Shown: positions 1 through 35,764 of the stretch, in pieces
Position numbering within the stretch: the stretch's first letter is position 1
Layout: each line of letters opens with the position of its first letter
From: an uncultured Gammaproteobacteria bacterium
GTDB lineage: Bacteria > Patescibacteriota > Patescibacteriia > UBA2196 > GWA2-42-15
Reading direction: 5' to 3'
Length of the DNA: 35,764 bases
Assembly (NCBI GenBank): GCA_964628705.1
Contig: CAZVLW010000001.1
Span: forward strand, 3,298 to 39,061
Made by a program: the position numbers and the translations under genes
Notes under the pieces: model-generated
Databases searched by the model: none
The model's input: the letters and a program-made list of their open reading frames with translations, nothing else
Told to the model about the DNA's origin: nothing

Positions 1-2
1 CC

Positions 3-80
3 GGTGAGGAGGAAGATGAAGCACAAAAACAAGAAGATCAATCAGCCAAAAACCCGTCAGAAAATAAGGGCAAAGAGTAA
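3..80 (+). CDS. 3' end of an ORF entering from outside the window (acidic tail ...GEEEDEAQKQEDQSAKNPSENKGKE*)
   Basis: Frame 3 is open from the window edge to TAA at 78-80. No recognisable domain, and too short to judge. Confidence 0.25.
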   Translation, partial: GEEEDEAQKQEDQSAKNPSENKGKE

Positions 81-100
81 ATTTTAATAAATTTTTTAAA

Positions 101-1210
101 ATGAAATTTAAATTTAACATTGAGACTATATTCAAATACCAACTGATACTGTTAGTTGGTATTTTAGTTGTGGCTATTTTATTTGCACTTTATAATTTAA
201 CCATAAACCTAATCAAATACAACAATTTAGCTAAACTAGATCAATATCAACAGCTGGTAGATAAAAAAGAAAAAACATCAAAAACAGTTAATCAAGTTTA
301 TGCTCGCTTAGATGGCAGCCTGGTGGCGGAAAATATGAAAAATTTATTTCCAACTGCCGTAGTAGTTGACAACCATATAGATGCACTGCCCAACTATGGA
401 CTGTCTCAAGCAAATTTAATCTATGAAGCTTTGGTAGAGGGTGGCGCTACTAGATTTTTAGCACTTTATACACCACACAGCGATAAAGAGATTAGAAAAA
501 TAGGCCCTGTCAGGTCAGCTAGACCATATTTCGTGGAACTAGCTAAGGAATATGATGCCATGCTGGCGCACTCCGGGGGCTCACCCACAGCTTTGAATTT
601 AATTAAACAATTAAGCGTTAACAATTTAGAAGAAATAGCTTGGTGGGGACCTGATTATTTTTGGCGTGTTTATTCGCGAGAAGCTCCGCATAATTTATTT
701 ACTTCAAACCAAAATTTAGCGCAAGCCCTGATAGATTGGGAGCTGGCAGACAAAAAACCTAATTATAGAACGTGGTTATTTGAAAAAAACACTACTCTCT
801 CTCTATCTAACTCCCCGATCCAGCAAATTCATATAAAAATATCAGATGACAATAGATATAACTCAACTTTTAAATATAGTAGTTCAACTAATAGCTATAT
901 CCGTTTTCAAAATAATAAAAAACACATAGATGCCTTAAATAATAAAGCCATTCAGATAAAGAATATTATTATTCAAAAAATTAATCCGCCTCGCATTAAA
1001 GATGAAATTGGCAGATTGGAGGTAGACTTAGTGGGACAAGCTGAGGCTGTTATTTTCAAAAATGGAGAAAAAATAGACGCCATCTGGAGAAAAAGAAATC
1101 TCCAATCACGAACTGTTTTTTATGATTTAAGTGGCGATGAAGTGTTATTTGAGCCGGGCTTAAGCTGGTTAATACTCATACCGAAAAATAAATCAATAGA
1201 GTATAAATAA
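101..1210 (+). CDS. DUF3048 (YerB-like) domain protein, N-terminal membrane anchor
   Basis: The segment VVVDNHIDALPNYGLSQANLIYEALVEGGATRFLALY...IGPVRSARPYF...GGSPTA matches the conserved DUF3048 N-domain pattern. A hydrophobic N-terminal helix is present. Confidence 0.8.
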   Translation: MKFKFNIETIFKYQLILLVGILVVAILFALYNLTINLIKYNNLAKLDQYQQLVDKKEKTSKTVNQVYARLDGSLVAENMKNLFPTAVVVDNHIDALPNYGLSQANLIYEALVEGGATRFLALYTPHSDKEIRKIGPVRSARPYFVELAKEYDAMLAHSGGSPTALNLIKQLSVNNLEEIAWWGPDYFWRVYSREAPHNLFTSNQNLAQALIDWELADKKPNYRTWLFEKNTTLSLSNSPIQQIHIKISDDNRYNSTFKYSSSTNSYIRFQNNKKHIDALNNKAIQIKNIIIQKINPPRIKDEIGRLEVDLVGQAEAVIFKNGEKIDAIWRKRNLQSRTVFYDLSGDEVLFEPGLSWLILIPKNKSIEYK

Positions 1211-1267
1211 AAACCACAAATGAATGGGGTTTTTGATTATAAATATAATCCATATTTAAGGGGAGCT

Positions 1268-1370
1268 ACAAGGACAGTTTTTTAATTTTACATTTAAAAG
1301 ACTGTTCTTGAGTAAAGCGCAAGGTATTTAACACCTAAGAACAGTCCTGCTAACGCAGAACTGTCCTTGT
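1268..1370 (-). repeat. Nested inverted repeats built from four copies of an 11-12-nt motif (AGGAC[A/T]GTTCT and its reverse complement)
   Basis: 1268-1279 ACAAGGACAGTT is the exact reverse complement of 1359-1370. 1298-1309 pairs with 1337-1348 in 11 of 12 positions. The single mismatch becomes a U.G wobble only in minus-sense RNA. Confidence 0.6.
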
Positions 1371-1407
1371 GAAAGTATAGATAGTTGGTATAAGTTTTGA
1401 ATAAATG

Positions 1408-1437
1408 TGCTATTAAAAATTCCAGTGGTGCAGGATT
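1408..1437 (-). repeat. Partial direct copy of the tRNA-Lys 3' end plus its downstream flank (pseudo-att / tRNA fragment)
   Basis: tgctattaaaaattccagtggtgcaggatt (1408-1437) matches tgctattaaaattccgtcgtgcaggatt (1614-1641) with 2 mismatches and 1 indel. Weaker similarity extends about 15 nt further. Confidence 0.7.
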
Positions 1438-1441
1438 TTTA

Positions 1442-1551
1442 CCCCATACCAAAGCTATGAGATGACTTGATTGCTGCCAGACAAGAGCCGGAGGCGCTAT
1501 CAAATTAAGTCCTAAACTTATAGCAATTTTGTGTTTAGCTTTGGTGTGGGG
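1442..1551. repeat. 110-bp element bounded by 16-bp inverted repeats (long hairpin or MITE-like)
   Basis: CCCCATACCAAAGCTA (1442-1457) pairs with TAGCTTTGGTGTGGGG (1536-1551) over 16 bp with one T.G. An inner ATTGCT/AGCAAT pairing extends the helix. Confidence 0.55.
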
Positions 1552-1625
1552 CGAACCTTTATAAAAATAGAAGCTGGTGGTTAAAATATAGCTGGTGTAA
1601 GCTTCAAATAACATGCTATTAAAAT

Positions 1626-1698
1626 TCCGTCGTGCAGGATTCGAACCTGCGACCTTCTGCTTAAAAGGCAGCTGCTCTACCAACTGAGCTAACGACGG
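1626..1698 (-). tRNA. tRNA-Lys (anticodon UUU), no encoded CCA
   Basis: The minus-strand sequence CCGTCGTTAGCTCAGTTGGTAGAGCAGCTGCCTTTTAAGCAGAAGGTCGCAGGTTCGAATCCTGCACGACGGA folds as a cloverleaf. It has a 7-bp acceptor stem, a GCTC/GAGC D-stem, anticodon loop CTTTTAA and T-loop GGTTCGAATCC. It is near-identical in layout to E. coli tRNA-Lys. Confidence 0.93.
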
Positions 1699-1861
1699 AA
1701 AATTAAAATAAAAGTATAAAAAAAGAAAAACTGGCTCCTGCCACTTAAAAATATAATAGCAAACTAAAAATAAAATTGCAAGCTTTTTTTTTCAAATAAA
1801 ATGTGGTAAGATTAAATTAATTTAAAATTTTTAATTAACTAACACTCAATCATAAAAAAAT

Positions 1862-3451
1862 ATGAAAACTAAAAAAAATAAGCGGGATATAAATGAATAT
1901 AGCGGAGAATTTAAAAAAATTATCATTTTTATTTTGATGTTTGTTCTGTTGGCCGGGCTAACTTACTTAGTTGACAAACAAACCGCATCTGACAGCCAAG
2001 CCAAAACCAATCTGGATCTATATGTAATGAGCCAATGCCCTTATGGCACACAAGCTGAAGATTTGGTTAAGCAAAGTATGGAGGGATTTGAAGACTATAT
2101 CAACTTCAATGTAGAATATATTGCCACTCAAAACCAAAATGGAGAATTAAGCTCCCTGCATGGACCAAGCGAAGTGCAGGGCAACAAATATCAGCTGTGC
2201 GTAAAAAAATATTATCCGCAAAAATTTTGGGATTATTTAACTTGCCAAAATAAAGATTATCAAAATTTAACAGCCACATTTCAAAGTTGTGCTGAAGAAA
2301 ATGAATTGAATTTTGATAAAATAGAAAAGTGTGCTACTAGTAAGGAGGCAAATGAATTACTCAGTCAAAGTATTCACAAAGCCAATTCTTTGGGTGTTAC
2401 AGCCAGTCCTACTTTTTATCTCAATCATGAAAAATACGAAGGGCCTCGGACAAAATTAGCTCTACAGCGTAAATATTGCAGTGTTTTAGACAATCAGCCA
2501 GAAAAATGTGACCAGCTGCCACAACAAAGTAAATTTACAGCTTATCTAATCTATGATTCAAGATGCCAAAAGGAAGAATGCCAAACCGAAAATTTAACAG
2601 CACAACTTAAAAATAATTTTGCCACTATAGAGTTTGAAAAAATTGATTATGCCAACCCTCAAGGAAAGGAATTTTATCAAAAATATGAACTAGACAAATT
2701 GCCGGCTGTATTGTTTGAGCAAGCCATTAAACAAACTGATAATTTTAATCAAATTTCAAACTATCTAACTCCCGAGCAAGAGTTGTATAAATTGGCTATT
2801 GGCGCCAGCCATGACCCTACCCAAGAGATATGTGAAAATGGTATAGATGATACTGGCAATGGATTGGTTGATTGTCAAGACGATGAGTGTAGTAGTAATT
2901 TGGTTTGCCGAGTAGAGAAAAAAAACAAATTGGATTTATTTGTGATGAGTATGTGCCCTTATGGCACTCGTGCTATGGAAGCAATGGTGGAAGTTTTGGA
3001 TAATTTTAAAGACATAAATTTTGAAATACACTATATCGCCGATGAAACTCAGGACGGAAGTTTTCAATCACTGCATGGACAAAAGGAGGTGGATGAAAAT
3101 ATAAGAGAATTGTGCGCTATGAAATATTATCCGCAAAGCTACCTGGAATATATTGGGTGCCGCAACAATGACCTAAACCAAGATTGGCAAAAATGTGCTA
3201 CTGGTTTTCCAAAAATAAAAAACTGCTTTGACGGACAAGAGGGTAAAAATCTACTCAGCCAAGATATACAATTGGCCGAAGAATTAAATATAAGCGCCAG
3301 CCCAACATGGTTAGTTAATAATAAATATATATTTAATGGCATAGATGCAGAAACTGTGCGCAAAAATTATTGCCAATACAATGATGTCAAAGGGTGTGAT
3401 AATAATACTTTAAGCCAAAATAAAGCCACACAGACAGGGGCTTGCAACTAA
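1862..3451 (+). CDS. Membrane-anchored exported protein with two GILT/thioredoxin-like modules joined by a Cys-rich linker
   Basis: N-terminal TM helix. Module 1 reads LDLYVMSQCPYGTQAE...SSLHGPSEVQGNKYQLC. Module 2 reads LDLFVMSMCPYGTRAME...QSLHGQKEVDENIRELC. The linker is CENGIDDTGNGLVDCQDDECSSNLVC. The pattern resembles the GILT family (LCxxC ... CQHGxxEC.gN..q.C). Confidence 0.5.
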   Translation: MKTKKNKRDINEYSGEFKKIIIFILMFVLLAGLTYLVDKQTASDSQAKTNLDLYVMSQCPYGTQAEDLVKQSMEGFEDYINFNVEYIATQNQNGELSSLHGPSEVQGNKYQLCVKKYYPQKFWDYLTCQNKDYQNLTATFQSCAEENELNFDKIEKCATSKEANELLSQSIHKANSLGVTASPTFYLNHEKYEGPRTKLALQRKYCSVLDNQPEKCDQLPQQSKFTAYLIYDSRCQKEECQTENLTAQLKNNFATIEFEKIDYANPQGKEFYQKYELDKLPAVLFEQAIKQTDNFNQISNYLTPEQELYKLAIGASHDPTQEICENGIDDTGNGLVDCQDDECSSNLVCRVEKKNKLDLFVMSMCPYGTRAMEAMVEVLDNFKDINFEIHYIADETQDGSFQSLHGQKEVDENIRELCAMKYYPQSYLEYIGCRNNDLNQDWQKCATGFPKIKNCFDGQEGKNLLSQDIQLAEELNISASPTWLVNNKYIFNGIDAETVRKNYCQYNDVKGCDNNTLSQNKATQTGACN

Positions 3452-3469
3452 CCAGTCATGTTTTATACA

Positions 3470-3496
3470 AAAACTCTGGCATTCAGCCAGAGTTTT
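3470..3496. terminator. Bidirectional intrinsic terminator
   Basis: AAAACTCTGGC-ATTCA-GCCAGAGTTTT forms an 11-bp stem flanked by A and T runs. It lies 19 nt after the stop of the 529-aa gene. Confidence 0.7.
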
Positions 3497-3514
3497 GAAT
3501 TATAAGCAATTTAT

Positions 3515-3616
3515 CCCCCAACAGCGCCAGGACACTTAGGAAGTCCCAACTATCCTGAACTCAGCGCTACTTGATCCGGCAAGGAGGGATGCCTTCACTT
3601 TCGCAGCTGTTGAGGG
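3515..3616 (-). ncRNA. Unclassified structured small RNA candidate (three-way junction, ~100 nt core)
   Basis: A GC-rich island in AT-rich convergent intergenic DNA, lying between two terminators. The closing helix pairs 3515-3525 with 3606-3616 over 11 bp, and its only non-Watson-Crick pair is a G.U in minus sense. Two internal hairpins are present. A canonical promoter lies upstream and the terminator at 3470-3496 lies downstream on the minus strand. Confidence 0.45.
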
Positions 3617-3649
3617 AAAAGCTACTTATAAATAAAAAAGTATTAAAGT

Positions 3650-3678
3650 ATATTAACATTTATTATGACTTTTGTCAA
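3650..3678 (-). promoter_or_regulatory. Sigma70-type promoter TTGACA-17-TAATAT driving the ncRNA candidate
   Basis: On the minus strand, TTGACA is the reverse complement of 3673-3678. The spacer is 17 nt. TAATAT is the reverse complement of 3650-3655. Confidence 0.45.
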
Positions 3679-3720
3679 TGGATAATTGTTAATTTTATAT
3701 ATTTTTCCTAATCTTAGCTT

Positions 3721-3756
3721 AAAATAAAACTTACTTATTAAAGTAAGTTTTATTTT
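3721..3756. terminator. Bidirectional intrinsic terminator after the 195-aa gene
   Basis: AAAATAAAACTTACTT-ATTA-AAGTAAGTTTTATTTT is a perfect 16-bp stem, 9 nt after the stop. Confidence 0.65.
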
Positions 3757-3764
3757 CAAATATT

Positions 3765-4352
3765 TTATTGTATCTGCTGTGTACTACCTTGAATATCACC
3801 TTGCTTGTATTGTTCAATAGCAGTGACTACTTTACCGTTTTCTTTTAATTCCTCTACAAAAAGAATGTGCCGGTTATTGATTTTCATATGGTCATACGGG
3901 CCATGAATTTCGTTGCCAAGTTTAACTAAAGTTAATTGCGGCTGTTGTTGCTGGTTGGGCGGTGCTTGCTGAAGGGGGGCAGCGGCTTGCAGGTAATAAA
4001 TCTCTTCCAACAGCATCCTGTTTTGGGTGGTTTGTGTAATTTTACCAAAATAAACTTGTCCATTACTTAAAAAAACTGCGTGATATTTATCTTGGCTATA
4101 TTCAAGTGATGCCCTATTGGTTTGTGGCGCTGAACCTAAAAGATTGAGTGAAGTATATTTATCTAATAAAAGACCTGCTACTGCCAAAAACGCTATGACT
4201 ATAATTATAGTTAATAGATTACGGTAGTTTGATTTGTCTGTTTTATTTTCTTGATGAGTTTGTTTTTTTAAATTGTTGGGCATATCCAGTATAGTGCGGT
4301 TATCATCAGATTTACCCGTTGATGAGTTGTTTTTTTTAATATCCATAGCCAT
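3765..4352 (-). CDS. Hypothetical single-pass membrane protein with a Q/P-rich insert
   Basis: One TM helix (LLTIIIVIAFLAVAGLLL). No recognisable catalytic motif. Confidence 0.6.
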   Translation of the reverse strand: MAMDIKKNNSSTGKSDDNRTILDMPNNLKKQTHQENKTDKSNYRNLLTIIIVIAFLAVAGLLLDKYTSLNLLGSAPQTNRASLEYSQDKYHAVFLSNGQVYFGKITQTTQNRMLLEEIYYLQAAAPLQQAPPNQQQQPQLTLVKLGNEIHGPYDHMKINNRHILFVEELKENGKVVTAIEQYKQGDIQGSTQQIQ

Positions 4353-4405
4353 AAAGACAAAGTTAATTTTTACTATAAATAGTATAGCACATAATTAGAA
4401 TAAAA

Positions 4406-4882
4406 TTAAACCACCTCTAAAATTTTAAAAATAGTAGTGCCTTTGGGTGCTTGAAGTTCAATAGTTTCACCTTCTTTGTGCCCCAAGAAAGCACGACCAA
4501 TGGGAGATTCATTGGAAATTTTACCTGACTGGGGATCAGCTTCTTGTTTACCGACTATGGTATATTCTTTAACTTTCCCTTTATTGTCTTTAAATTTTAC
4601 CGTGGATCCAATTTTGATAATACCATCTACGGAATGATTATTTTCAATAATTTCCGCGTTTTCAATTATCTCCCCTAACTCTGAAATTCTTTTTTCCAAA
4701 AATGCTTGGTCTTCTTTGGCTGATTGATATTCCGCATTTTCACTTAAATCACCCAATTCTTTAGCCTCCTCAATGCGTTTGGCAATATTTTTTCTCTCTT
4801 GGTTAATAAGTGTATTATATTCTTTTTTTACCTTCTCATATCCTTCTGGTGTAAGGTAACTTTTGTAATTATCTTGTTGCAT
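4406..4882 (-). CDS. greA: Transcription elongation factor GreA
   Basis: The N-terminal coiled coil carries the GDLSENAEY acidic tip. The C-terminal FKBP-like domain has ISNESPIGRAFLGHKEGE. Confidence 0.92.
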   Translation of the reverse strand: MQQDNYKSYLTPEGYEKVKKEYNTLINQERKNIAKRIEEAKELGDLSENAEYQSAKEDQAFLEKRISELGEIIENAEIIENNHSVDGIIKIGSTVKFKDNKGKVKEYTIVGKQEADPQSGKISNESPIGRAFLGHKEGETIELQAPKGTTIFKILEVV

Positions 4883-4921
4883 AAATGTATTTTTATTTAT
4901 AATTTTTTGTATATGCTACAA

Positions 4922-4950
4922 ATGATATGATAAAGTTAGATAATTGTCAA
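4922..4950 (-). promoter_or_regulatory. Sigma70-type promoter TTGACA-17-TATCAT upstream of greA
   Basis: On the minus strand, TTGACA is the reverse complement of 4945-4950. The spacer is 17 nt. TATCAT is the reverse complement of 4922-4927. Confidence 0.45.
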
Positions 4951-4971
4951 CAACGGTCAATAAAAACTAAA

Positions 4972-6876
4972 CTATTGAAAATACCACTCTATAATGTCTT
5001 TAAATACCGGCACGGCCACACTTGAACCCTCTCCCCCATTTTCAATTAAAATAGTCAACACAATTTGAGGTGATTCATAAGGCGCAAAACCAACAAACCA
5101 GGCATGTGGATCTTTATCTCCGCCGACCTGCGCAGTGCCCGTTTTGCCAGCTACTTGGATATCAAGCTGGTTTAAAGATTGTGCCGATCCTAAAAGGACT
5201 GTGGTTCTTAATCCTTGGCGAATAATATCTATATTTTCGGGTGATACAAAATTTTGACTGATGACTTGAATGTGCTGATAAATACCATTTTTTTCTTGCT
5301 CATCGCTGTCAATTTTTTTAAGAATATGTGGCCTATATAAAGTCCCTCTATTGGCAAGAGTGGCAATATAATTAGTCAACTGCAATGGGGTGAGTAAAAC
5401 ATCACCTTGACCAATAGCTATATGATAGGTATCTCCAATATACCAACTTTCTTCTTTAACACGTTTTTTCCATTCTTTACTGGGTAAAAATCCACTGGCT
5501 TCACTGGGCAAATCAATACCTAATTTTGTGCCTAAATTAAACTTTTTTGCATAATTTACAATTTTTTCCAAACCTAAACCCTCAAATTCATTATAGCCGC
5601 CCCCAATATAATAAAAAAAGGTATTAACTGACTGGCCGATAGCTTTGACCACATTAACTCTGCCATGGCCGCCAACTTTCCAGTCGGGGAAAAACCACTG
5701 GCCTACGCTAATCCCGCCAGTGCTTAAAAAAGTCTTATTTTTGTCAATAATACCTTCTTCAAGAGCAGCCAGAGCAACTAAAGGCTTAAAGGTTGAACCT
5801 GGGGGATAGCTGCCTGAAATAGCGCGGTTAAATAACGGATAGGTTGGGTCTTCGAGATAGTTTATATAAGCGGCATGTTCTATGCCGGCACTAAAAAAAT
5901 TACTGTCGAAATTGGGTAAGCTAACTAAAGCTAAAATATCACCATTGTTAGGATCCATAGCTATAGCTGAAGCACTAAATTTATCTGGCATTGATTGGAG
6001 TTGCTGGTGTAAGGATTGAGTTATTTTTTTTTGTAGTTCTAAGTCAATCGTTAAATAAATATCTTGCCCGCTTTGAGCGGGGATTTTGTTAAGCACTTTT
6101 TTACTTTTACCAGTAGCGTCTATTTCCACCTCTTGTTTGCCTTCAATGCCACGTAGATAATTTTCATAATAAAGCTCAACACCGTCTTTGCCGATAGTAT
6201 CATTTATATCATAATTTTCCTGTTGATACCTTGTTAATTCAGCTTGATTTATTTTACCTACGTAGCCCAAAACGTGCGACAAAGCGGCCCCTTCAAGGTA
6301 TTGACGTTGTGGTTCATGCGCTAACTCTATGCCGGATAAATCATGGCTGGCTATTTTAAGTGATACAGCTTGTTTGTGGTTAAAATTGTCTGAGAGTTGA
6401 ATTTTTTGAAAACCCTCTTGGTGTTGTTTAAATTTGCTGATGATCTGATTAGCATCTAAGGGTAAGTGGTGTGATAATAATTCTGCTATGTGTGATAGCT
6501 CTTGTTTGTCATGAGGTAAATCACTGGGTGTAAAATAAAGTGTGAAAGTGGGAATATTTTTAACTAAAGTGTTTCCAAAACGATCATATATAATACCCCT
6601 TTCAGCTTTAATGGGCTCTATTCGGATACGATTTCCTTCAGCTACAGAATTATAATAACTACCGTGCACTATCTGAATCCAAAAAGCACGCCCTAATATA
6701 GCCAAACAGCTCAAACTGATAATTAAAATAATCAGCATTATTTTACCTGGAGGTAAGCTAAAGTTGACCCTTTCCAACTGGCCTGTTAAATCAAAAAAAC
6801 TACCTTCATGGCGGCGAGTATTGTAGCCGTCAACTTTTTTGATAGCTTGGGGTATATGAAAAGGATTGTCAGCCAT
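4972..6876 (-). CDS. mrdA: Penicillin-binding protein 2 (elongasome transpeptidase)
   Basis: N-terminal TM helix and PBP dimer domain. Transpeptidase motifs are STFK, SVN and KTGTA. Located directly downstream of mreBCD. Confidence 0.9.
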   Translation of the reverse strand: MADNPFHIPQAIKKVDGYNTRRHEGSFFDLTGQLERVNFSLPPGKIMLIILIISLSCLAILGRAFWIQIVHGSYYNSVAEGNRIRIEPIKAERGIIYDRFGNTLVKNIPTFTLYFTPSDLPHDKQELSHIAELLSHHLPLDANQIISKFKQHQEGFQKIQLSDNFNHKQAVSLKIASHDLSGIELAHEPQRQYLEGAALSHVLGYVGKINQAELTRYQQENYDINDTIGKDGVELYYENYLRGIEGKQEVEIDATGKSKKVLNKIPAQSGQDIYLTIDLELQKKITQSLHQQLQSMPDKFSASAIAMDPNNGDILALVSLPNFDSNFFSAGIEHAAYINYLEDPTYPLFNRAISGSYPPGSTFKPLVALAALEEGIIDKNKTFLSTGGISVGQWFFPDWKVGGHGRVNVVKAIGQSVNTFFYYIGGGYNEFEGLGLEKIVNYAKKFNLGTKLGIDLPSEASGFLPSKEWKKRVKEESWYIGDTYHIAIGQGDVLLTPLQLTNYIATLANRGTLYRPHILKKIDSDEQEKNGIYQHIQVISQNFVSPENIDIIRQGLRTTVLLGSAQSLNQLDIQVAGKTGTAQVGGDKDPHAWFVGFAPYESPQIVLTILIENGGEGSSVAVPVFKDIIEWYFQ

Positions 6877-6881
6877 AAAAA

Positions 6882-7391
6882 TTATCTGAGTTCACCTTTA
6901 AGTTTAACTTTAGTATTGTGAGATAAGAAGACGCTTAGCAATAATACAATTATGTGTAAAATATTTTGCCATATAAATGGCACACCAAAACGTTTTAAAT
7001 ATAGTCCCAAATTAAAGGTTTGTGCTAAAGGTAGGGCAAAAGTAACATATAATATATACCATAATAATACTGATGCCAATGAACAAAAAGCAAGTGAAAA
7101 CAAACTTTTTCCCCGAAGCAGATTATTTTTTAAAAAATAAATAAAGTAAACCTCAACTACAAAAATTAATATAAAAAAACCGAAAAAACTACTTGCGTAT
7201 AAATCCAAAACAAGCCCGACAATCAATCCATTAAATAAAGCTATGTCAAAATTGTAAAAAAAAGTTATAAAAAAAATAACCAATAGGGGTAAATTTATAT
7301 AAATATTCAAATTTCCCAAGAAAGGCAAAAATGACAAGTTTAAAAAAACTGCCATGAGACTAGCTGTTAAGCTCCAAATATATTTTGACAT
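6882..7391 (-). CDS. mreD: Rod shape-determining protein MreD
   Basis: A 169-aa polytopic membrane protein sitting between mreC and PBP2. Confidence 0.75.
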   Translation of the reverse strand: MSKYIWSLTASLMAVFLNLSFLPFLGNLNIYINLPLLVIFFITFFYNFDIALFNGLIVGLVLDLYASSFFGFFILIFVVEVYFIYFLKNNLLRGKSLFSLAFCSLASVLLWYILYVTFALPLAQTFNLGLYLKRFGVPFIWQNILHIIVLLLSVFLSHNTKVKLKGELR

Positions 7392-7411
7392 AATACAAAA
7401 TTATAAATAAA

Positions 7412-8218
7412 TTATTGCGGTATAATCACGGTTACTAATGATAGATAACGAGCATCAATTAGAGGCTCGGCTAAAGCCTTTTGCCACAGCTCTTCTTGTT
7501 GGTTTTCAACTTTGGTAATTTCTCCAATAATTAAACCGCTTGGTATGTCTTTTTCAAAACCTGACGTGGCTACAATATCTCCCTCTTCTATGGCTACCCC
7601 TTTGGGAAGCATAGTAATATTTAAACTAAGATTATGCTCGCCTTGGCAGATGCCATAAATAACCTGTGATGCTTTGACCATAACTGAAAGCTCTGCTTGG
7701 CTTGAAACCAAAAGCTCAATATAAGAGATATCTTGTTGTGCTTGATTAATCTTGCCGATCATCACACCTTGATCTGTAGTGACAGCTAAACCGTCGCGCA
7801 ATCCGTGAAGAGTGCCCTTATTGATAATTAATTCACCACTGGCAGAGCCATAATTGGTAGCTAATACTCTAGCTATTTGATAGTTGTAATTAACATCTTC
7901 TAAAAATTGAATTTCTTTTTTTAACCATTGATTTTCTTTTTTAAGGGCTGATAGCTGTAAATTTTGTTTGTAAAAATTTACTATTTTTTGATTTAACTCC
8001 AAATTTCTTTGATAATACCGTTTGGCATCTATATAAATATAAATATTTTTGGCAATTTTTTTTGACAAAAAACTTACGCCGGAAACAACTGGATTTGAAA
8101 CTACGCGTAAATAGCTATGAATTGAATTTGACAACCCACTGTGTAGTAGAATAGCTAAAATAATAATGGCTACAACCAAAGTAAAAGTGGCTCTGCTGGT
8201 GATATTAATTTGGCGCAT
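7412..8218 (-). CDS. mreC: Rod shape-determining protein MreC
   Basis: N-terminal TM helix, a coiled coil (LELNQKIVNFYKQNLQLSALKKENQWLKKEIQFLE) and a C-terminal beta-barrel region. Operon position supports the call. Confidence 0.85.
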   Translation of the reverse strand: MRQINITSRATFTLVVAIIILAILLHSGLSNSIHSYLRVVSNPVVSGVSFLSKKIAKNIYIYIDAKRYYQRNLELNQKIVNFYKQNLQLSALKKENQWLKKEIQFLEDVNYNYQIARVLATNYGSASGELIINKGTLHGLRDGLAVTTDQGVMIGKINQAQQDISYIELLVSSQAELSVMVKASQVIYGICQGEHNLSLNITMLPKGVAIEEGDIVATSGFEKDIPSGLIIGEITKVENQQEELWQKALAEPLIDARYLSLVTVIIPQ

Positions 8219-8265
8219 AAGTATAATTCAGTAGCGTTATTTTACCAAAAAAGGTTTAAAAATAC

Positions 8266-8287
8266 AAAAAAAACAGCCCGGTGGCTA
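8266..8287 (-). terminator. Weak intrinsic terminator or attenuator between mreB and mreC
   Basis: On the minus strand, UAGCC-ACCG-GGCUG is followed by a run of 8 U. The stem is short. Confidence 0.35.
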
Positions 8288-8451
8288 CAAACTGCTATTA
8301 AACTACGCACTAAGTCAACTAACTTAATTAAAAAAAGCTATAACTAAATGCTTGATAATTGAATATTTTTATGGGATTAGTTAGAGGGTTTTATCACCTT
8401 GTTAAACTAAACCGCCTTTCAAAGTGTCTTAATTTGGTATTTAATTAGCGC

Positions 8452-9492
8452 CTATCTGGCTGATGGAATAATAACATCTTGAAGATTGTCTATATCTTCC
8501 AAAATCAGACCTGCCCCGCGCACCACACAGGTCAATGGATCATCTATCACAGTCACTGGCACCTTAGTTTCTTTGCGTACCAACTCATCAAAACCACGGA
8601 GTAAAGCACCGCCTCCGGAAAGCACCAATCCCCTTTTTTTAATATCTGAGACCAGCTCTGGCGGAGTTTCCTCTAAGGTATTTTTAATGTTACTAACAAT
8701 ATGTTTAAATGAACTGGAAATGGCGTCTTTAACTTCAGCTTCTGTGATTTTTACTTCCTTAGGCAGACCACTTAAAATATCTCGGCCACTCACTTGTAAC
8801 TCTTCTGGTTTTTCACTGGGATAAACCGTGCCTAATTTTATTTTAATTTTTTCAGCTGTTATATCACCAATCAATAGATTAAAACTTTCACGGATATATT
8901 GTTGAATATTTTTATTGAAAATATCGCCGGCAGTTAAAATTGACTTCCAAGCCACCACCCCTGAAAGTGAAATAACGGCGATTTGTGTCAGCCCGCCTCC
9001 AATATCAACAATAAAATTGCCGGTTGATTCTTGGACTGGCATACGTGCGCCAATAGCAGCCGCCATGGGCTCTTCAACCAAAAAAACCTCTCTGGCGCCA
9101 GCACCCAAAGCGGCGTCTTCAACAGCTTTCCTTTCTACCTCTGTAACATCCAAAGGTATGCCAATAACAACTCGCGGCTTGGTGCTTAAAATACCCATCC
9201 TTTCATTTAAAATTTTTTCAATATAATATTTAAGCATTTTCTCAGATGCTTCAAAATCTGAAATAGTCCCCTCTACTAAGGGCTTAGAGGCAATAATATG
9301 CGATGGGGTTTTACCTATCATACGCTTAGCATCATCACCTACGGCTACAATCTGATCAGTTCTGGTGTTAATAGCCACAACTGATGGCTCATTGATTAAA
9401 ATACCTTTATCTTTAACATAAATCAAGGTACTTGAAGTACCTAAATCTACACCTAAATCTTTGGAAAAATTGGAAAAAAACTTTTTTAACAT
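8452..9492 (-). CDS. mreB: Rod shape-determining actin homolog MreB
   Basis: Actin-fold phosphate and adenosine motifs are DLGVDLGTSSTL, IVDIGGGLTQIAV and LVLSGGGALLRG. Confidence 0.95.
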   Translation of the reverse strand: MLKKFFSNFSKDLGVDLGTSSTLIYVKDKGILINEPSVVAINTRTDQIVAVGDDAKRMIGKTPSHIIASKPLVEGTISDFEASEKMLKYYIEKILNERMGILSTKPRVVIGIPLDVTEVERKAVEDAALGAGAREVFLVEEPMAAAIGARMPVQESTGNFIVDIGGGLTQIAVISLSGVVAWKSILTAGDIFNKNIQQYIRESFNLLIGDITAEKIKIKLGTVYPSEKPEELQVSGRDILSGLPKEVKITEAEVKDAISSSFKHIVSNIKNTLEETPPELVSDIKKRGLVLSGGGALLRGFDELVRKETKVPVTVIDDPLTCVVRGAGLILEDIDNLQDVIIPSAR

Positions 9493-9592
9493 ACTCTAAA
9501 CTGCAGATATTATTACAAATATACCTCCTATAAATAATTTCTTCTATATCTTAGAAACCATTCAAATTAAAATTGCATTTACTAAAAACTGA

Positions 9593-11281
9593 TTAACTTA
9601 ACAATAAATCCTGAAGCTCTATGAGTTTAGTTTCATCTTCATCTCTTTTCTTTATTTCAATTTTACCTTGAGTTTTATGGCTGACAACTAACCTGTAAGG
9701 AATACCAATCAAATCTGCCTCTGTAAATTTCTGGCCAACGCTTAAATCATGGCGATTGTCATAAAGCACCTCTATACCGGCTTGATTGAGCTGATTATAA
9801 ATATTATCTGCCTGAGCAATAATCTGAGAATCTTGACTCAGATTTAAAAGGTGATATTTAAAAGGTGCCACCTCTTCAGGCCAAATAATACCCCTCTCGT
9901 CATGAAAAACTTCAACAATAGTGCCCATTATACGCGATGGCCCAATACCATAACAGCCCATAACAACTGGTTTTTCATGGCCTTCTTTATCTTTATAAGT
10001 AAAATTAAATGCAGAGCTAAATTTGGTTTTAAGTTTAAAAATATTGCCCACCTCAATGCCTTTTTTAAGCTTGTATGGCTCGCCTCTCTCAGGGTAAAGA
10101 TCCCCTTTACGAGCCACCTTAATATCATAAAATTTTTCCGGCTCAGGAAGGTCCCTGCCAAAGTTTACGTTAATAGTATGATAATTGGTTTTATTTGCGC
10201 CACACTCAAAATTTATTCTACCTTGTAGAGAATCATCCATAAAAACTTTTACTTCATCTGGTAAATTTAGAATGCCTGCATAACCCAGTTCCGCTCCAGT
10301 GATTTCTTTTACTTTTTGGCTACTGGCCAGCTTTAACTCCTTACAATGAGCAACTTCAGATAATTTTAACTCATTAACATCATAATCGCCACGCACAGCG
10401 GCCGCAATAATTTCACCTTTTTCAGTTTCAAATAAAATTGTTTTAGTAGTTTTTTCTACTGGAATATTTAAAAATTTTGCCAGCTCTTCAACACCGATAA
10501 TACCCTTACCTTCAACTTCTTGTAACTCAGCCGACTGTTCATGTCCTTGGTCTAAGGATGGTGCTTTAACGGGAGCAATTTCTTTATTGAAAGCCAAATT
10601 TTTACTCTCAACTATAAAAATAGTATCTTCGCCTGCTTCAGATAATGTCTGATATTCATGTGAATATTTTGAAAAATCACCGCCTGATGCAAAAACTTGA
10701 ATGGTTAGCTCTGCTAAGCCAACCCGATTTATAATCTTTTGGTAGGCTTGTTGTACTTGTTGATAATATTTTTCTAAATCGTCCTCATTAGTATGAAATG
10801 AGTATAAATCCTTCATGAAAAATTCACGTCCGCGCAAAAGACCTGATTTAGCGCGCGGCTCATTACGAAATTTCGTTTGAATTTGGTAGACTGCCGTTGG
10901 TAAATCTTTATACGAAAAAATATTTTTTTGCGCCAAAGGTGTTATAATTTCTTCATGCGTGGGCCCCAGAGCATACTCTTTTTCACCGGAACCAGTTAAT
11001 TTAAATAAAGCAGCGAAAGTTTCCCAGCGGGATGTTTTTTGCCAATTTTCTTTAGGATGGAGAACGGGCATCAATAGCTCTTGACCGCCAATAGCATTCA
11101 TTTCTTGCCTAATAATATTTTCAATTTTATTCAAAACTCGGTAGCCCAAAGGCAAATAATTAAAAACACCCGACATTTGCTTATCAATAAAGCCAGCTCG
11201 GATTAAGAGCTGGGCATTTACAGACTCTTCATCCTTGGGTTCTTCTTTAAGGGTAGTATAAAATAGTTTGGATTGAAGCAT
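9593..11281 (-). CDS. proS: Prolyl-tRNA synthetase (bacterial type with insertion/editing domain)
   Basis: Class II motifs are FRNEPRAKSGLLRGREF and GCYGIGPSR. A C-terminal anticodon-binding domain is present. Confidence 0.93.
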   Translation of the reverse strand: MLQSKLFYTTLKEEPKDEESVNAQLLIRAGFIDKQMSGVFNYLPLGYRVLNKIENIIRQEMNAIGGQELLMPVLHPKENWQKTSRWETFAALFKLTGSGEKEYALGPTHEEIITPLAQKNIFSYKDLPTAVYQIQTKFRNEPRAKSGLLRGREFFMKDLYSFHTNEDDLEKYYQQVQQAYQKIINRVGLAELTIQVFASGGDFSKYSHEYQTLSEAGEDTIFIVESKNLAFNKEIAPVKAPSLDQGHEQSAELQEVEGKGIIGVEELAKFLNIPVEKTTKTILFETEKGEIIAAAVRGDYDVNELKLSEVAHCKELKLASSQKVKEITGAELGYAGILNLPDEVKVFMDDSLQGRINFECGANKTNYHTINVNFGRDLPEPEKFYDIKVARKGDLYPERGEPYKLKKGIEVGNIFKLKTKFSSAFNFTYKDKEGHEKPVVMGCYGIGPSRIMGTIVEVFHDERGIIWPEEVAPFKYHLLNLSQDSQIIAQADNIYNQLNQAGIEVLYDNRHDLSVGQKFTEADLIGIPYRLVVSHKTQGKIEIKKRDEDETKLIELQDLLLS

Positions 11282-11331
11282 AAAATAATAAGTTTTAAAA
11301 TTTAAAAAATTAAGTTGACAACTTTACTGCC

Positions 11332-11359
11332 ATTATATACTTTTAATCCTTTTAGTCAA
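11332..11359 (-). promoter_or_regulatory. Sigma70-type promoter TTGACT-16-TATAAT upstream of proS
   Basis: On the minus strand, TTGACT is the reverse complement of 11354-11359. The spacer is 16 nt. TATAAT is the reverse complement of 11332-11337. Confidence 0.5.
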
Positions 11360-11361
11360 AA

Positions 11362-12525
11362 CTAAAAAATGGAGCTAACGGCTTGCCAGATCTTTTCTCC
11401 ATAGGTCCTAATATCCTTGTAAGTGACTAAAATAATTATGCCCATAAGCAGAATAAATCCGATTTGATGAACCGCGGCTTCAAGTTCTTGTTTGACTGGC
11501 CTGCCCTTTATTTTCTCAATAGCTAAAAATAAAATTCTGCCACCGTCTAATGCGGGAATGGGCAATAAATTAATAATGCCTAAATTAAGTGACAAAAGTG
11601 CTGTAAACTGCAGAACATAAACCCATCCTAAGTCCACCACCTGTCCTGTTAAAACAGCAATACCTACTGGCCCAGCAACTTCAGCTGCCAGCTTAGGTCC
11701 GCCAAATAAACTGCCAATCAATTGACCAAAAGCGGTTAAAATAGTTCCTACTAAACCAATGGTGGTGACAAAGCCCATATAGATTGCTCTGTACCATGGA
11801 TAGCTAATAAGTGCTGTCTCTACTAACTGCACTCCTATTACAGCCCTGCCTAACTCTTCATCAAACTGGGGTGTTAGATTGAATTCTATTTGTTCTTCCC
11901 CGCGCTGGACAGTTAGAGAAACTGCTTGATCTTGAAATTGGTTAACCTTGTTTTGCACATCTTCTATGTGTGGTGTGTTTTCATTGTTTATAGATAAAAT
12001 CACGTCGCCAGCCCTGAGTCCACTTTGGACAGCTGGTGAATCTGGGGCGAGCTCAATAATTTGAACTTTGGCTTGGCTAAGAGTAGCACTTGAATTATCC
12101 ATCCCATCCACAGCGCTGGGAATACCCACCATAAAACCAATACTTAAAAGCACCGCACATAAAACAAAATTCATGAAAACTCCGGCAAAAAGCATAATAA
12201 ACCTTTGCCACACAGGACGCGAACCAAAACTATCAGAGATATTTTTGTCTTCGCCATCTTCGCCTTTAATTTTTACAAAACCACCCAATGGCAGCCAGTT
12301 TAAAGACCAAACTGTGCGTTTATGATCTTCAGCTTTTTCATTTTTGCCAACCAGTTTCCATTTATCTGTCTTATCTTTTACCCAGCCAAATATTCTTGGG
12401 GGATAACCAAAACCAAACTCTTCTGCTTTAACTTTAAAAATTCGGGCAGATAAAAAATGGCCTAATTCGTGCACTAATATCAATAGACCAAGGATTAATA
12501 TAAATACGATAATGGTTAGTAACAT
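11362..12525 (-). CDS. rseP: RIP metalloprotease RseP (M50 site-2 protease with PDZ)
   Basis: HELGHF zinc motif, a central PDZ domain and the NLLPIPALDGG motif. Confidence 0.92.
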   Translation of the reverse strand: MLLTIIVFILILGLLILVHELGHFLSARIFKVKAEEFGFGYPPRIFGWVKDKTDKWKLVGKNEKAEDHKRTVWSLNWLPLGGFVKIKGEDGEDKNISDSFGSRPVWQRFIMLFAGVFMNFVLCAVLLSIGFMVGIPSAVDGMDNSSATLSQAKVQIIELAPDSPAVQSGLRAGDVILSINNENTPHIEDVQNKVNQFQDQAVSLTVQRGEEQIEFNLTPQFDEELGRAVIGVQLVETALISYPWYRAIYMGFVTTIGLVGTILTAFGQLIGSLFGGPKLAAEVAGPVGIAVLTGQVVDLGWVYVLQFTALLSLNLGIINLLPIPALDGGRILFLAIEKIKGRPVKQELEAAVHQIGFILLMGIIILVTYKDIRTYGEKIWQAVSSIF

Positions 12526-12633
12526 AAATAAATATAAATTTGGGTTTAGGTTATTCCTCAGCTAACCATAAAGCTATTATTGGAATACCGCGTTTTTATT
12601 GAAAAGATTAAAAATGATTGTTAACTGTTTACT

Positions 12634-12761
12634 CACCCAACTCGCCACAATACATCGCTTTGGGCGTGATATATCCAATGGCAGTTATCTGCTTGACACG
12701 CCATCAATAGGTGGGCGTAGCCAAATGTCGCGGATGGGCTAACGGCGAATGTGTTGGCTGG
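12634..12761 (-). other. GC-rich structured island (candidate ncRNA or leader) between frr and rseP
   Basis: About 130 nt markedly more GC-rich than the flanks. In minus sense, AGCCAA/UUGGCU forms one hairpin. ACGCC/GGCGU and GGCGUG/CACGCC form two mutually exclusive helices that share the middle GGCGU. Confidence 0.3.
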
Positions 12762-12766
12762 TTTAT

Positions 12767-12801
12767 TGTTAGTTGTTAGTTGTTAATTGTTATTGGTTGA
12801 C
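12767..12801. repeat. Heptanucleotide tandem repeat (TTGTTAG x2, TTGTTAA, TTGTTAT, TGGTTGA)
   Basis: Read directly from the sequence. The repeat begins 3 nt beyond the frr stop codon. Confidence 0.8.
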
Positions 12802-12804
12802 TCT

Positions 12805-13350
12805 TTACAATTTTATCTCCTCTTCTTTTTTATTGCCAACTTCTTCAATTTTACCGTGGTACTCACGTGTCATTTCATCTAAATCCTCAATCAATTTATA
12901 TTTTTTATCCTCCCCAATCTCTTTATCATTAAAGGCCTTGGTAACCTCTTCTTTAATATTATCCCTAATGCCACGAACCGAATGTCTGGCGTTTTCTAAT
13001 TTGTTATTCAATACCTTCAATAGCTCCTTGCGACTTTCTTCTGTCGTTGGGGGTATAGCAATTCTTAAATAAGTGCCTTCATTAGCTACATTAAGGCCTA
13101 AACTAGCGCTTTGAATACTTTTTTCTATATCTTTAATAACTTGCCTGTCCCATGGTTCAACTACCAACATTTTTGGCTCTGGCGCTTGAATGCTGGCTAA
13201 TTGGACTAAAGGCATTTTAGAGCTATAAACCTCTACTGTAATATTTTCAAGCAATGCTGGAGTGGCTCTATTTGAACGAATAGAAGCAATATCTTGTTTA
13301 AGATGCTCAATTGCTTTATCAAATTTTTGTTGATGGTTTTTGAGATCCAT
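12805..13350 (-). CDS. frr: Ribosome recycling factor
   Basis: Full-length RRF pattern (...IRSNRATPALLENITVEVY...LGLNVANEG..IRIAIPPTTEESRKELLK...). Confidence 0.95.
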   Translation of the reverse strand: MDLKNHQQKFDKAIEHLKQDIASIRSNRATPALLENITVEVYSSKMPLVQLASIQAPEPKMLVVEPWDRQVIKDIEKSIQSASLGLNVANEGTYLRIAIPPTTEESRKELLKVLNNKLENARHSVRGIRDNIKEEVTKAFNDKEIGEDKKYKLIEDLDEMTREYHGKIEEVGNKKEEEIKL

Positions 13351-13405
13351 AAAATTTATTCAAATGTTAATTATATATAAACATGTTTATACTAAATAAG
13401 CTATA

Positions 13406-14449
13406 TTATCTTCCCACAGCCAAATATATTTCATCTATATTTTGCTGGTTTAAAAGCAAATCAGTAGCTTTGGCCCCACCGGGAACAGGCAAGGCTTTGG
13501 TTTTCCAATTTATACCATTGTCTATAGTATGATATATAACATTGCCCACAATGTAAAATATCTCTCGGGGATTTGATTTATCAAAGGTTAAGACGTGAAT
13601 ATCTACTGAATTGGGATCGCTTATCAGCTGAACTTTTTGCCAATTTTGTCCACTATCAGATGATTTGAGGATACCATATTTAGAAAGATAAATAATATCA
13701 TTTTCCTGATTGTTAAAATGCAACTCGCCCACTATATCAATGCCCGGATATTGCTTGTTTTTATCTTGAATAATATTTTGCCAATTATCCCCCTCATCTA
13801 AACTTCTGTAAAGCTCTCGCTGTGTGGTGACATATATGTGCTGGCTGTTATGTGGGTTAATAAAAAGTGCTTTAGCTCTACTTTCAAAATCTTGCAGTTT
13901 ACGCCAGCTCTCCCCCCAATCTTGGCTCAATAACAAAGTACCGTCATTAGTTAGAATATAGATATAGCTAGTATCAAAATGGCTAATAGCCACATCTGCA
14001 ATGTGTATATTATGCCGACTTTCTGTATAAATTAAATTCCATGATTGGCCGTCGTCAGTAGTTCTAAATAACTGATTGCCTGAAACGATATAGATTATCC
14101 CACGGCTTTTTGGATTTAGAGTAAAACTGTGAATATCTTTATTGTTAATCATATACCAACTATCGCCCGCGTCCTCACTTTTAAATAAACCTACATTAGT
14201 ACCTCTATAAATTATATTTTTATCAAAAATATTAAACTCCAATTGGCGAGTTTGATAAGGAGCTAAATTTTTCTCATTGTGGGCAAGATTGTTTTTTTCC
14301 TGCCAACTAAGCCCCTTATCAGTGGATTTAAAGACCCCCATAGGACCAGCTGCGCCACCGCCGCCTCCGCTGGGCATAAAAGCGAAACTACAACCGCTTA
14401 AAATGAGAGGCAAAATAATTAATAGAGATGGTTTTAAATATGTTCTCAT
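13406..14449 (-). CDS. BNR/Asp-box repeat beta-propeller lipoprotein (Ycf48/sialidase-like fold)
   Basis: Seven SxDxGxxW boxes are present (STDKGLSW, SEDAGDSW, TTDDGQSW, SQDWGESW, SLDEGDNW, SSDSGQNW, TIDNGINW). I moved the start to the internal Met at 14449, which gives a lipoprotein signal peptide (LILSGC). The longer track ORF would overlap holB. Confidence 0.8.
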   Translation of the reverse strand: MRTYLKPSLLIILPLILSGCSFAFMPSGGGGGAAGPMGVFKSTDKGLSWQEKNNLAHNEKNLAPYQTRQLEFNIFDKNIIYRGTNVGLFKSEDAGDSWYMINNKDIHSFTLNPKSRGIIYIVSGNQLFRTTDDGQSWNLIYTESRHNIHIADVAISHFDTSYIYILTNDGTLLLSQDWGESWRKLQDFESRAKALFINPHNSQHIYVTTQRELYRSLDEGDNWQNIIQDKNKQYPGIDIVGELHFNNQENDIIYLSKYGILKSSDSGQNWQKVQLISDPNSVDIHVLTFDKSNPREIFYIVGNVIYHTIDNGINWKTKALPVPGGAKATDLLLNQQNIDEIYLAVGR

Positions 14450-14454
14450 AGTGC

Positions 14455-15456
14455 TTAATCTGGTTTGATTGTTAAAGCCAGCTCCTCTAAAGATAAACGA
14501 GGGTTGGCATTGGCTTGTATATAACGCTCGGCTTGATCGCATTTTTTAATCAAGCTGACTAAATTAGGGCTAGAAAAATGTTGCGCGCTTTGGGTTAGTT
14601 GGCCTTTAAGTTGAGTATTTATAAGATAACCAAAACACATATTTTTAATAAGTAACATATCCCTTAACAGCTGCCTTAAAATCTGAATAAAGAATTGGCT
14701 TTGTTCTTTGGTTTTGGCAGACTTACTTTGGGCAGCTACGCCTTGTATGTAGTTAAATTTTTGGTATAAGGGTTGGTTGATAAATTGGTAAATTTGTTTA
14801 ATTTGAGCTTCTAGTTCTGATAAAAGCTTGGGGTGTTTTTCAAAATACACCAACTTGCCTGGATAACCAGCTGAAAAATGTGTCAATTTATAAATCTCGT
14901 CCCTGCTTTGGCCTTTATTCTTTAGGTATTGACTTAATTCTTCTTTGCCTACTGGTTGAAATTTGATGAGTTGCACTCTGGATAAAATAGTTTGGGGAAT
15001 ATTTGAAATATTGTTGGAAATTAAAATGAAAATTGTCTTTGAAGTCGGCTCTTCTAAAATTTTTAAAAGTGCATTAGCCGCGGCTAAAGATAACTCCTGC
15101 GCGCCATTAATCAGCACTATTTTATATGAATTGAGAAAGGTGGCGTTTTGAAGCTTAGATTTTACTTGGCGCGCCTGCTCAACACTAATATTGGATTTAT
15201 CCTCGGGACGTGCTATATAAATAACGTCTGGATGGACCCGATTGTTGATTTGCTGACAATGGACACACTCTTTGCAGGGCCTTACCTGTCCAATACAGAA
15301 AATACTTTGCATAAAATAATCCGCCACCAAGCGCTTGCCTAAAAAATCTGGACCGTAAAATAAATAAGCGTGGTTGAGTTTTTGGTTGGCCACCACTGAT
15401 TGGAGGTAATTAACAATTTTTTTATGCCCTATCACAGGCCAATTAAACTGACTCAT
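14455..15456 (-). CDS. holB: DNA polymerase III delta-prime subunit
   Basis: AAA+ clamp-loader fold with HAYLFYGPDFLGK, a zinc module CKECVHC and an SRVQ sensor motif. Confidence 0.85.
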   Translation of the reverse strand: MSQFNWPVIGHKKIVNYLQSVVANQKLNHAYLFYGPDFLGKRLVADYFMQSIFCIGQVRPCKECVHCQQINNRVHPDVIYIARPEDKSNISVEQARQVKSKLQNATFLNSYKIVLINGAQELSLAAANALLKILEEPTSKTIFILISNNISNIPQTILSRVQLIKFQPVGKEELSQYLKNKGQSRDEIYKLTHFSAGYPGKLVYFEKHPKLLSELEAQIKQIYQFINQPLYQKFNYIQGVAAQSKSAKTKEQSQFFIQILRQLLRDMLLIKNMCFGYLINTQLKGQLTQSAQHFSSPNLVSLIKKCDQAERYIQANANPRLSLEELALTIKPD

Positions 15457-15539
15457 AAACCATCAAATCAAAAACTTAATATATCTATATCTTAACATTA
15501 ACATAATTTATGGTCAATTTAAATTATATAAAAACATGA

Positions 15540-15578
15540 CCCTTTCAAGGTTGTTTTTATAATTTATAAATGAAAGGG
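15540..15578 (-). terminator. Possible terminator after the glycosyltransferase gene
   Basis: CCCTTTCA pairs with TGAAAGGG over 8 bp with a 23-nt loop. On the minus strand the U-run follows only after 4 nt. Confidence 0.3.
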
Positions 15579-15605
15579 CTTGATAATTTAAATATTCTTA
15601 AACCT

Positions 15606-16658
15606 CTACGCTTTAAGTATGGAGTAAGTTTTATCAACACAACTTTGCCAGCTGAAGAAGTTGAGGCGCTCTTTGCCAGCGCGCACGAGAGTTTGCCTGA
15701 AATTTGAATGAATAATAATTTTTTCTAAACCTTGGGCAATAGCTTGGCTTGAATTAGGATCAACATAGAAGCAGGCGTCTTGGCCAACTTCACGCAAGAC
15801 CGGAATATCTGAAGCTAAAGTGGGCAAATTGAAACTAAAAGCCTCTAAAAGAGGAAGGCCAAAACCCTCGTATTTAGAAACCAACACCAGACAGTTGGCT
15901 TGGCTTAACAGCTCTTGCCTTTTGCTTTCATCAACGTAGTTAAGATAGTTAATATTTTTATTTTTTTCTATGCCGGCTTTAAGGAAATCAAAACCTATGC
16001 CGGGTTTGCCTGCCAAAATCAGCTGGTAATCAGTATGTTTTTGATTAAATACATTAAAACCATCTATTAAATTGGCAATGTTTTTTTTATCTTCAATCCG
16101 CCCTAAATATAAAATTTGCTTTTTGCGCGAGGTGGACTCGCTGGAAAAAATATGCGCATCAGCTCCAAAATAAGTAACTTCTATTTTACCTGCCGGACAA
16201 TTAAAATACTTAATCAAATCATTTTTGGTGGCTTGAGTGGGAGTTATAATTTTATGGGCATATTTGACTGACTGGCGGGTAGTTAATTTTAAAAACTGCC
16301 TTTGAGTCCACGAGTAACTTTGGGGCAAATGCATAAAAGCTATGTCATGAATGGTGACAATTTTTTTAGTTTTATGATTGAGTAGAGCTAAAAAAGGAAT
16401 AGTGTAGCTGGGTGAGAAAAACACTCTGGGTGGATTAAAAATGAGCTCAAAGCCAAGACGTAATTGGGACCATAACTTTTTGATTGGCCAAGCTAAAATT
16501 TTTTGAACGCCACGAGGCAAGGTGTCAATTAACCTAGGGGTAAATAAGAGCAAGCTACTGTCTTTTTCTAACAAACCCTTGATAATGGCTTTGGTATAAC
16601 GCTCCACACCAGTGGGTTTTTTAGTTGTTAGGCGCGAAGCGTCAATGGTGATAGTCAT
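15606..16658 (-). CDS. Glycosyltransferase family 4 (GT-B, retaining)
   Basis: C-terminal EX7E region reads YEGFGLPLLEAFSFNLPTLASDIPVLREV. Confidence 0.85.
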   Translation of the reverse strand: MTITIDASRLTTKKPTGVERYTKAIIKGLLEKDSSLLLFTPRLIDTLPRGVQKILAWPIKKLWSQLRLGFELIFNPPRVFFSPSYTIPFLALLNHKTKKIVTIHDIAFMHLPQSYSWTQRQFLKLTTRQSVKYAHKIITPTQATKNDLIKYFNCPAGKIEVTYFGADAHIFSSESTSRKKQILYLGRIEDKKNIANLIDGFNVFNQKHTDYQLILAGKPGIGFDFLKAGIEKNKNINYLNYVDESKRQELLSQANCLVLVSKYEGFGLPLLEAFSFNLPTLASDIPVLREVGQDACFYVDPNSSQAIAQGLEKIIIHSNFRQTLVRAGKERLNFFSWQSCVDKTYSILKA

Positions 16659-16799
16659 AAAATTTAATTAACAATCAAGAGTTGATGAAAAGTTGTGTGA
16701 TTGTACGGCTAAATAATCTCACCAACTTTTATAGTTAACTGGTTAACTATATGGCCAGATAAATATATTTGTTTAGCTTGATTTATCTATCTTGTCTTT

Positions 16800-17879
16800 T
16801 CACTTGATTACACTTGCCATCTCTTGGATAAACCTTTTAGTTGAAAATTTATATGCTTGAGATTGGCAATCAGATTTCATAGATAAGGCTCGCTCTTGAG
16901 TCATGCTTCGGACTGCTTGGATAATATCGTCAAGACTATAATTAGCAGGAATAAATACACCAGTTTTGTTATTTATAATGCTTTCCTTCAAACCGCCTTC
17001 ATTCACACCAATGCAGGGTTTACCAGCTGACATTGATTCAAGTGGGGTCATACCAAAATCCTCATTAATAGGAATATATAAAGTGGCAATACAATAGCCA
17101 AGTAGCTCTTTGAGTTCATCGTCTTCTAACCAACCTTTAATTTTAATATTACTGTAACCTTGAGCCATTTTTGTTATCCTTGCCAGATCATCGCCGCCTG
17201 AAGCGACAATTAATTTTTTATGCGGCATACGCTGAAAAGCTTTGACAATATCGCCTATCCTTTTAAGTTTATCTACCCTGCCAAAAGACAAATAGTAATC
17301 AGCCTGCCCTAACCATTTAAATTTTTTAATATCAATAGGCGGATAAATTATTTGTGAGGGGGTTGAAAGATATTTTTTTATTCTAGCTTGCACGTTTTTA
17401 GAGTTGGCAATAACTATATCCATTTGTCTAAAACCCCATTGATAGACTAAGCGGCTGATAGGAATAATGAAACGCAAGATTAAGCTTTTCCACCATATTT
17501 TTTGCTTTAAATAATAGTCTTTCAAATCAAAAGCATGGCGTACGGGGGTGTGACAATAAAACACTTTTTTTACCCCCTTTGCCACATTGTAAGCAGCTGA
17601 TAGGCAGTTGTTGCCGGAAAAAATAACTATATCATAGCGTTGGATAAATTTGGTACGGAAATAAAAAAGCCACTGAAACTTAAGGTAGCGCCAGCCGCTC
17701 TTTTGGCTTGAGTTGCCTAATACATAGAGTTTGTGCGGCACTTGTTTTTTTGAAAAGCTATTTTCCTCTGACCAAAAACCAGTAGCAATATCAGCGCCTA
17801 AACCCCGAGCCATAGTAAGCACCAAGCGCTCTGCGCCACCGCGAAACATAAAACGATCATGGATAATAAGTATTTTCAT
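16800..17879 (-). CDS. Glycosyltransferase family 4 (GT-B)
   Basis: NEDFGMTPLESMSAGKPCIGVNEGGLKESI motif. N-terminal GGAER nucleotide-sugar fold signature. Confidence 0.85.
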   Translation of the reverse strand: MKILIIHDRFMFRGGAERLVLTMARGLGADIATGFWSEENSFSKKQVPHKLYVLGNSSQKSGWRYLKFQWLFYFRTKFIQRYDIVIFSGNNCLSAAYNVAKGVKKVFYCHTPVRHAFDLKDYYLKQKIWWKSLILRFIIPISRLVYQWGFRQMDIVIANSKNVQARIKKYLSTPSQIIYPPIDIKKFKWLGQADYYLSFGRVDKLKRIGDIVKAFQRMPHKKLIVASGGDDLARITKMAQGYSNIKIKGWLEDDELKELLGYCIATLYIPINEDFGMTPLESMSAGKPCIGVNEGGLKESIINNKTGVFIPANYSLDDIIQAVRSMTQERALSMKSDCQSQAYKFSTKRFIQEMASVIK

Positions 17880-18001
17880 AACCTATGAAATTACAGATAT
17901 GTTACGAATTTACAATTTAGTTGATTAATATAGATTTTATATTTCCTTAATGCTGAGACAGGAGTCTAAATTTGTAGCAAATTAGTCATTTTGTAGGCTG
18001 A

Positions 18002-19009
18002 CTATTTCATAGCCAAAATAGATCTTTTGTAAGCGGCTAAATTTTCTAAAGCAATACCAGTGCCTTTAGCTACACATAAAAGCGCGTCATCTGCGTTATA
18101 AGCCGGCACGCCGATTGACTGAGAAATAAATTCATCCATATTTCTTAGAAGTGAAGTGCCACCGGAAAGCACCATACCTTTTTCCATAATGTCAGCCGAA
18201 AGTTCAGGTGGAGTATTAAAAAGCACATGTTTAATAGCTGAAATTAATCCGGCTAATTCATCTTGGAGTGCCTCTGTCACATCATCAGATGAAACCGTGG
18301 CAATGCGCGGCAAACCGCTGACCATATCCCTGCCTTTAACTTCAGTAGTTAACTTTTTATCCAAATAAAGCGCTGAGCCAACTTTGATTTTTATTTGTTC
18401 AGCTGATCGTTCCCCGACTGCTAAATTGTATTTTTTTCTGACATATTCCTGGATGGCTGTATCAAATTTATTGCCCCCAATGTGGACTGAATCATTAGTA
18501 ACAATACCGCCAAGAGAAATAACGGCTACTTCAGAAGTGCCACCCCCCATATCAATAATCATATGACCCGAAGCTGAACCAATTGGCACATTGGAACCAA
18601 TAGCTGCGGCGATTGGCTCTTTAATAATATAAGCGGCTTTGGCTCCGGCAGCCAAAGTGGCATCAATGGCGGCGCGCCTTTCAGTTGAAGTCACTCCACC
18701 CGGCACGGCAATCATGACTTCCGGGCGAAAAATCCTAAATCCACCAATAGCTTTGTTGACAAAATACCTCAGCATAGCTTCAGTTGTTTTATAATCAGCA
18801 ATAACGCCATCTTTAAGCGGCTTGGAGGCCATAATAGTGTCCGGCGTGCGTCCAATCATTTGTTTAGCTTCATCACCCACGGCTAAAACTTTTTTGTCTA
18901 CCAAAGAATAAGCCACGACTGATGGCTCATTAATGATAATACCTTTACCGGGGACGTAAACCAAGGTGGTGGTAGTGCCCAGATCAATAGCAATTTTTTT
19001 AAAAAACAT
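18002..19009 (-). CDS. mreB: Second MreB/Mbl-family actin homolog (stand-alone paralog)
   Basis: Actin-fold motifs are IAIDLGTTTTLVY, IIDMGGGTSEVAV and MVLSGGTSLLRN. By hand count it is clearly more GC-rich than the operonic mreB. Confidence 0.92.
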   Translation of the reverse strand: MFFKKIAIDLGTTTTLVYVPGKGIIINEPSVVAYSLVDKKVLAVGDEAKQMIGRTPDTIMASKPLKDGVIADYKTTEAMLRYFVNKAIGGFRIFRPEVMIAVPGGVTSTERRAAIDATLAAGAKAAYIIKEPIAAAIGSNVPIGSASGHMIIDMGGGTSEVAVISLGGIVTNDSVHIGGNKFDTAIQEYVRKKYNLAVGERSAEQIKIKVGSALYLDKKLTTEVKGRDMVSGLPRIATVSSDDVTEALQDELAGLISAIKHVLFNTPPELSADIMEKGMVLSGGTSLLRNMDEFISQSIGVPAYNADDALLCVAKGTGIALENLAAYKRSILAMK

Positions 19010-19077
19010 AGTCTAATTAAATTAAATCTCCCTAAAAAAATTTTTCTTTTAAGCAATACTCAAGCCCATTAAACCAA

Positions 19078-19105
19078 TAAAAAAAGCTGTTTTATACTCA
19101 CAGCT
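19078..19105 (-). terminator. Intrinsic terminator upstream of mreB2
   Basis: On the minus strand, AGCUGU-GAGUAUAAA-ACAGCU is followed by a run of 7 U. Confidence 0.6.
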
Positions 19106-19182
19106 TAGCTTAAAAGAAGGTAAAAGTCAAAACGAATTAATAAATAACAATAAACAACTAATAATAAATAAAAAATAAACTC

Positions 19183-19272
19183 AAGGTCAAGCCAGCTGGA
19201 AACTACGGGAGGGGCGGCTGCCTAAATAGAAACGCGAATCATCAGAAGAAGGGGCACCCGAGCACAACTGAC
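19183..19272 (-). other. GC-rich structured island (candidate ncRNA or 3'UTR element)
   Basis: A ~90-nt G/C-rich block (…GGGAGGGGCGGCTGCC…GGGGCACCCGAGC…) embedded in very AT-rich spacer. The terminator at 19078-19105 follows it on the minus strand. Confidence 0.3.
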
Positions 19273-19306
19273 GTATGATAGAATCTTGGTCAACAATTGT
19301 CCACAA

Positions 19307-20200
19307 TCAACCTTTCTCCCAATACCTAACTAATTCTATGAAATTTTTAGCTATTTGTTCTATGGCTTGTTTTTTATTTATGTATTTATGATGATAATCA
19401 AGCAATGGCCTTAAAAAAACTGTTCTGCCCACGGCAAATCCATTGAGTAAATGCCGCGGTGCTATATTCATCCAACTTTTAACTTTGGCAAAACTCTCTC
19501 CGCGACCGAGCATAATAATACCAGTGTTTTCCCTGTCTTCATCACGAATTAAGTCTATCACTGGTTTCCAATGAGCAGTTTCTTCAAATGCTTCTATTTT
19601 CCAAATGTTGGGAAAAATATTAAATTTATAAAAAAGTTGTATTGACTGGAGGGTTAGGGTGGGCCGAATTTTTTTATCATACTCCTCACGATTGTGACCA
19701 ACTTTTTGTAAATCTTTATCGCTCGGCGGCACCAACATTTCAACCAATAAATTAAAATCTTGAACATGACACCAATCATAGAGTCTTCTGAGTCTTTTGA
19801 GTTGCAACTGATTTGCTTGATGGTTGTCTGGATGAACCCTAAGCAGCGCTTTGACAATATCGGGTTCTATTTGGGCGATATATTTATCAAAATTTTTACC
19901 ATGTTCAAAAGCAAAAACTCGCTGGCTGCTTTTTTCTGTAGGCACGGCAGTAATAATATTTTTTTTTAAAGCATGGCGTATAATGTCACTACCCAACTCT
20001 TCATCCACCAAAATACCGCAATTTTCATAACGTTCTATGTATTTTTGAGATAATAAAAAAGCTTGATAGATAATTTTCTTATAACTCTTGAGTATTTTTA
20101 TTTTTTTATCATCTAAATTTTTATGAGTATCAAAAAAGGCGCGCTTAAAAGAACCACGATGATCAAAGGGTAAAATGTATAAATTTTGCGTATCAGGCAT
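19307..20200 (-). CDS. DUF2090 / class I aldolase-like TIM-barrel protein
   Basis: The N-terminal LYILPFDHRGSF resembles the DUF2090 (IolC C-terminal) and LacD aldolase signature. Confidence 0.5.
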   Translation of the reverse strand: MPDTQNLYILPFDHRGSFKRAFFDTHKNLDDKKIKILKSYKKIIYQAFLLSQKYIERYENCGILVDEELGSDIIRHALKKNIITAVPTEKSSQRVFAFEHGKNFDKYIAQIEPDIVKALLRVHPDNHQANQLQLKRLRRLYDWCHVQDFNLLVEMLVPPSDKDLQKVGHNREEYDKKIRPTLTLQSIQLFYKFNIFPNIWKIEAFEETAHWKPVIDLIRDEDRENTGIIMLGRGESFAKVKSWMNIAPRHLLNGFAVGRTVFLRPLLDYHHKYINKKQAIEQIAKNFIELVRYWEKG

Positions 20201-20305
20201 ATTTACTAAAATAAATGTTTATAAATTATAATTTAAATTTTTCAAGAAATTTGTTAATTTATGTTTACTGTTTCTTAATTCTATTGATTTTAATTTACCA
20301 CTATT

Positions 20306-20334
20306 TTGGTTTTTTGTCTAAAATAATGTATCAT
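20306..20334 (+). promoter_or_regulatory. Candidate promoter TTGGTT-17-TATCAT for dprA
   Basis: Hexamers at 20306-20311 and 20329-20334. In AT-rich DNA this match is only suggestive. Confidence 0.3.
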
Positions 20335-20359
20335 AGTCATAGAGAAATAATTTTATAAA

Positions 20360-21457
20360 ATGATTAGTCGTGAGCATAAATATTGGCTCGGATTTTCTTT
20401 AATTGAAGGAGTTGGGGCTAATAGACTAAAAAAAATATATAACTATTTTGGTTTGATGGAAAATGCTTGGCAAGCTGGTTTTAATGAATTTAAAAAAGCT
20501 AGTTTAGAAGATAAAATTATTCAAAACATTATAGAGTCTAGAAAAAAAATAGAGCTGAATAAAGAGGTGGAAAAAATGGAACAATTGGAAATTAAAATGT
20601 CTACTATGGCTGATGATAATTACCCAATAAGCTTGAGGCAAATCTTTAATCCGCCAAGTGTAGTATACTATAAAGGAAAACTAACTAACCAGCGAGATGA
20701 ATACAGTTTGGCATGCGTGGGCACTCGTAAATTTAGTCCTTACGGTAAACAAATAGTAGAAGATATTGTAAAGCGAGTATGCCAAGCTGGTATAACTTTA
20801 GTTTCCGGCCTGGCATTGGGTATTGACAGTTTGGCTCACCGTGTGTGTGTAGAAACCAACTCAAGAACAATTGCTGTTTTGGGTTCAGGTATAGATGAGG
20901 CAAGTATTTATCCAGCCAGTAATATTCATTTGGCGCGTGATATACAATCCCAAGAGGGTCTGCTAATGTCAGAATATCCTCCTGGCACAACCGCCTTGCA
21001 GGCTTATTTTCCTCAAAGAAATAGAATTATCGCAGGACTCTCTAAAGCAACTTTAGTCGTAGAAGCTCCAGGCAAATCAGGGGCGCTAATAACGGCGCGT
21101 TTTGCTTTGGAAAACAACCGAGATGTTTTGGCCGTGCCGGGAAATATTTATACAAAAAACGCGGCTGGAGTAAACCAACTTATTGCCATGGGGGCTTATC
21201 CTATTGTCTGCGCTGAAGATATATTTAAAATTTTAAATTTCCAACCAGCTGAATCTACTACTCAACACAAACAGAATTTATTACTTTCTGAACAAGAAAA
21301 AGCTATCCTGGAAATAGTTTCAGTTGAAGCTAAGCATATAAATGATATTATCCAATTAACTGGACTTCCCACAGCCAAAATTAGCTCATTTTTAACTATT
21401 ATGGAAATAAAAGGATTGATTAAAAATGTGGGAAATCAAAAATATAGTAAAAATTAG
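20360..21457 (+). CDS. dprA: DNA processing protein DprA (Smf)
   Basis: Rossmann-like core with LVSGLALGIDSLAHR and a C-terminal winged-helix (DML1-like) tail. Confidence 0.9.
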   Translation: MISREHKYWLGFSLIEGVGANRLKKIYNYFGLMENAWQAGFNEFKKASLEDKIIQNIIESRKKIELNKEVEKMEQLEIKMSTMADDNYPISLRQIFNPPSVVYYKGKLTNQRDEYSLACVGTRKFSPYGKQIVEDIVKRVCQAGITLVSGLALGIDSLAHRVCVETNSRTIAVLGSGIDEASIYPASNIHLARDIQSQEGLLMSEYPPGTTALQAYFPQRNRIIAGLSKATLVVEAPGKSGALITARFALENNRDVLAVPGNIYTKNAAGVNQLIAMGAYPIVCAEDIFKILNFQPAESTTQHKQNLLLSEQEKAILEIVSVEAKHINDIIQLTGLPTAKISSFLTIMEIKGLIKNVGNQKYSKN

Positions 21458-21669
21458 AAATTAGAAACCAAGGAATAAGGAATGCTTTAATAAAAAACTT
21501 GCTTATAAACTGTAAATATTAAAAAATTTTTAACCATCATCTTAAATAATTCTCGCAAACGGCAAAAGTTCTACTTCTGCTGAGCGTCAAGCGAACCACA
21601 GAGTGATGATAATTAAAAACTTAAACAATAAAATTTTTAAATTATTGATTGTTGATAATTTGGTCATTT

Positions 21670-21697
21670 TTGGTTCTTGTAACTTATGGCTTATAAT
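21670..21697 (+). promoter_or_regulatory. Promoter TTGGTT-16-TATAAT immediately upstream of the folC-like gene (very short 5'UTR)
   Basis: Hexamers at 21670-21675 and 21692-21697. The ATG is at 21712. Confidence 0.45.
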
Positions 21698-21711
21698 TTG
21701 TTCAGTATTTT

Positions 21712-22980
21712 ATGTTTGATAAATATCACCAAGCAGTTAGATATTTGGAGTCTATTAATTCTCTGCCTAAATCTGATTATATGCAGACCAGCTTTAGAAA
21801 TGAATTTTATTTATATAGAATGGGTGAGTTGATAAAAAAATTGAAAATTGATTTAACCCAATTTAAATATATTCACATTGGAGGAACGGCCGGTAAAGGA
21901 ACCACGACTGCTATGGTACATCAAATTCTAAGCAAGGCTGGCAAGCGCGTGGGCTCATATTATTCGCCTCATCCAACTACTTCCATAGAACGCATTAAAA
22001 TGGGGGAAAAATTTATCCCACCCGATGAATTTGCTATTTTAATGGATAAAATTAAACCAATCATTGATAAAATGTATCTACACTCAAAATATGGGGCACC
22101 GAGCTATTTTGAAATATTCTTCGCCATTGCTTTGCTTTATTTTACTAACCGCAAGTGCGAATATGTAATTTTAGAGGTTGGCTGCGGAGGTGAATTTGAC
22201 GCCACTAATATTATACCTACTCCTAAAATATGCGCCATCACGAATATTGGTTACGACCATACACATTTACTTGGCAAGACTTTAACTAAAATTGCTAAAA
22301 CTAAAGCCGGCATTATTAAGCCTAATAGCCTTTTTTTAACCTCAGAGCAGCGGCCGCATTTAATAAGAATTTTTAAACAAATTTGTAAAAATAAAAAATG
22401 CCAATTTGAACAAACTTTAAGAACTCAAACTAAAAAAAATTTAAATGCTGAATTAGCCGCTGCTGTTGCCTCTAAATTAGATATCCCAGATAAGTATATA
22501 CGCCGAGGAATTAAAGATACGCACATCTCATGCCGCTTTGAAGTAATACAAAAAAAACCGCAGATTGTTTTGGATGGGGCACATAATTATGATAAACTAA
22601 ATTTAACTTTATCCAAGACTAATAACATGCAGTATAAAAAATTATTTTTAATTTTTACTTTAAATGAAAACAAACAAATAGATCAAATTATAAAAATGAT
22701 GGCCTATAAAATGCCTACTGAAAGTGAAATTTATATAACCCGCCACTTGATAGAAAGCAGGCTATGTGCTAACCTTGAAGCTATGCAAAAATTATTTAAT
22801 AAATATGGCACGGCCAAAAAACAGATAAAAATTTTAACAGATCCTTGGCAAGCGCTTCATAGAGTGCTCGTCAGAGCTAAAAAAAATGATTTAATTTTAA
22901 TTACTGGTTCATTTTATTTAGCAGGAGAATTGCGCAAATATTGGATAAGTGAACATAAAATATTGAGTGCAAATATATAA
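21712..22980 (+). CDS. folC: Folylpolyglutamate synthase/dihydrofolate synthase-like Mur-ligase family protein
   Basis: P-loop HIGGTAGKGTTTAM followed by YYSPHPTTSIERI. A C-terminal Mur-ligase domain is present. Confidence 0.75.
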   Translation: MFDKYHQAVRYLESINSLPKSDYMQTSFRNEFYLYRMGELIKKLKIDLTQFKYIHIGGTAGKGTTTAMVHQILSKAGKRVGSYYSPHPTTSIERIKMGEKFIPPDEFAILMDKIKPIIDKMYLHSKYGAPSYFEIFFAIALLYFTNRKCEYVILEVGCGGEFDATNIIPTPKICAITNIGYDHTHLLGKTLTKIAKTKAGIIKPNSLFLTSEQRPHLIRIFKQICKNKKCQFEQTLRTQTKKNLNAELAAAVASKLDIPDKYIRRGIKDTHISCRFEVIQKKPQIVLDGAHNYDKLNLTLSKTNNMQYKKLFLIFTLNENKQIDQIIKMMAYKMPTESEIYITRHLIESRLCANLEAMQKLFNKYGTAKKQIKILTDPWQALHRVLVRAKKNDLILITGSFYLAGELRKYWISEHKILSANI

Positions 22981-23012
22981 ATTAACATAGATAATTAGAT
23001 AAATTAAGGTTT

Positions 23013-25259
23013 ATGAAAAAATTAGTCATTGTAGAATCTCCAACCAAAGCCAAAACTATATCTAAATTTTTAGATAAAAATTATAAGATTATGTCATCTT
23101 ATGGTCACTTACGCGATTTACCCAAAAAAGATTTGGGTGTTGATGTGGAGCATAATTTTAAGCCCAAATATGTAGTAGCAGATGATAAAAAAGCGGTTAT
23201 TGATGAATTGTATAAAGCAGCCCAAAAATCAAATATGGTCTATTTTGCGACTGATGAGGACCGTGAAGGTGAAGCTATTTCATGGCATTTACTTTATCTG
23301 CTCTCTCAAAAACAAAAAGATATTCAACATAAAAGAATTGTATTTCATGAAATTACTAAAGATGCCATACTGGAAGCCCTTAAAAGCCCGAGGGAAATTG
23401 ATAAAAATTTGGTTGACGCCCAGCAAGCCAGAAGAATATTGGACCGCTTGGTGGGTTATAAATTGTCACCTTTTTTATGGAAAAAAGTATCTAAAGGCTT
23501 ATCAGCTGGACGCGTGCAATCTGTAGCTGTAAGATTAATAGTTGAACGTGAACGTGAAATACAAAAATTCAAGCCAGAAGAGTACTGGGATATAGAAGCA
23601 ACTTTAGAAAATCAACACAAACAAGAGTTTAACGCCAAATTGATTAAAATAGTTGATAAAAAATTGGAAAAATTTGATTTAAAAAACCAAAGGCAAGTAA
23701 ATGGCATTGTTGAAGATTTAGAAAAACAAAATTATCAAGTGAGCAAGATTGAAACTAAACAAACTCCTAAAAAGCCGCAGCCACCTTTTACCACTTCCAG
23801 CTTACAGCAAGAAGCGCACAATAAACTTGGTTTTTCATCAAAACAAACCATGTATCTGGCTCAGAACTTGTACGAAGGTATCAAGCTGGGCAAAGAACAG
23901 GTGGGTTTGATTACTTATATGCGTACTGATTCTCTAAACTTATCATCCAATTTCACAACTCAAGCACACAGCTACATACAAGACGAGTTTGGTCATAAGT
24001 ATCTACCTAAACAAGTTAATAAATACAGCACTAAATCAAAGACAGCCCAAGAGGCACATGAAGCTATTCGTCCAACTGATCTATCCCGTGCGCCTGAAGA
24101 AATAAAAAACTATCTAAATGACAAACAATATAAACTATATGACTTAATCTGGAAAAGGGCGCTGGCCTCTCAAATGCAAGCGGCTAAAATAAATAAAACC
24201 AGCATAGATATAGCGGCTGGCAAATATTTATTAAGGGCTAATGGCTCACAAATATCTTTTGATGGATGGCTTAAGGTATATCCCGGAATTACTAAAGAAA
24301 ATATTTTGCCCCAAATAAAACAAGCTGAGAAGTTCGGCTTAAAAGAACTCAAACCAACACAACACTTCACTGAACCTCCACCAAGATACAATGATGCCAG
24401 TTTGGTTAAAAAACTTGAAGAGTTGGGTATTGGACGGCCTTCAACTTATGCTCCTATTATTTCAACTATCCAACAGAGAAATTATATCAAACGTGAGTCA
24501 GCTAAATTTATTCCCCAAGATATTTCATTTGTTGTAGTTGATCTGCTTAAAGACCACTTCCCTAAAATAGTTGATTATAAATTTACCGCCAATATGGAGG
24601 ATGACTTGGATAAAATCGCTGGAGGCAAAAAAAAATGGCAGCCAATTATTAAAAAGTTTTATTCACCTTTTATAAAAAATCTTGAGCAAAAATACGAACA
24701 AATTAAAAAACAAGATTTAATCACCGAAAAAAGCTCTGAGGTGTGTGATAAGTGTGGTAAGCCGATGGTAGTTAAAACTAGCCGCTATGGTAGATTTTTA
24801 GCTTGCAGTGGTTTCCCCAAGTGTCGCAACACTAAACAAATCGCTAAAATCAATAAAGAAAATGAGGTAAATGATGTAGAGGTTAAAGAAAAAGAGGAGC
24901 CGGAAAAAACTGATTTGGAATGTGAAAAGTGTGGCTCTCCAATGGTTATCCGCCATGGCCGTTTTGGTAAATTTTACGCTTGTAGTAATTTTCCAAAGTG
25001 CAAAAACACCAAACCTTTAGATCAAGATACTGGGATTAACTGCCCTCAATGTGGCAATGGTTCTATTGTGGCTAAAAAAACACGCTCTAAAAAAACTTTT
25101 TATGCTTGTGATAATTACCCTAAATGTAAATATGCACTTTGGGCTAAGCCGACTGGTAATAATTGCCCAAAATGTGAAAGTTTAATGATCAATGCGGGCA
25201 AGGATAAAGAAAAATGTTCAAATCAAAAATGTAAGCACACTCAGGAGGTAGAGAAATAA
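23013..25259 (+). CDS. topA: DNA topoisomerase I with four C-terminal zinc ribbons
   Basis: TOPRIM (LVIVESPTKAKTI, DEDREGE), catalytic Tyr context ITYMRTDS, and four Cx2C...Cx2-5C modules. Confidence 0.95.
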   Translation: MKKLVIVESPTKAKTISKFLDKNYKIMSSYGHLRDLPKKDLGVDVEHNFKPKYVVADDKKAVIDELYKAAQKSNMVYFATDEDREGEAISWHLLYLLSQKQKDIQHKRIVFHEITKDAILEALKSPREIDKNLVDAQQARRILDRLVGYKLSPFLWKKVSKGLSAGRVQSVAVRLIVEREREIQKFKPEEYWDIEATLENQHKQEFNAKLIKIVDKKLEKFDLKNQRQVNGIVEDLEKQNYQVSKIETKQTPKKPQPPFTTSSLQQEAHNKLGFSSKQTMYLAQNLYEGIKLGKEQVGLITYMRTDSLNLSSNFTTQAHSYIQDEFGHKYLPKQVNKYSTKSKTAQEAHEAIRPTDLSRAPEEIKNYLNDKQYKLYDLIWKRALASQMQAAKINKTSIDIAAGKYLLRANGSQISFDGWLKVYPGITKENILPQIKQAEKFGLKELKPTQHFTEPPPRYNDASLVKKLEELGIGRPSTYAPIISTIQQRNYIKRESAKFIPQDISFVVVDLLKDHFPKIVDYKFTANMEDDLDKIAGGKKKWQPIIKKFYSPFIKNLEQKYEQIKKQDLITEKSSEVCDKCGKPMVVKTSRYGRFLACSGFPKCRNTKQIAKINKENEVNDVEVKEKEEPEKTDLECEKCGSPMVIRHGRFGKFYACSNFPKCKNTKPLDQDTGINCPQCGNGSIVAKKTRSKKTFYACDNYPKCKYALWAKPTGNNCPKCESLMINAGKDKEKCSNQKCKHTQEVEK

Positions 25260-25316
25260 CTGGCAAAAGGAAATATATATTTTAAATTTGAATTTTAAAA
25301 TTTAGGTTTTGATATT

Positions 25317-25350
25317 AAAAAACAGTTTTGTCAAATACAAAGCTGTTTTT
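25317..25350. terminator. Intrinsic terminator after topA (usable in both directions)
   Basis: AACAGTTTTGT-CAAAT-ACAAAGCTGTT forms an 11-bp stem with one G.T, flanked by A and T runs. Confidence 0.6.
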
Positions 25351-25415
25351 AAATTGATTGCTTGCCACCCCACTTCAACGAAATCAGCCACTAACTACCC
25401 TGATTTAACCGAATC

Positions 25416-25767
25416 AGCTACCTTCAGCCAAAGCTGGATAAAAGAAGTAGAGGCGAGCGCTTTCTACCCGGCTTTAGCCGAGGGTTTAAGAGCTTTAGCT
25501 CAATTACTGCGCACTCAAGTGTAGCTACCTTCAGCCAAAGCTGGATAAAAGAAATAGAGGCCTACCCGGCTTTAGCCGAGGGTCTAAGAGCTTTAGCTTT
25601 ATGATGATACTCAAACATAATTACCTCCAGCTAAAGCTGGGTAGAAGAAATAGAGGCGAGCGCTTTCTACCCGGCTTTAGCCGAGGGTTTAAGAGCTTTA
25701 GCTCAATTGAGCTCGATTACTATGCACTCAAGTGCAGCTACCTTCAGCTAAAGCTGAGTGGAAGAAA
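25416..25767 (+). repeat. Tandem array (3 full units plus 1 partial) of a ~100-113-nt GC-rich multi-hairpin module
   Basis: Units start at 25416, 25523, ~25623 and 25736. Each carries the hairpins (U)UCAGC-YAAA-GCUGR, GUAGAG..UUCUAC, CGGC-UUUA-GCCG and GAGC-UUUA-GCUY. Wobble pairs are valid only in plus sense. Confidence 0.85.
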
Positions 25768-25825
25768 ATATATTTTATTTATCTAAAGTTAGCTAAAAAA
25801 ATTTTCAACTTTTAACTTCAACAGC

Positions 25826-25854
25826 TTGATTTTTTTAAAAAAAATAAGTAAAAT
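25826..25854 (+). promoter_or_regulatory. Candidate promoter TTGATT-17-TAAAAT for rel
   Basis: Hexamers at 25826-25831 and 25849-25854. The context is AT-rich, so support is modest. Confidence 0.3.
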
Positions 25855-25934
25855 TAAAAAGACTAAAAATTATGAGATTTTAACTTTGTTTAATATCTGT
25901 TAAAATTGAAATAACTAAGTCTTTATCTGTTTTT

Positions 25935-27404
25935 ATGACATTAGATAGAATACTGGAGGTTATTCACCACAATCACCCCCAAGCTGATACCACCATGGTT
26001 GAGCTGGCTTTTGAGCTGGCTGATAAGGCGCACAAGGGACAAAAAAGATTGAGTGGTGAAGATTACATCCAGCATTCGCTTGAAACAGCTTATGAGTTAG
26101 CACAAATGGATATAGATATTCCTACTGTGATTGCCGGTTTGTTACATGATGTTCCAGAAGATACCTATATCAGCCTGGAGGAAATTGAAAAAGATTTTGG
26201 TAAAGAGGTGGCTGGTTTAGTTGAAGGTATTACTAAACTGGGAACTATTAAATATCGGGGATTGGAAAGATACGCGGAAAACCTAAGAAAGATGTTTGTA
26301 GCTATGGCTGAGGATGTGCGGGTGATTTTTATTAAATTTGCTGATCGTATACACAATTTAAAAACTCTTTACGCACTGCGTCCAGTAAAACAACAACGGA
26401 TTGCCAAGGAAAGCTTAGAGATTTACGCCCCCATTGCCAATCGGCTTGGTATGAGCGAATTACAGGGAGAAATGGAAGATTTGGCTTTCCCTTATGTTTA
26501 TCCTGAAGAACATAAATGGGTAGAAAAAATTTCAAAGAAAAAATTTGAAACACGAAAACGGGATACTAACAAAATGATTAGGCGCGTTAAACAAGAACTT
26601 AGCAAAAATGATATCAAACCAATTAATATTTATGGCAGAGCCAAAAGATATTATTCACTGTATAAGAAACTGTTGCGTAAAGATATGGATATTGACCGTA
26701 TTTATGATATTGTAGCTTTACGTATCATTCTTAAAAATATAGATGAATGTTACCGTACACTTGGCTTAATTCATTCTTTCTGCAAACCAATGAAAGGTAG
26801 AATTAAAGATTATATTTCACAACCCAAACCCAATGGCTACCGCTCACTGCACACTACTGTTTATGCTGACAATAAAATTGTAGAATTCCAAATCAGAACT
26901 GAGGAAATGGAAGAAGAGGCAGAGTGGGGTATTGCAGCCCATTGGTCCTTTAAAGAAAGCTCTACTGGAAGCAAAACAAAGATCCCAGTAGATAAAGAAA
27001 AATTGAAATGGATCAGAACCTTAATTGACGAAGGCAGTCATAATTACCACCCAGAAGAGTATATTGATAAAATAAAAACGGATTTCTTTAAAAATAGGAT
27101 TTTTGTGTTTACCCCCAAGGGGGATGTAATTGATCTACCCGAAGGAGCTGTGCCAATTGATTTTGCTTATCATATCCATACTTTTATTGGCAATCATGCG
27201 GCTGGTGCCAAAATTAACGGCCACATTGCAAATTTAGAAAAAGAGCTCAAAAGCGGAGATATGGTGGAGATTATTGTTGATAAAAAAAGAACCAAACCAT
27301 CCAGACAATGGCTGGATATTGTGCAAACAAATTTAGCCAGAGATAAAATAAAACAGTCACTCAAACAGACTGATATTGGCAGAATATTTAAGATATTTAG
27401 GTAA
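25935..27404 (+). CDS. rel: Short bifunctional RelA/SpoT homolog (HD hydrolase + synthetase + TGS, no C-terminal ACT/RRM region)
   Basis: The HD motif is LLHDVPEDT. The synthetase motifs are RIKDYISQPKPNGYRSLHTTV and EFQIRTEEM. The TGS motif is VFTPKGDVIDLPEGAVPIDFAYHIH. The protein ends about 60 aa after TGS. Confidence 0.88.
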   Translation: MTLDRILEVIHHNHPQADTTMVELAFELADKAHKGQKRLSGEDYIQHSLETAYELAQMDIDIPTVIAGLLHDVPEDTYISLEEIEKDFGKEVAGLVEGITKLGTIKYRGLERYAENLRKMFVAMAEDVRVIFIKFADRIHNLKTLYALRPVKQQRIAKESLEIYAPIANRLGMSELQGEMEDLAFPYVYPEEHKWVEKISKKKFETRKRDTNKMIRRVKQELSKNDIKPINIYGRAKRYYSLYKKLLRKDMDIDRIYDIVALRIILKNIDECYRTLGLIHSFCKPMKGRIKDYISQPKPNGYRSLHTTVYADNKIVEFQIRTEEMEEEAEWGIAAHWSFKESSTGSKTKIPVDKEKLKWIRTLIDEGSHNYHPEEYIDKIKTDFFKNRIFVFTPKGDVIDLPEGAVPIDFAYHIHTFIGNHAAGAKINGHIANLEKELKSGDMVEIIVDKKRTKPSRQWLDIVQTNLARDKIKQSLKQTDIGRIFKIFR

Positions 27405-27542
27405 AATAAACTCCTGCTTTACAATAGCAAGTATGGATTTTGGGTGGGTGTTTTTAGACCTTTATGTGTACCCTTTTTTATAATTGACACAACTCCATGT
27501 GTGAGGCCCCACTCACTCACCTTTGCGTGCCAGCGCTTTTTT

Positions 27543-28451
27543 TTATTTATTGATATTATCTATAATACCGCCGAGCTCTTCATTAGAATAAAACTCTATT
27601 TCAATCACCCCTCCGCTTTGTCCACGGCGTCGAATAGATACCCTGGTGCCTAATAATTGCTGTAGTTCTTTTTCCCAGTTTTCAATTTGGGGATCTTTTT
27701 TTACTTGACGAGTGTGGGATTTAACTTTAATTTTATCAACTTCCCGCTCAGTATCTTTAACAGTCATTTTAACTTCTTCTGCTTTACGGAATACTTTTTG
27801 CTGGGCTTTTTTATCTTTCAAACTAAGGATGGCTTTAGCTTGCCCTTCACTAATCTTCCCTTCAGTAATAGATTTCTGTACATCTGACGGGAGTTGGAGT
27901 AATCTCAATGTATTATTCAAGGTAGCTCGAGCTATGCTCAGTCGCTTGGCAGCTTCTTCTTGGGTTAAATGGAAATTATTTATGAGACTCTTATAGGCTC
28001 TGGCTCTTTCAATTGGATTTAAATCTTCACGCTGAATATTTTCTATTAAAGATAGCTCCAATTTTTCTAAATCCTTGACTGTTCTAACTATTACTGGAAC
28101 TTTTTTTAAATTTAGCTCACGCGCTGCCCGCAATCGCCTTTCTCCTGCCACTAACTCATATTTGCCCCCCATGGTTTGGGTAGCCACTAAGGGCTGTAAA
28201 ATACCGTGCTGACTGATAGAATTTTTTAATGCATCAAGCTTAAAATCACCAAATTTTTGGCGTGGCTGGTAAGGATTAAGTGTAATTTGGGCAGGTGAAG
28301 TGTAAATTATCTGATTTGCGCCAACTGCACTACTTTTAGGTAGGTAAGAGGCTGGTGAGATATTTTTTTTATTCATTCCCCTGTCCTTTTCGTCCTTGTT
28401 AGGGATAAGAGAACTCAATCCGCGACCTAATGGTTTTTGACTATTCTGCAT
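27543..28451 (-). CDS. parB: Chromosome partitioning protein ParB/Spo0J
   Basis: The ParB box is LVAGERRLRAARELNLKKVPVIV. The HTH is TQEEAAKRLSIARATLNNTLRLL. Confidence 0.93.
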   Translation of the reverse strand: MQNSQKPLGRGLSSLIPNKDEKDRGMNKKNISPASYLPKSSAVGANQIIYTSPAQITLNPYQPRQKFGDFKLDALKNSISQHGILQPLVATQTMGGKYELVAGERRLRAARELNLKKVPVIVRTVKDLEKLELSLIENIQREDLNPIERARAYKSLINNFHLTQEEAAKRLSIARATLNNTLRLLQLPSDVQKSITEGKISEGQAKAILSLKDKKAQQKVFRKAEEVKMTVKDTEREVDKIKVKSHTRQVKKDPQIENWEKELQQLLGTRVSIRRRGQSGGVIEIEFYSNEELGGIIDNINK

Positions 28452-28476
28452 AAAATCTTTTTAATTAATTAAAGTT

Positions 28477-29283
28477 TTAAATTTGATTGTGTAGATAATT
28501 ATTTTTGGTTTTAGTCAAGATATCTTCAAGTAAAATAATTTCGCGCGACAATTTTTCATAAGCTTTAGCGCCTTTTGATTTCTCGTCATAATGTAAGATA
28601 GAACGTCCATAAGATGGTGCTTCTGCTAAACGCACATTTCTAGGAATAACGGTTCTAAAAATACGATTAGGGAAATAACGATAAAGCTCATCAAAAACGC
28701 CTTGGGTTAATTTATGCTTGTCATCATACATAGTCATTAAAGCACCAAGTACTTTCAAGGTGGGTTTAATATTTTGCTGAACCAAATTAATAGTATTTAA
28801 TAATTGACTTAGCCCTTCTAAAGAATAATACTCGCACTGCACGGGGATAATAATTTCATCTGCCGCTACTAAACCATTGATAGTCAATATACCAAGTGAT
28901 GGAGGAGAGTCAATAATAATATAATCATACTGATTTTTAACTTCGTGCAAAATATTCAATAACTTAAACTCCCTATCTTCATCTGAAACCAGCTCAATAT
29001 TGGCCGCCGCTAAATTCTGGTTAGCTGGGGCTAAATGTAGAGTATCAATTAAAGTGCGTTCTATAATATCTACCAAAGCATGATGCCCGGACATTACTTC
29101 ATATAAACCACGGGGGATAGTGTTATAATCAATTCCTAAACCTGATGACGCATTAGCTTGGGGATCTAAATCAATCAACAAAACCGACTTACCGTGATGA
29201 GCTAAATAAGTTGCTAAATTGATAGCAGTGGTGGTTTTGCCCACCCCGCCTTTCTGATTGACAATGGAAATAATACGCGACAT
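28477..29283 (-). CDS. parA: Chromosome partitioning ATPase ParA/Soj
   Basis: The deviant Walker A is NQKGGVGKTTTAINLA. Located adjacent to parB. Confidence 0.93.
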   Translation of the reverse strand: MSRIISIVNQKGGVGKTTTAINLATYLAHHGKSVLLIDLDPQANASSGLGIDYNTIPRGLYEVMSGHHALVDIIERTLIDTLHLAPANQNLAAANIELVSDEDREFKLLNILHEVKNQYDYIIIDSPPSLGILTINGLVAADEIIIPVQCEYYSLEGLSQLLNTINLVQQNIKPTLKVLGALMTMYDDKHKLTQGVFDELYRYFPNRIFRTVIPRNVRLAEAPSYGRSILHYDEKSKGAKAYEKLSREIILLEDILTKTKNNYLHNQI

Positions 29284-29307
29284 TTATAAAAAATATAAAA
29301 TTAATAA

Positions 29308-30069
29308 CTAGCTGGCTAACCAGCCGCCATCAACATAGATAACTGAACCTGTAATATAACTTGACTCTTGTGACGCTAAAAAAACAACAGTATTGGCAAT
29401 TTCTTCCGGCTGGCCCATGCGCCCCAATGGAATTTTAGCCATAATACCTTGCATAGCTTCTTCATCCATGCCGGCCTCTTTAACCATATCTGTATCAATA
29501 GCGCCCGGGGCGATAGCATTAACCAAGACTCCATTGGGTGCCCATTCCACTGCTAAAGCTTCTGTTAACCCCAGTACGCCGCCCTTAGAGGCGGTATAGT
29601 GAGCTCCTCCAACCACGCCTACACCCACTTGGCCTGAGGCTACTGAGGCGATATTAATAATTCTACCCCAATTGTTTTTAGCCATTTCTTTAGCTGCGCG
29701 TTGAGCACATAAAAATTGACCACGCAGATTAATATCTATCATTTGGTTCCACTCCTCTTGGCTCAATTCGTCTGCTGGCTTAGGTTTAAAGATACCTGCA
29801 TTGTTAACTAAAATATCAAGCCGCCCATACCGCTCAATCACCTTGTTAAACCCCGCTTGAATAGATTTTTCATCAATTACGTCCAGCTCTATAGCCATAG
29901 CTTGTCCGCCTTGAGTATTAATTTCATCAGCCACAGCTTGGCAATCAGCTAAATCAATATCACTAACCGCTACTTTAGCGCCTTGGGCGGATAGAGCTAT
30001 GGCGTCAGAGCGGCCCATGCCGCGCCTGGCACCGGTAATTAAAGCTACTCGATTGGTTAAATCAAACAT
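29308..30069 (-). CDS. SDR-family oxidoreductase (FabG-like)
   Basis: TGARRGMG cofactor motif, NNAG, and catalytic YTASK. GC content is clearly above its neighbours. Confidence 0.88.
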   Translation of the reverse strand: MFDLTNRVALITGARRGMGRSDAIALSAQGAKVAVSDIDLADCQAVADEINTQGGQAMAIELDVIDEKSIQAGFNKVIERYGRLDILVNNAGIFKPKPADELSQEEWNQMIDINLRGQFLCAQRAAKEMAKNNWGRIINIASVASGQVGVGVVGGAHYTASKGGVLGLTEALAVEWAPNGVLVNAIAPGAIDTDMVKEAGMDEEAMQGIMAKIPLGRMGQPEEIANTVVFLASQESSYITGSVIYVDGGWLAS

Positions 30070-30135
30070 AAAATATGTATATTAATTTTTAAATTATATA
30101 TCTATTATATCATACCAAGAGTAGTATTAAAAATT

Positions 30136-30163
30136 AAAAAACCCATTTTAAAATGGGTTTTTT
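30136..30163. terminator. Bidirectional intrinsic terminator
   Basis: AAAAAACCCATTTT/AAAATGGGTTTTTT is a perfect palindrome, 8 nt after the lipoprotein stop. Confidence 0.7.
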
Positions 30164-30170
30164 AATTTTT

Positions 30171-30644
30171 TTATTTTTCGGCAGAAATGATAATTGTTTT
30201 TTCATATTTCTGCCTGATCCACACCTCTTCAAGGTCGAGTAAAAAGTCACCACCAAGGTTACGAATTAAAGCTTGAATGGCTTGGCTTAATTTATTATAA
30301 ACCACCACCGATACTTTAATCTCCCAACCATATTCATAGTGTACGCCGCGACGGGTTTCCGCATCACGTGAGGCTATCCAGCCATCGCTAAAAAGGACTA
30401 CTCCGGGCTCATTTTTTTTCTCAATATAAACTCCAGCGGCTTGATCGTTTGCGTTATATACATTAACCGCCGAACCACCCAATGCTTCAAAATCAAGCAC
30501 TACTTCAAAGTTGCCTATATATGGTAGTCGGGCATAACCATTTTTGGGCTCAACTTCATAAATAGTACTGGTAATATTCTCCTCGCAGGAGAATAAAAAC
30601 ATCACCGTAATAATACTTACTAAAACTAAATAAAATCTTTTCAT
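30171..30644 (-). CDS. Orphan lipoprotein, unknown function
   Basis: Signal peptide with lipobox (MFLFSC). A strong SD (AAGGAGG) lies 7 nt upstream. The gene has its own promoter and terminator. Confidence 0.7.
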   Translation of the reverse strand: MKRFYLVLVSIITVMFLFSCEENITSTIYEVEPKNGYARLPYIGNFEVVLDFEALGGSAVNVYNANDQAAGVYIEKKNEPGVVLFSDGWIASRDAETRRGVHYEYGWEIKVSVVVYNKLSQAIQALIRNLGGDFLLDLEEVWIRQKYEKTIIISAEK

Positions 30645-30691
30645 TTAAAGCCTCCTTTGTGAATGAATTTATTTAATACTATTGCCAAGCT

Positions 30692-30719
30692 ATGTTACAT
30701 GTTATATTCAGTTTGTCAA
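30692..30719 (-). promoter_or_regulatory. Candidate promoter TTGACA-16-TAACAT for the lipoprotein gene
   Basis: On the minus strand, TTGACA is the reverse complement of 30714-30719. TAACAT is the reverse complement of 30692-30697. Confidence 0.35.
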
Positions 30720-30791
30720 TTTATTATTAGATTTTCAATTATCCATTTAACTATAAAGATATTTTGTTTGACTATATTAATTTTTGATTTT

Positions 30792-31748
30792 TTAATTTTT
30801 TAATTGGTGCTCCCCAACTATCCTTTCAACTTCATCCAAATTTTTGGTTTGAACTATTTTCATTTTTAACTCTTTTACATTGGGATGGCCTTTTAGATAA
30901 GCTGCCATAGATTTGCGCAAAGCTATAAAAGGCTTGGAGTCACTAAAATACTTATTATATAGTCTGGCATGCTCTAACATAACTTGGAGTTTTATCTTAA
31001 GAGATAAATTTGATTTATCAATATGCGGATTGAAGAACCAAGGATTGCTGATAGCCGCCCTGCCTATCATAACACCGTCAATATTATATTTTTGGCATTT
31101 TAGTTCGGCGTCTTCAAGATTAAAAATATCCCCATTACCAATTACAAGGGTGGGGCTATTTTTTGCTAATTTTTTAATTTTATCCACCTCTTCCCAATGG
31201 GCGGGCACTTTTGACATTTCTCGGCGAGTGCGTAAATGCATAATAATAGCCGCAGGTGAAGTTTCTAATAAATTTTTAGTCCACTCAATGGTTTGGATTT
31301 TATTAAATCCCAAACGTGTTTTAACGCTAACCGGCAATTGTGGAGCACCTGCTTGAGTAGCTTGTATTATTTGCTGGGCAAGTTTGGGATGTTTGATTAA
31401 GGCTGCACCTGATCCTTGTTTGTTGATATTTTTATCAGGACAGCCCATATTTATATCAATCCCGTCAAAACCAAGCTTATCTAAAAGCTTGGCTGTTTTA
31501 TAATAATTTTCAGGATTAGCCCCAAAAATTTGTGCTACAATAGGATGCTCTTGCTCGCCAAACTCCAAATTAGGCATCAATCTTTCCCGCCCTTCAGACA
31601 TCAATCCATCAACAGAAGTAAATTCAGTCCAAATTACATCAGCTTTACCGTATTTAGCCACCAACTCCCGATAAGCTCTGTTGGTTATATCTTCCATGGG
31701 TGCTAAACATAAAATGGGTTTTTTAAATTTCTGCCAAAAATTATTCAT
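30792..31748 (-). CDS. dus: tRNA-dihydrouridine synthase
   Basis: LAPMEDITNRAYR, DINMGCP, VSVKTRLG, HLRTR and VMIGRAAISNPWFF are all Dus-family signatures. The start overlaps the upstream ORF by 8 nt. Confidence 0.9.
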   Translation of the reverse strand: MNNFWQKFKKPILCLAPMEDITNRAYRELVAKYGKADVIWTEFTSVDGLMSEGRERLMPNLEFGEQEHPIVAQIFGANPENYYKTAKLLDKLGFDGIDINMGCPDKNINKQGSGAALIKHPKLAQQIIQATQAGAPQLPVSVKTRLGFNKIQTIEWTKNLLETSPAAIIMHLRTRREMSKVPAHWEEVDKIKKLAKNSPTLVIGNGDIFNLEDAELKCQKYNIDGVMIGRAAISNPWFFNPHIDKSNLSLKIKLQVMLEHARLYNKYFSDSKPFIALRKSMAAYLKGHPNVKELKMKIVQTKNLDEVERIVGEHQLKN

Positions 31749-32229
31749 ACTTTATAATATTAATTTTACGTCTTAACCAAAACATACCTACCACTGGTAA
31801 AAGGATTGTGCTTAGCATAGCAAAAAATAACCACCAAGTCCAGCCGACTTGGGACGTAATTTTTATTTTAACTCCGGGAGAAGCGCCTAAATCACCAGCT
31901 TGTTTATTTTTAGCAAAGATTTTTAATTGATAATCATAATTGCCGGGCAATAATTTTTGGTATCTTAAATTAATTCTTTTTTGTGCCAAAGGTTCAAGAT
32001 AGAATGAATCTTGCCTGAGATGAATATTTTGAGTGTGTGGCTCTATTTTAAGCTGATATATAGCTGGCTGCTTACCAATGTTGGTAATTAAAATTTCTTG
32101 CTCAATGTTTTGTAAACTCTTAGCTTGGATAGTAATATGTGCGGGTGTGGCTTGAACACCTAAAGCCAAACAAGACATAGGGTGTAAAAAAACAATCACC
32201 AGTATAACTGTTTTTAATAATCTTTTCAT
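31741..32229 (-). CDS. Small secreted beta-rich protein with a C-terminal TM anchor (unknown family)
   Basis: N-terminal signal peptide and a ~100-aa beta-rich body. C-terminal WWLFFAMLSTILLPVVGMFWL helix followed by an RRK stop-transfer sequence. Confidence 0.65.
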   Translation of the reverse strand: MKRLLKTVILVIVFLHPMSCLALGVQATPAHITIQAKSLQNIEQEILITNIGKQPAIYQLKIEPHTQNIHLRQDSFYLEPLAQKRINLRYQKLLPGNYDYQLKIFAKNKQAGDLGASPGVKIKITSQVGWTWWLFFAMLSTILLPVVGMFWLRRKINIIKYE

Positions 32230-32258
32230 TTAAAATTGGTTAAATAAATATAATAATA

Positions 32259-34040
32259 TTATTTCTCTGCCCAAAAGATAAGATTGGCTGATTTTACACC
32301 ACTAACTAAATAACTGGTTGGCACTTGAAGCGAAAGAATATAATCTTGACTTTGCAGAGCTGGTAATTCATCGCCAAAAGAAGCCCATGGGTGAGTATTA
32401 ATAGTTAAGTTATTTTTAAACAAATCATCTCCATTTAAGGTGGCTGAAAGGGTAACCTGATTTGAACTTTGATTGCTTAACTCTATACTGGCTGTAGCTA
32501 TATCACCAGAAGATAGTTGACCAAAATTGATATGACTTTTGTTGACTAATAAAGCTATACTATCCCCCGCTACATCACCGTTTTGTGATATGATTACTTC
32601 GGCTTGCAGATTAATGGGTTCACTTGAGAGACTACCTATATGTAAGGTAACTTGATTGCTTCTGACATACCCCGGCATATCTAAATATGCGCGGTGAAGG
32701 CCGTTTTGATCAAAGCTTAATTGCAGCTGGCCCAAATTGTCAGTTGTCTTTAAATCTTCATCCAACATAATTTCAGCTTGGTTAAAATTCTGCCAACTCC
32801 CGTCTTGATAATATTCAGCGGTTAAAGTGACGGGTTGATTGATTTTTAGGGTTGTTTTATCTGCTCTAAGTCGAGTCGGCTGCCAACCCCATTCGCCAAA
32901 ATACCACAGCAATTTGTCATCTGAATTTAGAGAATAATCAGCCGCTCCAACTGAGGGTGAATTAAAATTGACAAAATACATCCAGCCAGTATTACCGCTT
33001 GCTGTATGATTTTTGATAGATGATAAATATGGGCCAAAATCAGTTTTTTCTATAGTATAATTATATCCGCACTCATTGGCTGCTTGTTCAATGGCAGACA
33101 GGGCTGTGTCTGCCTCTGATAGCTCAATCTCACAAATAGTTTGGCTTGGCCCCTCAATGCGTAAATGAATATCTAAATTGTGACTGTCTTCAAAATAGTC
33201 TAGCGGCAAAGTTTGACTACTTAAAGCCAAGGACGCGAAGCTACTCATGGCTTTATTATTGAAATTTGGGTCACTCTCGGGGTCTACCCACCAAAAGCCG
33301 CCATCTGCATCCTGTAGAGAGTTGATAAAATCTATCGGACTTTGGTTTTGACTCCAAGAGCTAAGATCATATTCGGCTTTATTTAAAGCTAAAACCACCC
33401 AAGCAGTAGAGCCGCTATCAGAGTCACCAGCTTGGCTAAATGGGAAACCTCCATCACTATTTTGAAGACTGGCTAAATAATCAAAAGCATTTTGAATGGC
33501 TTGGCTTTGCACAGATACCCCACTTTCCAAAAGTGCCATTATAGCGGCTGCCGTATCATTGCTATCACTTGCGCCGCCCACTTGATAACCCCAGCCTCCA
33601 TCATTATTTTGGTGACTTAAAATATAATCTTGAATATTGTGAAGCATTTGGGTATCATTTTGATTGGCTGAATGGAAGGCCAAGAGTGACCAAAAATCAT
33701 CGTTGATTAAGTCTTTTTCACCCATTTGTCCGTCTTGATAATAAGTTTTGAGTTTTTTAAGATAGTCAATATTACCAAAGGTATGGGGATTTTTGCCAGC
33801 CGCTACGGTTGCCAAGATAATTTTGGCATAATCGGTAGCCAGCTGTCCATTCACTGACTTGATGTGGTCTAAATCTAAATCATCTTCACCCAAAGCAAGT
33901 AGGGCTTGCGTGGTCCATGCGTCTTGAGGTTGTTTTTTAAGATAATCAACAGCTTGGTTAATATCTGCCTGAGAATAGAAGGGTAAACTCAGCATAAGCG
34001 CAAGGGCTAAAAAGAAAAAAAACTTTTTTATTTGAAACAT
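32259..34040 (-). CDS. Secreted transcobalamin-like protein: alpha/alpha-toroid (prenyltransferase-like) repeats + DUF4430-like domain + Ig-like C-terminus
   Basis: Signal peptide ending FYSQA. The toroid repeats read QNNDGGWGYQVGGASDSNDTAAAIMAL, QNSDGGFPFSQAGDSDSGSTAWVVLAL and QDADGGFWW. The DUF4430-like block reads HLRIEGPSQTICE...FGPYLSSI...GWMYFVNFNSPSVGAADYSLNSDDKLLWYFG. Confidence 0.7.
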   Translation of the reverse strand: MFQIKKFFFFLALALMLSLPFYSQADINQAVDYLKKQPQDAWTTQALLALGEDDLDLDHIKSVNGQLATDYAKIILATVAAGKNPHTFGNIDYLKKLKTYYQDGQMGEKDLINDDFWSLLAFHSANQNDTQMLHNIQDYILSHQNNDGGWGYQVGGASDSNDTAAAIMALLESGVSVQSQAIQNAFDYLASLQNSDGGFPFSQAGDSDSGSTAWVVLALNKAEYDLSSWSQNQSPIDFINSLQDADGGFWWVDPESDPNFNNKAMSSFASLALSSQTLPLDYFEDSHNLDIHLRIEGPSQTICEIELSEADTALSAIEQAANECGYNYTIEKTDFGPYLSSIKNHTASGNTGWMYFVNFNSPSVGAADYSLNSDDKLLWYFGEWGWQPTRLRADKTTLKINQPVTLTAEYYQDGSWQNFNQAEIMLDEDLKTTDNLGQLQLSFDQNGLHRAYLDMPGYVRSNQVTLHIGSLSSEPINLQAEVIISQNGDVAGDSIALLVNKSHINFGQLSSGDIATASIELSNQSSNQVTLSATLNGDDLFKNNLTINTHPWASFGDELPALQSQDYILSLQVPTSYLVSGVKSANLIFWAEK

Positions 34041-34065
34041 AAAAAAATCTCCCTTTTCGAGGGAG
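34041..34065 (-). terminator. Expression-platform hairpin: terminator plus SD sequestor abutting the start codon
   Basis: On the minus strand the sequence is CUCCCU-CGAAA-AGGGAG-AUUUUUUU-AUG. The 3' arm is the only SD-like sequence for the gene. Confidence 0.6.
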
Positions 34066-34155
34066 TGTGAGTGGATAATTTTTGCAATATACTACAAAAA
34101 CTAACCTTCACAAACTCTTTACCTCGAAGAGTTAACGAATAATTAAATTTTAATT

Positions 34156-34240
34156 GACGCGACCTGGCTTATCCCAAAATTGGGAATCACAGTTGCGGGA
34201 CAGCGGAGGAGTTGCCTATATTGGCGCACCTCGCTTCGGA
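34156..34240 (-). promoter_or_regulatory. Cobalamin-riboswitch-like aptamer (non-canonical, short)
   Basis: GCUGUCCCGCAACUGUGAU (reverse complement of 34186-34204) resembles the cobalamin core GC.GCCCCCGC.ACUGU. The hairpin UCCCAAUUUUGGGA follows. AAGCCAGG (reverse complement of 34163-34170) resembles the 5' half of the B12 box. The downstream gene is a DUF4430-type protein. Confidence 0.5.
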
Positions 34241-34268
34241 CAATTAAAACTTTTTGTAAAGTAAATTT

Positions 34269-34297
34269 ATATTAATTTAGATGATTAAAAATTGCAA
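34269..34297 (-). promoter_or_regulatory. Sigma70-type promoter TTGCAA-17-TAATAT for the riboswitch-led operon
   Basis: The -35 hexamer is at 34292-34297. The spacer is 17 nt. The -10 hexamer is the reverse complement of 34269-34274. Confidence 0.45.
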
Positions 34298-34314
34298 GTG
34301 GATAACTAAACAAA

Positions 34315-34548
34315 TTAATGATGGTTGGCGTAGTTTTCTTCAGCCATCTGCCTAAACTGCTCGGCTCCCTTTTTATCTACAAACCACTCTAACATTTGTG
34401 AATCTGTTAACTCTTTTTCATTAATACCCAACTCTTTAGCTGCAAGCTGACGATTTCTCTGGTTGGTAGCTATCTCAATTTGTTTTTGATTATAATCTGC
34501 TAAATTATTTGGATCAACATATATATCTGGGGGGACTTCTGGTGGCAT
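34315..34548 (-). CDS. Small hypothetical protein immediately downstream of the PIN gene (possible cognate antitoxin/regulator)
   Basis: Its ATG lies 3 nt after the PIN stop. It is 77 aa, with a possible HTH-like stretch RQLAAKELGINEKELT. No family recognised. Confidence 0.5.
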   Translation of the reverse strand: MPPEVPPDIYVDPNNLADYNQKQIEIATNQRNRQLAAKELGINEKELTDSQMLEWFVDKKGAEQFRQMAEENYANHH

Positions 34549-34551
34549 AAA

Positions 34552-34959
34552 TTAAATACAATTTATAATTATTTTATAAGCTTTAGAGGGGGTAGTAATT
34601 TTTAAACCTCTAAATCCATTTAAATCCAATAAGTGGTGGTCGTTGGAAACTAATAAATTAGCTTTGGCTGCTAAAGCACAAGATATGAGCTTATTATCCT
34701 CGGGGTCTTCTCGCACCACTATTACTCGCGGTGTTTTGTTGGTTTTATTTTTATCTTTAAATATCTGATTGAGTTTTATCATTTTTTTACCAGCGGCTTT
34801 TCCAATATTAGATAAAATAAGATTAGCTTCTTTAAGTATAGCATGGCTCCACATTAAATCAATTTTACCCCGTTTAGCTAATTGAATTAATTTTGCTGAA
34901 AAGCTATTTTTGTTAAAACTCGTGGCCACTAATAAGTTGGTGTCAATAACTATCTTCAT
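34552..34959 (-). CDS. PIN-domain ribonuclease, putative toxin (PIN_3/TIGR00305-like)
   Basis: Conserved acidic residues appear in IVIDTNLL, REDPEDNKLISCA and LLVSNDHHLL. Confidence 0.8.
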   Translation of the reverse strand: MKIVIDTNLLVATSFNKNSFSAKLIQLAKRGKIDLMWSHAILKEANLILSNIGKAAGKKMIKLNQIFKDKNKTNKTPRVIVVREDPEDNKLISCALAAKANLLVSNDHHLLDLNGFRGLKITTPSKAYKIIINCI

Positions 34960-34977
34960 AAAAATTTAAGTGGTTGG

Positions 34978-35764
34978 TTATTGCTGAGTGAAATAAACAG
35001 GTATTTCTAAAGCATTGTCATTTTGCGGCAAACCTGAAGGGTTGGCCTTTTGTAAAATCAAAGAACCTCTATTACTCACAAAAGTGTCAACTGAAAAAAT
35101 TAAAGTGGCGCTGAAATCAACAAACTCTTCGGTCATCCATTCATCCTCGGCCTCAGCATAACCTTCAGCAATGATTTTACCATCCCAATCTGTTAAAATT
35201 ACAGGGAAGGTTGCCTCAAAAAACCAATTTCCTTTAGCTTGTCCCGTGACTTGAAGAGGACTGGTAATTTTTTGATTGGGCTTTGGGTTATCAAGTTGAA
35301 TAAGATCTAAAAGCTCATTCGTATTACCTATATTTTCAGTAAAAGTTTTGCCATCAGGTGTGGAACATTGACGCGGATAGCTCTCCATAACTGTGTAACC
35401 TGCTTCAATACACTCTTTAAAAGAAGAGATATCTAAAAAATCATCATCGGGGATATTATCATCTTGGCAAATTATCTGCCAATTTTTTAGTCGTGAGAAT
35501 TGCTGGCATTGTTGGCTCAATAAATCTGGCGAAATAACTGGACATTTGGCTACTTCTTCATTAATACTATTATAATAAATGGAACCACCCCCATCAAGCT
35601 GACTATCTACTTTGATATATTTATCATTGATAGAAACTTGAGCGACGTTTTGCTTAGAGCAATAGCTTTGCGCTGTTGAGCTTAAATCCGAAGCTAAATC
35701 GCCATCTTGGCTAGATGGTATAAAATAAGCCACAACCGACCCTAAAACCAATAATACAGCTACC
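34978..35764 (-). CDS. Gmad2 Ig-like domain protein, 5' end outside the window
   Basis: The C-terminal ITSPLQVTGQAKGNWFFEATFPVILTDWDGKIIAEGYAEAEDEWMTEEFVDFSATL matches the Gmad2 pattern. The frame stays open to the window edge through a TM-like segment. Confidence 0.7.
   Translation of the reverse strand, partial: VAVLLVLGSVVAYFIPSSQDGDLASDLSSTAQSYCSKQNVAQVSINDKYIKVDSQLDGGGSIYYNSINEEVAKCPVISPDLLSQQCQQFSRLKNWQIICQDDNIPDDDFLDISSFKECIEAGYTVMESYPRQCSTPDGKTFTENIGNTNELLDLIQLDNPKPNQKITSPLQVTGQAKGNWFFEATFPVILTDWDGKIIAEGYAEAEDEWMTEEFVDFSATLIFSVDTFVSNRGSLILQKANPSGLPQNDNALEIPVYFTQQ

Follow-up and report, generated by a model that had tools for sequence, protein, structure and literature searches.

The topA–rel locus and its repeat array

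The window, i.e. the whole stretch of DNA analysed here (35.7 kb), carries topA and, downstream in the same orientation, rel (Table 1), the two genes being separated by a spacer of 675 bp. The homologs of the Rel protein come from Patescibacteria/Kuenenbacteria, with 79% identity for the best non-self match, and assign the organism to Patescibacteria, close to Kuenenbacteria. The spacer contains a GC-rich block: its G+C content is 0.45–0.48 as against 0.25–0.31 in the flanks and 0.358 in the whole window, so that both the Pfam assignments of the flanking genes and the G+C profile agree with the original prediction of a GC-rich array in AT-rich surroundings between topA and rel. Just downstream of topA there is an inverted repeat resembling a terminator, which probably ends the topA transcript, and on the plus strand the promoter-like site nearest to rel (25826–25854) lies 3' of the GC-rich block, consensus matches of this kind being weak evidence.

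The block is made up of a 47-nt two-hairpin module repeated seven times, in the orientations - + - + - + -. A solo copy comes first, and the other six form three head-to-head inverted dimers A-B-B'-A' of 87–99 nt each. A covariance model designated R1, constructed from 74 copies of the module in other genomes, was run over the 35.7-kb window with filters off and gave exactly seven matches, all within 25397–25763. An array at this place had been proposed before, with a start at 25416 and a unit of ca. 105 nt; the repeat is real and far beyond chance, while its start has to be moved to about 25397 and its natural unit is the inverted dimer. In each of the units delimited originally, the 24-nt module TTCTACCCGGCTTTAGCCGAGGGT is accompanied by a second copy, inverted and more degenerate.

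Table 1. Features of the topA–rel region of the window
Feature	Position	Strand	Basis
topA, DNA topoisomerase I; upstream flank, outside the element	23013..25259	+	Pfam Toprim, Topoisom_bac, Zn_ribbon_Top1
Terminator-like hairpin 3' of topA and 5' of the array (AAAAACAGTTTTGT...ACAAAGCTGTTTTT)	25314..25354	+	Inverted repeat with 18-nt arms, 89% complementary
REP copy 1, solo, degenerate; A' TTTTATCCAGCTTTGGCTGAAGGT and hairpin CTGATT/AATCAG	25397..25443	-	R1 22.6 bits, E=0.0019
Linker 1 AGAAGTAGAGGCGAGCGC, homologous to linkers 2 and 3	25444..25461	.	Inside the 87-nt 94% repeat
REP copy 2, consensus module A TTCTACCCGGCTTTAGCCGAGGGT and hairpin B GAGC-TTTA-GCTC	25462..25507	+	R1 55.2 bits, E=7.5e-11
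REP copy 3, degenerate; forms inverted dimer 1 (25462–25550) with copy 2	25504..25550	-	R1 18.1 bits, E=0.019
Linker 2, bearing the 9-nt deletion	25551..25559	.	Sequence comparison with linkers 1 and 3
REP copy 4, module A with 5' TT -> GC, G.T closing hairpin B	25560..25605	+	R1 45.4 bits, E=1.3e-8
REP copy 5 TTCTACCCAGCTTTAGCTGGAGGT; forms inverted dimer 2 (25560–25646) with copy 4	25599..25646	-	R1 29.4 bits, E=5.3e-5
Linker 3 GAAATAGAGGCGAGCGCT	25647..25664	.	Inside the 87-nt 94% repeat
REP copy 6, consensus module A and hairpin B	25665..25710	+	R1 55.3 bits, E=7e-11
REP copy 7 TTCCACTCAGCTTTAGCTGAAGGT and hairpin GCACT-TGA-GTGC; forms inverted dimer 3 (25665–25763) with copy 6	25718..25763	-	R1 27.4 bits, E=1.5e-4
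rel, bifunctional RelA/SpoT-type (p)ppGpp enzyme; downstream flank, outside the element	25935..27404	+	Pfam HD_4, RelA_SpoT, TGS

The repetitive nature of the block is evident at several scales. The core 22-mer CTACCCGGCTTTAGCCGAGGGT occurs three times in the window (0.00 expected from shuffles), and the arm motif seven times over both strands (0.04 expected). Among the longer repeats there are an 87-nt pair of 94% identity (25419–25505 and 25622–25708), a 37-nt triple of 97–100% identity (starting at 25464, 25562, and 25667), and a 61-nt pair of 84% identity (25494 and 25707), while 24-nt inverted repeats, 79–83% complementary, are found both within and between the units. Tandem Repeats Finder run on the window did not report the array. 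The plus-oriented copies are consensus-like and the minus-oriented ones decayed, an asymmetry for which the assignment of the copies to a REP family offers no explanation. The hairpin variants listed in the original prediction, namely the U.G pair replaced by C-G or U-A, the 9-nt deletion, and the G-C pair replaced by G.U in the second of its units, can all be read in the sequence.

A decayed coding repeat was also considered, as each arm of the module, read in its own orientation, gives FYPALAEG and the 9-nt deletion is a multiple of three. It was rejected: no reading frame is open across the whole array, as had been stated originally, and a Pfam search of the two short ORFs overlapping it gave no match. 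Moreover, in most genomes among the matches listed the motif is extragenic, and differences that are all transitions are expected of a palindrome under hairpin selection. The accompanying statement that the unit lengths are not multiples of three does not hold throughout, as some of the periods are (96, 105, and 117), depending on the landmark chosen.

Structure of the module and conservation of its hairpins

The module consists of the core TTCTACCCRGCTTTAGCYGAGGGT followed by a hairpin with a variable stem and a TTTA loop. Hairpin A has the form 5'-TTCTACC-[4-bp stem]-TTTA-[stem]-AG-GGT, and hairpin B, located 3' of it, combines a freely varying stem with the TTTA loop. The tag TTCTAC thus stands 5' of the hairpin, and GTAG is confined to the complementary strand, where it is situated 3' of the hairpin. 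Among the matches listed from other genomes, a TTTA-loop hairpin lies at a fixed offset 3' of module A in 89 of the 121 distinct copies, compared with 0.4% in shuffles, and these 89 copies display 25 different 4-bp stems.

For the analysis of covariation, the copies with hairpin B at the same offset were aligned (74 sequences). Bases are paired in 93.1% of the alignment cells, and in 20–40% when the partners are slid against each other. Double-sided changes number 167 as against 46 in shuffles, with none of 500 shuffles reaching 167; covariation is seen at each of the seven pairs of hairpin B, and in hairpin A one pair switches between G-C and A-U. The hairpin is conserved by selection, and this applies to the whole dispersed family rather than to a local RNA. 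The pairing-preserving variation noticed originally in the window is therefore real, whereas its ascription to a local RNA is not upheld, since what it reflects is selection on a palindromic DNA hairpin.

The variable pair of hairpin A is G-C in 64, A-T in 55, and G-T in five of the copies among the matches listed, and A-C in none, which hints that the strand bearing CTAC is the one that folds. In hairpin B the wobble pairs show no strand bias in the 74-sequence alignment.

Dispersal of the module in other genomes

The degenerate 20-mer TAYCCRGCTTTRGCYGARGG was used to scan GTDB, with one genome per species (596 Gb), and matched at least 118 loci; by our own arithmetic roughly 35 matches would be expected by chance over this amount of sequence. 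Of the 138 matches listed, 124, situated on 104 loci, are genuine, as they share a conserved context absent from the search pattern, with TTC preceding the match in 121 and T following it in 121. The remaining 14, without this context, fall within long ORFs (median 342 aa) and appear fortuitous. The genuine matches listed are distributed over both strands and, within individual MAGs, over many contigs (up to eight or more per MAG). They are mainly intergenic, with a median stop-free stretch of 48 aa, and adjoin unrelated genes in either orientation. The listed hosts are chiefly Patescibacteria, with labels including Paceibacteria, Parcubacteria, Moranbacteria, Falkowbacteria, and Saccharibacteria; other host MAGs are labelled Zixibacteria, Gemmatimonadota, WOR-3, and Gammaproteobacteria, and some have a G+C content of about 50%.

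A search of the other listed loci with R1 gave 177 matches in 100 loci, commonly as plus-then-minus dimers. For 22 such dimers among the listed loci the gaps are concentrated at 54–56 nt, and R1 detects many more dimers than these. Typically they are inverted, about 100 nt long and REPIN-like, and the dimers of the window align with them end to end. None of the 118 other listed loci contains a seven-copy alternating cluster with tail-to-tail junctions, and metagenome contigs yielded nothing when scanned with exact patterns for perfect tail-to-tail junctions or for the A-B junction specific to the window. The exact 24-mer is absent from IMG/VR, and blastn against PLSDB plasmids and INPHARED phages gave no match, so that these databases show no sign of a phage or plasmid vehicle. 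It is worth stressing that in the 35.7-kb window the module is present at one site only, its dispersal being known from other genomes and not from the window's own.

According to the original prediction, scattering of the unit over many intergenic sites on both strands would point to a REP/MITE-like element and speak against the structured-RNA readings. As the module is scattered on both strands, mostly between genes, in many other genomes, those readings give way, and of the interpretations offered originally it is the REP/BIME-like selfish repeat that stands, a transposase gene of the RAYT type being found next to the module as well.

A RAYT-type transposase gene adjoining the module

In five MAGs (L075, L101, L034, L102, and L020) the module is adjoined by a gene of about 190 aa. 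In L075 this is an ORF of 192 aa at positions 443–1018, situated between inverted modules with the CTAC/GTAG tags outermost. Its product matches Pfam Y1_Tnp with 25.6 bits, above the cutoff of 23, and NCBIfam REP_Tyr_transpos with E=3.7e-7, a score below the cutoff of that model, as compared with E=0.059 for IS200. The homologs in the other four MAGs are 50–54% identical to it. Of the five loci, only L102 has its flanking modules in direct orientation, those of the other four being inverted. Neither the HUH motif NHYHL nor the tyrosine motif GYxxGN varies among the homologs. At least 224 clusters of homologs are present in the protein database, most of the named ones from Patescibacteria, and some are labelled "REP element-mobilizing transposase RayT" by JGI.

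The AlphaFold model of the protein (pLDDT 88.8) has as its top fold match in the PDB 4er8 (E=1e-7, TM 0.69 target-normalised), a complex of the REP-associated tyrosine transposase of E. coli with a REP hairpin, followed by the transposases of ISDra2 and IS608 (IS200/IS605, E=2.5e-5). 4er8 was found by fold comparison alone, as a sequence search of the PDB, with the single sequence or with a profile, returned nothing. No tnpB-like gene lies beside the transposase gene in L075, and the sampled MAGs have one transposase locus each as against many copies of the repeat. In these other genomes the module is the putative cognate repeat of a RAYT-type HUH/Y1 transposase. No RAYT gene was found within the 35.7-kb window.

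The literature on REP, RAYT, and REPIN in Patescibacteria, CPR, Parcubacteria, and Saccharibacteria, as far as it is searchable, contains no such family, and a REP family together with its RAYT is now documented in Patescibacteria. R1 can be used to mask these elements in CPR genomes, where they might otherwise be mistaken for structured RNAs.

The topA–rel spacer in related genomes

Eight loci of relatives, with 74–79% identity of Rel, retain the gene order mur ligase–topA–rel–parB–parA. Their topA–rel spacers are 104, 140, or 309 bp long or are occupied by two extra genes, and they show nothing but AT-rich sequence with a terminator-like hairpin; none of the eight syntenic loci (96.5 kb) has the module. 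In L105, a related Moranbacteria locus, a module dimer is located between dprA and topA instead. As the relatives keep the gene order without the module, the array appears to be a lineage-specific insertion amplified locally and not a conserved regulator of rel, a role that had been envisaged originally, with conservation of the topA–array–rel synteny proposed as a check.

Origin of the array and alternative explanations

Taken together, the array is very probably a REP/BIME-like cluster of a RAYT-associated repeat family, that is, an ordinary kind of selfish repeat, and a candidate novel RNA is thereby removed from consideration. By analogy with E. coli TnpA-REP and the IS200/IS605 transposases, the hairpins would form on single-stranded DNA, RAYT would bind a hairpin together with its 5' tag and then cut and rejoin the DNA, and its action in trans would spread the elements. 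At the present locus one dimer with a linker may have been inserted 3' of the topA terminator. The 87-nt repeat of 94% identity spans a linker and a module, which most likely indicates that the array grew by local tandem duplication of the dimer together with its linker, or possibly by unequal recombination, with a deletion of 9 nt in one linker. The seven-copy cluster might additionally act as a transcript barrier between topA and rel: it could impede 3' exonucleases degrading the topA mRNA or attenuate read-through before rel. Any such action on transcripts would be a side effect typical of REPs and not the cause of the array's existence.

The original prediction inclined towards a structured plus-strand RNA, which might be a series of small RNAs or else a tandem cis-regulatory leader of rel, and some features of the locus do agree with it. 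The array lies directly 5' of rel and is codirectional with both flanking genes, and its plus strand folds better than shuffled sequences (-141.6 kcal/mol, z = -5.8). A few local variants form G.U pairs on this strand, the energies summed over the copies are slightly in its favour (-88.6 kcal/mol versus -80.1 for the minus strand), and REPs of other bacteria are known to act secondarily on transcripts (PMC3733652). Nevertheless, the minus strand of the whole array is nearly as stable (-139.2, z = -4.7), as would be expected of a DNA palindrome. The energies calculated for DNA are close as well (-63.5 for the plus and -62.5 for the minus strand), and the dimers fold equally well on either strand. 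When the minus-oriented copies are read in the register of the family (stem, AG bulge, stem), their variant positions become T.G pairs on the minus strand. As both strands fold about equally and the U.G pairs depend on the register, the argument that the wobble pairs are valid only in plus-sense RNA fails. A search of Rfam over the array, at gathering thresholds and with E up to 10, gave only noise; the absence of a known family had been noted before, and it does not favour an RNA. It also speaks against this explanation that the module is found in either orientation at this locus as well as in other genomes, where its neighbours are unrelated genes, and that it is entirely missing from relatives with the same topA–rel arrangement. 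Furthermore, the terminator-like hairpin separates topA from the array, and the sole promoter-like plus-strand site close to rel lies 3' of it. A plus-strand RNA is accordingly very improbable. For an RNA-repeat antitoxin of the type III toxin–antitoxin kind, also suggested originally, the probability is negligible: the likeness, a tandem non-coding repeat 5' of a gene, is superficial only, the copies are of alternating orientation and unequal length, the downstream gene codes for a Rel/SpoT enzyme with HD, RelA_SpoT, and TGS domains and not for an endoribonuclease of the ToxN/CptN/TenpN type, and the same module is dispersed beside unrelated genes.

Another possibility is that the module is a miniature derivative (PATE/MITE) of an active element of the IS200/IS605 type and not a REP served by a single-copy RAYT. 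The protein is a Y1 HUH enzyme with IS200/IS605 transposases as its next-best structural matches, and the modules flanking the gene in L102 are direct. The identical core in distant phyla also fits horizontal spread better than the vertical inheritance reported for REPIN-RAYT systems. This derivation is quite improbable all the same. The fold of the protein is closest to a RAYT, by E=1e-7 against 2.5e-5, REP_Tyr_transpos is preferred to IS200 among the NCBIfam models, and the identical inverted repeats flanking four of the five genes constitute the REPtron arrangement. A tnpB-like gene is missing beside the L075 gene, and in the sample each MAG has one transposase locus and many repeats.

Within the preferred assignment to a RAYT-associated REP family, the module could represent an undescribed REPIN-RAYT lineage, distinguished by a mirrored 5'-CTAC tag, a bipartite module with two hairpins, and a 24-nt core nearly identical across classes of Patescibacteria and several further phyla; this is a tentative proposal, which we regard as somewhat doubtful. 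If true, bacteria with genomes among the smallest known would harbour a REPIN-RAYT system, and the near-identity of the core would then point either to horizontal transfer or to exceptional constraint on the recognition site. The core and the 5'-CTAC tag raise two testable questions, namely the mode of substrate recognition by this RAYT clade and whether its spread is horizontal.

Comparison with known systems

ToxI-like repeats of type III toxin–antitoxin systems share with the array the position of a tandem non-coding repeat 5' of a gene. They differ from it in being direct, uniform in length, and located beside an endoribonuclease toxin, while the array alternates in orientation next to rel and its module is dispersed. 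The IS200/IS605 elements, such as IS608 and ISDra2, are more similar, as their enzymes belong to the same superfamily and are second-best structural matches. Subterminal DNA hairpins, a 5' guide tetranucleotide, and the use of single-stranded DNA would be further common traits, attributed to the module system by analogy. However, the IS200/IS605 elements are characterised by distinct left and right ends placed in direct orientation around tnpA, with or without tnpB, and by several identical full copies, whereas the module repeats are identical and inverted around the gene in four of the five loci; no TnpB partner is seen, and there are far more module repeats than transposase genes.

Classical REP families are usually species- or genus-specific, whereas the 24-nt core of the module is almost identical across Patescibacteria lineages and other phyla. 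Its hosts also have ultra-small, AT-rich genomes, unlike those of classical REPs. The REPIN-RAYT systems described so far are reported to be vertically inherited and species-specific. The module is moreover bipartite, in contrast to classical REPs, with a near-invariant hairpin A and a freely varying hairpin B, both TTTA-looped. E. coli BIMEs are known to be bound by gyrase or IHF. In the canonical definition of a REP, GT[AG]G is located 5' of the hairpin (PMC3479197, PMC6006769). The module has CTAC in this position and, lacking the 5'-GT[AG]G tag, is kept apart from the canonical GTAG REPs; some RAYT subclasses are known to have atypical REPs that lack GTAG (PMC6006769).

In other respects the module resembles the REPs, BIMEs, and REPINs of E. 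coli and Pseudomonas (PMC3479197, PMC3116915, PMC3733652, PMC6006769). Like them, it is a short imperfect palindrome in which a bulge and a tag at the foot of the hairpin are conserved, and its family has many copies, in either orientation and mostly intergenic. Frequent inverted dimers with a fixed spacing are shared with REPINs. As in BIMEs, the copies in the window alternate in orientation and are joined by recurring linker motifs, i.e. linkers 1 to 3 in Table 1. Finally, the arrangement in the other genomes is that of a REPtron, with a HUH/Y1 gene of about 190 aa placed between inverted copies of the repeat and coding for a protein whose predicted fold is nearest to that of 4er8.

Modules at the ends of genes

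The two-hairpin module repeatedly coincides with the ends of coding sequences. The ORFs of the RAYT transposases in two loci, L075 and L020, extend into the flanking REP, encode a C-terminus reading ...PPSAKAG* and owe their stop codon to the GTAG tag of the REP, i.e., the CTAC tag of the module read on the other strand. The ORF upstream in L075 also terminates within the repeat, at the TAG of the TTTAG loop. Among the matches listed in GTDB representative genomes, 24 of the 124 true hits (about one fifth) overlap a stretch of at least 100 aa without stop codons at its end, indicating that the module repeats often lie on gene 3' ends.

Coordinates of the module-related and other features
Feature	Location	Strand	Details
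RAYT ORF end in REP	L075 1001-1021
RAYT ORF end in REP	L020 6337-6357
Upstream ORF end in repeat	L075 396-411
Module A, three direct copies	L049 3522-3616		36-nt period, no hairpin B; next come one normal A+B copy and one in inverted orientation
Variant module	L105 4459-4505		inner stem GGCGC/GCGCA
Direct repeat	window 25367-25421		25 nt, 72% identity
Inserted genes, topA-rel	L125 7091-10000		210 and 389 aa
593-aa protein	window 32259-34040	-	DUF4430, prenyltransferase-like alpha/alpha-toroid
AdoCbl (B12) riboswitch	window 34105-34265	-	67.2 bits (Rfam)
PIN-domain protein	window 34552-34959	-	PF13470
257-aa ORF	window 34978-35751

Variation and spread of the module

Variant modules (L010, L052, L058, L093, L097, L110, and L105) retain TTCTACC...TTTA...AGGGT, while their inner 4-bp stem is exchanged, for GCAC/GTGC except in L105. 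Dimers of these variants in the JAUVIV and JAUWAR MAGs are tight, with only 4-6 nt between the two copies. The direct module A triplet of L049 represents a local amplification of another style than the array in the window.

The same 24-nt core is found on many contigs of a MAG labelled Zixibacteria (L006, L037, L046, L063, L065, L091, L111) and of one labelled Gemmatimonadota (L042, L066, L076, L080, L085), both with a G+C content of ca. 50% and often with a different second hairpin following the core. This points either to movement of the element between phyla or to unreliable bins or labels of these non-CPR MAGs.

The topA-rel spacer

A repeat search of the window revealed a direct repeat (ACCCCACTTCAACGAAATCAGCCAC / ACCCTGATTTAACCGAATCAGCTAC) slightly upstream of the first scored module copy. 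This repeat is possibly one more remnant, decayed and similar to hairpin B; if so, the array would begin as early as ca. 25367. In one relative (L125 and L126) two genes, neither with a Pfam match, are inserted between topA and rel; the spacer seems to accept insertions repeatedly.

Other features of the window

The gene of the PIN-domain protein and the adjoining 257-aa ORF may form a toxin-antitoxin pair. The AdoCbl riboswitch is placed upstream of the gene for the 593-aa protein, which may be a B12-capture protein of a CPR bacterium, since its domain pair is reminiscent of transcobalamin-type B12-binding proteins.

Follow-up and report, generated by a model that had tools for sequence, protein, structure and literature searches.

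The 593-aa secreted protein encoded on the minus strand at positions 32259-34040 of the analyzed window (the whole stretch of 35,764 nucleotides), together with the protein encoded directly downstream, probably forms a B12-repressed two-gene surface module that captures corrinoids, binding itself being a prediction. The same prediction was made independently for the toroid+SLBB proteins of Firmicutes (PMC1796856), which supports this reading. For the window this is an improved annotation: what was a "DUF4430 domain-containing protein" becomes a probable surface protein that binds corrinoids, with a predicted membrane tether.

The open reading frame reported in an earlier note on this DNA is real; it starts with ATG, and the coordinates given above include the stop codon. 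The parts that the note had read into it (a cleavable signal peptide, toroid-type repeats, a central DUF4430 block, and an Ig-like tail) were all recovered. The signal peptide, found by inspection, covers aa 1-25 (positions 33966-34040, minus strand; MFQIKKFFFFLALALMLSLPFYSQA|D) and has an n-region with KK, a hydrophobic core, and a small-x-small pattern with a predicted cut after SQA. In the AlphaFold2 model (mean pLDDT 88.6, pTM 0.57) it forms a helix at aa 2-17. No Cys is present in the signal peptide, and the protein is therefore not a lipoprotein. The signal peptide is followed by an alpha/alpha toroid (aa 27-285; positions 33186-33962, minus strand), modeled as 12 helices at aa 27-273 and matched by the Pfam families Prenyltrans (E = 5.2e-10), SQHop_cyclase_C (E = 1.8e-8), and SQHop_cyclase_N (E = 2.6e-7). 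Three repeats of the pattern QxxDGG(W/F)...SDxxxTA were located in the toroid: HQNNDGGWGYQVGGASDSNDTAAA (aa 143-166), LQNSDGGFPFSQAGDSDSGSTAW (aa 192-214), and LQDADGGFWW (aa 242-251). The family-invariant residues concentrate in these repeats.

The next domain, a DUF4430/SLBB beta-grasp (aa 288-386; positions 32883-33179, minus strand), is homologous to the beta-domain of transcobalamin and was modeled as an alpha/beta domain at aa 291-383. Its match to Pfam PF14478 (aa 312-382, E = 6.9e-12) scores 46.1 bits, where the cutoff is 23.8, and spans profile positions 3-71 of 72. Family-invariant residues here include C303, C324, and W353; additionally, G352, Y355, N358, D368, and Y369 are conserved at 90% or more across the family. 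Thus, among the Pfam families that the earlier note had suggested checking, DUF4430, Prenyltrans, and SQHop_cyclase were matched, and Cobalamin_bind (PF01122) was not matched at E ≤ 1. The tail consists of two Ig-like beta-sandwiches. The first one (aa 389-468; positions 32637-32876, minus strand) is defined by AlphaFold2 strands with pLDDT >90 and has no significant family match. The second one (aa 495-593; positions 32262-32558, minus strand; aa 497-592 in the model) is of the Cep192/HYDIN (PapD-like) type according to the model and to a weak Pfam match (Cep192_D4, aa 495-544, E = 6.6e-5, below the Pfam cutoff). A disordered linker at aa 471-494 separates the two sandwiches.

The transcobalamin-like architecture was found in the fold as well as in the family profile. 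In a Foldseek search of the model against the PDB, ranks 1-15 were all occupied by transcobalamin, haptocorrin, and intrinsic factor (TC/HC/IF), with E-values from 7.9e-11 to 5.5e-9 and 413-431 aligned columns, so both domains are covered; farnesyltransferase-beta and terpene cyclases ranked below them. The model shows an alpha6/alpha6 toroid followed by a beta-grasp, the two-domain fold that had been proposed from the sequence. In the model, toroid and beta-domain match their transcobalamin counterparts one by one, and the B12-sandwiching geometry is not reproduced: superposition on transcobalamin gave an rmsd of ~23 Å and TM of 0.25-0.44, at a pTM of 0.57 that leaves the interdomain pose undefined. 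At the sequence level, the family profile matched the transcobalamin beta-domain (5no0, E = 2.1e-4) and residues 332-402 of full-length transcobalamin (E = 3.1e-3). A single-sequence search of PDB sequences reached transcobalamin at E = 0.29 only, and the family profile is therefore required for significance. By sequence, the toroid is closest to squalene-hopene cyclase (SHC; E = 5e-23 with the family profile), and prenyltransferases were also matched. The cobalt in transcobalamin is ligated by a His; no His was found in the list of family-invariant residues.

The leader of the gene contains a genuine AdoCbl riboswitch that is conserved across the family. The earlier note had described this region as cobalamin-riboswitch-like, and the aptamer (positions 34105-34265, minus strand) indeed matches Rfam RF01482 (clan CL00101) over the whole model, positions 1-149 of 149, at 67.2 bits (gathering score 50; E = 1.9e-10). 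It lies on the same strand as the gene, with 64 nt between the aptamer end and the ATG, and the leader folds much more stably than shuffled sequence (z = -4.9). A candidate sigma-70-type promoter, TTGCAA-17 nt-TAATAT (positions 34269-34297, minus strand), was noticed by eye and ends 3 nt before the riboswitch match; it is weak, fitting 8 of the 12 consensus positions at a scan threshold of 9.

The expression platform (positions 34041-34065, minus strand) was picked up by a scan for terminator-like sites and consists of the hairpin CUCCCU-CGAAA-AGGGAG (positions 34049-34065) followed by AUUUUUUU. The 3' arm, AGGGAG, is likely the Shine-Dalgarno sequence, located 8 nt (AUUUUUUU) from the ATG. 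The 5' arm (CCCUCGAA) is complementary to the L13 loop of the 3' hairpin of the aptamer (CUUCGAGG; loop assigned from the Rfam alignment), and this alternative pairing is present in the MFE fold of a shortened leader. A near-identical hairpin (CTCCCTCGA/CTCCCTTGA...GGGAG with a T-run) was found in seven relatives (loci L001, L006, L009, L010, L013, L014, and L020). Judging from these complementarities, switching may proceed by competition of the loop pairing with the terminator hairpin. A set of 80 related loci was searched with the covariance model (E ≤ 0.01), and at least 61 have the riboswitch upstream of the orthologous gene and on its coding strand; three of the negative ones have less than 140 nt of upstream sequence. 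Rfam also identifies the upstream aptamers of L001, L003, L004, and L006. A simple pattern search (regular expression) for the core of the riboswitch detected it in only 19 of 73 loci and was dropped in favor of the covariance model.

The 593-aa protein belongs to a large family of Patescibacteria. At least 376 species-level genomes encode a member, the cluster representatives at 50% identity number 1,581, and 432 homologs share the architecture of the 593-aa protein. Gene context was analyzed in the 80 species-level related loci. The gene directly downstream in the window (positions 31741-32229, minus strand) encodes a protein of 162 aa, herein referred to as the Ig-TM partner, in which a signal peptide precedes an Ig-like ectodomain and a TM anchor forms the C-terminus. 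It matches the gene located 3' of the ortholog in L001 and L003-L006 (BLASTP, E = 1e-10 to 3e-19), and such a partner was found directly downstream in 70 of the 74 loci having room for it. Homology links the partner ectodomain with the C-terminal Ig domain of the 593-aa protein (hhalign 89.6%, E = 1.9e-6), and the 162-aa protein is a candidate for tethering the secreted one to the membrane.

Two further genes were found in the relatives, each in 32 of 62 loci: one for a small membrane-anchored DUF4430 protein, homologous to the beta-domain of the 593-aa protein (hhalign 98.3%), and one for a DUF6580 protein. Genes for ribonucleotide reductase (RNR) and/or CobA were located within 6 kb in 16 of 47 loci, all of them DUF6580-bearing. 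The neighboring RNR exceeds the NCBIfam cutoff for the vitamin B12-dependent enzyme (1185.7 bits against 961), the neighboring CobA passes TIGR00708, and NrdR is encoded just upstream in 16 loci. In the relatives examined, deoxyribonucleotide synthesis appears to rest on a B12-dependent RNR encoded beside the cassette. The remaining loci with enough downstream sequence (30 of 62) have no DUF6580. When all neighbors were clustered, no other transporter was found to accompany the pair-only loci, which share only housekeeping synteny (FtsA/FtsZ, NrdR, RF-2, and YbeY). In L087 the DUF4430-DUF6580 pair is encoded apart from the binder, and no riboswitch was detected for this stand-alone pair. Within ±5 kb of the 80 loci, neither an ABC ATPase nor an EcfT-like family was found repeatedly. 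As the earlier note had observed for BtuFCD, ECF, and TonB components, the window itself, in which 24 of the larger ORFs were searched against Pfam, contains none of these, nor any other transporter, CobA, or B12-dependent enzyme; the ORFs with Pfam matches have housekeeping or other non-transport functions.

The DUF6580 protein of the relatives is a six-helix membrane protein that was modeled with high confidence (pLDDT 92.2, pTM 0.85). Its top eight PDB fold matches are all ECF S-components, including the S chain of 4huq, RibU, PanT, ThiT, and FolT; they cover the full length (~170 columns, TM 0.51-0.68) with E-values of only 0.024-0.8. According to the model, DUF6580 has the six-helix S-component fold. 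BtuM and CbrT are absent among the fold matches listed, and the DUF6580 sequence does not match either of them. The sequence reaches the Pfam family ECF-ribofla_trS at E = 0.052, and its best match among solved structures (E = 0.1, an aquaporin) is noise. NCBIfam has no model for DUF6580, for which the NCBI family name is "putative transport protein", and nothing was found on it in the literature; the 2024 paper on the S-component fold does not cover this family. No adjacent ECF module (EcfA/A'/T) was found within ±5 kb of the 80 loci. The small DUF4430 protein and DUF6580 of the relatives are together a candidate answer to how the ligand crosses the membrane.

In the proposed mechanism, low intracellular adenosylcobalamin would leave the leader antiterminated and the Shine-Dalgarno sequence exposed, and the operon would be expressed. 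The 593-aa protein would be exported, its signal peptide removed, and cobalamin or another corrinoid would be held between the toroid and the DUF4430 beta-grasp, as in transcobalamin, intrinsic factor, and haptocorrin. A stalk may be formed by the two Ig-like domains at the C-terminus, the last of them probably pairing with its paralog, the co-transcribed 162-aa Ig-like protein with a C-terminal membrane anchor; such pairing would keep the binder at the surface of a cell that has no outer membrane. Hand-off and translocation would likely fall to the membrane-anchored single-DUF4430 protein and DUF6580 where these are encoded, in about half of the relatives. Once imported, the corrinoid would receive its adenosyl group from CobA and serve the class II (B12-dependent) RNR. 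In the genome of the window, the later components (hand-off, translocation, and use), if any, must be encoded elsewhere. The domains, the resemblance in fold, the riboswitch, and the recurring gene contexts are shown by this analysis, and the identity of the ligand, the sandwich mode of binding, the tethering, the hand-off, and the mode of switching are inferred; no binding or transport experiments on any bacterial DUF4430 protein were found in the literature. More tentatively, and with somewhat less than even confidence, corrinoid uptake across the whole lineage of Patescibacteria may follow a riboswitch-controlled pathway of an undescribed type, in which a transcobalamin-like receptor tethered by an Ig-like paralog of its own tail domain, an anchored beta-domain acceptor, and a solitary DUF6580 permease without an ECF ATPase feed CobA and class II RNR.

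The ligand might instead be another tetrapyrrole, either heme or a precursor such as cobinamide or cobyric acid, in which case the role of the module would be to acquire iron/heme or to salvage precursors. We consider this unlikely, since control is exerted by an AdoCbl riboswitch and not by an iron/heme regulator, both here and in at least 61 of the 80 relatives, and the functional neighbors are B12-dependent RNR, CobA, and NrdR. Heme scavenging in particular was rejected on these grounds, as no heme-related gene recurs near the 80 loci, even though the Lactobacillus sakei proteins Lsa1839/Lsa1840, which resemble transcobalamin's beta- and alpha-domains, have been connected with heme uptake through deletion of their ECF-like operon and through docking (bioRxiv 10.1101/864751). 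A precursor ligand would suit the wording "B12 or its precursors" used by Burroughs et al. (PMC1796856). It would also suit the CobA adjoining the cassette in relatives, which acts on incomplete corrinoids as well. We know of no CPR genome that completes corrinoid synthesis from precursors. Even less probable is a secreted binder that sequesters B12 without import, withholding it from neighbors or host, storing it, or buffering it. Such a role would account for a window without a transporter, and about half of the loci, the window among them, carry only the binder and the Ig-TM partner (30 of 62 without DUF6580); a binder that takes no direct part in uptake has a precedent in haptocorrin. B12 repression, however, suits a gene for need-driven acquisition, and small CPR genomes dependent on class II RNR require import. 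Since the DUF4430-DUF6580 pair of L087 is encoded apart from the binder, the absence of this module from a 36-kb window says little.

It is very improbable that the protein works outside the cell as a terpene-cyclase/prenyltransferase superfamily enzyme, or that it is a structural protein of the envelope, with DUF4430 and the Ig-like domains as accessories. Its strongest sequence matches are indeed squalene-hopene cyclase and drimenyl-diphosphate synthase, and the NCBIfam entry "SCO2321 family membrane protein" was matched in part (E = 6e-23, far below the cutoff). The scores against the enzyme families are, however, far below the cutoffs as well (TIGR01787, 39.4 bits against 322.7; TIGR01507, 31.3 against 431.1), the repeat motif alone being matched. 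A single toroid is present here, whereas SHC (631 aa) was matched in two regions, chain positions 47-123 and 460-592. A minor point concerns the stretch DVDDTA of SHC, which we take to be the DxDD catalytic general-acid motif. It aligns with DSNDTA (aa 159-164), placing the family-invariant Asn161 where SHC has Asp, in a weak local alignment whose segment scored -0.3 bits. Secretion would also keep the protein away from isoprenoid diphosphate substrates, and an enzyme would leave riboswitch control and the B12-related neighbors unexplained. A cyclase or prenyltransferase role was rejected for the low scores, the secretion, and the riboswitch control. B12-repressed corrinoid capture is retained as the preferred reading.

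CPR/Patescibacteria have tiny genomes and almost no cofactor synthesis, and they are thought to depend on other cells. Nothing was found in the literature on cobalamin riboswitches of Patescibacteria or on cobalamin uptake in CPR. The idea of a transcobalamin-like B12 scavenger in bacteria is not new, having been predicted for other bacteria in 2007 (PMC1796856). The CPR-specific gene cassette (binder, Ig-TM partner, small DUF4430 protein, and DUF6580) appears to be undescribed. A widespread capture module marked by a riboswitch gives a concrete, testable handle on the B12 dependency of CPR, an experimental test of a protein of this type would be the first check of the 2007 prediction, and DUF6580, if it is the permease, would represent a new family of B12 transporters.

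Several known systems can be compared with this module. BtuG of Bacteroides is a beta-propeller lipoprotein that works with the outer-membrane transporter BtuB. Its fold is unrelated to that of the 593-aa protein, and the envelope types differ. The match is in the proposed function: BtuG is reportedly a high-affinity B12-binding surface protein encoded in riboswitch-controlled uptake loci (eLife 2018). BtuM (PMC6072759) and ECF-CbrT (PMC5997447) import B12 through small membrane proteins of the S-component fold. BtuM is a solitary S-component-like transporter that needs no ECF module; it is mostly proteobacterial and co-localizes with BtuB and not with a transcobalamin-like binder (PMC6072759). 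The DUF6580 of the relatives shares the general fold with BtuM and also has no adjacent ECF module, but it is absent from the window and has no sequence match to BtuM or CbrT. In L. sakei, the extracellular Lsa1839/Lsa1840 adjoin a membrane protein of the S-component type; their alpha- and beta-domains are separate proteins, a full ECF module (Lsa1836-1838) is present, and the proposed ligand is heme (bioRxiv 10.1101/864751). The 593-aa protein differs from them in its fused domains, its AdoCbl riboswitch, and the lack of an ECF module in the loci analyzed.

The closest bacterial description is that of Burroughs, Balaji, Iyer & Aravind (2007; Biol Direct 2:4, PMC1796856), who predicted secreted or surface toroid+SLBB fusions to be B12 scavengers. 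Some of those proteins have immunoglobulin-fold domains, they are often encoded in operons with a second, paralogous SLBB protein, and they occur in organisms without B12 synthesis. The set comes from Firmicutes, planctomycetes, and euryarchaea and is associated with genes of the CbiO/CbiQ (ECF) type and with wall anchors of the Gram-positive kind; riboswitches go unmentioned (PMC1796856). The 593-aa protein fits the description of a toroid+SLBB scavenger. It differs in belonging to Patescibacteria, in its partners (the Ig-TM protein and, in relatives, DUF6580), and in that no ABC ATPase or EcfT recurs near genes of its type.

Among animal proteins, the 593-aa protein resembles transcobalamin, intrinsic factor, and haptocorrin in being secreted and in the order of its domains: the 12-helix toroid is N-terminal, and the beta-grasp (DUF4430/SLBB) is located C-terminal to it. 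In contrast to them, its toroid has no Cobalamin_bind match and retains terpene-cyclase-like repeats of the QW/DxxDTA type, two additional Ig-like domains follow the beta-domain, and the interdomain pose of the model is unlike that of the holo structures. Its gene is under riboswitch control, and in place of CD320 or cubilin there is an Ig-TM protein as putative receptor or tether. If the lineage-wide pathway exists, this family would come closer to the animal carriers in domain order and fold than any other in prokaryotes, and it would offer a tractable model for the origin of their architecture.

The gene for the secreted protein (32259..34040, minus strand) begins with ATG and encodes 593 aa. 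By inspection, its N-terminus (MFQIKKFFFFLALALMLSLPFYSQA, with cleavage before D) is a cleavable non-lipoprotein signal peptide. Pfam matches were found for DUF4430 (PF14478; aa 312-382, E=6.9e-12, 46.1 bits against a cutoff of 23.8), for the prenyltransferase and squalene-hopene cyclase (SHC) toroid families (aa ~116-253, E=5e-10 to 3e-7) and, weakly, for a Cep192-type Ig-like domain (aa 495-544). Three Q(N/D)xDGG(W/F)...SDS(N/G)xTA repeats lie at aa 143-166, 192-214, and 242-267. Upstream on the same strand, 64 nt from the ATG, ends a full-length AdoCbl riboswitch (RF01482; 34105..34265, minus strand; 67.2 bits against a gathering score of 50). Thus, the signal peptide, toroid repeats, DUF4430 block, Ig-like tail, and cobalamin-riboswitch-like leader described in the earlier note were all confirmed; among the Pfam families it had named, only Cobalamin_bind gave no match to the protein.

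The protein was aligned with 45 homologues (alignment A1) and modeled with AlphaFold2 (mean pLDDT 88.6, pTM 0.57). The model contains 12 helices (aa 27-273), an alpha/beta domain (aa 291-383), a beta-sandwich (aa 389-468), a disordered linker (aa 471-494), and a second beta-sandwich (aa 497-592). In a Foldseek search against the PDB, ranks 1-15 were all transcobalamin, haptocorrin, or intrinsic factor (E=7.9e-11 to 5.5e-9), with 413-431 aligned columns, so that both domains are covered and the proposed transcobalamin-like two-domain architecture holds. Farnesyltransferase-beta, drimenyl-diphosphate synthase, and SHC rank lower and match the toroid alone. The two domains resemble the carriers singly; their relative pose differs from that of the holo carriers (rmsd ~23 A, TM-scores 0.25-0.44) and, at a pTM of 0.57, is not fixed by the model. 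By sequence, the family profile matches the transcobalamin beta-domain (5no0, E=2.1e-4; residues 332-402 of full-length transcobalamin, E=3.1e-3), and its toroid matches SHC (E=5e-23), not the transcobalamin alpha-domain. The protein is therefore, in its predicted structure, folded like transcobalamin and predicted to work like one, while at the sequence level only the beta-domain is demonstrably a member of the transcobalamin family.

Among the candidates scored, 432 homologues were found at E<=1e-5. The best 120 of these are mostly ~560-620 aa long with the same Pfam content, come nearly all from Patescibacteria (CPR) lineages, and are mostly named 'DUF4430 domain-containing protein', the others being 'prenyltransferase/squalene oxidase repeat-containing protein' or 'hypothetical protein'. 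With one genome per GTDB species, a relative is encoded in at least 376 species. The best 80 loci all belong to CPR-type MAGs and span Falkow-, Buchanan-, Komeili-, Doudna-, Nealson-, and Harrisonbacteria and Parcubacteria; a few automatically named bins among them bear implausible labels. Third-party-annotated MAGs (L009, L013, L014, L027, L034, and others) are labeled 'uncultured Gammaproteobacteria' or 'Saccharibacteria', yet contain typical Parcubacteria-type loci, and their organism labels look unreliable. The named relatives of the window prolyl-tRNA synthetase are from Patescibacteria, the entries for Gracilibacteria and Roizmanbacteria being ~56-60% identical to it. An exhaustive representative library yielded 1,581 cluster representatives (50% identity, E<=1e-30), including shorter, longer, and multi-toroid variants. 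In the giant proteins P0448 (2038 aa), P0461 (2052 aa), and P0497 (2325 aa), the family profile matches 5-12 separate stretches, and these appear from sequence to carry multiple toroid modules.

The region 3' of the aptamer (34065..34041, minus strand) contains the hairpin CUCCCU-CGAAA-AGGGAG, followed by AUUUUUUU and the ATG. Since the 3' arm of this hairpin is the only Shine-Dalgarno-like sequence there, its formation could stop transcription and also hide the ribosome-binding site. The Rfam alignment shows CUUCGAGG as the loop of the aptamer 3' hairpin; this loop and CCCUCGAA of the terminator 5' arm are complementary and are base-paired in the MFE fold of the truncated leader. A near-identical platform hairpin was found in seven related loci (L001, L006, L009, L010, L013, L014, and L020), whose proteins are only ~43-46% identical to the window protein. 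These features lead us to infer an OFF switch of the classical kind: AdoCbl binding would keep the loop engaged within the aptamer, so that the terminator/sequestrator would form; without ligand, the aptamer loop would invade the terminator. A covariance model built from five riboswitches found a coding-strand riboswitch upstream of the gene in 61 of 80 related loci (E<=0.01), a number that rises to 65 with the threshold at E<=0.1; in three of the loci missed, <140 nt of sequence precede the gene. The association is thus a family property and not an accident of the window. The same model also found the riboswitch in L005, L088, and L089.

On five homologue contigs, the toroid-DUF4430 gene recurs in a cassette with genes for a ~170-aa protein, a ~150-aa DUF4430 protein, and a ~178-aa DUF6580 protein, located in three of the five directly after ribonucleotide reductase (RNR) and CobA/BtuR genes. 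The window counterpart of the ~170-aa gene, homologous by BLASTP (E=1e-10 to 3e-19), is the Ig-TM partner (31741..32229, minus strand; 162 aa), with a signal peptide, an Ig-like domain, and a TM helix at the C-terminus. HMMs of each component were scanned against all 80 loci. The Ig-TM partner comes next after the binder in 70 of the 74 loci with enough sequence to include it; of 62 loci, 32 have the small DUF4430 gene, 32 have DUF6580, and 31 have both. The window belongs to the half with the binder and Ig-TM partner only. Of 47 fully flanked loci, 16 have RNR and/or CobA within 6 kb, and all 16 carry DUF6580 (16/26 with it vs. 0/21 without). The neighboring RNR scores as the vitamin B12-dependent type (1185.7 bits against a curated NCBIfam cutoff of 961; also TIGR02504), and the neighboring CobA passes TIGR00708. 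Clustering of all other neighbors showed that in 16 loci NrdR, the repressor of RNR genes, immediately precedes the riboswitch, ~860 nt ahead of the gene (e.g., L079 5132..5635), which ties the locus to deoxyribonucleotide synthesis even without an adjacent RNR gene.

Two further genes accompany some of these loci. An extra toroid-only gene lies upstream of the main gene in L004 (6409..7665, equivalent to L010 4403..5662), L012 (2497..3714), L008 (237..1193), and L049 (2090..3043), with a partial, below-cutoff match to the NCBIfam 'SCO2321 family membrane protein' (E=8.5e-18). Its L004 product (332 aa) has a Tat-like signal and a C-terminal TM anchor, and the L004/L010 and L012 genes have their own second riboswitch copy. 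Downstream of the cassette, 23 loci encode a conserved ~150-aa protein (e.g., L004 11370..11822; L006 11369..11809) with a coiled-coil-like N-terminal half, one TM helix, and no family match.

The fold, DUF4430, the riboswitch, and the family-wide context together give computational support to the proposed corrinoid capture, and the window protein is quite likely a B12-repressed, corrinoid-capturing surface protein. An enzymatic role as cyclase or prenyltransferase is unlikely: the scores lie far below the family cutoffs, the protein is secreted and has a single toroid, and the DVDDTA stretch of SHC, which we take to be its DxDD motif, aligns weakly with DSNDTA, with an invariant Asn where SHC has Asp. 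Heme or another tetrapyrrole is a possible ligand, as was argued in the case of the L. sakei split alpha/beta pair (heme; bioRxiv 10.1101/864751), but fits poorly with AdoCbl-riboswitch control and with the RNR/CobA/NrdR neighborhood. For genomes with only the binder and its partner, pure sequestration is possible.

As the earlier note had stated, no recognizable BtuFCD, ECF-CbrT, or TonB component adjoins the gene: the 24 larger window ORFs scanned have only housekeeping or other non-transport Pfam matches, or none. No recurrent ABC ATPase or EcfT was found among the clustered neighbors of the 80 loci. DUF6580 had no informative match among solved-structure sequences, Pfam, or NCBIfam; the name that NCBI gives the family is 'putative transport protein'. 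The best eight PDB fold matches of its model (pLDDT 92.2, pTM 0.85) are all ECF S-components (the 4huq S chain, RibU, PanT, ThiT, FolT, and others), with TM-scores of 0.51-0.68 over the whole length and E-values of only 0.024-0.8. Vitamins can be imported by solitary S-components that lack an ECF module, as B12 is by BtuM (PMC6072759) and biotin by some BioY proteins (PMC11109136). In the small DUF4430 proteins, a copy of the beta-domain (hhalign 98.3%) carries an N-terminal membrane anchor, and the ectodomain of the Ig-TM partner and the final Ig-like domain of the binder are homologous (hhalign 89.6%, E=1.9e-6, 77 columns). Sequence homologies and modeled fold together suggest a relay, in which the tethered transcobalamin-like receptor would capture the ligand at the surface and pass it to the anchored beta-domain protein, with translocation by DUF6580 as the last step. 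A stand-alone pair of small DUF4430 and DUF6580 genes, without the binder or a detectable riboswitch, was found in L087 (4236..7243), flanked by two NT5C-family 5'-nucleotidase genes and a flavodoxin gene. The pair can thus sit away from the receptor, and its absence from the 36-kb window is uninformative.

Among the other window genes, the Dus (tRNA-dihydrouridine synthase) gene (30792..31748, minus strand) has its start 8 nt ahead of the stop codon of the Ig-TM partner gene; the two are probably co-transcribed, and read-through may bring Dus under riboswitch control. Neighbor clustering found this arrangement in no related locus. A PIN-domain protein gene (34552..34959, minus strand; PF13470, E=9e-17) and, 3 nt after it, a 77-aa ORF (34315..34548, minus strand) look like a toxin-antitoxin pair, which immediately precedes the riboswitch promoter region. 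Close to the window edge ends the ORF of a 257-aa protein (34978..35751, minus strand) with a Gmad2 Ig-like domain (PF10648, E=2.9e-13) and a Cys-rich N-terminal half. Two full-length MreB paralogues (8452..9492 and 18002..19009, minus strand; each ~E=1e-130), with MreC, MreD, and a PBP2-type transpeptidase (4972..8218), form a complete rod-shape system in a CPR-type genome.

The literature searched contained no experimental work on a bacterial DUF4430 protein, and neither the CPR cassette nor DUF6580 was found described there. The CPR-specific partners, a putative Ig-TM tether and a putative DUF6580 permease without an ECF module, might tentatively be regarded as the new part. In so widespread a system, cofactor acquisition by CPR becomes directly testable. 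The binder itself fits the bacterial proteins described when Burroughs, Balaji, Iyer and Aravind defined the SLBB superfamily (2007; PMC1796856). Those are secreted, have an alpha/alpha toroid fused to a transcobalamin-type SLBB domain, some with Ig-fold domains, often have genes for a second SLBB paralogue and CbiO/CbiQ as neighbors, come from organisms without B12 synthesis, and were predicted to scavenge B12 (PMC1796856); this kind of protein was therefore already known as a prediction.

Follow-up and report, generated by a model that had tools for sequence, protein, structure and literature searches.

What controls the gene for a 593-aa secreted, transcobalamin-like protein on the minus strand of the window (the whole 35,764-nucleotide stretch of DNA analysed here), and is the RNA leader ahead of it a known regulatory element or something new? 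An earlier note had pointed to a promoter, cobalamin-riboswitch-like motifs, a short hairpin and a terminator whose seven U residues stand directly before the AUG, and all of these minus-strand elements were found by reading and mapping (Table 1). The same note had leaned toward a minimal or divergent corrinoid-sensing class. That part of it does not stand: the leader passes the curated RF01482 threshold and has the standard class II layout, including a P13/L13 element that had been overlooked.

Identity, promoter and class II layout of the leader

An Rfam 15 scan of the whole window gave two matches at gathering threshold, one a tRNA and the other the RF01482 'AdoCbl riboswitch aptamer' at 34265-34105 (-), which scores 67.2 bits vs a gathering score of 50 (E 1.9e-10) and aligns untruncated with the full model (positions 1-149 of 149). 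We thus have a cobalamin riboswitch (clan CL00101) of an established type, RF01482, class II, whose element, architecture and mechanism are all known. The 222-nt leader also folds more stably than its shuffled versions (minimum free energy z = -4.78, with 0 of 200 shuffles folding as well), and the GC-rich core described earlier is evident, with a G+C content of 0.45-0.52 over 34170-34259 vs 0.17-0.22 in the flanking spacer. Matches to PyrR (30.6 bits vs a gathering score of 54) and Phe_leader in 34013-34134 are sub-threshold and were rejected as reflecting hairpin-plus-U-run shapes.

The claim that the leader has its own promoter is supported by conservation of position across orthologs. The TTGCAA/TAATAT pair is orthologous in position to the TTGACA-17-TAAAAT promoters of relatives, and most close orthologs carry TTGACA/TTGCCA-17-TAAAAT/TAAGAT at an equal distance from P1. 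Calling this promoter near-consensus was only partly justified: TTGCAA-17-TAATAT is present, but it agrees with the consensus at 8 of 12 positions and falls below the 9 of 12 used as the cut-off in the promoter scan. Transcription would start near 34262, about 7 nt past TAATAT. Between the -10 hexamer and P1, at about 34262-34253 (-), the window has UUACUUUACAA, which belongs to a motif CAC(C/U)UUAACAA conserved at this place in close orthologs; by inspection, its matches to GGUG after P13 or to J1/13 as possible pairing partners were inconsistent between loci.

Cobalamin class II riboswitches are defined by the lack of a P2 arm and of a large P6 extension, P6 being a simple stem-loop (PMC7367189). 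The window leader shares the core junction, the B12-box region and the kissing loop with classical Cbl-I riboswitches (RF00174; E. coli btuB, T. tengcongensis), but it lacks their P2 loop-stem-loop and has no P7-P11 extension on P6; only 1 nt separates P1 from the CCGA:UCG-G helix, and P6 ends in a 5-bp hairpin (UCCCAAUUUUGGGA, 34185-34172 (-)). A J1/3 of about 1 nt combined with a short P6 hairpin is the layout described for AdoCbl-binding Cbl-IIb. P1 has 12 bp in the Rfam alignment (34252-34241 with 34156-34145), the core motif GCUGUCCCGCAACUGUGAU begins at 34204 (-), and the B12-box-like AAGCCAGG begins at 34170 (-), inside the P6 region. As in other RF01482/Cbl-IIb-like riboswitches, there is a four-way junction with a conserved GCAACUGU and AAGCCAGG core, no P2 arm, a short P6 and a P13 hairpin that kisses L5. 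Unlike these, the window leader has an insertion of 13-16 nt in L4 (larger in some relatives), belongs to a Patescibacteria (CPR) host lineage and precedes the gene of a transcobalamin-like surface protein.

The features that had appeared anomalous are either usual in this family or misassigned, and two of them involve the L4 insertion, at 34228-34210. In the Rfam alignment L4 holds 16 nt vs 4 expected by the model, and the insertion breaks this loop, which is usually a T-loop docked onto P6. The sequence AAUAUAGGCAA, previously taken for the GGGAA junction, lies inside this insertion, and the GGGAA-like junction of the window leader is CCGAA at 34239-34235. The P4 loop had been described as not visible; its GGUG...CUCC element is present, split by the insertion, and reads GGUGAAAAUCC in insertion-free relatives. 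A short B12 box is the family norm, and the aptamer is longer than the 85-95 nt first estimated, as the functional RNA reaches the end of P13 at 34113, about 140 nt. L4 is an insertion hot spot, with extra hairpins at the same site of about 20 nt in locus L094, about 40 nt in L019 and about 70 nt in L006.

Table 1. Mapped and predicted features of the leader and of the gene that it precedes (window coordinates)
Feature	Position	Strand	Basis or remark
DnaA-box-like TTATCCAC, abuts -35 TTGCAA	34298..34305	(-)	possible protein operator
-35 hexamer TTGCAA	34292..34297	(-)	direct reading
-10 hexamer TAATAT	34269..34274	(-)	17-nt spacer, recurring in most close orthologs inspected
P1 5' strand AAGUUUUAAUUG	34241..34252	(-)	Rfam alignment; found independently by RNAalifold
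CCGA	34236..34239	(-)	junction per Rfam; paired by RNAalifold with UCG-G 34162-34158 = P3
P4 (G-GAGG / CCUCC) and loop L4	34205..34234	(-)	Rfam alignment; P4 covaries
P5/L5 GCUGUCCCGCAAC (UG-UCCC-GCA)	34192..34204	(-)	Rfam alignment, covariation; kissing nucleotides CCCG 34199-34196
P6: CUG...CAG base, internal loop, hairpin UCCCAAUUUUGGGA (UCCCA/UGGGA)	34164..34192	(-)	Rfam alignment
P1 3' strand CAAUUAAAAUUU	34145..34156	(-)	Rfam alignment, covariation, RNAalifold
J1/13 linker	34134..34144	(-)	Rfam alignment; UUCACUAAAC-like, partly conserved among relatives
P13 hairpin AACUCUU-CGAGGUA-AAGAGUU	34113..34133	(-)	RF01482 model positions 114-146
Antiterminator 5' strand: UUCGAGG (L13 and P13 5' arm), GAGU (P13 3' arm), GUGA	34108..34128	(-)	minimum free energy fold of truncated transcript
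Middle hairpin, caps antiterminator	34073..34106	(-)	hairpin predicted at this position in 14/14 close orthologs, sequence unrelated
Antiterminator 3' strand UCAC-ACUC-CCUCGAA	34056..34070	(-)	covers whole terminator 5' arm and most of terminator loop
Terminator hairpin CUCCCU-CGAAA-AGGGAG, SD-like 3' arm	34049..34065	(-)	6 pairs, 4 G-C; local energy -8.8 kcal/mol
U7 tract	34041..34047	(-)	direct reading and terminator scan
Regulated gene, 593-aa secreted transcobalamin-like protein	32259..34040	(-)	Pfam, AlphaFold, Foldseek

Homologous leaders and covariation

Of 45 homologous loci, no more than 5 gave a cobalamin match with Rfam at gathering threshold, whereas by eye the same leader is evident in many more. 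A covariance model built from 14 close leaders and run on 96 sources gave 30 clear matches upstream of orthologous genes and two weaker ones. The low Rfam yield is thus due to insertions and divergence and not to absence of the element, and several orthologs are missed at gathering threshold because of their L4 insertions. The leaders of L004, L012 and L043 score best with RF00174. The approximately 30 leaders could extend the Rfam seed, which misses many of them for this reason, and they offer natural variation for studying how a kissing loop is coupled to a terminator. Two additional copies of the riboswitch were observed. One (L093:1-134 (+), 107 bits) stands ahead of a gene for a 329-aa protein with weak toroid-like (SCO2321_fam) similarity; the other is a divergent copy (L001:2493-2633 (-)) facing the opposite direction, toward small ORFs, and a Pfam search of the genes downstream of it gave no match in any.

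Helices and kissing loop covary across these Patescibacteria leaders. In the 32-sequence alignment, standard pairs occupy 88.4% of cells vs 63.0% in shuffles (0 of 500 reach the observed value) and the covariation score is 0.598, compared with 0.176 for shuffles and with 0.09-0.19 for partners displaced by 1-3 columns, although such shuffle statistics overstate independence as the 32 sequences are related. Changes on both sides were seen in 32 of the 38 pairs. P1, P4, P5, P6 and P13 are paired at 81%-100%, with double changes in all pairs of P1 (11 of 11 among the 32 leaders), upper P6 (5 of 5) and P13 (7 of 7). Since this alignment had been fitted to the covariance model, RNAalifold was also run on an unfitted MAFFT alignment, where P1, P4 and P6 were recovered with covariation. 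RNAalifold additionally proposes the CCGA:UCG-G helix, which has four pairs and one C-G to A-U double change, in L094.

The kissing loop is the clearest signal of the comparative test. L5, reading NCCG, pairs with L13, reading CG(A)GN' (CG(A)GG at 34126-34122 in the window). Three of the four pairs are near-invariant, and the variable N:N' pair is CG in 13, UA in 8, GC in 6 and other in 2 of the aligned leaders. An A:U version in L004 was seen by eye only, the model having left its P13 unaligned, and L011 and L013 have a continuous kissing solution, CGCAA:UUGCG or CGCG:CGCG. Both an unpaired L13 nucleotide and a UCCCG-type L5 have been reported in characterised cobalamin riboswitches, the former also for env8 (PMC10327014).

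Expression platform and predicted switching

Downstream of the aptamer, the same platform recurs in close orthologs: P13, a sequence-variable middle hairpin, and a G-C-rich hairpin with a U-tract that abuts the AUG or lies within a few nucleotides of it. The terminator that had been described as abutting the start codon is no peculiarity of the window, as a hairpin with a U-tract (at least 5 U) near the AUG is common to 13 of 14 close orthologs and to most distant ones too. In the window, one A separates the hairpin from U7 (34047-34041), and the AUG comes next at 34040 (-). The combination of hairpin and U7 agrees with the intrinsic-terminator consensus, and the hairpin at 34065-34049 is the only terminator-like site that scanning found in 33500-34800.

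Transcripts were folded after truncation at the end of the terminator loop, which represents the moment before the terminator can close. The minimum free energy structure is then an antiterminator in 13 of the 14 close orthologs, favoured by 3-12 kcal/mol; in L001 the antiterminator is not clear (a difference of 0.5 kcal/mol). For the window, the antiterminator reaches -27.6 kcal/mol vs -20.9 with P13 enforced, an advantage of 6.7. It pairs UUCGAGG (34128-34122) with CCUCGAA (34062-34056), GAGU (34117-34114) with ACUC (34066-34063) and GUGA with UCAC, each helix being stacked on the middle hairpin. Enforcing P13 in the full transcript, which mimics what a ligand-stabilised kissing loop would do, yields P13, the middle hairpin and the terminator. 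When the 5' segment of the terminator was shuffled, 4 of 300 trials reached the preference observed for the window; for 12 of the 14 leaders the number was 17 of 300 or fewer. The sequence CUCGA, the antiterminator partner of L13, recurs in 10 of 14 close orthologs; given that it is terminator-loop sequence, its recurrence argues that pairing with L13 is selected. The minimum free energy fold of the full-length window leader (-29.7 kcal/mol) is the terminator state, so the switch must be kinetic and decided during transcription. A leader peptide, read from a small ORF that starts with GUG just after P13 with the GAGG of L13 as its SD, was considered and rejected because neither GAGG nor the ORF is conserved; the L13 of several relatives is CGAGA, without GAGG.

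We consider it likely that this class II RF01482 riboswitch is a transcriptional OFF switch and that the gene it controls encodes a B12-scavenging surface protein. The aptamer (P1, P3-P6) would fold first and the P13 hairpin next. If a corrinoid is bound, as we infer for this leader, L5 (CCCG) would kiss L13 (CG-A-GG) and lock P13. The 5' arm of the terminator, left without its upstream partner, would then pair with AGGGAG, and the hairpin and U7 would halt RNA polymerase just ahead of the AUG; in transcripts that escape termination, the hairpin may additionally occlude the initiation region. When corrinoid is absent, P13 is predicted to be weak (about -5 kcal/mol) and would be invaded by the emerging 5' arm of the terminator, with ACUC pairing to GAGU of the P13 3' arm and CCUCGAA to UUCGAGG of L13 and the P13 5' arm. 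Stacked on the middle hairpin, the new helices would build a long antiterminator, and the gene would be transcribed.

This platform logic can be compared with that of the repressing corrinoid riboswitch of Priestia megaterium metE, in which the kissing loop stabilises P13 and compensatory mutagenesis proved the logic (PMC10327014). [quoted passage not shown] The window leader shares the UCCCG-type L5 and, by prediction, the stabilisation of P13 by the kissing loop, the pairing of the P13 3' side with the terminator 5' side and the structured region that tops the antiterminator. It differs in that the L13 kissing nucleotides (UUCGAGG) have a further predicted partner, CCUCGAA of the terminator 5' arm and loop, and in that its terminator U-tract abuts the start codon. 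By analogy, the window RNA would work like this known repressing riboswitch, with the capture of L13 by the antiterminator as one modest twist. The cobalamin riboswitch mechanism as known is unchanged by it. With the env8 HyCbl riboswitch (Cbl-IIa; PDB 4FRN/4FRG), the window leader has in common the class II core, the L5-L13 kissing loop and the unpaired L13 nucleotide. However, the J1/3 of env8 is a bulged T-loop, its preference is for HyCbl/MeCbl and its ribosome-binding site is concealed in L13, whereas the window leader has a J1/3 of about 1 nt, places L13 80 nt upstream of the AUG and has a predicted terminator as its output.

Regulated gene, rival readings and a promoter-proximal motif

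The 593-aa protein carries a signal peptide, and its Pfam matches are to a prenyltransferase-like alpha/alpha toroid, to DUF4430 and to Ig-like domains at the C-terminus. Its AlphaFold model has a mean pLDDT of 87.7, and the top 15 Foldseek matches in the PDB are haptocorrin, transcobalamin and intrinsic factor (E 2e-10 to 8e-9, about 420-440 columns); a profile search matched the transcobalamin beta domain weakly. Secreted bacterial proteins that combine such a toroid with SLBB were predicted to be B12 binders in 2007 (PMC1796856). The protein is transcobalamin-like and most likely a B12-scavenging surface protein. Its named homologs come nearly all from Patescibacteria/CPR genomes, the best being 45% identical. 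In the literature library that was searched, no paper linking cobalamin riboswitches with Patescibacteria/CPR was found, so host and regulon are mildly new. With its support from sequence comparison, the locus is a clean case of B12 sensing in a CPR bacterium that is ultra-small and auxotrophic, and it ties an unannotated family of transcobalamin-like surface proteins to corrinoid scavenging.

In most of ten related loci, three further genes come next, whose products are one protein of about 167 aa, a small one with DUF4430 and a membrane protein with DUF6580. BtuR (ATP:corrinoid adenosyltransferase) adjoins about half of the ten and class II ribonucleotide reductase adjoins three. In the window, only a 162-aa gene follows; the small DUF4430 and DUF6580 genes are absent. 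The small operon proteins had no match in NCBIfam, and the best PDB sequence match to the relatives' DUF6580 protein (6fnp_A, E 0.11) is not significant. The 162-aa gene overlaps the start of a dihydrouridine synthase (dus) gene by 8 nt (window 30792-32229 (-)), and thus dus may be co-transcribed and under B12 control.

Three rival readings concern the output, the class and the ligand. The same riboswitch might control translation only, with the hairpin at 34065-34049 blocking ribosome access, without termination, by sequestering either AGGGAG or an A/U-rich landing site just upstream of the AUG. AGGGAG does form the 3' arm of that hairpin, 8 nt from the AUG, and class II riboswitches of the env8 type regulate translation via P13 (PMC10327014). 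Furthermore, intrinsic-terminator-like sites are not enriched in the window (16 found vs 14 expected, in both of two scans), which makes the reliance of this lineage on intrinsic termination no more than putative. On the other hand, an SD-like motif within 20 nt upstream was seen for only 3 of the 31 window genes, and what precedes most starts is an A/U-rich run such as AUUUUU. This suggests that initiation in the host is largely SD-independent, and SD-dependent initiation is probably not its rule. The earlier proposal that the hairpin hides the only SD is therefore sound insofar as AGGGAG is SD-like, but doubtful as to its function, and AGGGAG is more safely read as the 3' arm of a terminator. 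A G-C-rich stem followed by at least 5 U in 13 of 14 close and in most distant orthologs is the signature of an intrinsic terminator. Translational control alone thus appears decidedly unlikely, and termination in the host is the output that we infer for the transcriptional OFF switch.

A so far unclassified corrinoid-sensing class, minimal or divergent, could be argued from the unusual insertion in L4, from the detection by Rfam at gathering threshold of just 5 of roughly 30 homologous leaders, and from the absent P2 arm and P7-P11 extension. This reading is highly improbable and largely refuted by the covariance-model match, for the window RNA lies 17 bits over the RF01482 gathering threshold along the whole model, the known class II is itself defined by the lack of P2 and of the P6 extension (PMC7367189), the leader has both P13 and the kissing loop, which covary, and the relatives missed by Rfam differ mainly by insertions. 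Within the RF01482 type, the architecture and mechanism may be as described with an effector other than AdoCbl, such as methyl- or hydroxocobalamin or a corrinoid with a different lower ligand. Class II members span a broad range of MeCbl/AdoCbl selectivity that can be shifted by small peripheral changes (PMC6158498, PMC7367189), and corrinoid riboswitches respond to several corrinoids (PMC10327014). We regard another effector as unlikely but deserving of some weight, since the almost continuous P1/P3 (1-nt J1/3) and the short P6 hairpin are those of AdoCbl-binding Cbl-IIb, and the loci of relatives often lie beside an adenosyltransferase (about half of those checked) and sometimes beside the AdoCbl-dependent class II ribonucleotide reductase. 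Support for corrinoid binding itself comes from the context, namely the transcobalamin-like regulated gene and, in relatives, BtuR and NrdJ as neighbours. Together with these neighbours, a layout like that of Cbl-IIb makes AdoCbl the favoured candidate ligand, but class II selectivity is known to be labile.

The riboswitch promoter is also marked by the DnaA-box-like TTATCCAC that abuts its -35 hexamer, one of only 3 exact copies in the window. In the 100 nt upstream of the riboswitch, TTATNCAC occurs at a density of 3.8 per kb vs 0.14 elsewhere in the same 29 loci, an enrichment of about 27-fold. A DnaA-box-like TTAT(N)CAC lies 0-40 nt upstream of the -35 hexamer in 11 of 29 loci (the window, L001, L006, L008, L015, L017, L089, L091 and others), and further loci carry the near-matches TTATCCCC and TTATCCTC. 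A second copy of TTATCCAC, at 34078-34071, coincides with the 3' arm of the middle hairpin. Relatives do not conserve the sequence of this hairpin, and the copy was dismissed as probably coincidental. It is a rather improbable idea, in our judgement, that the B12-scavenging operons of many Patescibacteria combine dual control, by the riboswitch and by a DnaA-box-like operator (TTATCCAC) abutting the -35, with a 'loop capture' variant of the platform. If true, such an operator could couple the supply of cofactor for AdoCbl-dependent class II ribonucleotide reductase to replication status, and loop capture would mean that one set of L13 nucleotides has two alternative partners, L5 in the kissing loop and the 5' arm of the terminator.

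A few minor observations concern the surroundings. With up to one mismatch, TTATCCAC occurs 65 times in the window vs 30.5 expected (0 of 100 shuffles reach this), and parA/parB lie at 27543-29283; this excess together with parA/parB suggests that the fragment may be origin-proximal, or that the k-mer is favoured otherwise. Immediately upstream of the riboswitch promoter, at window 34315-34959 (-), a 77-aa ORF is followed by a gene for a PIN-domain protein (PIN_3, E 9e-17), an arrangement that resembles a toxin-antitoxin pair of the VapBC type. Among the terminator-like structures of the window, the longest is a perfect 19-bp A/T-rich hairpin with a GGG/CCC core at 30129-30170 (+), between two convergent or adjacent genes.
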